The position numbers and the translations under genes are program-made. DNA of 64,000 bases from Macrostomum lignano (taxonomy: Eukaryota). The stretch is taken from the NCBI GenBank assembly GCA_002269645.1, contig NIVC01000876.1:1-64000 (forward strand), given 5' to 3'. The notes under the pieces are model-generated. The model made no database searches. It saw only the letters and a list, made by a program, of their open reading frames with translations, and had not been told where the DNA came from. Below, one piece after another: positions 1 through 64,000 of the stretch. Numbering within the stretch: the first letter of the stretch is position 1; each line of letters starts with the position of its first letter.

Positions 1-603
1 GGGGTGGGGGGGGAGTGCCGAAAGATAAAAGGAGTTGGAAAGGAGGGGGCCGCGGACTCTGATGGGGCGCCCAGCTTCTCTAATTTGCGGCTTTCCCTTC
101 GCCCGGCTCCCTGCACTCGCAAAGGCTCAGATTTGGCTTGAGAGTCGATGCAGTGGCGCAGGATGAGGCTGGGATGCTGACTGACTGACTGACTCGATTC
201 TGAGGCTCGCCACTCGCCTGTAGTTTTTCGCCAGGGCCCCTCCACTGCCTCTCTCACTAATTGTACCTCATCAGCGGCCTGGCGGGGTGGGGCCTCGACT
301 CTCTCGTGCTCAAGGGGCTTAGATGAGGTGGAGGGATGGGGGCAACACGTGTGAGGCGGCCGTATACAGCAAGTGTGCTCAGCCTTGTCCAGTCCTGTCC
401 GATCTCGAACAGCCTTTCGCCTCGTCTTCCTTGCATTCGCAGTCCTGTCCCACCCTGTCTGAGTGGCCCTGCGAGTTTGTCAGGGCTGCTTCTCATATCT
501 GCGACTGGGATGCTCAACTTGGCAATAACTGTTCTGCGGGGGGGGGGACTGGCAGCGTAGGGTTTATGGCGAAGGAAATTTGCTTCGGGCCCTTAACTCC
601 GCA

Positions 604-1050
604 GTCCTCAGATCCCGAGTCCTCAGATCCCGAGTCCTCAGATCCCGAGTCCTCAGATCCCGAGTCCTCAGATCCCGAGTCCTCAGATCCCGAATCCTCA
701 AATCCCGAGTCCTCAGATCAAGAGTCCTCTAATCCCGAAGATCCGGAGTCCTCAGATCCTGAGTACTCAAACCCTTAAAGTCCTCAAATCCCGAGTCCTT
801 AGATCAGGAGTCTTTAATCCGAGTCCTCAGATTCCGAGTCCTCAAATCCCGAATCCTCAAATCCCGAGTCCTCAGATCTCGAGTCCTCAGATCCCGAGTC
901 TTCAAATCCGGAATCTGTAAATCCCGAGTCCTCAGCTCCGGAGTCTCTAATCCGGAGTCCTCAGATCCGGAGTCTCTCTAATCCCGAGTCCCAGTCCTTA
1001 CAACCGAAGTCCTCAAAATCCCGAGTCTTAAAATTCTGATTCTCAAATAG
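604..1050. repeat. 15-bp minisatellite (TCCTCAGATCCCGAG)n, degenerating rightwards
   Basis: Unit read directly; produces the DPESS repeat in ORF 323-778. Confidence 0.95.
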
Positions 1051-1219
1051 CAAATGCTGAGTCTTCAAGTCCATAAAAATTTTCAGACCTAAAATCCTCA
1101 AATTCCGATGCCAGATTCCGAGTCCTGAAAATTAAACATTCATTTTTTACTGCTTACATACTTCGGAATTCACAAACGCAATTTGTTAGTAATGCTATAA
1201 AAATATGTATGCTGCACTG

Positions 1220-1418
1220 CCATGCTCAGACCAAGACTCAGTAACCCCATGCTCAGCCCAGGACTCAGTAACCCCATGCTCAGCCCAGGACTAGTAACCC
1301 CATGCTCAGCCCAGGACTCAGTAACCCCATGCTCAGCCCAGGACTCAGTAACCCATGCTCAGACCAGGACTCAGTAACCCCATGCTCAGCCCAGGACTCA
1401 GTAACCCCATGCTCAGCC
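1220..1418. repeat. 27-bp minisatellite (CATGCTCAGCCCAGGACTCAGTAACCC)n, ~7 copies
   Basis: Unit read directly; 9-aa periodicity in overlapping ORFs. Confidence 0.95.
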
Positions 1419-2412
1419 AGGTAACTTCGCATCTGGCACCTCGCGACTTTATCGATTTTCCTACTCTGCATCTCCCGCCCCATCTGAGGATTCTGGGCCA
1501 TGCAACTCCTGCTTCCTTTTTGCAACAAAAATAAGGATTCTGAGCACGGCAGCTCCCAGCACCCACTTCCCCACCCAGAGCTTCCTCAACTCCTCTTTGC
1601 GTCTTTCAAATTGCTGGCGCTCTCAAAATTTTTTCTTCCAGATGTAGTGTCGCTGCCGGGTCTCCACCCCCCGCTTAACACGCCGCAGCTTTAAAAATGG
1701 GGCAGGGGAGCTGCTCTGGGGATCTGGGGAATTGATGATGCTGATGACAATGCGCCCATGAAATTTCTGCTCATTGTGTCACTCCCGCTGGGCGGGGACT
1801 CTGGAGGAAAGAGTCTGCTTTTAGTAGAGAGAACAAGAGTCTGCATGCAGCGCCTCATCAGCATCGACTTGTATTTCAAACTGGCTTGGCCGCTTCCCAG
1901 ATCGGCTTCAAGTCCCGCGAGTCCCCGAGTCCCCTCTGAGCAGTTCTCTGTGAGCAGAAAACTTGGCAAATTGACTGACCACCGGCAACCACTTACAGGG
2001 AATTTAGGATTGCCAAATTTTACTGGCTTTTCATGGCAGCCGCGCGTGTAAAAGCAGAAACTGAGGCCAAGCTTTTGTTTTCGAGGTCAAAGTTGCTCCC
2101 GCAATGCTGCATTGTATTTGCTACAGCAGCTGTTAACACGTTATTACTATACACTGTATGCTCATAGTTTACTAATTGAATTGGCTATGCGGGTATTCAT
2201 AATCATAACTGCCGCAGTAATTATTCAGCTATCAGTGACGACCGACTCTCAGAGTTCCGTAGACTGCAGGATTTCGGGTTGCCAGGGCTGCGTTTGCCTC
2301 TCCCATTGCTGGAGCAGTTTCGGTGTACATGCATTATTAATCTGATTTATGTGTCACATTGTGGGAGTATGTTTCTTACTCAGCTTTGTATGCTTATAAA
2401 CTTATAATAGTG

Positions 2413-2727
<315 letters not shown>

Positions 2728-3727
2728 CAACTACCTGTCTGTCTGTCTGTCTGTCTATCTAGAGTTTTATTGATCAAAACTTTCTCTCAGCAGTGGCAGA
2801 AACCTCAGAAAGGGATTCTCCAAGAGCCCAGTCGCGTTCGCAATGACAGTTAAGAGTCAAAGTGACAGACAGACGCAGCAGTTCTCTACAAATGCTCAGC
2901 GCGCAGCTCAGCTGCAGGGGAAGAAATTCTCACACCGCCCGCCCCCAGTGACTTTCCCTGTCTGTTGGAAGGGTGGGGAAGACAGCTGGAGCCGGCAGTT
3001 TTGAGTGCCCCGGACCCCGGCAACAGCGCCGCCTCCCCAGCCCTGCACTCTCCCTAATTCTCTCCCTGACCCCCACACGCTGGCAGTCCGGAGCGGAGCT
3101 GCACTTGGAGACCATTAGCTGAGCACGAGGGTAAAATATGAGTAATTGTAACCTCACCTCTGTCTCTGCACTCTCTAACTCTGAGCTGTTGTGGGGCAGA
3201 GGCCAGGGGGCTTTGCATGAAACAAAAAAGTGAGTATTTGGTGCTCAGAATTTGTAGGCAGCTCATTCTGTCCCGCCTCCCCGCTGCTTAGGTGAGTGAC
3301 AGCTCACGTGGGTTTCTGTATTGCCAGCACAGTGTGTGAGGCTGTCTGTCTGTCTGCAGTTTTCTAAAAATATCTCTCAGGAGCAGACAATGAGAACGGG
3401 AGGCAATTAAATTGCATTAATAATGTAGCTACCAGTCCTGCAAGAGGGGTCGAGCTGTTGAGAGGAGTGTGCTGTGTTCTCGGAATCTTGAAAATTGCCT
3501 AATTGAGTTGAGAATTGAATAACCCGAGACCACTGCTGTCCATGCAGATGAGGAGCGGTTAAGCTGCTTGAGAAACTCCTTCAGTTCTGAGTTGTCAGTT
3601 CTCAGACACTGTCAATTCAGTAGTCTGCATTTCAGTGCAAGATGCCAAAACAGCTGCCTATTAACGGGCTTGAGTTGGTGTTGAGTCTGTTCTATTTTAA
3701 ATAATCTGCTCACATAGGCACCCCCCG

Positions 3728-4165
3728 AATATTCAGCGGGTCCCTTTCACCCTCCCCTGACATTCAGCGGGTCCCTTTCACCCTCCCCTGACATTCAGAG
3801 GGTCCCTTTCACCCTCCCCTGATTATTCAGCGGGTCCCTTTCACCTTCCCCTGACATTCAGAGGGTCCCTTTCACCCTCCCCTGACATTCAGCGGGTCCC
3901 TTTCACCCTCCCCTGACATTCAGAGGGTCCCTTTCACCCTCCCCTAACATTCAGAGGGTCCCTTTCACCCTCCCCTGACATTCAGCGGGTCCCTTTCACC
4001 CTCCCCTGACATTCAGAGGGTCCCTTTCACCCTCCCCTGACATTCAGCGGGTCCATTTCACCCTCCCCTGACATTCAGAGGGTCCCTTTCACCCTCCCCT
4101 GACATTTAGAGGGTCTCTTTCACCCTCCCCTGACATTCAGCGGGTCCCTTTCACCCTCCCCTGAC
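3728..4165. repeat. 31-bp minisatellite (CATTCAG[C/A]GGGTCCCTTTCACCCTCCCCTGA)n, ~14 copies
   Basis: Unit read directly. Confidence 0.95.
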
Positions 4166-6462
4166 TCTCGAGTCTCCAGAGAGCGGCAGCAAGCCCGCGA
4201 CCATAAAAAGTTGGGCAAGATTTTGACAAAGGCCTCCACACGGTCAGACAGAAACTGAAGGCTTCTTTCCCGCAAATAATACTGGAGAAAAGAGTGTTCA
4301 GGAAAGAGCCGGCAACCCCTCGATCTCTTCTTCTGAGAAGGAAAAGTGAAAGAGAAAATGGCCTCGCAGCCAGCTTGCCTTGAGAACCCCCTCTTCTCCT
4401 TAAGCCCCATTCTCCCCTCTTCCTGTTCCTAACCATATTTTTATAAAAAATCCCCATTTTTACCTTCCTGTAAACTTTTTCTCCGCTCACGTTAATGTTG
4501 GGCATTTTTCATACTTCCCTACTGTGTCAGAGTTGAGGAAAGGTGTCCGTAGTCGGCAAGGCAGGCGGTTTTGCATAGAAAAATCCCCAATCAATAGGCA
4601 ATACAATGCGGCTATCCGCTATTGTCTCTGCGGAGCCGGAAAAGTCATTCTTCTATAAATATTCTTCCCTGGCACTCTGACTTCCCGTTTTTCGCTTCAA
4701 CTCGTCAGGAAACTCCACACCTGAGAGGCAGTTCTGCTCGCATCTAAAGCTCCAGGTGTCCCTTTGACAAGTTCAGGGCCTAGAAATCTGTTAGTTAGTT
4801 AATTAATCGTGTTAACTTATACTTGCTGAGATTCAACTATTCAAGCGTTATGGTATTTGAGCAATGAAAACAGCCATCAGGGCCAACCTGTGAGCGAGTG
4901 TTTGAGGGCGTGCCTGCGGAATGGCAGAACTGTCTCAGCGTTGGTGTTGTGAGACAATGTTGCCGAAGTCCTGCAGTCATTATTAATATTATTATTAGCT
5001 AGAATGACAACAGTTCGGCTTTGAAAACCGATGATTGTTTAAGATAAGGCGACGCGACCTTGCAGAATCCCCGAGCATTGGCACGCTCAGGGGTTCCGCA
5101 TGACCAGGATTAGCTCGACACGATTTTGCCAGTTCGCTAATCTCCGCTAATCGCAGGCAGATTAACGCTTCGGATTTTGGCACTGAAGGCTAGAGAATGA
5201 TGGAGTTGCTCAGTGAGGCATCGCGCATGATGAGGCTGGTGCTCATCCGGGCAGAAGATCAGCGAATGCTTCATTGGAGCTGCGGACTCGGGGGGGGGGG
5301 TCCCGTTGAAAACGTTACCGTGACAAGAATCGCTAGGGTGATTGCTAACAACTCACAAGGGACTCTAGCGACTGTGGGGCGACTCGAGTCTTGTGACTTT
5401 TCAACGACTCAAACGACTTCGGCGACTTGTACCGTGACATCTCGTCGTTTTTGCGTCGTCTGGAGTCACTTCTTTCCTGTTTTACCTGCGTTACCTGCAA
5501 CGACTCTGGCAACGCAAGTGACTTTCGGACTCTACTTGGCGTAGGTACCGATTTCATCGGGGTGTCAGGGAGCGCCGAGGTGCACTGATGGCTTTTCGGA
5601 AACCACCACAACCCTGGCGCACACGAAACTTTAATTTAGAACCCGAATACACAGGTCTGCAGGCGTGAAGCCCTGGCTTAGAACCCCATTTTACCTGTCT
5701 CACATTACTTCAGCCTCGAGCTCTCTATATACATTCTAATTTCTAATGGTTCAGAATCTCTCCGCATTTCCGCTCTCCCCGTACTGAATTCCGGACGCGG
5801 CACACAGCCAGGTAATTTCCTATGCGGTGCAGACAGCCGGCACCGTGGGAAACCGAGCTGCATCTGTTGCGCAACAACAGGCCCTGGGAGAGCATTACAG
5901 TAAAACAAAAACAGAAACAGACGACTCTGGCGGATATTTGAACTGCGGGGCCCTGGGGGGGTGGTCCAGTGCTTCCTTTAGCGATGTAACAATCATTCTT
6001 GTTAATTCACACGAGAACTGCTTTAATAAAGAGAGAATTTGGCTACTTACCTGCCTGCCTTCCACACTTTTTATTACGCATGCAGAGGGTTTCCGTGGGA
6101 GGCTCTGCCGCCCATTTCTCTCAAAAAAAAAAATCTTGCCCCACGCTGTTCAAAGGGACGACAGAAAAAAGAGGAAACCCGAAGCGAGATTGCTTTGAAT
6201 TTCCAATTTGTAGTTAAGAAGTTGTAGCGAAGCTAAGAATATAATTATAAAGCCAGGCTTGCATGCAGCCCCTCACGGTGCTGGGCGGTACAAATAGACT
6301 GGAAATCTGAGCTGCTTTTGCATGCGGGTTTGTTGCAATTTCCTCAGGGTGTGCCGGTCCGCTGCTTTTAGTTGCTTGCTCTCTCTTACTGCTGTCCACT
6401 GATTCGAATCGGCAAATATTTTCTTTGTTCTGGGCTCTAAAGGACGATTTATTGTTTTATTT

Positions 6463-6925
6463 AGCCCTCAGTTGGCGCCACCCCACAACTCAGCCCTCAG
6501 TTGGCGCCACCCCATAACTCAGCCCTCAGTTGGCGCCATCCCACAATCCAGTCCTCAGTTGGCGCCACCCCACAACTCAGCCCTCAGTTAGCGCCACCCC
6601 ACAACTCAGTCATCAGTTGGCGCCATCCCACAATCCAGCCCTCATTTGGCGCCACCCCATAACTCAGCCCTCATTCGGCGCCACCCTAAGAACTCAGCCC
6701 TCATTCAGCGCCACCCTAAGAACTCAGCCCTCATTCGGCGCCACCCCAAGAACTCAGCCCTCATTTGGCGCCACCCCAAGAACTCAGCCCTCAGTTGGCG
6801 CCACCCCAAGAACTCAGCCCTCAGTTGGCGCCACCCCAAGAACTCAGCCCTCATTCGGCGCCACCCCAAGAACTCAGCCCTCAGTTGGCGCCACCCCAAG
6901 AACTCAGCCCTCATTCGGCGCTATC
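6463..6925. repeat. 30-bp minisatellite (AACTCAGCCCTCAGTTGGCGCCACCCCAAG)n
   Basis: Unit read directly; 10-aa periodicity in ORFs 6530-7165 and 6646-6948. Confidence 0.95.
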
Positions 6926-6984
6926 CCCTGGGTGACTGCTCATCATAATTTGAATTTGGCAACTCCACCTGCCCACCCGGCCAG

Positions 6985-7062
6985 GTCCGCACTTTGTTCG
7001 TCAGCGGCCTCCCGATGGACACGAAGTCGCGCGAGCTGTACCTGCTGTTTCGCGGGTTCAAG
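6985..7062 (+). CDS. cpo: couch potato/RBPMS/mec-8 RRM protein, RRM exon A ([26 protein letters not shown]); upstream coding exon not located
   Basis: ccag acceptor and GT donor, 78 nt, phase 0; closely matches the Cpo/RBPMS RNP2 segment [23 protein letters not shown]. Confidence 0.95.
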
Positions 7063-7457
7063 GTGTGTTTCAAACTATATTTCAATATTTATAACGCAAT
7101 TTGTTAACTGGCAATCACAAATTCAACTGCGCAATCTGTTAAAAGAGACGAAACTGGAATCATAAAAAATTTCCTGCACACTAAAATCGAATGCGTTTTG
7201 TTTCTAGGGCACCTGAAATTGGCAACCGCGAGCTGATGGCCAAATTTTTGGTCTCGCGATTTTTTTCTAAGCGAAATTTTGTGAGCCACGAGTTTGAGGA
7301 GAGAGGTGTAAGTTCGCCGGGCCGAAACCCGAACACGAAGCTTTCCCGCACAACACTGTGGCGCCTTGGAGTTTGGGGTGACATCACAGACCTGAGCACC
7401 AGCAATATGATTCACTGTTTTTGTTTGCTTTTTATCACAGCGAGGGGCGCTAGGAGG

Positions 7458-9385
7458 GGACAGTGGCGCCAATCTTAGAGACGGTGGCGCCAATATTAAA
7501 GACAGTGGCGCCCTTCTTAGAGACAGTGGCGCCAATCTTAGAGACAGTGGCGTCAATCTTAGAGACAGTGGCGCCAATCCTATAGAAAGTGGCACCAATC
7601 CTATAGAAAGTGGCACCAATCCTATAGAAAGTGGCACCAATATTAGAGACACTGTCGCCAATCTTAGAGACAGTGGCGCCAATCTTAGAGACACTGTCGC
7701 CAATCTTAGAGACAGTGGCGCCAATCTTAGAGACACTGTCGCCAATCTTAGAGACAGTGGCGCCAATATTAGAGACAGTGGCGCCAATCTTAGAGACAGT
7801 GGCGCCAATATTAGAGACAGTGGCGCCAATATTAGAGACAGTGGCGCCAATATTAGAGACAGTGGCGCCAATCTTAGAGACAGTGGCGCCAATCTTAGAG
7901 ACAGTGGCGCCAATCTTAGAGACAGTGGCGCCAATCTTAGAGACAGTGGCGCCAATCTTAGAGACAGTGGCGCCAATCTTAGAGACAGTGGCGCCAATCT
8001 TAGAGACAGCGGCGCCAATCTTAGAGACAGTGGCGCTAATCTTAGAGACAGTGGCGCCAATCCTATAGAAAGTGGCACCAATCCTATAGAAAGTGGCACC
8101 AATCCTATAGAAAGTGGCACCAATCTTAGAGACAGTGGCGCCAATCTTAGAGACAGTGGCGCCCTTCTTAGAGACGGTGGCGCCAATATAAAAGACAGTG
8201 GCGCCAATCTTAGAGACAGTGGCGCCAATCTTAGAGACAGCGGCGCCAATCTTAGAGACTGGCGCCAATATTAAAGACAGTGGCGCCCTTCTTAGAGACA
8301 GCGGCGCCAATCTTAGAGACAGTGGCGCCAATATTAAAGACAGTGGCACCCTTCTTAGAGACAGCGGCGCCAATCTTAGAGACAGTGGCGCCAATCTTAA
8401 AGACAGTGGCGCCAATCTTAGAGACAGTGGCGCCAATCTTAGAGACAGTGGCGCTAATCTTAGAGACAGTGGCGCCAATCTTAGAGACAGTGGCGCCAAT
8501 ATTAAAGACAATGGCGCCCTTCTTAGAGACAGCGGCGCCAATCTTAGAGACAGTGGCGCCAATCTTAGAGACAGTGGCACCCTTCTTAGAGACAGTGGCG
8601 CCAATCTTAGAGACAGTGGCGCCAATCTTAGAGACAGTGGCGCCAATCTTAGAGACAGTGGCACCCTTCTTAGAGACAGCGGCGCCAATCTTATAGACAG
8701 TGGCGCCAATCTTAGAGACATTGGCGCCAATATTTGAGACAGTGGCGCCAATCTTATAGACAGTGGTGCCAATCTTATAGACAGTGGCGCCAATCTTATA
8801 GACAGTGGTGCCAATCTTATAGACAGCGGTGCCAATCTTAGAGACAGTGGCGCCAATATTAAAGACAGTGGCGCCAATCTTAGAGACAGTGGCGCCAATA
8901 TTAAAGACAGTGGCGCCAATCTTAAAGACAGTGGCGCCAATCTTAGAGACAGTGGCGCCAATCTTAGAGACAGTGGCGCTAATCTTAGAGACAGTGGTGC
9001 CAATCTTAGAGACAGTGGCGCCAATCTTAGAGACAGTGGCGCCCTTCTTAGAGACAGCGGCGCCAATCTTAGAGACAGTGGCGCCCTTCTTAAAGACAGC
9101 GGCGCCAATCTTAGAGACAGTGGCGCCAATCTTAGAGACAGTGGCGCCCTTCTTAAAGACAGCGGCGCCAATCTTAGAGACAGTGGCGCCAATCTTAGAG
9201 ACACTGTCGCCAATCTTAGAGACAGTGGCGCCAATATTAGAGACAGTGGCGCCAATATTAAAGACAGTGGCGCCAATCTTAGAGACAGGGGCGCCAATCT
9301 TAGAGACAGTGGCGCCCTTCTTAGAGACAGTGGCGCCAATCTTAGAGACAGTGGCGCCAATCTTAGAGACAGGGGCGCCAATCTC
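7458..9385. repeat. 21-bp minisatellite (AGTGGCGCCAATCTTAGAGAC)n, ~90 copies, filling a cpo intron
   Basis: Unit read directly; source of the LAPLSLR, ETVAPIL and LRDSGAN ORFs. Confidence 0.97.
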
Positions 9386-9893
9386 AAGAACAGTTACGCC
9401 AGAAGAAGACAGAAGGAGCCGTCACCCCATGGCCGCCACTGCTGCACCCAAAGCGCAATTTCTGTTGAGTTTCGGCCGGAGGGCGGGTGCTGTGAGGCAG
9501 AATTGCATAATCTTTAACAAGTCCACGGCGCACCTCCAAACAACTAATTCACAAAGCAACACACTAACCAAAACCCCTTGTCTCCGGTGTTTTGCTGCTT
9601 TGAATCTGCAAGCAGAAATGATTGAAGCACCGTCGCACTTACTGAAAGCAGAAAATATAAAAAAGCCGGTGTCTTCTTTCGGTCAGAATTTGCAGTAGTT
9701 ACAGGAAATAATCACAGTGTCAAGAAAGCAGCTCATGAGTGCTGCACGTTTCAAGCACCAGTTTAAATAATTTCTCGCATATTAATTTTCGACTTGAGCT
9801 CACATTTCCACCCTCGGTTTTGTACACAAATTTTCAATGAAGAAAAATATGTTTTACCGACGCTAAACACTGCGAAATGAACGCCATCCGCAG

Positions 9894-9947
9894 GGCTACG
9901 AGACTTCCCTGCTGAAGGTCACCGGCAAGAACGGGAAAACCACTTCG
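9894..9947 (+). CDS. cpo: cpo exon B (GYETSLLKVTGKNGKTTS)
   Basis: cag acceptor and GTAAGT donor, 54 nt; matches Cpo GYEGSLLKVTSKNGKTAS. Confidence 0.95.
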
Positions 9948-10019
9948 GTAAGTTCGAATCAGTTCGAATTCCCAGTGCGTCTATCGGCTCCCGATCTAAC
10001 AATGGAACAAACATTTCAG

Positions 10020-10082
10020 CCGGTCGGCTTCGTGACCTTCAAAACCCGGCTGGACGCCGAGATGGCGAAGAAGGACCTGCAG
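10020..10082 (+). CDS. cpo: cpo exon C (PVGFVTFKTRLDAEMAKKDLQ; RNP1)
   Basis: 72-nt upstream intron with GTAAGT...cag, GTGAG donor; RNP1 motif PVGFVTF. Confidence 0.95.
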
Positions 10083-10727
10083 GTGAGCCGGGCAGGTGCG
10101 GCCGGAGGTCGCCAAGGGCGAGCGGGGGTTGCGAGGGAATGGAAGGAAATTTGCTGCAAACACTTGTCCGGCTCTTGCTGCTTCCAGTCTCCCCCCCCCC
10201 CGAATTCCCGCTCTCCATCCTTAATCTCATCAGCACGCACGCAATCCGTGAGCCGGCCTGAGCTGCTCAGCCTCCTTCATCCTGCTCCGTCAAGGTGGCT
10301 TTGCCTCGAAATTCGGCTAAAGAGACTATTATGATGAGGCTTTTCTCAGTCTCTCCCGGCGACCCTAGCAACTAGCTGCGTCTTCCCGCTTCTTTTTCGA
10401 TTTTTTTTTCAGTTTAATCCCCGCATATTGCGTGTCTAATATCCCGATGGGACTTAACCGAGATTCCCCAACGAAGGACAGTCCTCATCTTCTAGGAAAT
10501 TGAAGGACAGCTGGGCTTGTCTTTTGATTGAAAATTTATAATATTATTTTTGCTTGGGTAAAGTGGCGAATTTGAAAATGGAGGAATTAATAAATCAATT
10601 CTTTGAGCCGCTTTCAGCTGAAGACAGCAAGCGCTCGGGAAGGCACCGAAAGAGCCTAAAATTATTTTCAAAGAATCGAGGTGAAGGAAAGTGCCTACTT
10701 TCTCTGAAATCAATCACCTACCCCTAC

Positions 10728-12228
<1,501 letters not shown>

Positions 12229-13591
12229 CGAACCATTTTTAGATTAAATTTCTCAAATTTGTCTAGAAAAGCAAGCAGAGTTGCTACTGTCAAAGTACGA
12301 GTATATTCTTTCTATTTTCTGTGGATTTCAACGCCTCCTGTCTCAACGCTGTTCTCCTCGTCGAAATTACGAAGTCGTAGAAAACTCTTAAGCCAGTTCG
12401 GAGCCGAGGCGCCATGTGTGCTCAAGCACCTCTCCAGTTCTCCAGCTCGTGAACCAAAGGCGAAATGGCTATTTTTTTAGGCGAGGGTCACAGAGTGGCA
12501 TAAGAGGTTGGCGGCCCCGGGTCCCTTGGGAACAGTTGGTCAGCGCCGCTGTCCCCCTCCCCGACCCCCCTGCCCGCCGCTCTGCGTGTCTCTCCCGACC
12601 CATCTCGCTACTCGCATCTTCTTGGCGCAGCGATCGAAGGGTCGCTCTGTTCTCCCAGCAACCCCGCCTCCCTTCGAAGTCTTGGGTGGCAGGTTTTCTT
12701 TGCCAGATCGCCAGAGAAGGAAGGAGCGAGAGAGCTCGAGTGAGTGGATTTTTTAGTGCCGCCACGAGGCCAGGGGATATATGTGCAATGGGGATATTGC
12801 TTTCTAGCAGGCAGGAGTGTCACGTGCTTTGAATTGAGTAACTCGAGAATCCCCCCGCAGGCCGGTGCTTCAGAGTTTCAGTAGCCATTTCCTTTTTAAC
12901 CGCTTGACTTCAGTTTTCAGTTGGAGGGGGTCCAGTTACACCCTGAAGGCCCTGAAGGCTTTCAAAAGATTTTTCCTGGAGCTCGCCGCGTCGTGGCCAG
13001 AAATTTGCATGCGACACAGCGGCTCAATGCAAATTGTTAGGGCTGGGAAAACTTCTCAGGAAGAAGGAAAGAAATTAGTCGGCAGTTCAAAGCGGGCCGC
13101 CCACTCCAGGCTCGCATCTGCTTGCATCCGCTTCCAATCCGCGGGAAAGCCGCCAAATCGCCTCTCCCTAGAGGGTGACTGACTGCGAATTTGAATTGAG
13201 AGGTCAAGAGAGCATTTTCAACTTTTGTATTTAAAAGTTTCACTCAATACAGCCGGCCGCACTGCTGCCTTATGCTCCGCAAATGGCCCTTTGGACTCAA
13301 ATTCAAGCAGCAAAATTTAAGCGAAGATTGCAGCAGGAAGTGTGCAAGAGTCAGTCAGCTCAGAGTTTCGCTGAGCAGGATTGCGGCTTGGGGCGAGCCA
13401 TTGCTCAGCGAGTTGGATGCAGAGCTTGAGCAAGGGACGGATGGTGAGAAGGAGGGTGAGGCCAGGAGTATAAAGGTGATTAGGAGATTTTTAAAGTGAC
13501 AAACAAAATTTTAAGAGACTTATGTTGCTTGTAACTCATAAATAAGATTTTAAATGCTGGGGCATCCCGCTTTGCACTGTGGACTGCTTAG

Positions 13592-13886
13592 CTGACCGAT
13601 TCACCCCATACCCTGACGGATTCACCCCATACCCTGACTGATTCACCCCATACCCTGACTGATTCATCCCATACCCTGACTGATTCACCCCATACCCTGA
13701 CTGATTCACCCCATATCCTGACTGATTCACCCCATACCCTGACCGATTCAACCCATACCCTGACTGATTCATCCCATACCCTGACTGATTCACCCCATAC
13801 CCTGACTGATTCACCCCATATCCTGACTGATTCATCCCATACCCTGACTGATTCAACTCATACCCTGACCTATTCATCCCATACCC
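13592..13886. repeat. 21-bp minisatellite (GATTCACCCCATACCCTGACT)n ending ~18 nt before a cpo acceptor
   Basis: Unit read directly. Confidence 0.95.
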
Positions 13887-13904
13887 TTCGCTCCAATCCG
13901 CCAG

Positions 13905-14043
13905 GGCGTGAAGTTCGACCTGGAGATGCCGCAGACGCTCCGCCTGGAGTTCGCCAAGAGCAACACGAAGGTGACGAAGCCGAAGCAGCACAGCCCGCAG
14001 CAGGCCGCCGCCCACCAGACTCTGCTGCACCAGCTCGCCGGGC
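13905..14043 (+). CDS. cpo: cpo exon D (GVKFDLEMPQTLRLEFAKSNTKVTKPKQHSPQQAAAHQTLLHQLAG)
   Basis: ccag acceptor and GTGAGT donor (phase 1); matches the RRM end GVRFDPxxPQTLRLEFAKSNTK. Confidence 0.95.
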
Positions 14044-14239
14044 GTGAGTGTCCCGTTTTGCACTGCGCAATAAAAATCGAGAAAGTTGGAACTTTGGGGA
14101 TTAGGAAGTCTGTGGGCAACTGGGTAAATGGAATAAGGGGTCGCCATTATAAACCCGAAAAATCACAATCCCTAAATATCACAAACCTGAAATATCATAA
14201 CTTCGAAAACCAAAATAGTGTTGGACATTGCTAGAACTT

Positions 14240-14600
14240 TCGGATTTGTGACATTTCGACTTTGATAGTTCGGGTTTGTGATAGCTCGGGTTGTGATAGT
14301 TCAGGTTTGTGATAGTTCGGTTTTGTAATAGTTCGGGTTTGTGATAGTTCGGGTTTGTGATAGTTCGGGTTTGTGATAGTTCAGGTTTGTGATAGTTCAG
14401 GTTTGTGATAGTTCGGGTTTGTGATAGTTCGAGTTTGTGATAGTTCGAGTTTGTGACATTTCGGGTTTGTGATAGTTCAGGTTTGTGATAGTTCAGGTTT
14501 GTGATAGTTCAGGTTCGTGATAGTTCGGGTTTGTGATAGTTCGGGTTTGTGATAGTTCAGGTTTGTGATAGTACAGGTTTGGGGTAGTTCGGGTTTGTGA
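14240..14600. repeat. 16-bp minisatellite (GTGATAGTTCGGGTTT)n
   Basis: Unit read directly. Confidence 0.95.
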
Positions 14601-14671
14601 AGCCCCCCACTCGCTACCAAGCTCAGCCTCCATCATATTTGAGAAGTCCACGCAATCCCGTCCAACTGCAG

Positions 14672-14805
14672 CCGAGCTGCCAGCCTTCATTCCCACTACG
14701 GACGCCTGGCCGACTCACCCGGCCTTCTCGTACGCGGACTTGACCACGCCGACGCTGTTTCCGTCCACCGCGCTGCAGCCGCTCACCCAGATGCCCATCC
14801 GAGCC
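14672..14805 (+). CDS. cpo: cpo exon E (ELPAFIPTTDAWPTHPAFSYADLTTPTLFPSTALQPLTQMPIRA)
   Basis: ctgcag acceptor phase 1 fits exon D; GTGAGT donor phase 0; GC3-rich; AW.HP...Y motif typical of the RBPMS/Cpo region after the RRM. Confidence 0.85.
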
Positions 14806-15097
14806 GTGAGTGCCAAACCTGATCGCCAGCATGCAACTCACACTACTGACTTATATATACTACTTAATTCAAGCGATGCCCGCCATCAGTTGCATTTTAC
14901 TGTGCATGCGGCTTTCTGCATTCCATTCGGGCTCAAACGCATTGAATTCAGTCCAAGTGAGCCAAACCAACCCAACAGAGTCGTCTAAAAGGACTTTCGC
15001 AAAGATTAAGGTCCATGCATTCCAAATTGTCAGATTGACTAAGCTCTGAAAGCTGAAGAGTCAGTCAGACTTACCTGCTGTTTTAGCGGATGTTCTG

Positions 15098-15585
15098 GTC
15101 ACTGACAGTCAATTGTCACTGACAGTCAATTGTCACTGACAGTCAATTGTCACTGGCAGTCAATTGTCACTGGCAGTCAATTGTCACTGGCAGTCAATTG
15201 TCACTGACAGTCAATTGTCACTGACAGTCAATTGTCACTGACAGTCAATTGTCACTGGCAGTCAATTGTCACTGACAGTCAATTGTCACTGACAGTCAAT
15301 TGTCACTGGCAGTCAATTGTCACTGACAGTCAATTGTCACTGGCAGTCAATTGTCACTGGCAGTCAGATTGTCACTGGCAGTCAATTGTCACTGACAGTC
15401 AATTGTCACTGGCAGTCAATTGTCACTGACAGTCAATTGTCACTGGCAGTCAATTGTCACTGACAGTCAATTGTAACTGACAGTCAATTGTCACTGGCAG
15501 TCAATTGTCACTGACAGTCAATTGTCACTGGCAGTCAATTGTCACTGACAGTCAATTGTCACTGACAGTCAATTGTCAATTGTCA
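15098..15585. repeat. 17-bp quasi-palindromic minisatellite (TGTCACTG[A/G]CAGTCAAT)n, ~28 copies
   Basis: Unit read directly. Confidence 0.95.
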
Positions 15586-16075
15586 GCGAGAGAGAGCCCT
15601 CTGAAAGCACGATACAAACACCGGATTAACCTGCACCGTCTAAACGCACTAAGGGATTAATTTAGAGCCATGAGACCTCCAGCTGTGCATGCTCGATCTC
15701 TAAGAAACCGCGCGTTCCACTGGCAGTTCACCCGCGGACCATTTGTAGTTGTAGGACACAGCGCGTCAAAATTGTGGAAATTATTATTCACAAAGCTGAA
15801 TTTCATCAGCCCACACGCTCAGTAAAACTAACAAAAGCTGATATCTTTTTAATAAATTGAATAAATTTTCCATGACTTTGATGTGCTACAAGATCCCCCA
15901 ATTTGCAGTTTCGAAGAAAGCACCCAGCCGCACTCCCAAGTCTAACCCCACACTTTGCACACAAAACCGATGCCCTGACGTGCCCAGTTAGTAGGGCCGG
16001 TCAGTGGGGTGGTGGCGCCCAGACCAGGTTGCAAAATAAACACGGTTTTGCGGCCACCACTGCCGCCTGTTGCAG

Positions 16076-16317
16076 GCCTTCATGCCCATGATGTCGCCCA
16101 CCGGCTCTGCCGCCGTGGCTGCCGCAGCAGCCGGCCAGGCGCAGCAGACGGCGCACCCGGCTAGCGCCGGCGCCAATCAGCACATGGCGCCTGGCGCCCC
16201 AGTGAGCGCTCATTCGCACCTTCACCTTCAGCAGCAGCAGCAGCAGCAGCAGCAGCAATATTTCGTGACCAATCTAGGCCTGTGCTCGGAACAGGAGATC
16301 AAAGATTTGTTCGCCAG
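16076..16317 (+). CDS. cpo: cpo exon F: Ala/Gln-rich linker, (CAG)n polyQ, start of a second RRM (YFVTNLGLCSEQEIKDLFA)
   Basis: tgcag acceptor phase 0, GTACGC donor phase 2; FVTNLG..SEQEIKDLF resembles the Cpo/MEC-8 RRM2 start LFVANLG...EHELKEVF. Confidence 0.85.
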
Positions 16318-16580
16318 GTACGCTTGGCAGCCCCCCCCCCCACTCAGTCCAGTCACTCAGTCACTCGGGGTCCCGATTTTGTGTGCAAAGTTTCTCTTGT
16401 TTTTTTTCTTCATTCCTACTCACAGTAAGCACGCGAGGGCATTTAAACAAATCGCGTTTGATTTTCGCTATGTGCACTCTCAGTCACAGATTGCACTGCC
16501 ATCAAAATCTATCTATTTTTGCACTCAAGGACTCTAAAATATTAATTTTTTGTTTAACTTTGATTTTCCGTCACCCGCAG

Positions 16581-16638
16581 CTACCCCGGCTTATGTAAGG
16601 CGGCCTTTGCGGATCAGAAGCGGCTGTACTGCGAGTGA
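16581..16638 (+). CDS. cpo: cpo probable last coding exon (SYPGLCKAAFADQKRLYCE*)
   Basis: cgcag acceptor in matching phase 2; SYPGLC matches the RRM2 helix-1/loop motif (S/A)F(P/S)GF; in-frame TGA follows. Confidence 0.55.
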
Positions 16639-16805
16639 GAGCTGGCGGCTCGCGATTCCCCGTTCAACCTTTGCCCTGCCGTTTTTCGGGGATCAGCTTC
16701 CCCGCTTCCCCATCTGTTGCGTGCGTTTCTGTGTGCGAGACATTCTGAATAGTTGTCGGTAAGTTTCAGGAGTTAATCACTTTTTATGTAATAACTAATC
16801 TAGAA

Positions 16806-17835
16806 TCCCACTCTCAAATCCCAATTCCCCAATCTCAAATCCCAATTCCCCAATCTCAAATCCCAATTTCCCAATTTCAAATCCCAATTCCCAATCTCAA
16901 ATCCCAATTCCCAATCTCAAATCCCAATCCCCCAAACTGAAATCCCAATTCCTCAATCTCAAATCCCTATTCCCCAATCTCAAATCCCAATTCCCCAATC
17001 TCAAATCCCTATTCCCCAATCTCAAATCCCAATTCCCCAATCTCAAATTTCAATTCCTCAATCTCAAATCCCAATTTCCCAATTTCAAATCCCAAATCCC
17101 AATCTCAAATCCCAATTCCCAATCTCAAATCCCAATTCCCCAAACTCAAATCCCTATTCCCCAAACTCAAATCCCAATTCCTTAATCTCAAATGCCAATT
17201 TTCCAAACTCAAATCCCCCAATTTCAAGTCTCAATTCCCCACTCTCAAATCCTGATTCGCCAATCTCAAATCCCAATTCCTCAATCTCAAATTCCAATTC
17301 CCAAACTCAAATCCCTATTCCCCAGTTTCAAATCTCAATTCCTCAATCTCAAATCCCATTTCCTCAATCTCAAATCCCATTTCCCCACTCTCAAATCCCG
17401 ATTCGCCAATTTCAAATCTCAATTCCTCAATCTCAAATCCCAATTCCTCAATCTCAAATTCCAATTCCCCAAACTCAAATCCCTATTCCCCAGTTTCAAA
17501 TTTCAATTCCTCAATCTCAAATCCCAATTCCTCAATCTCAAATTCCAATTCCCCAAACTCAAATCCCTATTCCCCAGTTTCAAATCTCAATTCCTCAATC
17601 TCAAATCCCAATTCCTCAATCTCAAATCCCATTTCCCCACTCTCAAATCCCATTTCCCCACTCTCAAATCTCAATTCCCCACTCTCAAATCCCGATTCGC
17701 CTATTTCAAATCTCAATTCCTCAATCTCAAATCCCAATTCCTGAATCTCAAATCTCAATTCCTCAATCTCAAATCCCAATTCCTGAATCTCAAATCTCAA
17801 TTCCTCAATCTCAAATCCCAATTCCCTAATTTTAA
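16806..17835. repeat. ~21-bp C/A/T-rich minisatellite (AATCTCAAATCCCAATTCC[C/T]C)n
   Basis: Unit read directly; explains ORF 17192-17890. Confidence 0.95.
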
Positions 17836-20779
17836 ATCCCAATTCTCTAAAACCCCAATTTCTGTATTTTCCCAAACCCCATTACCCTAACTTTAAATCC
17901 CGAACCCAACTAAGATACTACTTGAAGTAAATTGCTCGCTACGCTAAACTTACAGTATTCACTCCGAAAGTAGAGATTTCTGCACAAAAATTACATGTCT
18001 GGATGTCTTGTCTTTGTTCCCATCATAAAATGCAAATTCTCCCATCGCGCCGCAGACAGCCGCCGCAGCCGCTACGAGTCAGCCTGCCGCTTTCTTCAAA
18101 ACAAAACTGAAACAATGCCGAGAAATGCAAACAAAAATGTTTTGTCATGCTCACCTAGGAGCAACAAAATTCATATTGTCCTTGCCATGCAAATCTTTAA
18201 TTACTTTTTTCTTGCTAATTTTGGTCTCAATCAACAAAATTGCTCCTTGAATTTGGCCTCATTAAAATATTTTATGGAGCTTCGTCTTCATTGTCTGCTT
18301 TTTGTACTTTTATCTCTGACCGCCAGCTGCGGACCCTCGCTAACCTGTCCAATTCAACTCTATTTGTTGTAATATTTTATTATTTCTACGTATTCTTAGC
18401 GATTTATCCGGAATTTACCTTAGCAAGCCGCTAACGACATGGTTTGTCCGGTAGGAATTCGTGTTTAAAACAAAACTGTGCAATTGGCCTGCCACCCAGA
18501 CTTTCCCGCTTCGCTCGCTCCGTGCAGAGAGGGAAGTGAGGTTTATTTTTGTAAAATTGATTCAACTCTCAATTTGTTTGACCCTTAATCTTGTTTTTAA
18601 ACCCGCTAACATTTCGTGTTTTACAAAATAACGTTTTAAAAGAAATTATTCAGCTTCAAATTCGACACAAAATTGTTTTGTTTAATAAGTTTTATTCTGT
18701 CAAAAACTGCTTCAAACTGACAAAAAAGTTTTCTGTTAATGTGCGACTCCTTTTTTAACTGAAAATCTGTTTGTTTGTTTTATTATTCTCTTATTCTAAT
18801 TTTTACCTGCGTATTTTTTCCCTAACGGAAGTTCTGTGCGAGTGTGAGCGGTACGGTGAGTCTCCTGCAAATGGCCTGATTGATGTGATCACAGAGACCA
18901 GCTGCTTGATGGACAGGTACGAGAAACCAGTGCGCCAGGTGTTAAAAATCCAATAGTGATATTAAATGATAGCATTCACTGCACTCACAGATTGGAGACA
19001 TTCGCACGTGCGGTGTGAAAGCTGATGAAAATCCCCACTGTCAGCGTTGGCAAGAACGTTTCAAAAAGTGAGCATTTATATTTTATACATATTCTATTAT
19101 TGCCACCTGCTATCTCGCGCACCTGGCACTCAAATACAAGGTATGCAGAACTGCACTGACAGAAGCACCGTCACCTGCTGGGAAAAGCTTGAGGCAAAAA
19201 ATGAAGTTCCCGTTTCCCCGACTCCACAATGTAAAACATGCTCAATAAGCTTACCGCGTGTGTCTGTAAGGAATTCGCCCCAACAAACTGCACTGTTTAA
19301 AATCAAGACTCGACTATTATTATTTTACCAAGAGTGCAAAATGTACTTAAAAAGTGTGTTTTAATATGTGACATCTTCAGCTATGGAAATAAATTGCATC
19401 GTCAAAAATTTTGGAGACAAAATATTATTTGGTCGTTTTCTCTTGTTCTTTCATAACAAGATATGAAATGTGAAATATGATTTATTTTATTATTATATTT
19501 ATTATTATTAATTATTATTGTTTTATTTAATGATTTATTATTATATGAAGTATGATTCATAACAATATATATCTGTAGAAAGAACAACGTCCCTCTCGGC
19601 CTTTATAGAGTGATTTGATGACTGTTTTCGCCTTTTCCAAGGACTGCAGCATTCTACACGCAATTCTCGATCTTTAGAGTTACATGGCCATGTATAACGC
19701 TGTAATTTTCGCTGCATTTTTGCTGTGCTACATGCTACCAACGCAACAGGAGTAGCGCGAGTACGTAGTACTGTACATGTACATGTAAAATATACATGTA
19801 ATATGCACACACTATATATGTACATTGTATACTCTTTTTATTTCAGAACAGTTAAAGAGAAAACTGCTCACTGGCGCATAGAGTGGCGACTTTTCAAATG
19901 TTGCTGAGTATAGAGGTACATATGTAATGTACAAGTTATACACTAGAGTCGTACTTGTAAATCATTGCAGGAGGCTGTGGGGTCACCCTTGCGAAACGCC
20001 TTCGCAGCGACATCCGTCCCACAACAACTGCTGAAGCGATTCTACATGTACACACGATCACACAGGGTGTACATGTAAAGCAGCTTCGACTTACTAATCA
20101 TGCCTTCCTTGTGCTGCTCTGGCTACATGTACATGTAATGTACATACTTTAGCATACCTGACGCATAGGTTATCTATGTTTATTATACTAAAGCCTAGCA
20201 TGAGCGTTAATCGTGACTTTGGAATTTCCTCCGCGTACGAGCTTCAGCCAGTAAGAACTTAGGGGAGACTATTATTAAATTCCAGCAGCCAATAAAATTC
20301 ATGGGGGGAATATCCCAATTTTTAGGAAGCCTTGACCATATACTCGCTTTCAGATGAGCATCCTTTCTATTCCTTCATCCATGGATGCTGCTGCTAGCTT
20401 TGCCAAATCGCCGTCTGGCCTGTACTGCAAATCTAGTCTGGGGTGAGCCGGGATGTCTATGGCCAATGCTGCTGAATAGACTGCTACGAATTATATGCTG
20501 CTTTTAGATACGTCTGCGAGGAAAGAGTTTTAGAATGTAGTGCTAATCCAAGGAGCTGTAGAATTAGCAATCTGGAGCGGAAGCGAGTTTTAATTACCTC
20601 TTGCCAGCACTGGATGTCTATGGCTCTGTCTGGCTCTGTCTATGCTAGTCTGGCCTCATGAGGTAAAACTGAAAAACTCGCTTCCACTTAATTTCAAATA
20701 GGGAGTTACTTTCCGCCCTGTAGAACTCCTTGGCTAATCTGAGCCAGTAATTTTAGTCTCGCTCGATCTTCACTTGTAT

Positions 20780-21660
20780 CCCCCAGTTGCACTGGTGCAG
20801 CAGTCTATGGTTTAATTGTTTATTTCATTTATTTGCACGATTTATTTGCACTGGAACTGAGTGCAAATAAACGAGAACTTTATATTTTAAAATGAAATCG
20901 ATTCAACATGAAATTGTAACCATTTAACAATTGCACTTGTGCAATAGTCTAAGTTCCAGTGATATACGCAGACGCAGACATGACGCAGATAACAGTGATT
21001 AGTCCTTGTTCACGAATGTGATGGTCACCTTATTAGTGTCACCCCGAGCCTCAATCCGCATTAGTTTGTGCGGTGTTCCTTGAACCACAGTAGTTTCACA
21101 GAAGTCCGTCCCGGTTGTAGCAGTATTGCCATCGGGTGTAGTCACAGTTGACATGGTCCTTGTACTGATCTCACGAGTTTGACACATCTTTGACACGTCT
21201 TTCAGTACCATGAGCGCGGGTCCACCGTCGGAACACCAGAGTACTTTCTTCGCCGCATGCCACTCTTGGAAAGTAGCAAACATCCAGCGACATTTCTTTA
21301 GCGTGTTTGTTGGAACCGTTCCTTCGATGAGTGAACTGACTTCTTCGTCAGTCAGATTGACAAATCTTTCGGTAGCCATTTTAACTAGCTAGCTAAGCCA
21401 AGCACTCGCGCTGTCTCTCTTCTTTTTACGAGCGCATCTTTCATTTAGCGGTACGGTACCTTAATGCTAGTCTCTATGGCCATTTTTGCTTTTAGCTTTG
21501 TACTTTATGCTATTCAACTGAGGGATACATAATATTCCCCATTAATACCAAGTGTCTAGGGCAATAAATGCTTGAGTGACTTTTTTATTGACCGAGGCGA
21601 AACCAATTATCCCTCCCCCCGTTCTTTCTTATTGGCTCCTGACTGCCATAGACAAAGTCG
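20780..21660 (-). mobile_element. Probable non-autonomous Crypton-like (tyrosine recombinase/DUF3504) relic containing the 126-aa ORF 21379-20999
   Basis: ORF begins RFVNLTDEEVSSLIEGTVPTNTLKKCRWMFATFQEW, like the N-terminus of Crypton/KCTD1-ZMYM-type proteins; recombinase core absent; flank TTATTGACCGAGGCGAA resembles Crypton end sequences (recalled, not searched). Confidence 0.55.
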
Positions 21661-22079
21661 TTTTCGTCTCGTTTTTTGTTTTCGCCCCCCTCTGAAAATA
21701 CGAGCGTATCACCCTCTGAAAGTAATTAGGCGGTCACGGGCCACGGCACACATAGTGTGATAATGCAGTTTTTGCAACATGCAAGTCCCTAGGGCCCGTT
21801 TCAGCTTTCAATTCGCAGCAAAAGCCAATACAAATATTTTGAGGCTAAATTTCTAATCATTTTTAGCCACTCGTATATTATACAGCCATTAATTTTTACA
21901 TTTACACTTTATCTGGCAAGCATGCCTTCAGAAAAACAATAAAATTACACGATGCACCACGCCAGAAGTACGCACAGTTCCATATAAATATTATTTCGTA
22001 CACACTTATAAGAATGACCAACGACTGCATCTACTGTACACAGTAGCCTACTGTTAGTAATGCGCGCAGTTTCTACAGA

Positions 22080-22273
22080 TCAAATCTCCGGATTCTCGTG
22101 CCGGGTGAGCGGCAGGTGCATGCTGTTCATCTTGAAGGCGTCCTGCCGCTTCTTGCGCAGCTGCACCGTCACCAGCAGAGTGAGCAGGCTGACAGGGAAC
22201 AGGGCACAGATGAGCAGCAGGCCCCAGCGGAAGAACAGCTCCTGCTCTGTTGACGTGGAGCCGAATGATGCAC
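22080..22273 (-). CDS. SUEL-lectin membrane protein, last exon: TM helix (WGLLLICALFPVSLLTLLVTV), RKKR stop-transfer, short tail ending ENPEI*
   Basis: ccaacag acceptor phase 1 matches the preceding exon; hydrophobic segment followed by a basic cluster; TGA at 22082-22080. Confidence 0.85.
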
Positions 22274-22324
22274 CTGTTGGAGTGAGATCAAATCGCTTTC
22301 ATGAGTTCGGATTTCCGACATCCG

Positions 22325-24495
22325 ATTCTAGACAATTTATTCCCGGTTCCCGGCATTTGATTCCAGATTCCGGACAATTTACTCCCGATTCCCGACACTT
22401 TATTCCCGGTTCCCCACACTTTGTTCCCGATTCCCGACAATTTATTCCCGATTCCCGACACTTTATTCCCGATTCCCGGCATTTGATTCCAGATTCCGGA
22501 CACTTTATTCCCGGTTCCGGCTCTATACTCCCGATTCCCCACACTTTACTCCCGATTCCTGACACTTTATTCCTGATTCCCGGCACTTTACTCCCGATTC
22601 CCGGCACTTTACTCCCGATTCCTGGCACTTTACTCCCGATTCCTGGCACTTTACTCCCGATTCCTGACACTTTACACTCCCGATTCCCCACACTTTACTC
22701 CCGATTCCCCACACTTTACTCCCGATTCCCGACACTTTATTCCTGATTCCCGGCACTTTACTCCCGATTCCCGGCACTTTACTCCCGATTCCTGGCACTT
22801 TACTCCCGATTCCTGGCACTTTACTCCCGATTCCTGACACTTTACACTCCCGATTCCCGACACTTTACTCCCGATTCCTGACACTTTACTCCCGATTCCG
22901 GACACTTTACACTCCCGATTCCCGACACTTTACTCCCGATTCCTGACACTTTGCTCCCGGTTCCCGACACTTTGCTCCCGGTTCCCGACACTTTACTCCC
23001 GGTTCCCGACATTTGATTCCCGATTCCGGACAATTTACTCCCGATTCCCCACACTTTATTCCCGATTCCCGGCGCTTTACTCCCGATTCCTGACACTTTA
23101 CTCCCGATTCCTGACACTTTACTCCCGATTCCTGACACTTTACTCCCGATTCCTGACACTTTACACTCCCGATTCCTGACACTTTACTCCCGATTCCTGA
23201 CACTTTACACTCCCGATTCCCGACACTTTACTCCCGATTCCTGACACTTTGCTCCCGGTTCCCGACACTTTACTCCCGGTTCCCGACATTTGATTCCCGA
23301 TTCCGGACAATTTACTCCCGATTCCCCACACTTTACTCCCGATTCCTGACACTTTACACTCCCGATTCCCGACACTTTACTCCCGATTCCTGACACTTTG
23401 CTCCCGGTTCCCGACACTTTACTCCCGATTCCTGACACTTTGCTCCCGGTTCCCGACACTTTACTCCCGATTCCTAACACTTTGCTCCCGGTTCCCGACA
23501 CTTTACTCCCGGTTCCCCACACTTTACTCCCGATTCCTGACACTTTACACTCCCGATTCCCGACACTTTATTCCCGATTTCCGACACTTTACTCCCGATT
23601 CCCCACACTTTATTCCCGATTCCTGACACTTTACTCCCGATTCCCCACACTTTATTCCCGATTCCCCACACTTTACTCCCGATTCCTGACACTTTACTCC
23701 CGATTCCTGACACTTTACTCCCGGTTCCTGACACTTTACACTCCCGATTCCTGACACTTTACTCCCGATTCCTGACACTTTACTCCCGATTCCTGACACT
23801 TTACTCCCGATTCCTGACACTTTACTCCCGATTCCGGACACTTTACTCCCGATTCCTGACACTTTACTCCCGATTCCTGACACTTTACTCCCGATTCCTG
23901 ACACTTTACTCCTGATTCCTGACACTTTACTCCCGATTCCTGACACTTTACTCCCGATTCCTGACACTTTACACTCCCGATTCCTGACACTTTACTCCCG
24001 ATTCCTGACACTTTACTCCCGATTCCTGACACTTTACACTCCCGATTCCCGACACTTTACTCCCGATTCCCCACACTTTACTCCCAATTCCCCACACTTT
24101 ATTCCCGATTTCCGACACTTTACTCCCGATTCCCCACACTTTATTCCCGATTTCCGACACTTTACTCCCGATTCCCCACACTTTACTCCCGATTCCCGAC
24201 ACTTTATTCCCGATTTCCGACACTTTACTCCCGATTCCCCACACTTTACTCCCAATTCCCCACACTTTATTCCCGATTCCCGACACTTTACTCCCAATTC
24301 CCCACACTTTATTCCCGATTCCCGACACTTTACTCCCGATTCCCCACACTTTATTCCCGATTCCCGACACTTTATTCCCAATTCCCCACACTTTATTCCC
24401 GATTCCCGACACTTTACTCCCAATTCCCCACACTTTATTCCCGATTCCCGACACTTTACTCCCAATTCCCCACACTTTATTCCCGATTCCCGACT
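22325..24495. repeat. ~2.2-kb minisatellite, ~19-21-bp variants of (CCCGATTCC[T/C]GACACTTTACT)n, filling almost the whole 2.29-kb intron
   Basis: Unit read directly; source of the many SGIGSKV and CQESGVK ORFs. Confidence 0.97.
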
Positions 24496-24564
24496 CCGTA
24501 AACGTTTCCCATATTTCAATCACAATGCCACAGATTTTAAACTATTTCCACCCCTTCAGTGCAC

Positions 24565-24939
24565 CTAAACAGGCGAAGTCCATGAGCAGGTAGGGCGCCG
24601 GCACAAAACGACACTCAGTGACATCGGCCAGAAGTTCATCGGGTTGCAGCCAACAGTTTCGATGACCGTCGCATTGCCGGATCGCCGACGTGAGCACTGG
24701 GGTCAGACAGGCCTCCATCGGATGCCGCGGCTGGTCATTCCTTGCGCTTATCGTCGGTGGCGCAGAGGACTCGCCGGGCGTCGCTTCAGTCGATGTCGAT
24801 GATGAGGCAGTTCTGCTCACAGCTCCAATGTGGCAGGTGCCGTCAAAACTGCGGCCAAAATAGGCGTACCAGATTTTCAGGCGGGTTCCGGCTGGGCAGG
24901 TCAGGTTGTAGGCGGTGCCAGAGCAGATGGCCAGTTTGC
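24565..24939 (-). CDS. SUEL/galactose-binding-lectin (Gal_Lectin) domain exon of an EVA-1/EVA1C-like membrane protein
   Basis: 8 Cys in SUEL spacing: ICSG..YNLTCPAG..LKI..AYFGR...TC...AC......QCDGHRNC...EC.....YL.MDFAC; accag acceptor and GT donor, both phase 1. Confidence 0.9.
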
Positions 24940-25512
24940 CTGGTGAGTGAGCAGGCAATATTTGGAACTGTTGGCTTGGAAGCGCAGGTTAGTTAAACAG
25001 AGTTTTACCCTTAGAACTGGACAGCAGAGCTAGTAGATGCCTAAAACTACATGCAGTTGTATAAGTACATAATTTATAGCCAAATACTATTGTCATTGTC
25101 AATAAATGCTTAACGACTTCACATTTTCACATCCGTACGCCGAAAGACTTCAGAGACCATAAATAGCTGAGTAAAATTGAAGGCTGTATCTTTATCCTGC
25201 GCGTGCACATGCACAGGTCGTTTTAATATTGCTACCAGATTGTGCGGCACCTTCGGAATCCCCAAACATATACAAAGCAATTCCTCGATTAATAGCGATT
25301 TATTTCGCGTTAGTTGACTCTGGTCAATCATCGACGAAAGAATGTGCAACAGCCCTGCCCACTGGGTTGTAGGGCTTGTTATTGTGCGCCAGTGTGCCAA
25401 TGTGATCTTACTGGTAATTTTTCAGTCGATGGGGTGGGGTTGGTGGGGCTTTACGTCAAAGTCGGAATCCTAACGTCCACCACAACCCCATCCCCAAACC
25501 AATGTACACAGG

Positions 25513-25872
25513 TTTTTTTTATTAGAGGCAGGGGGGTTGTGTGCACCCTGGCGCACTTTAAGCGACATAGGCACACAAACCGGCGAGAGGCATTGCTGCC
25601 CATTCCGCCGACTCCCCTGAGCAGGCACACAAGCGCACGGATACGTACGCAGGCACACACTCACACAGGAGTGTACAGCGGCCCTAACTTTATTTTATCG
25701 TTAGGCATGTACACTTCACTGCGCCTTGGGGGGGGGGGGGTTGGCCGTCAATTGCACGAGCAGCGCCAAGCCGAGATTCCAATTCAGCCCCAAATTAATG
25801 TGACTGCACTTGGAATCGAGCCTGGGTCGCTGGCAAACCAGAGCCTGCGCTACCGCTGGGCTACGGCCCCCC
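25513..25872 (-). mobile_element. tRNA-derived SINE (family 1), full length, with 9-bp TSD GTACACAGG
   Basis: A box TAGCCCAGCGG, B-box-like GGCTCGATTCC, TAATAAAAAAAA tail; TSD at 25504-25512 and 25873-25881; near-identical to the 46164-46527 copy. Confidence 0.92.
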
Positions 25873-27919
25873 GTACACAGGCTTAGTCGTGGCTTCTGCA
25901 ATGTACGATCCGAGAGACGGCTGGCGCTACTTGGAAAGTCCAATTGATAAAATCGATATTTACACTCATCTTAAAACTTCTCCCAATCAGTGTACATTGG
26001 GAGGGGTTGTCTGTTTGATTTTAGAACAGCTGCAGCAACCCACTGATAATACAGAATAGCAATTAAGTCAGTCACTCGAATCGAAACCACAAGCCCTCCC
26101 CCAGATAAGCTTGATAGTTGAAGCTGGACCAGTTAAACTGTTTGAATAGCCATAGCCAGCACAGAAAAAGAGCCTGCCTGATTTCACAGGGCTTGAAATG
26201 AGATAATGTAAATGTAGAACCTTTTTGTCCTTTTTTTTCCATCTGTTTTTTACTGTTTCATCTGGGCCCAGCCTTCCGTTGCACTCTTTGCTTTGGTACA
26301 AAAAAGAAGAATTCTCTGTCCAGACTCAATTCATTCACTGGGAGGGGCCGCATGGATCCATTATTACCTTACCTTGCCAGTCCATGCAGTTGCCGCGTCC
26401 CACCCGCCCAGTCCTTTTAAATTCATTGATCGATGCTAACACAGGGCTGAGGTGAAATTAACGCGGTTGGGAATCCCAAATGGAGCAGTAACAGTATCCA
26501 TTGACTTTGTTGTTTTTGTTCTGAGCCATTTTTGACTCTATTTGTATCCTCCAGATGGCATGCAATGCAATCAAGAAACAGCATCGAGTTTCAACCAGAA
26601 ATCCTAGTTAATTTCTACTCCCAAAAATATCCCTCCGGCAAGCGCGCTAGGAGAAAAAGAGATAAATCAAACTGAATGCGATCTACCCGACGTTCTGGCT
26701 TATTTTCGTATCAGCCTCACCAGTGCGCCGCAGTAAATCCCCCTAATCCTCTTACTTATTCTCCTACTTTCCTTCATCAAAGAATAGTTATTTCGATCGC
26801 GCTGGATCGGGGCAGGCGGATCGGCTTTTCCGCTCACCTGCGCTAATTAGGCCGGCGGGGAGGGGATTAGGCCGCAATGCCCCAGTGTGGTAAGCAGCGA
26901 TCAACTCAACTGCCTAATGACTGCCAGATGGGTGGGGGCTGCGGGCTCAGAGCCTTGCTCGAATTCGCCCTTCTCCTTTGGTCGGGTCGTTAAGCGGGGC
27001 AAGCGAGAAGTTGAGTCGACCTATTTTCTTTACCTTGAACAAATATAGGTAGAGGCCAGCTAGAACTTGTAGAGGCCCACCAACACCCTCAAAAGATTTT
27101 CCCCGATGGCGTTCCCAGGGGACATTTGAGCCCTGCAACCTGGCCAGCATGGTCCACCCTCCTTGCATGAACGGGTCCGCCTATTTATTATTGAATATTT
27201 GTCGCGCATAGACAGACGACAGATCGGCGAAAAATTCCAATTTGTGCCGCACGGTTGGGCAAAATTATCAACAAAAATTTGCTGCCCCGAACAGCTGAGC
27301 TGGGGGGGCATCTATTGGGGAGAGGAGCGACGGCCTGGGTTGATTCCTTGGAGAATGTTGATGAAGAGCGGGGGGCAGAGAGGCAGAAAAGGCAGCTACA
27401 GATGGGCTCAGCAGACTGCATGAGGGAGAGGCTGCAGGATGCTTGGCCTTTCCTTCGTCGAATCGATTCCGACCGTCCGGTTCTCAGGACGATTCTCAAA
27501 AAAATGGAAAATGAGAGCCCCAACTGAGGGGCAGGCACAGGGGACCGTGTGTTAGGGAGATGGAGAAAATGAAAGATTTTGGTTGGCATGAATTTAGCAT
27601 TCAGCCTGGGAGCTGAGGGACCCGCGGCTGGCGCATGCTCGGGAATCTCGGCCGTACTCGGCCATTAATTAAAGCGTACACCCAATCGTAGCTCGGGCTC
27701 CGTTAGCCGCTTCAATTCCCGCTTGTCTCTCCCTAGGGGAGTTGAGCCGAGTTGAGTCCTTCATTCGACTCGAAGGGGGGCTACGCATATGTACATTGTC
27801 TCCCCGCGCTGACAGCTGGGCATGACGGAATCCATCCCAGCCCTCCGGCCTGAACTGTAGTACGGATATTATTCCGTACTTACTTACTTATTTACTGACA
27901 GACGGGGCCGCTCATTACA

Positions 27920-27995
27920 CTGATTGAAGGCCAATCTGGAAAGTGATCACGTGACGTGAGACTCGGCTATCGCCAATATATAGCGCCAATTAGCA
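27920..27995. promoter_or_regulatory. Cluster of three CCAAT boxes plus TCACGTGA E-box and TGACGT inside the large intron
   Basis: CCAAT at 27931, 27973 and 27986; TCACGTGA at 27947-27954; motif occurrence only. Confidence 0.3.
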
Positions 27996-28664
27996 TGATT
28001 GAATCCGCGGGGTCAGGGCGCGGACGAGAGGGAACTCAAGGGGTAACCGTCCATAAATTACTCTACATATTAGTGCATCGTGTGTGAGTAATTTTGAAAT
28101 AATAAAATACACAGATTGAAGTATTTCCTTTAAGTTTTTCACAACAAATTTGGCGCTTTCGCGGAGTAAGTCAGAATTCGGCTGGCCTTTATCCGGAAGA
28201 GACAAATCTTGGCATGCAGCTCAATCGTTAAATTAAATTAAGAGCAGTCATCCTTCCGAGATGACCTAGGAGAAGTACTTAAGCACTGCTAAGTGCGAGG
28301 ACGTCCTGTTTGAGGCGCGAAAAGAGTCGTCTGAAGTGTCCAGGAGTTGCAGAAATGAGCAGCCTCTCAGCCTCCTGACCCGCGCTCTTCCCTCATCAGC
28401 TCCCCGAGAGAGAGAGCCGTGGCAACACAATCAAGCAACAACTTGGCCTGTAATAGGTTAGCATAGAGAGCCGGCCACTTTCTCCAGAACAGTTCAAACC
28501 CAATCAGCGAAGCAATTTTGGGCGTCTCCATTGCGCATCCTGGCCGCGCGACTCCACTGAGCTGCTGTCGAGAAGTACTTTTCTGTGCTTGTACAGGGGA
28601 TTTTGGGAGATCATGCAGGCAGGTGACCCGATTCGCGCATTCAATAGGATGTCCATCGCCGCTA

Positions 28665-29702
<1,038 letters not shown>

Positions 29703-30829
29703 ATGTTTTAGGCAATAATACGCTCAATTCGGAAGCCCTTGAGATCAATGCTTCCGGGCAAGTGAAGCTCAGTCTGCTCCTAATTCAATCAGCGTGCTCA
29801 AATCTAGCCCAGGGCCGAGCACAGGTTTTATCTTGAGACGAAATAAGGCAGCTGCTGTCCTATCTGGATATAAATTATGGCCAAGTGCTCCATTGCACCT
29901 GTGTGAGGCGAATAAAACTGAGCTTCCCCCAGGGTCCTGTATCCGCTTTGTGTCGCCATCATTACATCCTTCTGTCCAGTCTCTCTCAACCATTACAACC
30001 CGAACTTAACCCCCGTGTCTGGCTGCCTGCTGAGGCTTTCTGAGACTCGCATGGCCTGAGAGGCTGCTCGAACAGCAGCATGCTCGAGTCGAATTCGAAC
30101 TCTAACGAGCCAGGTGGCATGAAGGTTGCAAGATGAAGCTGAGAGACACGGGGAACTGACAAAACTGCAGATGTAGCGCTCAGTCCGCTTCAAGCCCTCC
30201 ATCTGTGTATTCGCACTCCTAAGCGGCAGTTGGTGATAAATGACCACCCCTCCAAAATATGGAACCGGGGCTTTGCTGGATGAGCAATGGTTGGCGGGCA
30301 GTTGCTGGGGGGGGGCGATGATCCGGAGCTCGCCCTGGAGCAATTATTATTCACAATGCATTATTGATCGGCCTTGCCGGCTGCCTGTGGCTAATTGTGC
30401 CCGGACTCAGCCCTGCTCAGCATGGCGCAGAATAATCCCCCCTCCCTGAGTCCGAGCAGTGAAGTTGGGAGCAATTTTTCACACCCCTCCGGACACGCTG
30501 GTCACGCTCCTCGGATCCCGAAACTGGAAAACCCAAGCCAGGCAGACAGGCAGACAGGCAGGCCCAACCCCGCCCCAGACTCCTCTGCCACCGTAGGGCA
30601 TGCACTGCTGGCCTTTGCAACAGCAGCAGCAGGTGAGTCTTCCTGCGTCTCACAAGTGCCCGATGAGAGCGGCTCTCCACATTTAAGAGGCTGCTGCATT
30701 CTCTGCTATCTGGGTGACTGTTTGTGTGCTGTGGGCCCATTTTATTCCATCAATGCATTGCCTCTGAGCGTGGCCTTCGTCACCCAATCGCCCTCCACTT
30801 GCCTCTAGCGACTCTCCTGCTCTGTTCGG

Positions 30830-33560
30830 CTCTCCATTCTCTCCGATACTGTTTCCGTTCTCTCTCCGTTCTCTCTTTCATTCTCTCTCTCATTCTCTCT
30901 CCCATTCTCTCTCCCATTCTCTCTCTCCCATTCTCTCTCATTCTCTCTCCCATTCTCTCTCCCATTCTCTCTCCCATTCTCTCTCCCATTCTCTCTCTCC
31001 CATTCTCTCTCATTCTCTCTCCCATTCTCTCTCCCATCTCTATCCCATTCTCTCTCTCCCATTCTCTCTCCCATTCTCTCTCTCATTCTCTCTCTCATTC
31101 TCTCTCTCATTCTCTCTCTCATTCTCTCTCTCATTCTCTCTCTCATTCTCTCTCTCATTCTCTCTCCCATTCTCTCTCCCATTCTCTCTCTCCCATTCTC
31201 TCTCATTCTCTCTCCCATTCTCTCTCCCATTCTCTCTCCCATTCTCTCTCCCATTCTCTCTCTCCCATTCTCTCTCCCATTCTCTCTCCCATTCTCTCTC
31301 CCATTCTCTCTCTCCCATTCTCTCTCCCATTCTCTCTCTCCCATTCTCTCTCCCATTCTCTCTCCCATTCTCTCTCCCATTCTCTCTCCCATTCTCTCTC
31401 TCCCATTCTCTCTCATTCTCTTTCCCATTCTCTCTCCCATCTCTATCCCATTCTCTCTCTCCCATTCTCTCTCCCATTCTCTCTCTCATTCTCTCTCTCA
31501 TTCTCTCTCTCATTCTCTCTCTCATTCTCTCTCTCATTCTCTCTCTCATTCTCTCTCTCATTCTCTCTCTCTCTCTCCATTCTCTCTACCATTCTCTCTC
31601 TCATTCTCTCTCCCATTCTCTCTCCCATTCTCTCTCCCGTTCTCTCTCCCATTCTCTCTCCCATTCTCTCTCCCATTCTCTCTCCCATTCTCTCTCTCCC
31701 ATTCTCTCTCCCATTCTCTCTCCCATTCTCTCTCCCATTCTCTCTCTCCCATTCTCTCTCCCATTCTCTCTCTCCCATTCTCTCTCCCATTCTCTCTCCC
31801 ATTCTCTCTCCCATTCTCTCTCCCATTCTCTCTCTCCCATTCTCTCTCATTCTCTTTCCCATTCTCTCTCCCATCTCTATCCCATTCTCTCTCTCCCATT
31901 CTCTCTCCCATTCTCTCTCTCATTCTCTCTCTCATTCTCTCTCTCATTCTCTCTCTCATTCTCTCTCTCATTCTCTCTCTCATTCTCTCTCTCATTCTCT
32001 CTCTCTCTCCATTCTCTCTCCCATTCTCTCTCTCATTCTCTCTCCCATTCTCTCTCCCATTCTCTCTCCCATTCTCTCTCCCATTCTCTCTCCCATTCTC
32101 TCTCCCATTCTCTCTCCCATTCTCTCTCTCCCATTCTCTCTCATTCTCTCTCCCATTCTCTCTCCCCCATTTTCTCTCTCCCATTCTTTCTCTCATTCTC
32201 CCTCTCCCATTCTCTCTCCCATTCTCTCTCCCATCTCTCTCCCATTCTCTCTCCCATCTCTCTCCCATTCTCTCTCCCATTCTCTCTCCCATCTCTCTCC
32301 CATTCTCTCTCCCATTCTCTCTCCCATCTCTCTCCCATCTCTCTCCCACTCTCTCCCCCATTCTCTCTCTCATTCTCTCTCTCCCATTCTCTCTCCCATC
32401 TCTCTCCCATTCTCTCTCCCATTCTGTCTCTCATTCTCTCTCTCCCATTCTCTCTCCTATTCTCTCCCCCATTCTCTCTCCCCCATTTTCTCTCTCCCAT
32501 TCTCTCTCTCATTCTCTCTCTCCCATTCTCTCTCTCATTCTCTCTCTCCCATTCTCTCTCTCATTCTCTCTCTCATTCTCTCTCTCATTCTCTCTCTCCC
32601 ATTCTCTCTCTCATTCTCTTTCTCATTCTCTCTCTCTCCCATTCTCTCTCTCATTCTCTCTCTCCCTTCTCTCTCTCATTCTCTCTCTCATTCTCTCTCT
32701 CCCATTCTCTCCCCCATCTCTCTCCCATTCTCTCTCCCATTCTGTCTCTCATTCTCTCTCTCCCATTCTCTCTCCTATTCTCTCCCCCATTCTCTCTCCC
32801 CCATTTTCTCTCTCCCATTCTTTCTCTCATTCTCTCTCTCTCCCATTCTCTCTCTCATTCTCTCTCTCCCATTCTCTCTCTCATTCTCTCTCTCCCATTC
32901 TCTCTCTCATTCTCTCTCTCCCATTCTCTCTCTCATTCTCTCTCTCATTCTCTCTCTCATTCTCTCTCTCCCATTCTCTCTCTCATTCTCTCTCTCATTC
33001 TCTCTCTCTCCCATTCTCTCTCTCATTCTCTCTCTCCCCTTCTCTCTCTCATTCTCTCTCTCATTCTCTCTCTCCCATTCTCTCCCCCATCTCTCTCCCA
33101 TTCTCTCTCCCATTCTGTCTCTCATTCTCTCTCTCCCATTCTCTCTCCTATTCTCTCCCCCATTCTCTCTCCCCCATTTTCTCTCTCCCATTCTTTCTCT
33201 CATTCTCTCTCTCTCCCATTCTCTCTCTCATTCTCTCTCTCCCATTCTCTCTCTCATTCTCTCTCTCCCATTCTCTCTCTCATTCTCTCTCTCCCATTCT
33301 CTCTCTCATTCTCTCTCTCATTCTCTCTCTCATTCTCTCTCTCCCATTCTCTCTCTCATTCTCTCTCTCATTCTCTCTCTCCCATTCTCTCTCTCCCATT
33401 CTCTCTCTCATTCTCTCTCTCTCCCATTCTCTTCCCCATTCTCTCTCTCCCATTCTCTTCCCCATTCTCTCTCTCCCATTCTCTCTCCCATTCTCTTTCC
33501 CATTCTCTCTCTCTGTCTCTTCATCTCCACCTCTCTCCCCTCTCTCCCTCTCTCTTACCC
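30830..33560. repeat. ~2.7-kb pyrimidine-rich array of CATT(CT)n[CC] units (~12-16 bp)
   Basis: Read directly; plus strand almost only C/T. Confidence 0.97.
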
Positions 33561-34024
33561 TATGCCTCGCATATTTACCTCGCACTGATTCCTTCGTTAT
33601 TTTTTAGGCATTTTTTTCTAACAAGAATTATTTTCTACCACTTCCCAAACTAAACTCCTGTCTTCCTCATCAAGCCCGCCACTCAGCTCCCGCCATCCGA
33701 GTCCCGAGCAAGTCCCTGGCAGAAAAAGCAGAAGAAGAAACCTGGGCCACTCGACGATTAGCAAGAGTTGAAGAGCGCAATTTGGCGAGCCCGGACATTC
33801 CGGCATTGATTTCGGCCCGGCCAGAAGTTGCCGCTTTTTCTTATCTCAAGAGAGTCTTCTGGGACATTTTTGACGTCTGTCTGTCCTTTGGTTGGGGCGG
33901 CCGCAGCAGGGAGTGCAAAGAAGAGGATCTGGAAAGGAAACTGGACTGGGGCCAGGGACTTCTGAAACCCATCCTTGGCTGGAAGGCGAGCTGTCTGCGA
34001 GTATCTATCGCCCTGGGGCCCAGT

Positions 34025-35055
34025 CTGAGGCTCTGCTTCTTTTTCTCCTCTCCTCTCTCTCTCACTCACTCCTCTCTCATTCCCCCTCTCTCATTCCCCT
34101 CTGTCTCATTTTCCTCTGTCTCATTCCCCCTCTCTCATTCCCCTCTGTCTCATTCCCCTTCTCTCATTCCCCCTCTGTCTCACTCACTCCTCTCTCATTC
34201 CCCCTCTCTCATTCCCCTCTGTCTCATTTTCCTCTGTCTCATTCCCCCTCTCTCATTCCCCTCTCTCATTCCCCTCTCTCATTCCCCTCTGTCTCATCCC
34301 CCTCTGTCTCATTCACCCTCTCTTATTCCCCTCTGTCTCATTCCCCTCTGTCTCATTCCCCTCTGTCTCATTCCCCCTCTGTCTCATTCCCCTCTGTCTC
34401 ATTCCCCCTGTCTCATTCCCCTCTGTCTCATTCCCCTTCTCTCATTCCCCCTCTGTCTCATTCCCCTCTGTCTCATTCCCCCTGTCTCATTCCCCCTCTA
34501 TCTCATTCCCCTTCTCTCATTCCCCTCTGTCTCATTCCCCTCTCTCATTCCCCTCTGTCTCATTCCCCTCTGTCTCATTCCCCCTCTGTCTCATTCCCCC
34601 TCTGTCTCATTCCCCCTCTGTCTTATTCCCCTTCTCTCATCCCCCTCTGTCTCATTCCCCTCTCTCATTCCCCTCTGTCTCATTCCCCTCTCTTATTCCC
34701 CTCTGTCTCATTCCCCCTCTGTCTCATTCCCCTCTGTCTCATTCCCCTCTGTCTCATTCTTCTCTGTCTCATTCCCCTCTCTCATTCCCCTCTGTCTCAT
34801 TCCCCTCTGTCTCATTCCCCTCTGTCTCATTCCCCCTCTGTCTCATTCCCCTTCTCTCATTCCCCTCTGTCTCATTCCCCCTCTGTCTCATTCCCCTTCT
34901 CTCATTCCACTCTGTCTCATTCCCCTCTGTCATTCCCCTCTCTTATTCCCCTCTGTCTCATTCCCCCTCTGTCTCATTCCCCTCTGTCTCATTCCCCTCT
35001 GTTTCATTCCCCTCTGTCTCATTCCCCCTCTCTCCTTCTCTCCCCTTCCTCTCTA
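34025..35055. repeat. 16-17-bp pyrimidine-rich minisatellite (CTCATTCCCC[C]TCTGT)n
   Basis: Read directly. Confidence 0.95.
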
Positions 35056-35504
35056 TCCTAAGCAACCCCCGTAGGTCTCCGCACGCAAGTCCCTCGATGG
35101 TCCTTGAGCAGTTCGGATGCAAACTCCAAATTACTAAGTTAAAAGCTCCTTGGAGACTGATAAAAATTAATTTAGAAAAATAGGAGTCGAAGCAATTTTT
35201 AACTAAAATTTTCTTAGCACGAAAGATTGAAGCGTTGTCGAGCGAACAGGGCTAGAGCCTAGAGGTAAAAATTTCCAGGCAACTGTGAGTCAGATTTTTT
35301 TAATTGAAAAGGTATGTTAAGGCAGGCTGTTAGGGGCAGCAAATTTTAATTTATTCTGATGACAGAATTTAATTTAGAAACCGCATTTATGCTGCGTAGG
35401 AAAGTCAGAATGCTGCAAGCAAACAGTTGGAGACGGCTGAAAACACCGAGAAGACTGAGAAGTAGACAGGTAGAGGGAGGAGTAGGCAGGAAAAGGCATG
35501 TTGA

Positions 35505-35785
35505 CGCGAGGGGTTTGTAGCCTGGTGGTCAGAGCGTCGGACTCATAACTGACTGAAAGGTCGGGGGTTCGATTCTCAACCCACTCGGAACAAGTTGTGT
35601 CCTTGAGCAAGACATCTAACTCTGCATTGCTTCAGTTCACCCAGCTGTAAAATGGGTGCCAGCATTAGCTGGGGTAATTGAGGCTGTGTGTGGCGACTCC
35701 CAGTAGTCCCCAGCTGCGGCTGAGCTGTCGGTTGTACATCAGCCCATTAGGACAGGTGTAATCAATTGTTTTTATTATTATTATT
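35505..35785 (+). mobile_element. tRNA(Met)-derived SINE (family 2) with a CORE-like central domain and (ATT)n tail
   Basis: A box TGTAGCCTGGTGG, CTCATAA anticodon-loop remnant, B box GGTTCGATTC; TGTGTCCTTGAGCAAGACATCTAAC...CAGCTGTAAAATGGG aligns by eye with the MIR CORE; tail TTATTATTATTATT. Confidence 0.8.
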
Positions 35786-35845
35786 CTTGGATACGAGGGA
35801 GAAGAGACAGGTAGAGAAAGACGCAGAAGCAGCGAGCGGCCTCAC

Positions 35846-36155
35846 CCTCCAAGCAGAAAATCTGCTGCTGCTTCATCAGGCCGGCAAAGAACGCGGCCCC
35901 GCACTGGCAGTTGTCAGCTGAGCAGGTGACATTTTCTTGACGCCTCCGAGCTCTGGCAGCGGCGCCACCGGCTGCTGGCCACCAGGACCGGCAGTTTGTC
36001 TGCGCCGCGCACGGCTCCGGGCAGAGCGCCGGGCCGGAGCAGTTCAGGCTGGAGGCGCTGCCGCAGCTGCAGCAGCAAATGACGCTGGCGCAGATGATGC
36101 CGAAGCAGCACAGAGCCCGCGCCGCGGATGCACCGGTGGGACGGCCTGTCGGCAT
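35846..36155 (-). CDS. First coding exon of the SUEL-lectin membrane protein: signal peptide plus 8-Cys EB/EGF-like module
   Basis: ATG at 36155, hydrophobic N-terminus ALCCFGIICASVI; donor GAG G|GTGAG phase 1 splices in frame to 24939; the three exons total 879 nt (292 aa + stop). Confidence 0.7.
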
Positions 36156-36537
36156 TTCTTAGCCTTAGCGGGGAATCGGCAAGGTGCGCGGCTGGGGAGC
36201 GGAGCTGGCAGTTGAATCGGGCACTTGCGGCCTGCCATCCTGCCTGCCTACCTGCCTATATGGCACTGGGGGCGGCCGCCTGCCGCAGGATTTGTTGGCA
36301 CGGGGCCAGCCAATCGGTGACTGCTTGGAAACTGGGAAACAGATTCGGGCATTTGATTTGGCTGCTGTTGAGCTGGCTGGGGGGGGGGTTAAGCTGAGGG
36401 CGTGGCATCCATGAGGCATACTGTTGTGCTTAGCGGCCTGTGGGGCCGAAATCAGAGGGTTAGTGCTTGTTCATTACCCGGGGAACTGCAGGGTTACTGA
36501 GGCCGACAGATATACGGAGGGGACCGAATGAATGAGG

Positions 36538-36680
<143 letters not shown>

Positions 36681-37242
36681 TGCCCAGCATTAGCTTTCTA
36701 CTCGCATGACTGTTGGCTCACATGAGCATTAATGATTTTGATCCAGCGGTGACTGCAGAGAGACACGGAGACAGCCCGGACTAAACGGGAACGCAGAGCC
36801 AACAAAGGCGAAGCCTCTCAAGCCGAAGCAGACGCGATAGCTGCTTCCATTGTTGCACTGAAATTAGAGGCCCTGGCTGAGGACAAAGCCGCCCATTGTT
36901 CCAACGAAAGTGGAAATGCAAACTGCGCGGTCTGATGAAGGGGCAGCGGGGAGAGAGCGGGTGGGAAGCCGAGAGAGGTGGCGGAGTAGCGGCAGTCCCG
37001 CAGTCTTCGCAAAAGGTAAAAAATAGATCCCACTTCCGCAGTGGCTGAGGTGTGAGCTCAGCGTGAGTCGAGCCATGCACCTGATTAGTGCAGATGCGGA
37101 TCCTAGAACTGATGAGAACTGTTTTTTTGTGGGGGAAGGAGGGAGAGGGATGTGCCTGGCAGGGCTTGTGAGCAAGGTGGGCCCAGACTGTCTGGCAAAA
37201 CTGGTAGGATAATCTCAGCGGGAAAACTTCGACGTGAGAAAC

Positions 37243-37716
37243 CTTCGCCGTGGAAACCTTCGCCGTGAGAAACTTTCGCCATTGGAAACCGCCACGCCAT
37301 GAGAAACCTTCGCTGTTGAGAACCTTCGCCATGAGAAACCTTCGCTGTTGAGAACCTTCGCCATGAGAAACCTTCGCTGTTGAGAACCTTCGCCATGAGA
37401 AACCTTCGCTGTTGAGAACCTTCGCCATGAGAAGCCTTCGCTGTTGAGAACCTTCGCCATGAGAAACCTTCGCCATGAGAAACCTTCGCCATGAGAAACC
37501 TTCGCCATGAGAAACCTTCGCCATGAGAAACCTTCGCCATGAGAAACCTTCGCCATGAGAAACCTTCGCCATGAGAAACCTTCGCCATGAGAAACCTTCG
37601 CCATGAGAAACCTTCGCCATGAGAAACCTTCGCCATGAGAAACCTTCGCCATGAGAAACCTTCGCCATGAGAAACCTTCGCCATGAGAAACCTTCGCCAT
37701 GAGAAACCTTCGCCAT
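37243..37716. repeat. 16-bp minisatellite (GAGAAACCTTCGCCAT)n with a variant block at the left
   Basis: Read directly; 16-aa period (3 units) in overlapping ORFs. Confidence 0.95.
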
Positions 37717-38226
37717 GTTCGGCGGTAAAACTCCTGTGGGGGAAATCTCGTGCTCCCGCATAAACTTAGAAAACTTCCGATATGTTTATTAAATACGAAC
37801 TTTGTACTGTTCCAGGCAGAGCATCAGAAAAGATGAATGCTAATTTCGTACTGACAAAAACTCTTCTGTCGATCTAAGCGGAGCGTTGCCGCCCCACGTA
37901 AATATTTACATTGAGAACGGGGCGCTCTCAACAATTCCAAGTGCCGATCCATCAAATTTTTTTGACTTGGCGAACCTTCCCGGCCGTGTCGGCAGCCTGC
38001 TGGGCACTTTTCAACTCCTCGATTTGTTTGGCCAAAAACCCGCTTTCAAAGATCAGGGAAGTTGCGTGTCGCCGTTCAACTGCTGCATTCGCCATCGGCG
38101 TGACCACTTCGGCAGCCACTTCTTGATTTTTTCACGCATCTGCTTCCACCTTCGGCCCAGCCCCAAGTCTCGCTCTGCGTGCTGCATAATATTTGATTTT
38201 TTAGTGCGATCGGCTCAGTACCGTGA

Positions 38227-38843
38227 CACTCACTCACTCACTCACTCACTTACTCACTCACTCACTCACTCACTCACTCACTCACTCACTCACTCACTCA
38301 CTTACTCACTTATTCACTCACTCATGCACTCACTCACTCACTCACTCACTCACTCACTCACTCACTCACTCACTCACTCACTCACTCACTCACTCACTCA
38401 CTCACTCACTCACTCACTCACTCACTCACTCACTCACTCACTCACTCACTCACTCACTCACTCACTCACTCACTCACTCACTCACTCACTCACTCACTCA
38501 CTCACTCACTCACTCACTTACTCACTCATTCACTCACTCATGCACTCACTCACTCACTCACTCACTCACTCACTCACTCACTCACTCACTCACTCACTCA
38601 CTCACTCACTCACTCACTCACTCACTCACTCACTCACTCACTCACTCACTCACTCACTCACTCACTCACTCACTCACTCACTCACTCACTCACTCACTCA
38701 CTCACTCACTTACTCACTCATTCACTCACTCATGCACTCACTCACTCACTCACTCACTCACTCACTCACTCACTCACTCACTCACTCACTCACTCACTCA
38801 CTCACTCACTCACTCACTCACTCACTCACTCACTCACTCACTC
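38227..38843. repeat. (CACT)n microsatellite with a recurring variant cassette (TTACTCACT[C/T]ATTCACTCACTCATG)
   Basis: Read directly; cassette at ~38302, 38518 and 38711. Confidence 0.98.
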
Positions 38844-38911
38844 GTTCTATTCTTTCCTCCATGTCCTGTACATGATGGCCAATTTTGATTTCAATGTCCG
38901 ATATCTTCTCT

Positions 38912-39325
<414 letters not shown>

Positions 39326-40544
39326 GACAGCGAGAGACAAGCAGGGAGAATTTGAAAGGTAGAGATTAGCTAATCCGCAGATTAACTAACCCGCTGCCAC
39401 CAGTCCGTGCGCCCCGGCTCACCAAACCGGAGCTATCGAAATCGGACTTCCGACTAGAGGGGCACTGCACTTACCTGCCACCTAGTGTCTTTTAGCTGTC
39501 TATCTCGAAGTCATAGCCAAATAGAAGGGGCGCTGCTGGTACTAAGATCGCATTGGCCATGCAGGGACAGAGAGGACTTTTGCAGGGGGTTCTTGCGCTA
39601 GCGAGCCTTCATACACTACTGAAAATACTATTTCATTACCAAATTCCCAGAAGTACATGTATAAGTACTCGTAACTGCACGCTTTTGGCGCTAAATGTGT
39701 TAACACGTCGACAGATAGCGATGATGTAGATGCATTGTCACTTTCGGAGATCGTTAGACTAATATTTAACTTATTTTAGCCGCTTAACTGCCTGTGACCG
39801 CGCCAAAGCGCCAGTCTGGCTCTTAATTTGCATGCTTAACATAATGATTTCTTAGATTGACTGATTGACTGGGAACTGTGCCGCCTCCGGTCCACCGTGA
39901 CCTCTGCCTCTAGATCTAGCCACTCATCTCAGCTGGCATTGCGAAAAAGAAGAAAACGCTAAGTCTTTAACTTCCAGATTTAACTTTCTCACTTAATCCG
40001 CAATCCTAAACACTTTAGATTGAGTTAGAGCAAATGGCTACTTTTAATATTAACTGACACTGCTGCCTCGAGATTGGCACACAAAAGCAAGTAAGCAAAA
40101 GTGCAAATCCTATCAGACTACCTAGGAAGGGGTCAGACAAAGGGTGCACCCAGTTAAGCAGGTCAAGAGAGCCTCTCACCAAACCAATCAGAGGACCTAT
40201 CTGCCGGTAGCCAAGGAATCCACAGAGACCGAAACACTCAGATGGTATTCTGCTGCTGATCTTAACTGACGCGCGACGCTGTTGCTCCTCACTTGCCGGT
40301 TGTCGTTGCTGCTCTTGGATCACTGCCGGGAGATATTGACGATGCTTCTCAGGGGGAACTTAGCTGTTGAAGCCGAAACTGCCGGGGGAAGGAGGATCAG
40401 GTCGGCAGGACCGCAGGGGGGAAGAGCTTGAAGGTAGTATCAGGCCAAGTCGAGCGCCCCAGAAGGCCTTGGCAAGGACAAAGGCCAGGGAGTAAACGAC
40501 CAGTTCGCAAAAGGTCGAGAGGGGCTCTCGAGCGCGGTTAGAGT

Positions 40545-40690
40545 TGCCGCCTTTTATAGCTCTCACGCGGCCGATTTGTTATAAGGCACGCCGAATTTTT
40601 CGATTGACTGAGAGCTTTTGTTAAAATAGGCGCCGAATTTTCTGATTGGTCGAGCCGGGGGCAGTCAGGTCGACTTTGATTGGCTGAGCT
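40545..40690 (-). promoter_or_regulatory. Pol II promoter-like module: TATAAAA box with upstream CCAAT boxes
   Basis: TATAAAAG on minus at 40558-40551; CCAAT at 40649-40645 and 40683-40679; TCAAT at 40607-40603; duplicated GCCGAATTTT motif. Confidence 0.5.
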
Positions 40691-41270
40691 CAAGACCCCA
40701 AAACCCACCCCACCAGGTGGCCTTCAGACCCCAGGGAAGTTGACAGGTGCGGTCATAAATCATTAGCAAAACATAATAAAAGTCACCTGTCTAGACACCC
40801 TGGCGCCAAAAGTGACAGCAAAACACCCATAAATTAAAGGAGGAAGTAACAGAGCGAGTGGGGAGAAAGCTGGAAAGACCTCTTTGACCCAGACAGGCTG
40901 GAGCCAAAAGTGACAGCTGACCGCCATAAATCACTGAAAACAGTGAAAAAGCCGCCAATCTGGGGGTCAGAATGGGGTTGAAACAATTCCTCCCAGACTT
41001 AGTGTCGCCCGTCTAGACTGCTAGAGGTGAATCCGTCTCAGACCCAGACAGTCTGACCTTCAAAGATGCGTAAAAAATGCAAACTTAGAATCCTAAGAGA
41101 AGTACATTGAGTATTAATCATAACTAATAGTGGTGGCATAAATTAGTGTAGACCTTAGCCTGGATGAGAGAATGCAGAGAGAGATTCCTAAGCTAGCCTA
41201 CTGACAGTAGGGGAAAAGCGCATCGAAGCAAAATGTGCAGTTCTAAGATTGAAAAAAGGTGCGTCCTCAT

Positions 41271-41750
<480 letters not shown>

Positions 41751-42810
41751 GGCGTATGCGCACAAGATAAGGTAAACGGATGTAACTTATGTTTGCCTCA
41801 TCAGCATAAGCATTTGATCGATTTCATATCTCCATTTTGGAGGAAAAAAACTGTTTTAGCGGACATTCCGGTGTTATATCAGCTTGATCTACCGAGTAGC
41901 CCCGTTAAAACAAAGGATTTCAAGTAACTGCAAGGAACTTGTTTAAAAGTCGATAGAAAGACTGTTTAGTATGTCCGCTGCATATTAAATTAAGTTTAAT
42001 GGTTCGCCTGGAAATGAAAAATTAAGGCCTAATTTTTATTTGAAATTATCGAGCCAATTACATGGGACCCATTGGTAAAGTTGCCGTCTAGAAACAAGGA
42101 ACTAAATTACTAAAACGAATCTTCAGCTATTACCATCACCGCTGACAATCAGGTAAGTAACTAGGGTAGATTTTTCAATTTTTATCGACGAACAATCCCT
42201 ATTGCTTAACCATTAGGTTGGGGACGATGTAAATTTATAAAATTTGATGTTTGCATTATAAGATATTGCAGTGGTTAGCGACGTTAGAAACAATTTCAAA
42301 ATTTTGTGGAAATATTTTTTTGTTTAGTAAGACCCATATTTATGATTATTGAAAAATTCAATTACTAAGTTTAAACTGCATATCCTTTCAAGATTTATTC
42401 TTAATTTTTTGAAAACAAAATAGCTGTTTTGAAATTGCCAAAAATATTTCGCGTGACCGCAATGAATTTATAAGAAAGTCTATTAGTATAAAAATTGTTA
42501 TCTTTTTTTGTTAGCTTTTATACTCTGTATAAATGTAACAGGGAATCTTTTTTACGAAAATCGCGCTTTTGAATTTGCTCTACTGCATGAATATCAGAAA
42601 TATTTGGTATATTCTATATATGTATGAAAATTTTAGGAATTTAATTTTTTGTATATGGATTATTACTGGCATCATTCGCCAATAATACACATGTTGCAGC
42701 GAACCTATGAATCTTATGGACCTCTATTATATTATTTAGAAACACAGGAATTAAAACCCTGCCTTCATTTTTTATTCCAGAGCTCACAGTCAAGCGTTTT
42801 CTGCTGTGCG

Positions 42811-43903
42811 ATGACTGAACCGAGAAGGAGCGATTGCGCCATCTGCATGGCTGAAGATGTTGAACAAATTCGGAAGTGCCTTGAAACCGGATCTGAAACT
42901 CCCGACTGTGACTGTGACGGTCAAGGGGAGCCGCCACTTTTAAAGGCTTCCCGCCTTGGTCGAGTGAGTGTGTCCCAAGTTCTGTTAGAGTTTGGAGCCC
43001 AAATTGACGCTCCTTGTCGGGAAGACTCGAGCACTGCTCTAATTGCCGCAGTAGCGGGCGGGCATCTCGAGCTCGCACAGCTTCTGATTCAAAGGGGCGC
43101 CGATTTGAATCGACAACGAAAAGACGGAAAATTTGCTTTAATGCTAGCTGTCGAGGCTAAAAGCTTCGAATTAATGAAGCTTCTTCTTCAGACGAAGGGT
43201 GTCAAAATGGGACTTACCGATATCAGAGGCAAGTCTCTATTATCCTATGCTATCGATGCGAACTGTCTCAAAACGGCACAGCTGCTTATCGAACATGGCG
43301 CCGATGTGAATGGACCTTACGATCGCGCAAGGCCTCTGTTACCTGTCAGCATGTACATGGATGGACGAGAAGAAATTTTCCACGCTCTCCTTAACGCTGG
43401 TGCAGACGTCAATGCCATGGACAATAATGGCCGGACCGCTCTAGAAGTTGCCGTTATAAAGGGCAACCGGGAAGCCGTAAAAGAGTTGCTTCAGGCTGGC
43501 TCAGATGCCAATAGGATAGACAGTCTAATGGACACTACCTGTCTGATTGAGGTCGCTGTTCGGGGCTTCAAAGACATTTTTCACGACCTGCTAACTCATG
43601 GGGCACGCATCGACCTAGCCAACGCTACGGGTCGAACCCCGCTGATTGTTGCGGCAGACAAGGGGCACCCGAGCTGCTCAAGGAATTGACACTGCTTGAC
43701 AAGGACTTGGAGCGAATGGACTACAGCGGTGACACGGCACTATCAAACGCAGTGAAAAATGGCCACTTTCACGCTGTGAAAGTTTTGGTTGAGGCTGGAG
43801 CCAAAATCGGACACGTAAACAAAGACGGGCTCAGCTGCGTGCAAATTGCTGATAGAAATGGACACACCGAGATCAAGACCTATTTGATGGAGAAAGCAGC
43901 TGA
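42811..43903 (+). CDS. Ankyrin-repeat exon (~10 repeats) of the ankyrin-Mab-21/cGLR protein; 1-bp frameshift at the C-run 43668-43670
   Basis: Canonical ANK repeats (STALIAAVAGGHLELAQLLIQRGAD, GRTALEVAVIKGN, GDTALSNAVKNGH); adding one C restores GHPELLKEL and joins the two ORFs; acceptor at 42780; GA|GTAAGT donor at 43903. Confidence 0.9.
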
Positions 43904-44232
43904 GTAAGTCGTACTGATTTAGCCCTAGTCTCTTCTTGATTAGTTTCTTCTTTGATCGCGGTTGGTGCTTTGATAGCCTTTCGATGAAACGCGGAACCGT
44001 CCATGCAACTTTCAACTGCTCATTGCCTCCCCTTTATACTCTGCTTGCTTTTTCCGACCCCTTGCTGCTTGTGATAACATTATTTTTTATTGAGTTATTT
44101 GGTGAGTGCAATGAAAGTTAAGCAATGCAATCCAATAGTTAAAAACTTCAAGACTTTGGTCGAGTACACTGAAATTATACAACTAAATAAGTAAAGAGAG
44201 ACGATAGAGCGTGCTTAATACTGCTCTTACAG

Positions 44233-44310
44233 ATTCGGGATGCCTCTGGCTGAAATGCCCAAAGACCCGAGTGTCTTGTCTAGTGATGAAGACGTTGCTA
44301 CCGAGTACAT
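44233..44310 (+). CDS. Linker exon of the ankyrin-cGLR protein (FGMPLAEMPKDPSVLSSDEDVATEY)
   Basis: ttacag acceptor phase 2 matches the ANK donor; AT|GTAAGT donor phase 2 matches 44408. Confidence 0.8.
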
Positions 44311-44407
44311 GTAAGTACTTTAAGGAAGATGCTATCTGATATGAGAAAACATTTACAGAAATTAATAATAAAAGGTGTGCTGTTTTCATAATTTTTTGCC
44401 TCCGCAG

Positions 44408-44751
44408 GCCTCTAGAACCAAAAGAACTCAGTGAGCAGCTCAGCGAAGCTATGGAACGGGCCGGGTTCACCTCAGAGAGAGCCAGATTACAGATTGGGCT
44501 GGCCCTTGTGCTGGAGGAAATGGCCCGAGAGATGTGGCTGGACCAACGACACATGTGTGGAAGTTACGCAGAGGGCTGGGCCAACAACATCCGGCAAGTA
44601 AATGGCACTGTTGGAAAGGGGTCCGACGTCGATTGGACTCTGCTGGCGTCTGATGGTCAAAAGTTTCACTTTGAAGGAATGTGCAAATGTGCAGATCCTG
44701 CCGGAGGCTACTGTCGGCTGGAGGAGGGTCACGTCGTTGTTCCAGACGCTG
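44408..44751 (+). CDS. Mab-21/cGAS-like nucleotidyltransferase, N-lobe exon (GSYAEG...SDVD)
   Basis: ccgcag acceptor, G|GTACGT donor phase 1; GS motif and DxD catalytic pair of the cGAS/Mab-21 NTase fold. Confidence 0.88.
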
Positions 44752-44919
44752 GTACGTGTCTCGTGGTTTTTTATTTGGATTTCATCTGTTGTAAAAAGTG
44801 AATAAAGCTGAGGGCCGTCAATCAGCTAGTAAAGAAAATCAGAATTAGAGCACTCACTGAGAGGCTTGCCATACCTTATAATGCATATATTTAACTGAAC
44901 ACCTCTCTCTCTGACGCAA

Positions 44920-47900
44920 CAACCCCACCATGTTCAATGAGGGGCGGGGGACGCCAGGCGTACACTTAACGGCACTCCACAAAGAAGGTGCAGGCAGGTA
45001 GGAACACAACTAATCATAAAAATCACCCTACATGCAATGATGCTTCATCATTGCAGCACTTGAAAAACATTGATGTTCGGAAAAGAAACTCACTATGACC
45101 CCCAATAGTTAAACGAAACGAATCGCACAAACAACGAAACGCAGCTAAACTGCAACAAAGATTGATAAATCATGCCAGCTAGCATGGAATTCAAGCATCT
45201 CCTGGGTCCGCGGCCTGGCCTTTGCACGACTCGAGACCTTGACGATCTCACTGCTCAGTCTCGTCCCGGATACACCGCCTCCAAAATGCCAGTAAACCAG
45301 GTGAGCCTCGATGGCCAGCTTCGCCTTTCGCCAGGACGATGTCGCTGACCGTCGCCTCTCGGATCACGCCGAGCAGATTTTCGCACAGTTTGTCAGATAT
45401 TGCCGCTCCCAACAGTTCCGGAAGGAGTGAAGTCTGACGCGCATTTGCATTAGCAGTTTTGGCAACGGTAGCAGAAGATCCGAGGCAGACAGAAGAAGGT
45501 TGCGCCGTAAGCCGCTGTAACAACAGAAAGGGTGCTGGTGTCAGAATTTCTTCCTTGTGATCAGCATCCACGTAGAGCAAAGGGCGGCTGTTGAGCACCG
45601 CCTCCACCTCCATTTGTACTGTTCGTCCAATGTAGGACTTGCATTCAGAAGGGTCTTGCGCAGCTTGATTTCCTTCATCAATTGCTTCCAGAAGCCTCCT
45701 TGCCAGGGTGAGCACTCGATGATGGACTTCTACGTGATCTTTCATGTCGAGCAGAACTCCTGGACTTTTTGACTCTTTGACTCTTTGACTCTTTTGAGGC
45801 TTTGGCAAATGTCTTAGAATTATCGCTGATAAGACTAGAGATGCCTCTCCTCGCACGAATCTCCTTAGGACTCTCAGGCAGGTCTCGGTTGTTAAATCCT
45901 TCAACAGTTCCAGATGAAGCGCTCGCGTTGCTGCGCAGGTGAACACCAAGATGTAGCCCTTCTCGACGGCAGTATCTTCTCTCAGCTTGACCGGATCACA
46001 GAAGTCAAGCCCGCTCCACTCGAACGCACTCGAACTGGTCAGCTCCTATGAGGATGTTGATCTCTGGATGCTGCTCGCTGCCGATGTCCCAGTCTGTCAG
46101 ATCCAGATGTGGGCAGTGATCGCTGCGCAAGCTGTTGACAACGAGCTGATGAGAGCAGATGTAGAGGGGGCCGTAGCCCAGCGGTAGCGCAGCTGCTCTG
46201 GTGTGCCAGCGACCCAGGCTCGATTCCAAGTGCAGTCACATTAATTTGGGGCTGAATTGGAATCTCGGCTTGGCTCTGCTCGTGCAATTAACGGCCTTGA
46301 GAGCCACCCCCCCCCCAAGGCGCAGTGAAGTGTGCATGCCTAACGATAAATAAAGTTAGGGCCGCTGTACACTCCTGTGTGAGTGTGTGCCTGCGTACGT
46401 ATCCGCGCGCTTGTATGCCTGCTCAGGGGAGTCGGCGGAATGGGCAGTAATGCCTCTCGCCGGTTGTGTGACAATGTCGCTTAAAGTGCGCCAGGGTGCA
46501 CACAACCCCCTGCCTCTAATAAAAAAAAGAGCAGATGTATGGTACTGTGTAATGCGTAATGTGAAACGGTTGACTAGCTTATGAAGTTGGAACTCGACCT
46601 CCGTTTATAGGACCTTAGGCTGTGTGCCTCCGAATTTCATTACTTTCATTGTGTCTTAGCCGATCACACTAAATTCCGCTCAGCTACGCCCGACATAATA
46701 AACGAACGGTTACTCACAGAGTCGAAGAGACTTCTAACCCCTATTTCACTGCTGCCACCTTGTGAAATCAGCATAGCTCCAGCAGTAGGACAAATCACTG
46801 TCTGGCCTTGGTAACCATCGCCATAGTCTTCACTTCGTGAATTTTGACACCCTGCGCGGCCGACTGTTCGGGTTCTTCTTTCCTGAACCCACCGTATCGA
46901 TGATGCATCAAGGAATCTTGTCTGCCGGCCGTTGCTGTAGCTGTTCCACTCGGGTAGAGCAGACTGGGATGATGCTTCAACTTGTAGAAGCCACACTACT
47001 TCTTTTGATAACAAGTCGTGGGGGCATGGCTTTTGGTTTGAGGCAACTGAAGCAGTGTCTTTGTTCTTTTAAGAATCGAAACTTAGTGAACACATCCACC
47101 AGTAGATCCCAACTTTTTGGAGTATGTTCAGCATCACAGTAAGGACACATGTTTCTGACTTTGGCGACCTTCGTAGCCTTAGGCTGCACAGCAGATACCG
47201 CGGATTCCTTTGTTTTCCTGTGTTGAACTCTCGCTCCGAGAGCAGCTTCCTCCTCAAATAGGATTTCTAGGTCAAGGTCAAGGCATTGAGGAATTTTTTA
47301 ATCAACACTAGGCCGCTTCAATTTGTCACCTGTTATTGACTGCTACCATGGGAAGAGCGTATGGAAACTATCCTGGCAGTTCTAAGCATCTCACTTCCGG
47401 CAAGTTCGTCAGCAAGTTGAACAGCAAGATGGTCTCGTATGAAGCAACATCACCCCGAGATTCTCCAGGCTGCAGACATTGCCACTGGCTTGATCGTAGA
47501 AGTTTCTCAGGTGGTGGACCGAAGCACCTAAGTAGATCATCGGGGAAAACTTCGCCAGATGATCGCGCACGGCTCCACTCCAGGATCCAAACCGTCGTTG
47601 CAGGTTATCGCAATCTTGTAGTTCTCAGCCGTGATGTTAAGGCCAGCGATCAAATTCTTGACTTCTCCTGAAAGGCACGATTGCAGGTAGCTGAACTTGT
47701 CAACAACGCTGAGGCTCGAGTTGTCGTGGTTGCTGGAACTGAAGCGGTCCCAGAATGAAGTCCATTGAGTCCGATCTCCACCGAATGCTGGTGGCGGCAG
47801 TATAGGCAGCCTGATGGCCAGCGGAGTCGCTAAAGCAGCACGCTAAAGCATGCGGCTTTCTCACTCGACCTGAAGAATCTGTAGTCGCTCGGCGAGACTT

Positions 47901-48230
47901 GAAATCATCTCTCCAGCCAGCAACTCGAACTCCATCGTCTTTTCCACTTACTCTTGGAGTGCATTCTCGACGAGCTCAACGGACAGTTCTTCTTCCACTG
48001 CCAGCAGCTGTTGCTTCTTGAGGCACAGTGCTTTCAGTTTGCTTTCGATATCTTCCTCAGCAGCCTATGGCTCGAGCTGGTCTTGGCCTTTCTGGGCCAT
48101 TCTGGTGACTGTCGCTCACAATACTCAACGCTTTCTGGAGTCCATGCTAGGCTGACGAGAAACCGCTTTGTCACTGTAGGACTCTATCGCTCTGTAAGAT
48201 GGTTTGCTTAGTTGATTGCGTGTGCGCACG
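44920..48230 (-). mobile_element. Decayed BEL/Pao LTR retrotransposon (gag, Zn knuckles, protease, integrase; RT/RNase H deleted) in the cGLR intron; ends approximate
   Basis: DUF1759-like gag (RLPILPPPAFGGDRTQWTSFWDRF...DKFSYL), CxxC motifs, protease SLFDS and INILIGAD, integrase GLDFC..KGYILVFTCAATRALHLEL..DLTTE..LRRF; stops and frameshifts. Confidence 0.9.
46164..46527 (+). mobile_element. tRNA-derived SINE (family 1) nested in the BEL/Pao protease region, with 12-bp TSD AGAGCAGATGTA
   Basis: A and B boxes, A-tail; TSD at 46152-46163 and 46528-46539. Confidence 0.93.
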
Positions 48231-48479
48231 TTCACTAGCTCTTATGTACATTTGCTCGCTGTACAATGATAATATATAAGTGAATGCCTTGGCGCCCTGG
48301 GCAGCCAAGAGTTGGTCTACGCCTTAAGCCAATTTCTCGTTTTCGCTTGTTCTTACAGCTCTATACCTTCACTTTATTGTGATTTTAGTTCAGGCACTAT
48401 CTATGACAGCAACACTTACATGTCTAGGAAAGCATAAAGAGAATGATATATTTATAACTATCATTTAAAATTTATCCAG

Positions 48480-49864
48480 GCAATCAGCCAGCCCATTCGG
48501 ACCGAGCTACCGGTGCGCGACCCGCGGCAGACTTTTGCACCGCATTTCCATGTTGCTGCTTTCCCGAGCCAGCTGATTTCCTAGGCAGACTGCCGCCAAA
48601 TATTCGCGACGAGTTAAGCAAAGAAACCGAAATTCACCTGGTTGTCGCTACCCGGCCAGGACACAAAAATGAGTACAGGGCTAGTTACAGTTTTCTCGAG
48701 AAACGATTTATTCGCCAGTTTAACGACACACAGGGACGGCTATTTGTCCTGCTTAAGTACCTTATTAAGAAAGTGATGGCAAAAAAGCTGGGAGTTGCAG
48801 GTCTAAAGTCCTATCACGCCAAGACGTTAACCTTCTTTATGATTGGTCGCGAGGACGAGTCCATCTGGTCTAGCGAAAACTTGTTTCACTTGACAGAAAA
48901 ATCCATGGATTTACTGGTGGAACTTCTCGATTCCATTGAACGCCCGGATGTACTGATGCCACACTTCTTTTTGAAGGACGGGCCGTTGTTTATTAAAGGT
49001 GCGGACTCAGAGGGACACCGTAAGCAGCAGATTCGGCGAGCAGCTATCGAGATGAGGCAGAACTTACAGCTGCATCTGCAAAGTTATGTAAGATCCGTGC
49101 TAAAGCCACTGGATTCCGATAATTTCTACTTCCATCCTTTCTTGCTGTCGGAGATTGGTATAGAGACAGTCAAACCGGACGACATTGCAAAGTACCACAG
49201 GCTGTACGACTACATTTATGTTACGCTAATGGAGATGGTGGAACAGGACTTGCCGCTTGAGCAGTATCTGAGAGACATCGCTAGAATTCCGGATCACGCA
49301 TACAGTGCTAGGGTTTGCCTGACAGCTTTGGCTTTGTGGAAGTTTGGGAAACACGACTCTGTAACGGAAGTTCTAAAAGATTCACTGGAGCATCGAGCAT
49401 CTCGCTTCGTGCCATTCACTGTCTGTTCAGATGCCCAAGAGGCCAAGTTATTGATCTGGCAGCATTTGCAAGAGACTGATGCCGCGTGGCGCTTTGTTTT
49501 CGCAGCCAAGACTCTCCCAGTGTTCACCTTCCTGCCCGACAGACTGCGACGACTCTTTCCTGCCGAGATGCCCGACTTCAAGCTTTTTTTCTACATGAAC
49601 TTCAATGCTCTGCTGAAATGCCTGAGCGCTGTTGCCCTGCCAAACCTATTTTCAGTTTCAGACTGGTTCTCTGAACTTCAGCTTGATCCTGACTTTGAGG
49701 AGCTGTACGCCTTTTGCGAGTTCTGCCGGGATCCGAAGGCACTGAGAGCAGCACACAGGAGGATGTGTCAAGTCGTTCGCAAGCCGATTCACCCTCTGGA
49801 GAAAGCGAAGTTAGAGCTGGTTGAGAAGCGATGCTCTGAGTTGCAAGCTGAACAACACGAATGA
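48480..49864 (+). CDS. Mab-21/cGLR C-lobe and helical C-terminal extension, last exon
   Basis: ttatccag acceptor phase 1; ADFCTAFPC (third acidic residue), HLV, RASYSFLEK, LLKYLIK, LKSYHAKT, W..ENL, LMPHFF are Mab-21 hallmarks; open to TGA at 49862-49864. Confidence 0.92.
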
Positions 49865-52099
49865 ATTCATTTAATAATTGGATTTGGTGAATTTAGTGGT
49901 TATTGCATTCAAGAGTAGTAAAATATTTTCGCTTTCAAATCAATCCACCATATCAAACATGAAGCTTTTGCCCCTCGTTACCTTTAAGGAAGTCGAATTG
50001 TTTCAAATATAGCATTTTGCAAGCTAGTAAAGACTACGAGAAAGCAATTTAATGCAAGATAGCAAAAACACATGTATTTTGAGCCTCACTGCTAGTTGTC
50101 TATGGTAAAAAGTGTGTCAAACCGGCCATTAAGATGCTTACGGCCCTCTGTTCAAAATTACCTAATATACCGCTTAAATTCGTATTACACTTACACTTAA
50201 TCGTTCTAATTTAATAAGATTTTGTATCCACACCACCAAACTTGTGACCACGTGAGGATGAAACGCACGGTTACACAACAGGAACAAAATTTAAAATTAA
50301 AACAGTGCATAAGTTAAAGTGCAGAGTTCGACGTGTGTTAGAGCGAATTTTCTGTTCCTAACAAGAGACTTCAGTCAATTAATGTAATTGTTCGCGTGTG
50401 CTTTTGTTCCAAAATGCAGTTTGTTAATTTTTTGAAACACCCTTAAATTTAATGTTAACCTCAGACCTCTAAATAATATCTATGCGAACAAGAAAATAGA
50501 TTATGAATGGATTTTTAGACATACAGCAATCTCGTATGCGTTATCGTTTGTAGTGCATCCACTGTCCATGCAAATATTGAATGCGCTAAAATTATTGTTA
50601 TTGCAATAAAGTTTGATTTCGTGTATGCAATTTTTTTTGTTTTTTTTTATTGTGATTACGCATTAAAGCGTAATTTCAATTTTTACCTGTCTGTGAAAAT
50701 GTTTCTTACGCTGTCTTATCAAGTGTTTTGTGAATGATGATGAACATTTCATTCTTCTAGTACTTCATTTTTTGGTTGGTTGAATTTGAAGTAGTCCTAA
50801 TTTGCTTGCGCGATATCCGGATGAGCTGTTTTTAAAAAGGTATGCGCATGGTAAATACGCTCGTACAATTGAATATCAATACGAGTAGTATGCTGCGTAT
50901 TATATGTAGAATTAAAATGCGCGTAGCTTTGAATGTTCAGAGCGTCATTATATTTGATTTTGCAATTGCTTAAACTGATTAATACGCCGAGCATTATAGG
51001 CCTGCATCAGTAATGCGCTCGCTCAAATTCGCTAAATACGATTGTACGAGTATAAGCCCTAATCATTATCACATTGGAATTCTAGGACTTATTCTCTCAG
51101 CTCATTTATTTATTGTGGCATTCAACTGAACTAATTACCGGTACCCCCAAAATTCAATACACATTTTGGAAGCCATAGCTACAAAGCTCGTTTTCTTCTC
51201 AAGTCATGCGGCTTAGCAGCTGTCATCATTGTTTTCTACCCCAAGAAATTTAATCGTCTTCTCTTGAATTTTTTTCAAATAACCTCACCTCGTTTTGCGT
51301 AGTATACATAGTTAAGCAGTTTAACACTGAACCTTTTACAGGTTATGGTGTGACACTATATATCTTGAATTTTTATGACCTTTTTTGGACAGTCTACATC
51401 CATGTACATGATATTGCCTCTAAAATTTGCATTCATTAATATACTGTATACATCGGTATAATTTTTATAACGTTTATAGATGAGACATGAGTCAAAAAAC
51501 AAAATCCCATTTACATGAATATGTAGAATATGTACATATAGACATTGTGAATATGGCTTTTCAATGCGCGGTTGTACATTGACTCCAAGTATTTGATTGT
51601 CTATATAGCATTCGAGCTGTCTGACGCGCAGATTCATAACGTAATATCGGGCTTTTCAAACTGTGAGCTACATGTACATGTATGTACACTAATTTATAAG
51701 TTCACCTGCTCTTCACGTGCCTATTCTCGCTACATAAATCTAATAAATCTGAGTTCATTGAGACTCAACACATTTACATGCATACACTTAATTGTATAAC
51801 TCGAAGAAAAAACATAACTTCCGAAGCTGTTTCGGTATACACGCTGTATGCCTGGGTTCGGTGGCCCGCATTTAAGCAATTTGTTTTTATAGTTTCAACA
51901 TTTTTATTTAAGTACATGTATATATATATACATGTACGTGTAGCCCGCGTATACTGAACGCCTGGTTGCTGGCTGTAAATTAGCTGTAACCAAATACTTT
52001 TTATTGGGTCGGAGGACCACGCCTTTTAAGGCGCAATTTCACTGACACGCACCAAAGCATCAGAGGCGCCAGAACTATAGAAGCGCCCAGTGGGCTGTC

Positions 52100-55050
52100 T
52101 TACAGTACGTGTACTAGCTAGTACGTCCGTACATGCACCCTTTGCAACATTTCTACAATTGGTGCTGCCAAAGCTGCTGGTGCGGACCTCTGCTCGTGTG
52201 GAAGCTCTCACGGCCATGGAGGGATCCAAAGCAGGGGGGGGGAGTGCTGGCCAAACCACCAAAGCGCACTTATGCGGCTATGGCCAAGAGGCAGCCGGCC
52301 CTGATCATCCAAGGCCGGGAGACGCCTCTTACGGCCGAACAGCTCAACCTTATCTGGCGCAGGTTGGACTCCCACCTGGTCAAGATGGCCTTGAGCGGTA
52401 CCGCTATTCAAGTCCAAAAGACGAAATTCGAGGACCAAGCCCTTCATATCCAGCCCGCCGACAGCCAGTCTAGGCAACAGCTCCTCGAGCTGCTGAAAGC
52501 CTTCGGCTGGACATCATGCTCTCACCAGCTCTTTCCCACGTGCCGCACCGCAGCTAGGCCCACTGGACCACTCTCCGGGCGGACAGATCCTGGCTTCGAC
52601 CATCATTACTAGAGAGAGGACGGCTCGCTCCGCAAAATCATTCTCTCCTTTCAAGTAAACGGGACCTGACAAGATTTATCCTGCCTTCCTTCATGAGGCA
52701 GTTAAAAATGGCCTCCTCTGCAACCTCTTCAAGGCCAGCATTACCCTCGGGTACGTGCCAAAAGCCTGGCAAGAGGCCACGGTAGTCTTCATACCCAAGC
52801 CAGGGAAGGGAGACTATCACTCCGCCAAAGCTTACCGCCCTATCAGTCTGAGACGTCTTTCTTTTTCAAACTGATGAAACAGCTGGTGCTCTGGCGCCTC
52901 CTCGTAGAGCTGAGGAACTCCCCGCTCTCCCCTAATCAGCACGCCTTTCGTCCTGGACGTTCCATCGAAAGTGCGCTTCACGCCATTGTCGACAAGCTGG
53001 AGCGCGCCGTGCTTGGCAGTGGATACGCGCTGTCGCTTTTCCTCGACTTTGATGGTGTGTTCAATAATGTGCTCTTTGAAGCCTTTAAGCGGGCCCTGGA
53101 ATCCCAGGGCACGCATGAGCACCTTACCCGCTGGATCATGTACATGGTCTCCCATCGTACTGCCACCTCGCACCTCCTTGGGAGACTCACGCTCCGTGGA
53201 AGTCCAGAAAGGCGGACCGCAAGGTGGAGTCCTCAGCCTGATTCTCTGGAATTTAGTCATGGACGAGCTGCTTTGCAGCCCGCATCCGGACCCTGTTATG
53301 AAGGTCGGCTATGCGGACGATGTTACTGCCACTGTGGCTGGACCATCACCCGCGGTCCTCAGGGACCTCCTTCAAGCCTTCATCCACCGCGCACATAGCT
53401 GCAGTCTCAGGTTCTCTGAGTCTAAAACCGTGGCAATCATGTTCACCAGCCGCCGAAACTGGAGGATTGAACCGCTCTCCCTCAATGACAAACCCGTTGC
53501 CATGGAGAAACAAACCAGATGTCTGGGCGTCACCCTCGACCACAGGTCAGGTTGAGCTGAACCCCGCACGTCCAAACCAAAGCCCGCAAAGCTCTCGCGA
53601 CTCTCGCGCTGATCCGCAGAGCTTTCGGCGCTACCTGGGGCCTCACCCCCGCCGCCTCTGGTGGATTTACACTGCCATTGTTAGACCGGCCATCTCCTTC
53701 TCCGGCTTCATTTGGAACAGTGCCCTAGAGGTGAAAGGGGTTTTTGAGGTTCTAAATAGGGTGCAAGGCCGCACTTGTCGAGCTATCATGAGCGCGGCTC
53801 CCTCTACGCCCTTCGCTGGCATGAACTCCTTCTTGGACATTCCCCCCTCGACCTCTTTGTTAGAGGGGAGGCAATGAAAACCACCCGCCGTCTGCTTGAC
53901 GCGGATATCCAGAAGCAGTTCACCTTCAGAAAGCGGAACCTCCGGCCGCATGGCGACCTCAGCCTGCGAGACCTGGAAGCAGCGAGAGGCCTGCTGACCC
54001 TCTCGGACGGAATCCCGTCCACGCTCTGCGCATGCCCTCCGCTCAAATTCAAAACCAGCATTCCACCACGTCCATTCCAGAAAGAGACAACTGGAAACCC
54101 CATGAAATCCAATGCTTCACTGACGGGTCCCAAATCAACTCCGCCTCTGGCTACGGCTACGGCATCGTGTCTGGAGGGAGAACTGTGGCGACCTTCTCCC
54201 AACACACCGGCACCTGCTTCACCGTCTTCCAGAACGAAATTCTCGCCATTAGCTCCTGCACCATGGAGCTGTACAATCAGCGCATCTGGGGGAAGGAGAT
54301 TACCCTCCACTCGGACAGTCAAGCGGCGATTCACGCCCTTGAGCGCACCACCACCTGCTCGCGTACAGTCCTCGACTGCATCGGGCAGCTCAACCGCTTA
54401 GGCGCCTCTAACAAGGTGTCCCTAAGGTGGATCCCTGGGCATTCGGGCCACCCCGGCAACGAGTTTTGGCCGATTGCCTGGCCAACTCCCTGGCTTCTAA
54501 GCACAGGGAGAGGTGGGCTAACGCCCCCGACTGCCGGCAATCCCGCGCGGCTGTCCCCTGTCCTTCCTCCGCCCTGCGCAGGGCCCTGCTTGGACTCAAC
54601 CGCAGGGACCTCACGGTGACCATGGCCCTCTCGGGTCATGGCTGTTTTGCCAGGCATCGTCACCTCCAGGGAAAAAATCGCAGTGAGGAATGCCCATTCT
54701 CCCTCTCCAGTGTCGAGAATGCGGAGCACTTTATCTGTGAATGCCCCGCCTTTACTCAGGACAGGCTCACCTACCTCGGCCCAAACCCGGACCTCTCCGA
54801 CGTTTTCAGGCCCGAGAATCTCTGCCAGCTCTTGCGCTACCTAAGGGCTACAGGCGAGCGACAATCCACCTCCTGGACTCTCCGGAGGGGGACCGAGCTG
54901 TGGACACCGGCACCACCGGAACTCCCTGCATGACACCGCAGCACTATAGCTGCCCGTGGTCTCCAGGGGTTAGCGAAATGCGCGGCAACGCCTCCTCGCT
55001 GTTTCCGGACGCACGGAGCCCGGTTGCAGCTAAGTCAAGCTAAGTCAACA
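52100..55050 (+). mobile_element. Decayed non-LTR retrotransposon, LOA/R1-type (ORF1 fragment, RT, RNase H, C-terminal Cys/His motif); most of the AP endonuclease missing
   Basis: RT motifs YRPISL, QHAFRPGRS, LFLDF, PQGGVLS, GYADD; RNase [29 protein letters not shown]; [12 protein letters not shown]; many frameshifts; TAAGTCAAGC tandem tail near 55031-55048. Confidence 0.93.
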
Positions 55051-55289
55051 TTTCTAAAATTGCCGACGTATTCGAAGTGCTCGATGGCAAATGGCAAATA
55101 AAAATAATTGCAAATTTTTTTGTATCTCAGCATGGCTTTTAACAATAGGTCGAATAACTGAGCCATTTTTCCGCGGCCGTCAAACACTCAAGATAACGGA
55201 TTTCTTTGCCGCACTGAAACGATCGAAGTGACATATGTGACAATACACACAAAATTTAAGAACACTGGCTAAACTCCCTTTAGTGCTAG

Positions 55290-55483
55290 CAGTAGCGCAG
55301 CCAGGGAGGGAGGAGCCGGGGAGCCTGCCCCTCGCAATTATTTACCCCCCTCCCCCAAAAAAATTCCGGAGAAAAATTACTCCTCTTCCTGAATTAGTTC
55401 CAGAGAAAAATCCCCGCCCCCTATAACCCCTCCTCCGGGTGCTGAATGGGCCCTCCCGAAATAATTTCCTGGCTGCGCCACTG
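55290..55483. mobile_element. hAT-type MITE, 194 bp
   Basis: 16-bp TIRs CAGT[A/G]GCGCAGCCAGG; 8-bp TSD AGTGCTAG/AGCGCTAG (7/8 match). Confidence 0.85.
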
Positions 55484-57602
55484 AGCGCTAGCGTATCGCG
55501 ACCGCATGCCTCGATCAGCTCGATCGATCTGACTTTATTGGTCACTTGTCTTTCACCCAGGCGGGAGCTTCCCGGATCCGGACGTCCAACAGGTGGCCCC
55601 AGATGCGACTAATGGACACCATGAGGCGAATTTTATGTCGGCTGAACAAACTTCAACAAAGAACAAACCTCAACTATTAGAAGTTCTCAGCTATTAACTC
55701 TCTCGACGTCGGGGTGATGACGGTGTGACGGGGGACTTGTGGAAAACTTCATTGTTTTACTATCATTTTTACTATCAGTAGACTACTACGTAAGTGTATC
55801 ATATTTTGTATGAATTCTGTGTACGAGTACATTCATTGAATCGGCTTTTATATGTCAGCAAGTGATGAATTTTTAACAAATCAATAATTTGCCCAGCGCC
55901 CATCGTAACACTCAGCCAATTACAATTCGCTGTATCATCTATCGTTTTATATTAACTGTTCGTTTTTCGTCGCTACTCAAAAACAAATAAAAAAAACTTG
56001 GCCAACTAAGCAAGCAAAATATATCAATTCAATTGAATATTGGACTGCGCTATACTTTCATTTTTCTTCGGTCTTGTTCGGTCTTGTTCTGCCAAGGACT
56101 GCCAGATTAAATTCGTCACAACGGAATGCTTGAAATTAATATCCAAAATTTAACGTCCATACGCTGTACCCTGTACGTACCTTATACTCTAGTTCTAGTA
56201 GCAAAAACAAATTTATATTTTGCATAGTGGTTCTTGTTCTAGAATCAGAATCAAGAATATGTTAACTACTGTTTGTAGAATACAGAGTAGATCCCATGAA
56301 CCGTACTAAAATTTTGAAATGTCTACATTTAAACAAAAATTAAGGCTAATTTTAGCATGGTGACTTCATATATGTTATATTTGTACAAACGCTAAAAAGT
56401 ATCATTATGATTTATAGTTTGAATAGATTTTAATTTTTAGTTGAGCTCTCTCACCCCTCGAAAAAAACTGTTTATTCCCTTTTAAATCTTATTCGCATGA
56501 GTCAGCTGTTGAACAAGGCTGTTTGATCCATGGGCTGTGGCGGCGAAGCGTTTCTTTGATTGAGAAGGGTTAGTGGTAGTAGTGGTAGTTTCCCCAGCGA
56601 ATTTTAGATTTAGAGCAAAACTTATGCTAAAATCACTCAAAAAGCATATAATTATATTTTTTTTGTATTTATGATGACAAGTTATATTTATTTTGGTATG
56701 CACTAGGACACTGGACAGTTTTAGCTGCTTAACTAGTACTTAGTAATTGTAGTTTTTACATATTATATATTAATAATAATATTAATCATGGTAAATATAA
56801 GAATACTTTTTGAAAGGCTAAATCATCCATTTTTCATTTAATAATATAACTTTTACTTTACTTATAACATAGCATAGACCTAGATATACATATTATGGTG
56901 TTGTATACATTAGATAGTAATTATTATTTCTAGACTATAGTATACTTACACTTTGTAGTGTATTGTGTAAAATTTCTGACAGTATTTAATGTTTTTACTT
57001 TTTATCCAGTATAAAAGTGAACTATATAAATGAATTCAGGTGAATTTGCTCCTAAATATATGAGCTAACAAGATAAATTTGTTTTTATCATAGTAAAATA
57101 GTTCATTTAGTGTTATAAGAATACAATTATATTTTATTTGTTTAAACTAGGTAACTAAAGATAATTTTTGTCAAATATAAAATGTCTGTGTAATAGCAAT
57201 TATGCCTTTTAGAATATTTTTGTTAATTTATTGATAGAGTTAAGCACCCTAAATATGCTTGACATATTTTAATTTATATTTAAAGCCAATCATGATTAAG
57301 AGCTAAGCAAGTAGTATAATACTATATATAATATATATAAAAACTATAAAACATGAACTTGATGAATTTAGGATATTCAAGATTAATAAATGCTACTAGT
57401 ATATACACAATATACTACAAACTATAGCAGTATAAGTACTATTTTGAAGCATTTTATTCAAAAATAGATGTTATTGGTGTCTGTATTCAATTGTTTTTTA
57501 GTATATTTTTCCTATCCTTTTAAACTAAAAAAATAGTTGATAAGCTCTCAGAATAAATAACTACAAAACTCATTCATTTAAGCATCTAGAGGACAGCTAA
57601 AA

Positions 57603-57729
57603 ATGAAAGTACAGGTCTTTGATATCATATTTGATGATGCAGATGTGAATCTAAATGCTGTCTATCGACCTGGCCAGTTTATCAAGTTTGCCATTCACCT
57701 AAACCTCCTGGAGCCAACCAAGTGTAAAG
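57603..57729 (+). CDS. Alpha-arrestin (ARRDC/TXNIP family), exon 1 (MKVQVFDIIFDD...VYRPGQ...)
   Basis: Typical arrestin-N start (F.I.FD...VY.PGQ); G|GTAAG donor phase 1. Confidence 0.85.
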
Positions 57730-59238
57730 GTAAGCTTTTTCGATAAATTTAATAAAATTTATCTATGTACATGTAGTAATAGTGATGAGCATTTCTTCTA
57801 GGTTGTACTATTTGTGATATAGTGTTCAAATTTGTTTTATCCATGAATTTCCGGCAAAGGCAGTAAGAGTGGGTACAGAGTATAGTAGTCAAATACACAG
57901 GTTCTCGCAGGCCTGCGTTGTGCATGGGCACGAGTGCTCACTATCTCCCTGAGTCTTGGGCTTCAGGATGCACCCATGTAGTCTCCCCGCGAATCGGGAC
58001 GCGGTTGTGCAGGCTGCCTTCAGTAAGGCGTCAAGACGCACTGGCTGGCGTAGAGATGTAATACAGTATAGGAACGTCTAATTGAATCGGGGTTGTAGTT
58101 ACTATAGTGAAAGGCCGTAGTGTGCTGGGACGAAAGTTGAGTCCTGCAAGTTTATTTACGAGTATTTGAAAACGATGGATAATTAATCACTGAACCACCA
58201 GTATGCACTGTACGCAAGGTTGATGTACATATATATTGGATATCGCTTGAGCACTACAAGCATCAGGACCATACGGACCTTTCAACTTCCTGTGACAGTC
58301 GAATAAAAGAAGGCAATGATGAGCTGGATCTAGTCCTCGAAACCCGGCCTGCCGACTCAACCGATGTGTTTAGAAATTTCTTAAGATATAGTTAGCTAGT
58401 TGAAAAAAATTAAGCTCACGCGAGCGAGAGAATGGGCAAGCGACACCGTGCTTAAATAAGTAAACCACAGCAACCATAGGAAAAGCAGGCTTAGAGCCCA
58501 ACCCCCACCAGCCAATCACTGCGCAAAATAAGAGAAGAGTAAGCCAATCATCGCACAACAAGCAAGGTGACAATTAAGGGAGGGTTCAACAACACAAAAA
58601 CAGATCTTAAACCAACCAGCTAAGGCATATCTCGCACGCATGCAGGGGTGATTCAAGTAAGCATAAAAAACAGGAACGAGACGCATGGGGTGACTTAATC
58701 AGCAAACCTGGAGAACGGGGTGCAATTGTACTGCAAGAGTGCCTGATTTAACAAAAAATTGGGACATACTTTGACTGTGAATGTAAACTAATCTTGACCA
58801 GCAATATTTTCTTGATTGTTTATGCATTTTTTGTAAATTAAATACCGATAAACTATCTAGAAAAGAAAAAGTATGATAGATAAGGAAGAAACCCCATCCT
58901 TGACAGCAACTCCTCAAGTGTAGAAAGTAAATGTCCAGAATGGTTGGCGAAAGCAGTTCAGTTACGATGCATGCATGTTTAGTATGAAGCAAAACTTGAG
59001 ACCTGGTGGACACCCTGAATACTCTTCATCTCTTCCCTCAACTCCTTACTGCTCAGTCCTCCTTGCCTAGTAAGGTTTATATAGGTAGGAGGCGCTTTTA
59101 CAAAGCGGATCTCATAAGCTATAGCTAGGTTTTATAATAGAAATAATATACATGCATGACAGAAATGAGTTTATGATGGAAAATCTGCTTAATCACAATT
59201 ATTACTTGTATTAAAGTTGCTGAAATTCGGTATCTGTA

Positions 59239-59522
59239 CTCTGCAACATCGAAAAGTCGCCACTCTATGCGCCAGTAAGCAATTTCTCTTGGACTATTCT
59301 GAAATAAAGGATACGAGAAAGCTGATCGGGGTAGCTTTAATCCGTCCAAGCCTCGCACACCGCTCCCCCCACTTCATTGCCTTAAACTCTGACTTCCGAT
59401 GAACCCTCCATTCCTCAACTAAGTTGCGTCACTCGCTAAGATTGAGAGACTTCACCTGCACTCTCAAAAGTGGCGACCACAGACGGAATCTTCTGTGTTT
59501 GCGACTTTTCGAGGTTGCTGAG
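59239..59522. mobile_element. TA-flanked MITE (Tc1/mariner-like TSD), 284 bp, in arrestin intron 1
   Basis: 22-bp TIRs CTC[T/A]GCAAC[A/C]TCGAAAAGTCGC (20/22 match), TA on both sides; a related end at 19862-19910. Confidence 0.7.
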
Positions 59523-59691
59523 TATACATGTAGCTGTAAAGTAAACGCTATTATAACAACGGCAATTTGGACAACAGCAAAATAGCGTTGCGTCTTTTAT
59601 CTATAGTATTTTTTATACTGTATTTTTGCATCCTTACCCTATGAGCAACTTAATTGATTGTTTGTTTCGCTTATCCGCCTAAATCTTACAG

Positions 59692-59826
59692 CTGTGTACG
59701 TTGGGCTGTTTGGTGACTCAAGTGTGCACTGGACTGAGCAGGTGCAGTCTGGAGGCGATGATTCAAGTGAGACCGTGCACTACAGCTCACAAGAAAAGTA
59801 CATCGATGAGACGGTGTACATTTACA
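59692..59826 (+). CDS. Alpha-arrestin exon 2 (VYVGLFGDSSVHWTE...HYSSQEKY)
   Basis: ttacag acceptor and GTAAG donor, both phase 1; G...V.W.E and Y...E.Y arrestin-N motifs. Confidence 0.9.
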
Positions 59827-60376
59827 GTAAGCGGATTTTGCTGTTTTGAGTCATCACCTGCCCAATATGATGTATTTTCATTATATTACATGTATGTGTC
59901 ATGTCACGTGACTCGTTAAATTGTATGTTTATTTCTATGAAAAATCCCACAGTTTCGGGGCATAAATTAAGGCTTTGGCTTTTGTGCGAAAATCACACAT
60001 ATCGCTTTCATGGACTCTCATAAGTGCCTTTCGTTCTTATATCCACTCATCCTCCACCACCACTATACTTAATTAGTTATTTCTAGGTAGCTATGTGACT
60101 TATTTTAGAAGAATCGGCTCAACCAATTCTTATGAAACTTGCACCGTCCGATCATACATCATAAATGACTCCGACTTAAATTACGTCATGGCACAATAGT
60201 TCATTGGCTTCTGGCAGCATAGCACAAGACTGCATTGCAGCTTAGAATTCAATTAATTAGTTTCCCATTTATAGTTTTCATCTAAAGCTTTTTTGAGCCA
60301 TTTCCGAAATAGTCAAAATTTCTGTCCAGTTTGAGTTTTTCAATGATTCCGTCGTCGTTCACAATAAACTTCACAG

Positions 60377-60798
60377 CGCCCACAGCCAACCATCACCCGG
60401 CTGGCGAATTTATCTATCCAGTTTCCTTTCAATTGCTGCCAACGGCTCCGGCATCCTTCGAAAGCAGCATAGGGAACATCCGTTACTACATCCAGGCGAG
60501 AATGGACCGGTCGTGGAATAAGAGCAATATGGTCAAGAAGTTTTTTACTGTTATCCGCGATTTTGATTTGAATTTGTGTCGGCCGGAAGAAATCGGACCA
60601 TACAACGCTACCGGAGAGTTTAATGTCACCTGTAATGCCTGTATCTGTTTTAATTGCAGCAGTTGCTACGGCAAAGTTCTAGTCCGCGTCGAGCTGCCTA
60701 AGAAGGCCTTCGTGCCAGGGGAGCACGTGCATGTTACTGGGGAGATTTCCAATTTTAGCAAGACCGCCTTGCAGAGTGTTAAGCTGGAGATTTATCAG
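60377..60798 (+). CDS. Alpha-arrestin exon 3 (AGEFIYPVSFQL..APASFESSIGNIRYYI...KKAFVPGE)
   Basis: Hallmark P.SFE...G.IRY and K.afvPGE motifs; splice sites in phase. Confidence 0.93.
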
Positions 60799-60913
60799 GT
60801 ACCAAGTTACATATTGCCTATACCGCCTTGGTTGCTTAAAGGCTGACTGGTGTCCTGAGTGGCTGAGGAGCAAGTTCAACACTAAACGTTTTGATTTCCA
60901 TAAAATATTTTAG

Positions 60914-61093
60914 CACTGCATCTACATGACTCCTTCGAAGAGCAGAGTTGATTGCCGAGTGGTCTCGGAGTTGCAGCTGGACCGCATTCAGCGAGGCCAC
61001 TCAATGCAGCTGAACCACGTGTTGACCGTGACATCTGTGCCCAGCTCACACATGCTAGGCTGCGGTAACATTCGCGTTCAATATTATTTTAGA
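60914..61093 (+). CDS. Alpha-arrestin exon 4 (..VPSSHMLGCGNIRVQYYFR)
   Basis: tttag acceptor, GTAAGT donor, 180 nt, phase 0; PS...C..I.V.Y arrestin-C motif. Confidence 0.9.
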
Positions 61094-62541
61094 GTAAGTT
61101 ACTTAAGTAGGCTCTGTTATTTGGTACAATGGCGGATTGCAGTGTTTTGCCCATTATTCATCTCTGCGATATGCAACGTCGGCCTGCTGGCGCTCGTCGA
61201 AAATTCAAAACGATGTATTCGAGATTCATATATCACGATTTTTTGTGTTCATTTTTAACAAGTTTGCCGTCAGTGTCCCACGCTGTACATTCATTATTCC
61301 ACACTTCGAATTCGTACATTCGTGCAACAATGTGCTTTGAATAATGGTTTTTGTCATAGACGATGGGCATTATTCTACGCTGACGGTTTGAATTGTCTAT
61401 GGAAAAATCCCACAGTTGTCTAGCTAAGCTTAGTTGACAATGTGATAAATGTACGGCTTGCTAGTGCATCGATGCCATAGACACTCTTGCTCTACGCGCA
61501 CTCGTGGTCTTAGGCGTTACTGCACTCGCAAGCCCTGTACTTTCTCTTCATCTAGCAGTTTGCTCTTCATTATTATTTTACGTCTAGCTTGCATCTTGTT
61601 TGCTTTTTGTGTTTGCCGTTTGACCAAAGACAAAGTTCATTCGAAGGTGTAGTGCAAGAGCATACATGTGGACCCGTGTTCAAATTATTGATATATCGAT
61701 ACTTATGTACAAGCGTACATCCAAATGTTTTGTCTTCGATAAGACAAAAATGTATCACGGATTTCACTTATATTCAAACGTACCTCTGGCTACATACTAT
61801 ATAGGCTGGTTGCGAAAAGGACAACTAAAGTATCAAGGGATCTGACTATGGAATCAAAGATCTGCTAGAACCGTCAAACTCTTGAAATCTTTCCGTCACC
61901 ACCAATAGCCGTGCAACAATGAAGGAGACTTCGTTAATCTGAAGTCATTTCCTGGCTCTTGTGCGCTCGTAGATTTTTCTAGACACATTACCAGAAGCAT
62001 TAAAGTTCACAGTGTTTTAGGCCGGTCATTGCTTGAATGTCATTGCCTTAACGTAAATTACCATAGACATATTTGTTGCGTATTGCTATGACTACTGCAA
62101 AGTATAGACTTTTACTTGGGAAATAGTCTATGGTTTATGCGACGCGATACGGTACTCTCCTTTGTTTGCTAAGCTTCGAATCTTTTCATTTAGGAACACA
62201 AGACCCTAGGAGCGCGCTGCCGCTTCGAAATATAGCTTAATTTCAAACTACCATAATTCATTGACTTGGCGTTTTTTCAAACGAAACATTTTGAACAATG
62301 TGCCTTGAATGTTTTTATTATAGAAAGATATTTAGGTACTTATTTAGCTTTTTAAACCCATAGGAACATCATTCCTAAACTGCCTATCTGGGTCTCAGAT
62401 AGATTTATCATTAATTCTATTGTCATCCTGATGACAAACGAGATTTGAGTTTACCTTAAGTCCAGAGTTTAGTCAAAGGCTGATGATGGCGGGCTGAACT
62501 AGCCTTAGATCATTGGATTTAACGATTATTGCACATTGTAG

Positions 62542-62680
62542 GTAAACGCTGATGGTCGCCTCTGTCTGTCAATGAGGAAAGAGTGCTGCGAGCTTCTGAT
62601 TGGCTCAATACCGCTGAGATCGGCGATGGGGCCTCCGCCGATGGGCGCTCAGCCGATACAGCAGCAGCCGTCTGCTCCAC
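62542..62680 (+). CDS. Alpha-arrestin exon 5 (..ELLIGSIPL..PSAP)
   Basis: ttgtag acceptor, GTGAGT donor phase 1; IG(S/T)IPL closes the arrestin-C domain. Confidence 0.85.
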
Positions 62681-63350
62681 GTGAGTATACGGCTGACTGT
62701 TGAACCCGTAGGCGTCATGACCTACTTTTTTACAGAAATTTGCAACAGGAGTCTCTTGATGGGAACGAAATCAAATAAAGATTAAATAGATGGTGGAATT
62801 AATTACCGACCGATCACCTGCTGCCAAAATGACGTAAATCGTGTGTTATTACCAAGACTACTAAAGTAGAAGGACGCAAAACTCGAAATCTATGGAAAAT
62901 GTTTTGAAGGCCACTTTTTCAAACAATGTCACTTTTGAATGGATGCATGTGGAAATGTCTTTTTTCGCTAGGACCTTCGAAATTCATTCCCCTTTAAGAT
63001 AAAATAGCATTCGCGGCTTTGGCTTAAGTTTATTTTATTTAATTTATTTCAATTTTCTTAAGGCAACCCATTTTTTCAACAAGGTATGCCTTACCATCTA
63101 AACTTAGTTACGTGCCTTGAACTCTTCGTAGGATTCGATTAGCCGTGCAGAATCTGTAAACAATATAAAAATGTTAATTGCAAAGCCATAGTATCCAGCA
63201 AAATATTTATCTAAAGTGGCCTTCAAAACTTTTCCCCATGAAACGTGAGTGTCGCTTTCTCTGTACATGTTACTTGAGTTGTCATTGATAATGTAATTGT
63301 AGTCTGAAAAAAAAATTCACGTTCTTCGTACTCCCTACGCACTGCTGCAG

Positions 63351-63476
63351 CGCCACCCACACTAAGCAACCAGGAGTGTGCCTGGCCGAGTGGAGCCGGA
63401 CACCGACCCAGGCAAGCAGCCGGGTGCGACCAGGTATCCGTACGACAATCGCGCCTATGAACCGCCATCGGCCTAA
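63351..63476 (+). CDS. Alpha-arrestin probable last exon (tail); reading frame ambiguous
   Basis: ctgcag acceptor phase 1; PPT..QECAW in frame (stop at 63460); the shifted frame gives RVEPDTD..YPYDNRAYEPPSA* (stop at 63476). Confidence 0.55.
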
Positions 63477-64000
63477 GTTGATATGTTATCCGGGTTAATC
63501 AGTTAATAAAATCTGATTAAATAATTATCTACAAGAATCTCGAGCTTGAAACTTTAGCGATTTGCTATTTCTGTGTACATATTTATTATTACAGCAACTT
63601 ATTTACAGGTATCGGCTGTTTTTCTATTATTACCTTATATCATACGTTAGTTCCACGGATAAAATTCATGAAAGTCCCAGTTTTCATAGAAAAAATAGCT
63701 TAAAAACTTACATCGTTTCAACGTGTTTGTTCTAGAGCTTTTGAGAGCTCCCGTGATGTAAATTCTTAGAAAGGTAGGCACATGTGTTCCATTAGTCATT
63801 TAGCCTTCTATTGTAGCTGGTACGGTCTGATTATTATTCTGAGAGGAATGTTAATACATTCTTAGTGATCGCAAAAGGCTTTGCCTTGCAGTTCTACATG
63901 TAGCTACGTGTAATTTGAGCAGGCTGTGTACACAATGCAATCGGTATAGAATCAATCCACTGCTCCACTTCTGTACTTATTATTCTTTAGCTATCTGTTA

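What the first reader, a model, noticed from the sequence alone, without database searches (positions are those of the whole stretch)
42811..49864. Hidden ankyrin-repeat / cGAS-like (Mab-21, cGLR) fusion receptor, ~966 aa
The ORF track shows an ankyrin ORF and two unrelated ORFs. All splice junctions are phase-compatible: 43903|GTAAGT to 44233, 44310|GTAAGT to 44408, and 44751|GTACGT to 48480. With one C restored at 43668-70 they give 2901 nt of continuous CDS. The NTase keeps GS, DxD (SDVD) and a candidate third Asp (ADFCTAF), so it is predicted to be catalytically competent, unlike developmental MAB21L proteins. Established: cGLRs are animal pattern-recognition enzymes that make cyclic dinucleotides, and accessory-domain fusions occur in some invertebrates. 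Inference: ~10 ANK repeats could form a protein-sensing or autoinhibitory module, so the trigger might be a protein rather than a nucleic acid. To my knowledge such a system is little described in flatworm-like animals.
Basis: partly seen in the sequence, partly recalled or inferred. Interest (0 to 1): 0.88.

Follow-up and report, generated by a model that had tools for sequence, protein, structure and literature searches.

The report
Flatworm ankyrin–cGAS-like receptor gene, frameshifted
This is a real four-exon gene of the flatworm Macrostomum lignano that joins about ten ankyrin repeats to a cGAS-like enzyme with an intact-looking active site. It belongs to a large gene family already catalogued in this species, and this copy has a one-base frameshift in the assembly.

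Summary
The window is the first 64 kb of Macrostomum lignano contig NIVC01000876.1. GenBank protein PAA75531.1 (664 aa, RNA-seq-guided) uses the same three introns.

The product has about ten ankyrin repeats, an acidic linker, a cGAS/Mab21 nucleotidyltransferase core, and a 235-aa C-terminal domain with no known structural relative. The AlphaFold model (pLDDT 93, pTM 0.92) matches only cGAS, cGLR, MAB21L1 and MB21D2 structures. The motifs GS, DxD and the third Asp align with bivalve cGLRs and are kept in 36-41 of 41 divergent paralogues.

It is not new as a kind. Li et al. 2023 catalogued ankyrin-cGLR fusions, including M. lignano ones, and cloned five M. lignano paralogues. No flatworm enzyme is among their 15 characterised active enzymes.

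The 966-aa protein needs a base that the Illumina-polished assembly lacks. This copy may therefore be a young pseudogene or an assembly error.

The core is acidic (pI 6.3), which fits a non-nucleic-acid trigger only weakly. Whether M. lignano has a STING receptor is unknown.

Verdict: a new member of a known kind, of modest interest.

The parts
42811..43903 (+). Exon 1. It holds the start codon and an N-terminal cap plus about 10 ankyrin repeats (aa 1-365 of the repaired model). The sequence ttttattccag|AG at 42770-42782 just upstream looks like a possible (trans-)splice acceptor; this is inference only.
   Evidence: Pfam Ank_2 E 1.1e-49 and Ank E 2.7e-43. Repeats were parsed by eye from the translation. 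UniProt model P0004 starts at the same ATG.
43668..43670 (+). Frameshift site, a CCC run inside ankyrin repeat 8 (GRTPLIVAADKGH|PELLKEL). As assembled, the frame ends at the TGA at 43687-43689. One extra base restores a canonical repeat.
   Evidence: P0001 starts only at the ATG at 43716, after the shift. P0004 bridges the same site with an implausible 32-nt GT-AG 'intron' (43631-43662) that deletes half a repeat.
43904..44232 (+). Intron 1 (329 nt, GTAAGT...ACAG).
   Evidence: exon blocks of P0001.
44233..44310 (+). Exon 2 (78 nt, in frame), coding an acidic linker. The UniProt model P0004 skips it, so it may be a cassette exon.
   Evidence: Linker pI is 4.05.
44311..44407 (+). Intron 2 (97 nt). 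Its position is shared with paralogue P0005.
44408..44751 (+). Exon 3, the first half of the NTase N-lobe. It holds GS (G442 S443, 44559-44564) and DxD (D464 at 44625-44627, D466 at 44631-44633).
   Evidence: In the model, GS follows strand 43-47 and DxD lies on strand 70-76.
44752..48479 (+). Intron 3 (3728 nt, phase 1, GTACGT...CCAG). It splits the active site. Its position and phase are conserved in paralogue P0005, where the intron is 2.5 kb.
45248..47900 (-). Decayed BEL/Pao-type LTR-retroelement remnant inside intron 3. It has a gag-like DUF1759 piece and a piece that looks by eye like an integrase core (no Pfam hit), with many stops and frameshifts. No LTR pair was found. The limits are approximate.
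   Evidence: Six-frame reading. PF03564 E 3.7e-18. No repeats found.
48480..49864 (+). Exon 4. It holds the third catalytic Asp (D523, 48530-48532), the rest of the cGLR core with Mab-21_C (48743-48997), the family-specific C-terminal domain (49157-49861) and the TGA stop (49862-49864).

Best explanation
The locus is gene Mlig030220.g1 of the free-living flatworm Macrostomum lignano. It is one member of a large, so far M. lignano-only radiation of ankyrin-repeat/cGAS-like receptor (cGLR) genes.

Shown:
- There are four exons. The product is an N-terminal solenoid of about 10 ANK repeats, an acidic linker, a cGAS/Mab21 nucleotidyltransferase core with GS, DxD and a third Asp, and a 235-aa C-terminal alpha/beta domain modelled as one rigid body with the core.
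- The active site is assembled only after a 3.7-kb intron holding a dead retroelement is spliced out.

Inferred mechanism: like other cGLRs, the core is held inactive until a ligand binds, and then it makes a cyclic di- or oligonucleotide second messenger. The ANK solenoid most likely recruits or senses a protein partner, or autoinhibits the enzyme. Because this copy's core is acidic, its ligand is less likely to be long dsDNA or dsRNA. The receptor for the signal is unknown.

In the assembly this copy has a 1-nt frameshift in ANK repeat 8. The full 966-aa protein therefore exists only if that is an assembly error. Otherwise this copy is a very young pseudogene, or yields at most a 664-aa form with two ANK repeats.
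For: Identity and gene structure:
- P0001 (PAA75531.1) is 100% identical over exons 2-4.
- Public gene models are RNA-seq-guided, built with StringTie/TACO and TransDecoder (PMC5730564).
- Intron positions are shared with paralogue P0005.

Fold:
- AF2 gives pLDDT 93.1 and pTM 0.92 for 572 aa.
- All 50 listed Foldseek PDB hits are cGAS, Cv-cGLR1, Sp-cGLR1, MAB21L1 or MB21D2. The best has E 1.2e-8, probability 1.00 and target-normalised TM about 0.55.
- PDB profile searches hit only cGAS/cGLR chains at E up to 0.001.

Active site:
- hhalign against bivalve cGLRs from Li et al. Table S3 gives probability 98.8% and E 9.8e-17, with GS, DxD and the third Asp aligned residue for residue.
- Across 41 representatives clustered at 50% identity or less, G is kept in 41, S in 40, D in 39, D in 38 and the third D in 36.

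Family:
- 79 representatives score E below 1e-30, and 14 of 14 sampled are M. lignano.
- 28 of 34 proteins scanned carry ANK repeats and 29 of 34 carry Mab-21_C.
- M. lignano ANK-cGLRs are listed, and five were cloned, in Li et al. 2023.

Ligand hint: core pI is 6.35, against above 8.5 for dsDNA/dsRNA-sensing cGLRs (PMC9980059).
Against: - The assembled sequence does not encode the 966-aa protein, because a stop follows the frameshift at 43687-43689.
- The assembly was Pilon-polished with Illumina DNA and RNA-seq reads. A model from the older ML2 assembly needs a fake 32-nt intron at the same spot. The frameshift may therefore be real.
- No intact copy was found in the protein collection.
- Pfam's NTase-core model PF03281 does not hit, and target-normalised TM is only about 0.55.
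- No enzymatic activity is known for any flatworm cGLR. The 15 characterised active enzymes of Li et al. come from insects, anemones, molluscs, hydras and corals.
- cGAS and STING are reported lost in Schistosoma and Schmidtea. STING was not examined in M. lignano.
- pI is a crude proxy for ligand type.
Confidence: 0.7

Rival explanations
1. Young pseudogene or split gene. The 1-nt deletion is real in the DV1 line, so no full-length ANK-cGLR is made. The transcript carries a premature stop, and at most a 292-aa ANK protein is produced. A 664-aa protein with 2 ANK repeats plus the cGLR would additionally need reinitiation at the ATG at 43716.
For: - The frameshift survived Canu plus Pilon polishing with Illumina DNA and RNA-seq reads.
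- The ML2-derived model P0004 had to skip 32 nt at the same site.
- Only one copy (g1) exists, whereas most paralogue clusters have 2-7 near-identical copies.
- Many truncated family members exist, as expected for birth-and-death evolution of an immune gene family.
Against: - Everything else is intact: 292 open codons of well-formed ANK repeats lie upstream, and there is no other stop or shift in 2.9 kb.
- The catalytic residues are kept.
- The site is a short homopolymer in a PacBio-based assembly of a neopolyploid genome, where polishing can fail. ML2 and Mlig_3_7 share the same PacBio reads, so they are not independent.
Confidence: 0.45
2. Two separate genes: an ANK-only gene ending near 43689 or 43907, and an unrelated cGLR gene starting at 44233 or later.
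For: The raw ORF track shows separate ORFs, and there is a stop at 43687-43689.
Against: - GenBank's RNA-seq-guided CDS runs from the last two ANK repeats through the cGLR in one frame.
- 28 of 34 proteins scanned carry ANK repeats, which lie N-terminal to the core in the family alignment.
- The ANK/linker intron position (intron 2) is conserved in P0005.
Confidence: 0.04
3. A non-enzymatic Mab21-type protein that acts as a scaffold or developmental factor, like MAB21L1/2, and only resembles cGAS in fold.
For: - MAB21L1 and MB21D2 are among the structural hits.
- PF03281 gives no hit.
- No M. lignano enzyme is among the 15 characterised active cGLRs of the screen.
Against: - The catalytic triad is conserved in 36-41 of 41 representatives that share 50% identity or less, which is hard to explain without catalysis.
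- Sequence profiles hit cGAS/cGLR chains at E of about 1e-6, but MAB21L1 only at E 0.27.
- A lineage-specific radiation with pI from 5.5 to 9.3 is typical of immune receptors, not of a conserved developmental gene.
Confidence: 0.1
4. A conventional nucleic-acid-sensing cGLR. dsRNA or dsDNA binds the core as in cGAS or Dm-cGLR1, and the ANK repeats only mediate localisation or downstream partner binding.
For: - All cGLRs with a known ligand sense dsDNA or dsRNA (PMC9980059).
- 12 of 41 family cores have pI above 8.5.
Against: - This copy's core has pI 6.35 and net charge -3. The whole protein has pI 5.67.
- The M. lignano catalytic domains tested with a nucleic-acid pool are not among the reported characterised active enzymes.
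Confidence: 0.25

Closest known systems
M. lignano ANK-cGLR paralogues catalogued by Li et al. 2023 (for example PAA86972.1, PAA68676.1, PAA93208.1, PAA45980.1, PAA57558.1; Tables S2 and S3 of PMC9980059)
   Same: They come from the same species and share the architecture of N-terminal ANK repeats, cGLR core and C-terminal extension. They share the motifs GS...SD[IV]D...RPxxD...RVS[FT]xFxE[KR]. They are 25-43% identical to this gene's core.
   Different: This locus (PAA75531.1) was not found in the stored parts of their tables, some of which are truncated. It is annotated only as a 664-aa fragment and carries a frameshift. Its core is more acidic than many paralogues.
Bivalve cGLR clade (Crassostrea and Mizuhopecten cGLRs of the Li et al. 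screen; Mercenaria XP_053407825.1)
   Same: Profile-profile homology covers almost the whole core (probability 98.8%, E 9.8e-17), with all three catalytic motifs aligned. A clam protein (Mercenaria) is the only named non-Macrostomum relative among those sampled.
   Different: Identity is about 21%. The flatworm family has a 10-residue insertion between GS and DxD. It lacks the bivalve HGPC motif (it has NQPA instead), and it adds N-terminal ANK repeats and a different C-terminal domain.
Vertebrate cGAS (for example 4k9b, 6edc) and Cv-cGLR1 (8gjw) / Sp-cGLR1 (8gjy)
   Same: They share the same bilobed Mab21/cGAS NTase fold (Foldseek E 1e-8 to 4e-6, probability 1.00). Sequence similarity in the C-lobe is significant (E of about 1e-6 to 1e-7).
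   Different: Identity is only 14-17% and target-normalised TM about 0.55. No N-lobe sequence match is detectable by HMM. The core is acidic rather than basic. ANK and C-terminal domains are added. Whether a Zn-thumb equivalent exists is unknown.
[quoted passage not shown] 2023, Fig. 4C)
   Same: They show the same idea of a cGLR core fused to a protein-interaction repeat module.
   Different: They are from a different phylum. A coral clade tested here shows no profile-level similarity beyond the RxSFS motif. The fusions are probably independent.
MAB21L1 / MB21D2
   Same: They share the fold.
   Different: MAB21L1 is a sequence-level hit only at E 0.27. Li et al. state that Mab21L1/2/3 lack a predicted functional active site, whereas this family keeps one.

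Membership tests
cGAS-like receptors (cGLR; Mab21-family NTases with a complete active site, as defined by Li et al. 2023) | Bilobed cGAS/Mab21 nucleotidyltransferase fold | tested here: met
   AF2 gives pLDDT 93.1 and pTM 0.92. All 50 listed Foldseek PDB hits are cGAS, cGLR, MAB21L1 or MB21D2, with probability 1.00 and best E 1.2e-8. Mab-21_C PF20266 scores above its cut-off.
cGAS-like receptors (cGLR) | Complete catalytic motif: G[S/G], [D/E]h[D/E]h and a third Asp | tested here: met
   G442-S443, D464-V-D466 and D523 align with GS, SDMD and the Asp of EIDIAF in bivalve cGLRs (hhalign). They sit on the expected strands of the model and are conserved in 36-41 of 41 paralogue representatives. 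A 3-D superposition of side chains could not be inspected.
cGAS-like receptors (cGLR) | Ligand-activated synthesis of a cyclic nucleotide second messenger | not testable with these tools
   This needs recombinant protein and a TLC or LC-MS assay. Five paralogous cores were in the Li et al. screen, but no flatworm enzyme is among the 15 characterised active enzymes.
cGAS-like receptors (cGLR) | Basic primary ligand-binding surface (pI above 8.5), typical of dsDNA/dsRNA-sensing members | tested here: not met
   Core pI is 6.35 and the full protein 5.67. This feature defines the nucleic-acid-sensing subset, not the family. Li et al. describe acidic cGLRs as well.
cGAS-like receptors (cGLR) | A downstream STING (or other) receptor in the same genome | not tested
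   No eukaryotic genome collection could be searched here. cGAS and STING are reported absent from Schistosoma and Schmidtea. M. lignano is not in Table S5 of Li et al..
Ankyrin-repeat proteins | Tandem repeats of about 33 residues matching the ANK profile | tested here: met
   Ank_2 E 1.1e-49, Ank E 2.7e-43 (7 stretches) and Ank_4 (9 stretches). About 10 repeats plus a cap were parsed.
Intact protein-coding gene (as opposed to pseudogene) | Uninterrupted reading frame across all exons in the genome sequence | tested here: not met
   The -1 frameshift at 43668-43670 gives a stop at 43687-43689. Whether it is real cannot be decided without reads.

The most novel reading that the evidence does not exclude
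The M. lignano ANK-cGLRs may be a flatworm-specific family of pattern-recognition enzymes. The collection holds at least 40 divergent full-length clusters, all sampled ones from this species. Their ankyrin solenoids, rather than a basic groove, would read out protein or other non-nucleic-acid ligands. Their structurally unmatched 235-aa C-terminal domain would couple the nucleotide signal to a STING-independent effector, in a phylum where cGAS and STING are reported lost from the species examined (Schistosoma, Schmidtea).
Probability: 0.12. Interest if true: 0.75.

Novelty: new member of a known kind. Interest (0 to 1): 0.3.

Why it matters
Flatworms are usually described as having lost cGAS and STING. 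M. lignano, an early-branching flatworm in which transgenesis is established, is the exception, with a large private radiation of ankyrin-cGLR genes.

A correctly assembled full-length model is useful raw material for asking what non-canonical cGLRs sense and what reads their signal when STING may be missing. That model should show the ANK solenoid, the active site split by an intron, and the unmatched C-terminal domain.

For this particular locus the practical message is annotation. The public 664-aa and 468-aa models are two halves of one ANK-cGLR gene, broken by a single-base frameshift that should be checked against reads.

Tried and rejected
- The PDB profile search with the ANK-containing alignment was swamped by ankyrin and DARPin hits. 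I repeated it with core-only alignments.
- The search for homologous proteins with the 4-sequence core profile returned only 2 proteins. The search with the repaired ANK/linker junction returned one unrelated ANK protein and not even the self hits. Both are uninformative, so no conclusion about an intact copy can be drawn from them.
- Exact-sequence look-ups found nothing. The upstream ANK ORF from two start codons and P0004 are not on record. There is therefore no transcript-level evidence on the frameshift.
- hhalign of the family against a coral cGLR clade found no real match (probability 5%).
- hhalign of the C-terminal domain against bivalve cGLRs found nothing.
- Fold searches of the C-terminal domain against PDB and BFVD gave no hit at E of 0.001 or below, only weak TPR-like resemblances.
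- A search for LTRs or direct repeats around the intronic retroelement found none.
- Rfam found nothing in the window.
- The 32-nt 'intron' of UniProt model P0004 (43631-43662) is rejected as a gene-predictor workaround. It removes helix 1 of ANK repeat 8 and is too short for a typical metazoan intron.
- PAA75531.1 and five paralogue accessions were not found in the stored supplements of Li et al., but two of those files are truncated. Absence is not shown.
Full report
**Where the window comes from.** A protein search with the product of exons 2-4 returned a 100% identical, 100% covering hit: 'hypothetical protein BOX15_Mlig030220g1 [Macrostomum lignano]' (P0001 = PAA75531.1, 664 aa). Its contig is NIVC01000876.1 of assembly GCA_002269645.1 (Mlig_3_7). 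The gene lies at record positions 43716-49864, so window coordinates equal record coordinates.

**The observation.**
- Exon 1 is 42811-43903, exon 2 is 44233-44310, exon 3 is 44408-44751 and exon 4 is 48480-49864.
- All three donors are GTAAGT or GTACGT, and all three acceptors are pyrimidine-rich ...AG.
- The exons sum to 2900 nt. Adding one C to the CCC run at 43668-43670 gives 2901 nt and a 966-codon open frame.
- As assembled, the frame shifts inside an ankyrin repeat and stops at 43687-43689.
That CDS starts at the first ATG after the frameshift (43716, MDYSGD...), so it keeps only the last two ANK repeats.
It hops over the frameshift with a 32-nt GT-AG 'intron' (43631-43662) that deletes RTPLIVAADKGH. 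It also skips exon 2 and stops at the end of exon 3.
- The Mlig_3_7 paper states that gene models come from genome-guided RNA-seq assembly (StringTie/TACO) with TransDecoder ORFs (PMC5730564). The splice junctions thus have transcript support, although I could not see reads myself.

**Independent support for the long intron.**
- In paralogue P0005 (903 aa, 31% identical) an intron lies at the homologous codon in the same phase. In P0005, AEYS-G|gtgagt...cag|A makes the Glu of YSE|SHPA. Here, PDA-G|gtacgt...cag|GC makes the Gly of DAG|NQPA. The P0005 intron is also long, at 2.5 kb.
- Intron 2 is shared as well.
- The protein alignment runs across the exon 3/4 join without a gap.
- Intron 3 here contains the wreck of a BEL/Pao-type LTR retroelement on the opposite strand. 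It has a gag-like DUF1759 piece (E 3.7e-18) and a piece that looks by eye like an integrase core (no Pfam hit), with many stops and no LTR pair. It is harmless to the host gene if spliced out.

**What the protein is.**
- The N-terminal 365 residues give very strong ankyrin hits (Ank_2 E 1.1e-49). They parse into an N-cap plus about ten repeats.
- A 29-residue acidic linker follows (pI 4.05).
- In the remaining 572 residues Pfam sees only Mab-21_C (PF20266, 26.5-27.6 bits against a cut-off of 24.1), and not the NTase model PF03281.
- I therefore built a family alignment (below) and predicted the structure. The result was mean pLDDT 93.1 and pTM 0.92, with no segment below 50.
- In Foldseek against the PDB, every one of the 50 listed hits is cGAS, oyster Cv-cGLR1 (8gjw), coral Sp-cGLR1 (8gjy), MAB21L1 (5eom/5eog) or MB21D2 (7lt1). 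All have probability 1.00, the best E is 1.2e-8, about 330-390 columns are aligned, and target-normalised TM is about 0.55.
- Core-only sequence profiles hit only cGAS/cGLR chains in the PDB at E up to 0.001 (best E 2.6e-7 to 7e-7). MAB21L1 scores only E 0.27.

**The active site.**
- A profile-profile alignment of 20 family cores against four bivalve cGLRs taken from Table S3 of Li et al. gives probability 98.8% and E 9.8e-17 over 292 columns. It pairs GS with GS, SDVD with SDMD, and D523 with the Asp of EIDIAFSF. It also pairs YRASYSFLEK with WRISFAKAEK.
- In the model, GS follows the first core strand, DxD lies on the next strand (70-76), and the third Asp lies on strand 127-136. This is the Pol-beta-type NTase arrangement.
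- Among 41 family representatives that share 50% identity or less, the five positions are kept in 41, 40, 39, 38 and 36 sequences.
- I could not superpose side chains, because the tools do not expose coordinates. 'Catalytically competent' therefore remains a well-supported prediction, not a demonstration.
- One feature is worth noting. GS and DxD are encoded in exon 3 (44559-44633) and the third Asp in exon 4 (48530-48532), on either side of the 3.7-kb intron.

**The C-terminal domain.**
- Residues 732-966 are conserved across the family. They are predicted with high confidence both within the 572-aa model (pTM 0.92 suggests one rigid body with the core) and alone (pLDDT 92.0, pTM 0.90).
- The domain is helical with a small sheet. 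It has no significant match in the PDB (best E 0.056, weak TPR-like resemblance) or in BFVD. It has no Pfam family and no similarity to the bivalve sequences. Its role is unknown.

**The family.**
- A full HMMER scan of 1.84 billion cluster representatives with the core profile found 1299 hits at E of 0.001 or below, and 79 at E of 1e-30 or below.
- 41 non-redundant proteins match the whole core. All 14 top-tier clusters that I looked up are from M. lignano.
- The next tier (E of about 1e-15 to 1e-21) consists of unnamed ENA and Logan assemblies and a clam, Mercenaria.
- 28 of the 34 proteins scanned carry ANK repeats and 29 of 34 carry Mab-21_C. In the family alignment the ANK repeats lie N-terminal to the core. 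ANK-cGLR is thus the family's standard architecture, not an accident of this locus.

**What is already known.**
- Li et al. [quoted passage not shown] - Their Table S2 lists M. lignano cGLRs with N-terminal Ank_2 hits: PAA67649, PAA58690, PAA68676 and PAA86972.
- Their Table S3 shows five M. lignano catalytic domains cloned for the screen (#89-93). These include close relatives of P0003 and the cluster of P0040.
[quoted passage not shown] No flatworm enzyme has a reported product or ligand.
- PAA75531.1 itself was not found in the stored tables, but two of them are truncated.
- Elsewhere, cGAS and STING are reported as lost in Schistosoma (PMC4117786) and not identifiable in Schmidtea (PMC13563047). 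Table S5 of Li et al. lists six platyhelminths, and the rows I read (four cestodes) show 0 cGLR and 0 STING. It does not include M. lignano.

**The frameshift.** This is the weak point of the '966-aa receptor'.
- For an assembly error: the site is a short homopolymer in a PacBio/Canu assembly of a neopolyploid genome. Everything else in the gene is intact, and the repaired repeat is canonical.
- For a real mutation: the assembly was polished with Pilon using Illumina DNA and RNA-seq reads. The earlier ML2-based gene model needed a workaround at the same base, though both assemblies share the PacBio data. Only a single copy (g1) of this gene exists, whereas most paralogue clusters have 2-7 near-identical copies. 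Truncated paralogues are also common.
- I put the odds near even.

**Mechanism.**
- Shown: the architecture, the fold, the conserved catalytic motifs, and membership of a lineage-specific radiation.
- Inferred from the cGLR literature: the core is activated by ligand binding and makes a cyclic di- or oligonucleotide.
- On the trigger: Li et al. report that dsDNA/dsRNA-sensing cGLRs have pI above 8.5, and that acidic cGLRs probably bind something else. This core has pI 6.35 (net charge -3) and the whole protein 5.67. Family cores range from 5.5 to 9.3.
- The role of the ANK solenoid (sensor, autoinhibitor or adaptor) and the identity of the signal's receptor are open.

**Verdict.** The claim of a hidden or little-described system is only partly right. 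This is a new, possibly broken, member of a catalogued but functionally uncharacterised family. I did not need to refer any step.

Noticed in passing
window 44752-48479 (minus strand, roughly 45248-47900): Intron 3 of the gene holds a decayed BEL/Pao-type LTR-retroelement remnant. It has a gag-like DUF1759 piece (E 3.7e-18) and a piece that looks by eye like an integrase core (no Pfam hit), broken by many stops and frameshifts. No LTR pair was detected.
   Followed up: partly
window 1-42000: The upstream 42 kb is dominated by tandem repeats and satellites. Examples are a 21-mer x92 at 7459-9384, ATAG x375 at 10728-12224, a 21-mer x103 at 22322-24494, a 12-mer x214 at 30858-33511, and AGAT x120 at 41272-41750, about 1 kb upstream of the gene's ATG.
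   Followed up: no
window 52133-54933 (+): A GC-rich stretch has overlapping, frameshifted ORFs with reverse transcriptase (PF00078, E 1.7e-11) and RNase H (PF00075, E 2.7e-11). It is another decayed retrotransposon.
   Followed up: partly
window 60331-60846 (+): An ORF matches Arrestin_N (E 9.6e-14) and Arrestin_C (E 4e-10). It is probably an exon of an arrestin-domain gene downstream of the cGLR gene.
   Followed up: no
window 44670-44740 and 48540-48650 (aa ~480-560 of the model): His and Cys residues are invariant or nearly invariant across the family in the N-lobe: the H of FHFEG, CxC, GH, the CC after the third Asp, and the H of IHLV. They could form a structural Zn site, perhaps an analogue of the cGAS Zn-thumb. 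The geometry could not be inspected.
   Followed up: no
window 44233-44310: Exon 2 (78 nt, in frame) is included in the GenBank model but skipped in the UniProt model. It may be a cassette exon coding part of the acidic linker.
   Followed up: no
L002 (NIVC01001690.1) and protein clusters: Most ANK-cGLR paralogues exist as 2-7 near-identical copies (g1, g2...) of very different annotated lengths, for example 936, 936, 372 and 334 aa. This fits the duplicated DV1 karyotype plus frequent truncation or mis-annotation. The window's gene has only one copy.
   Followed up: partly
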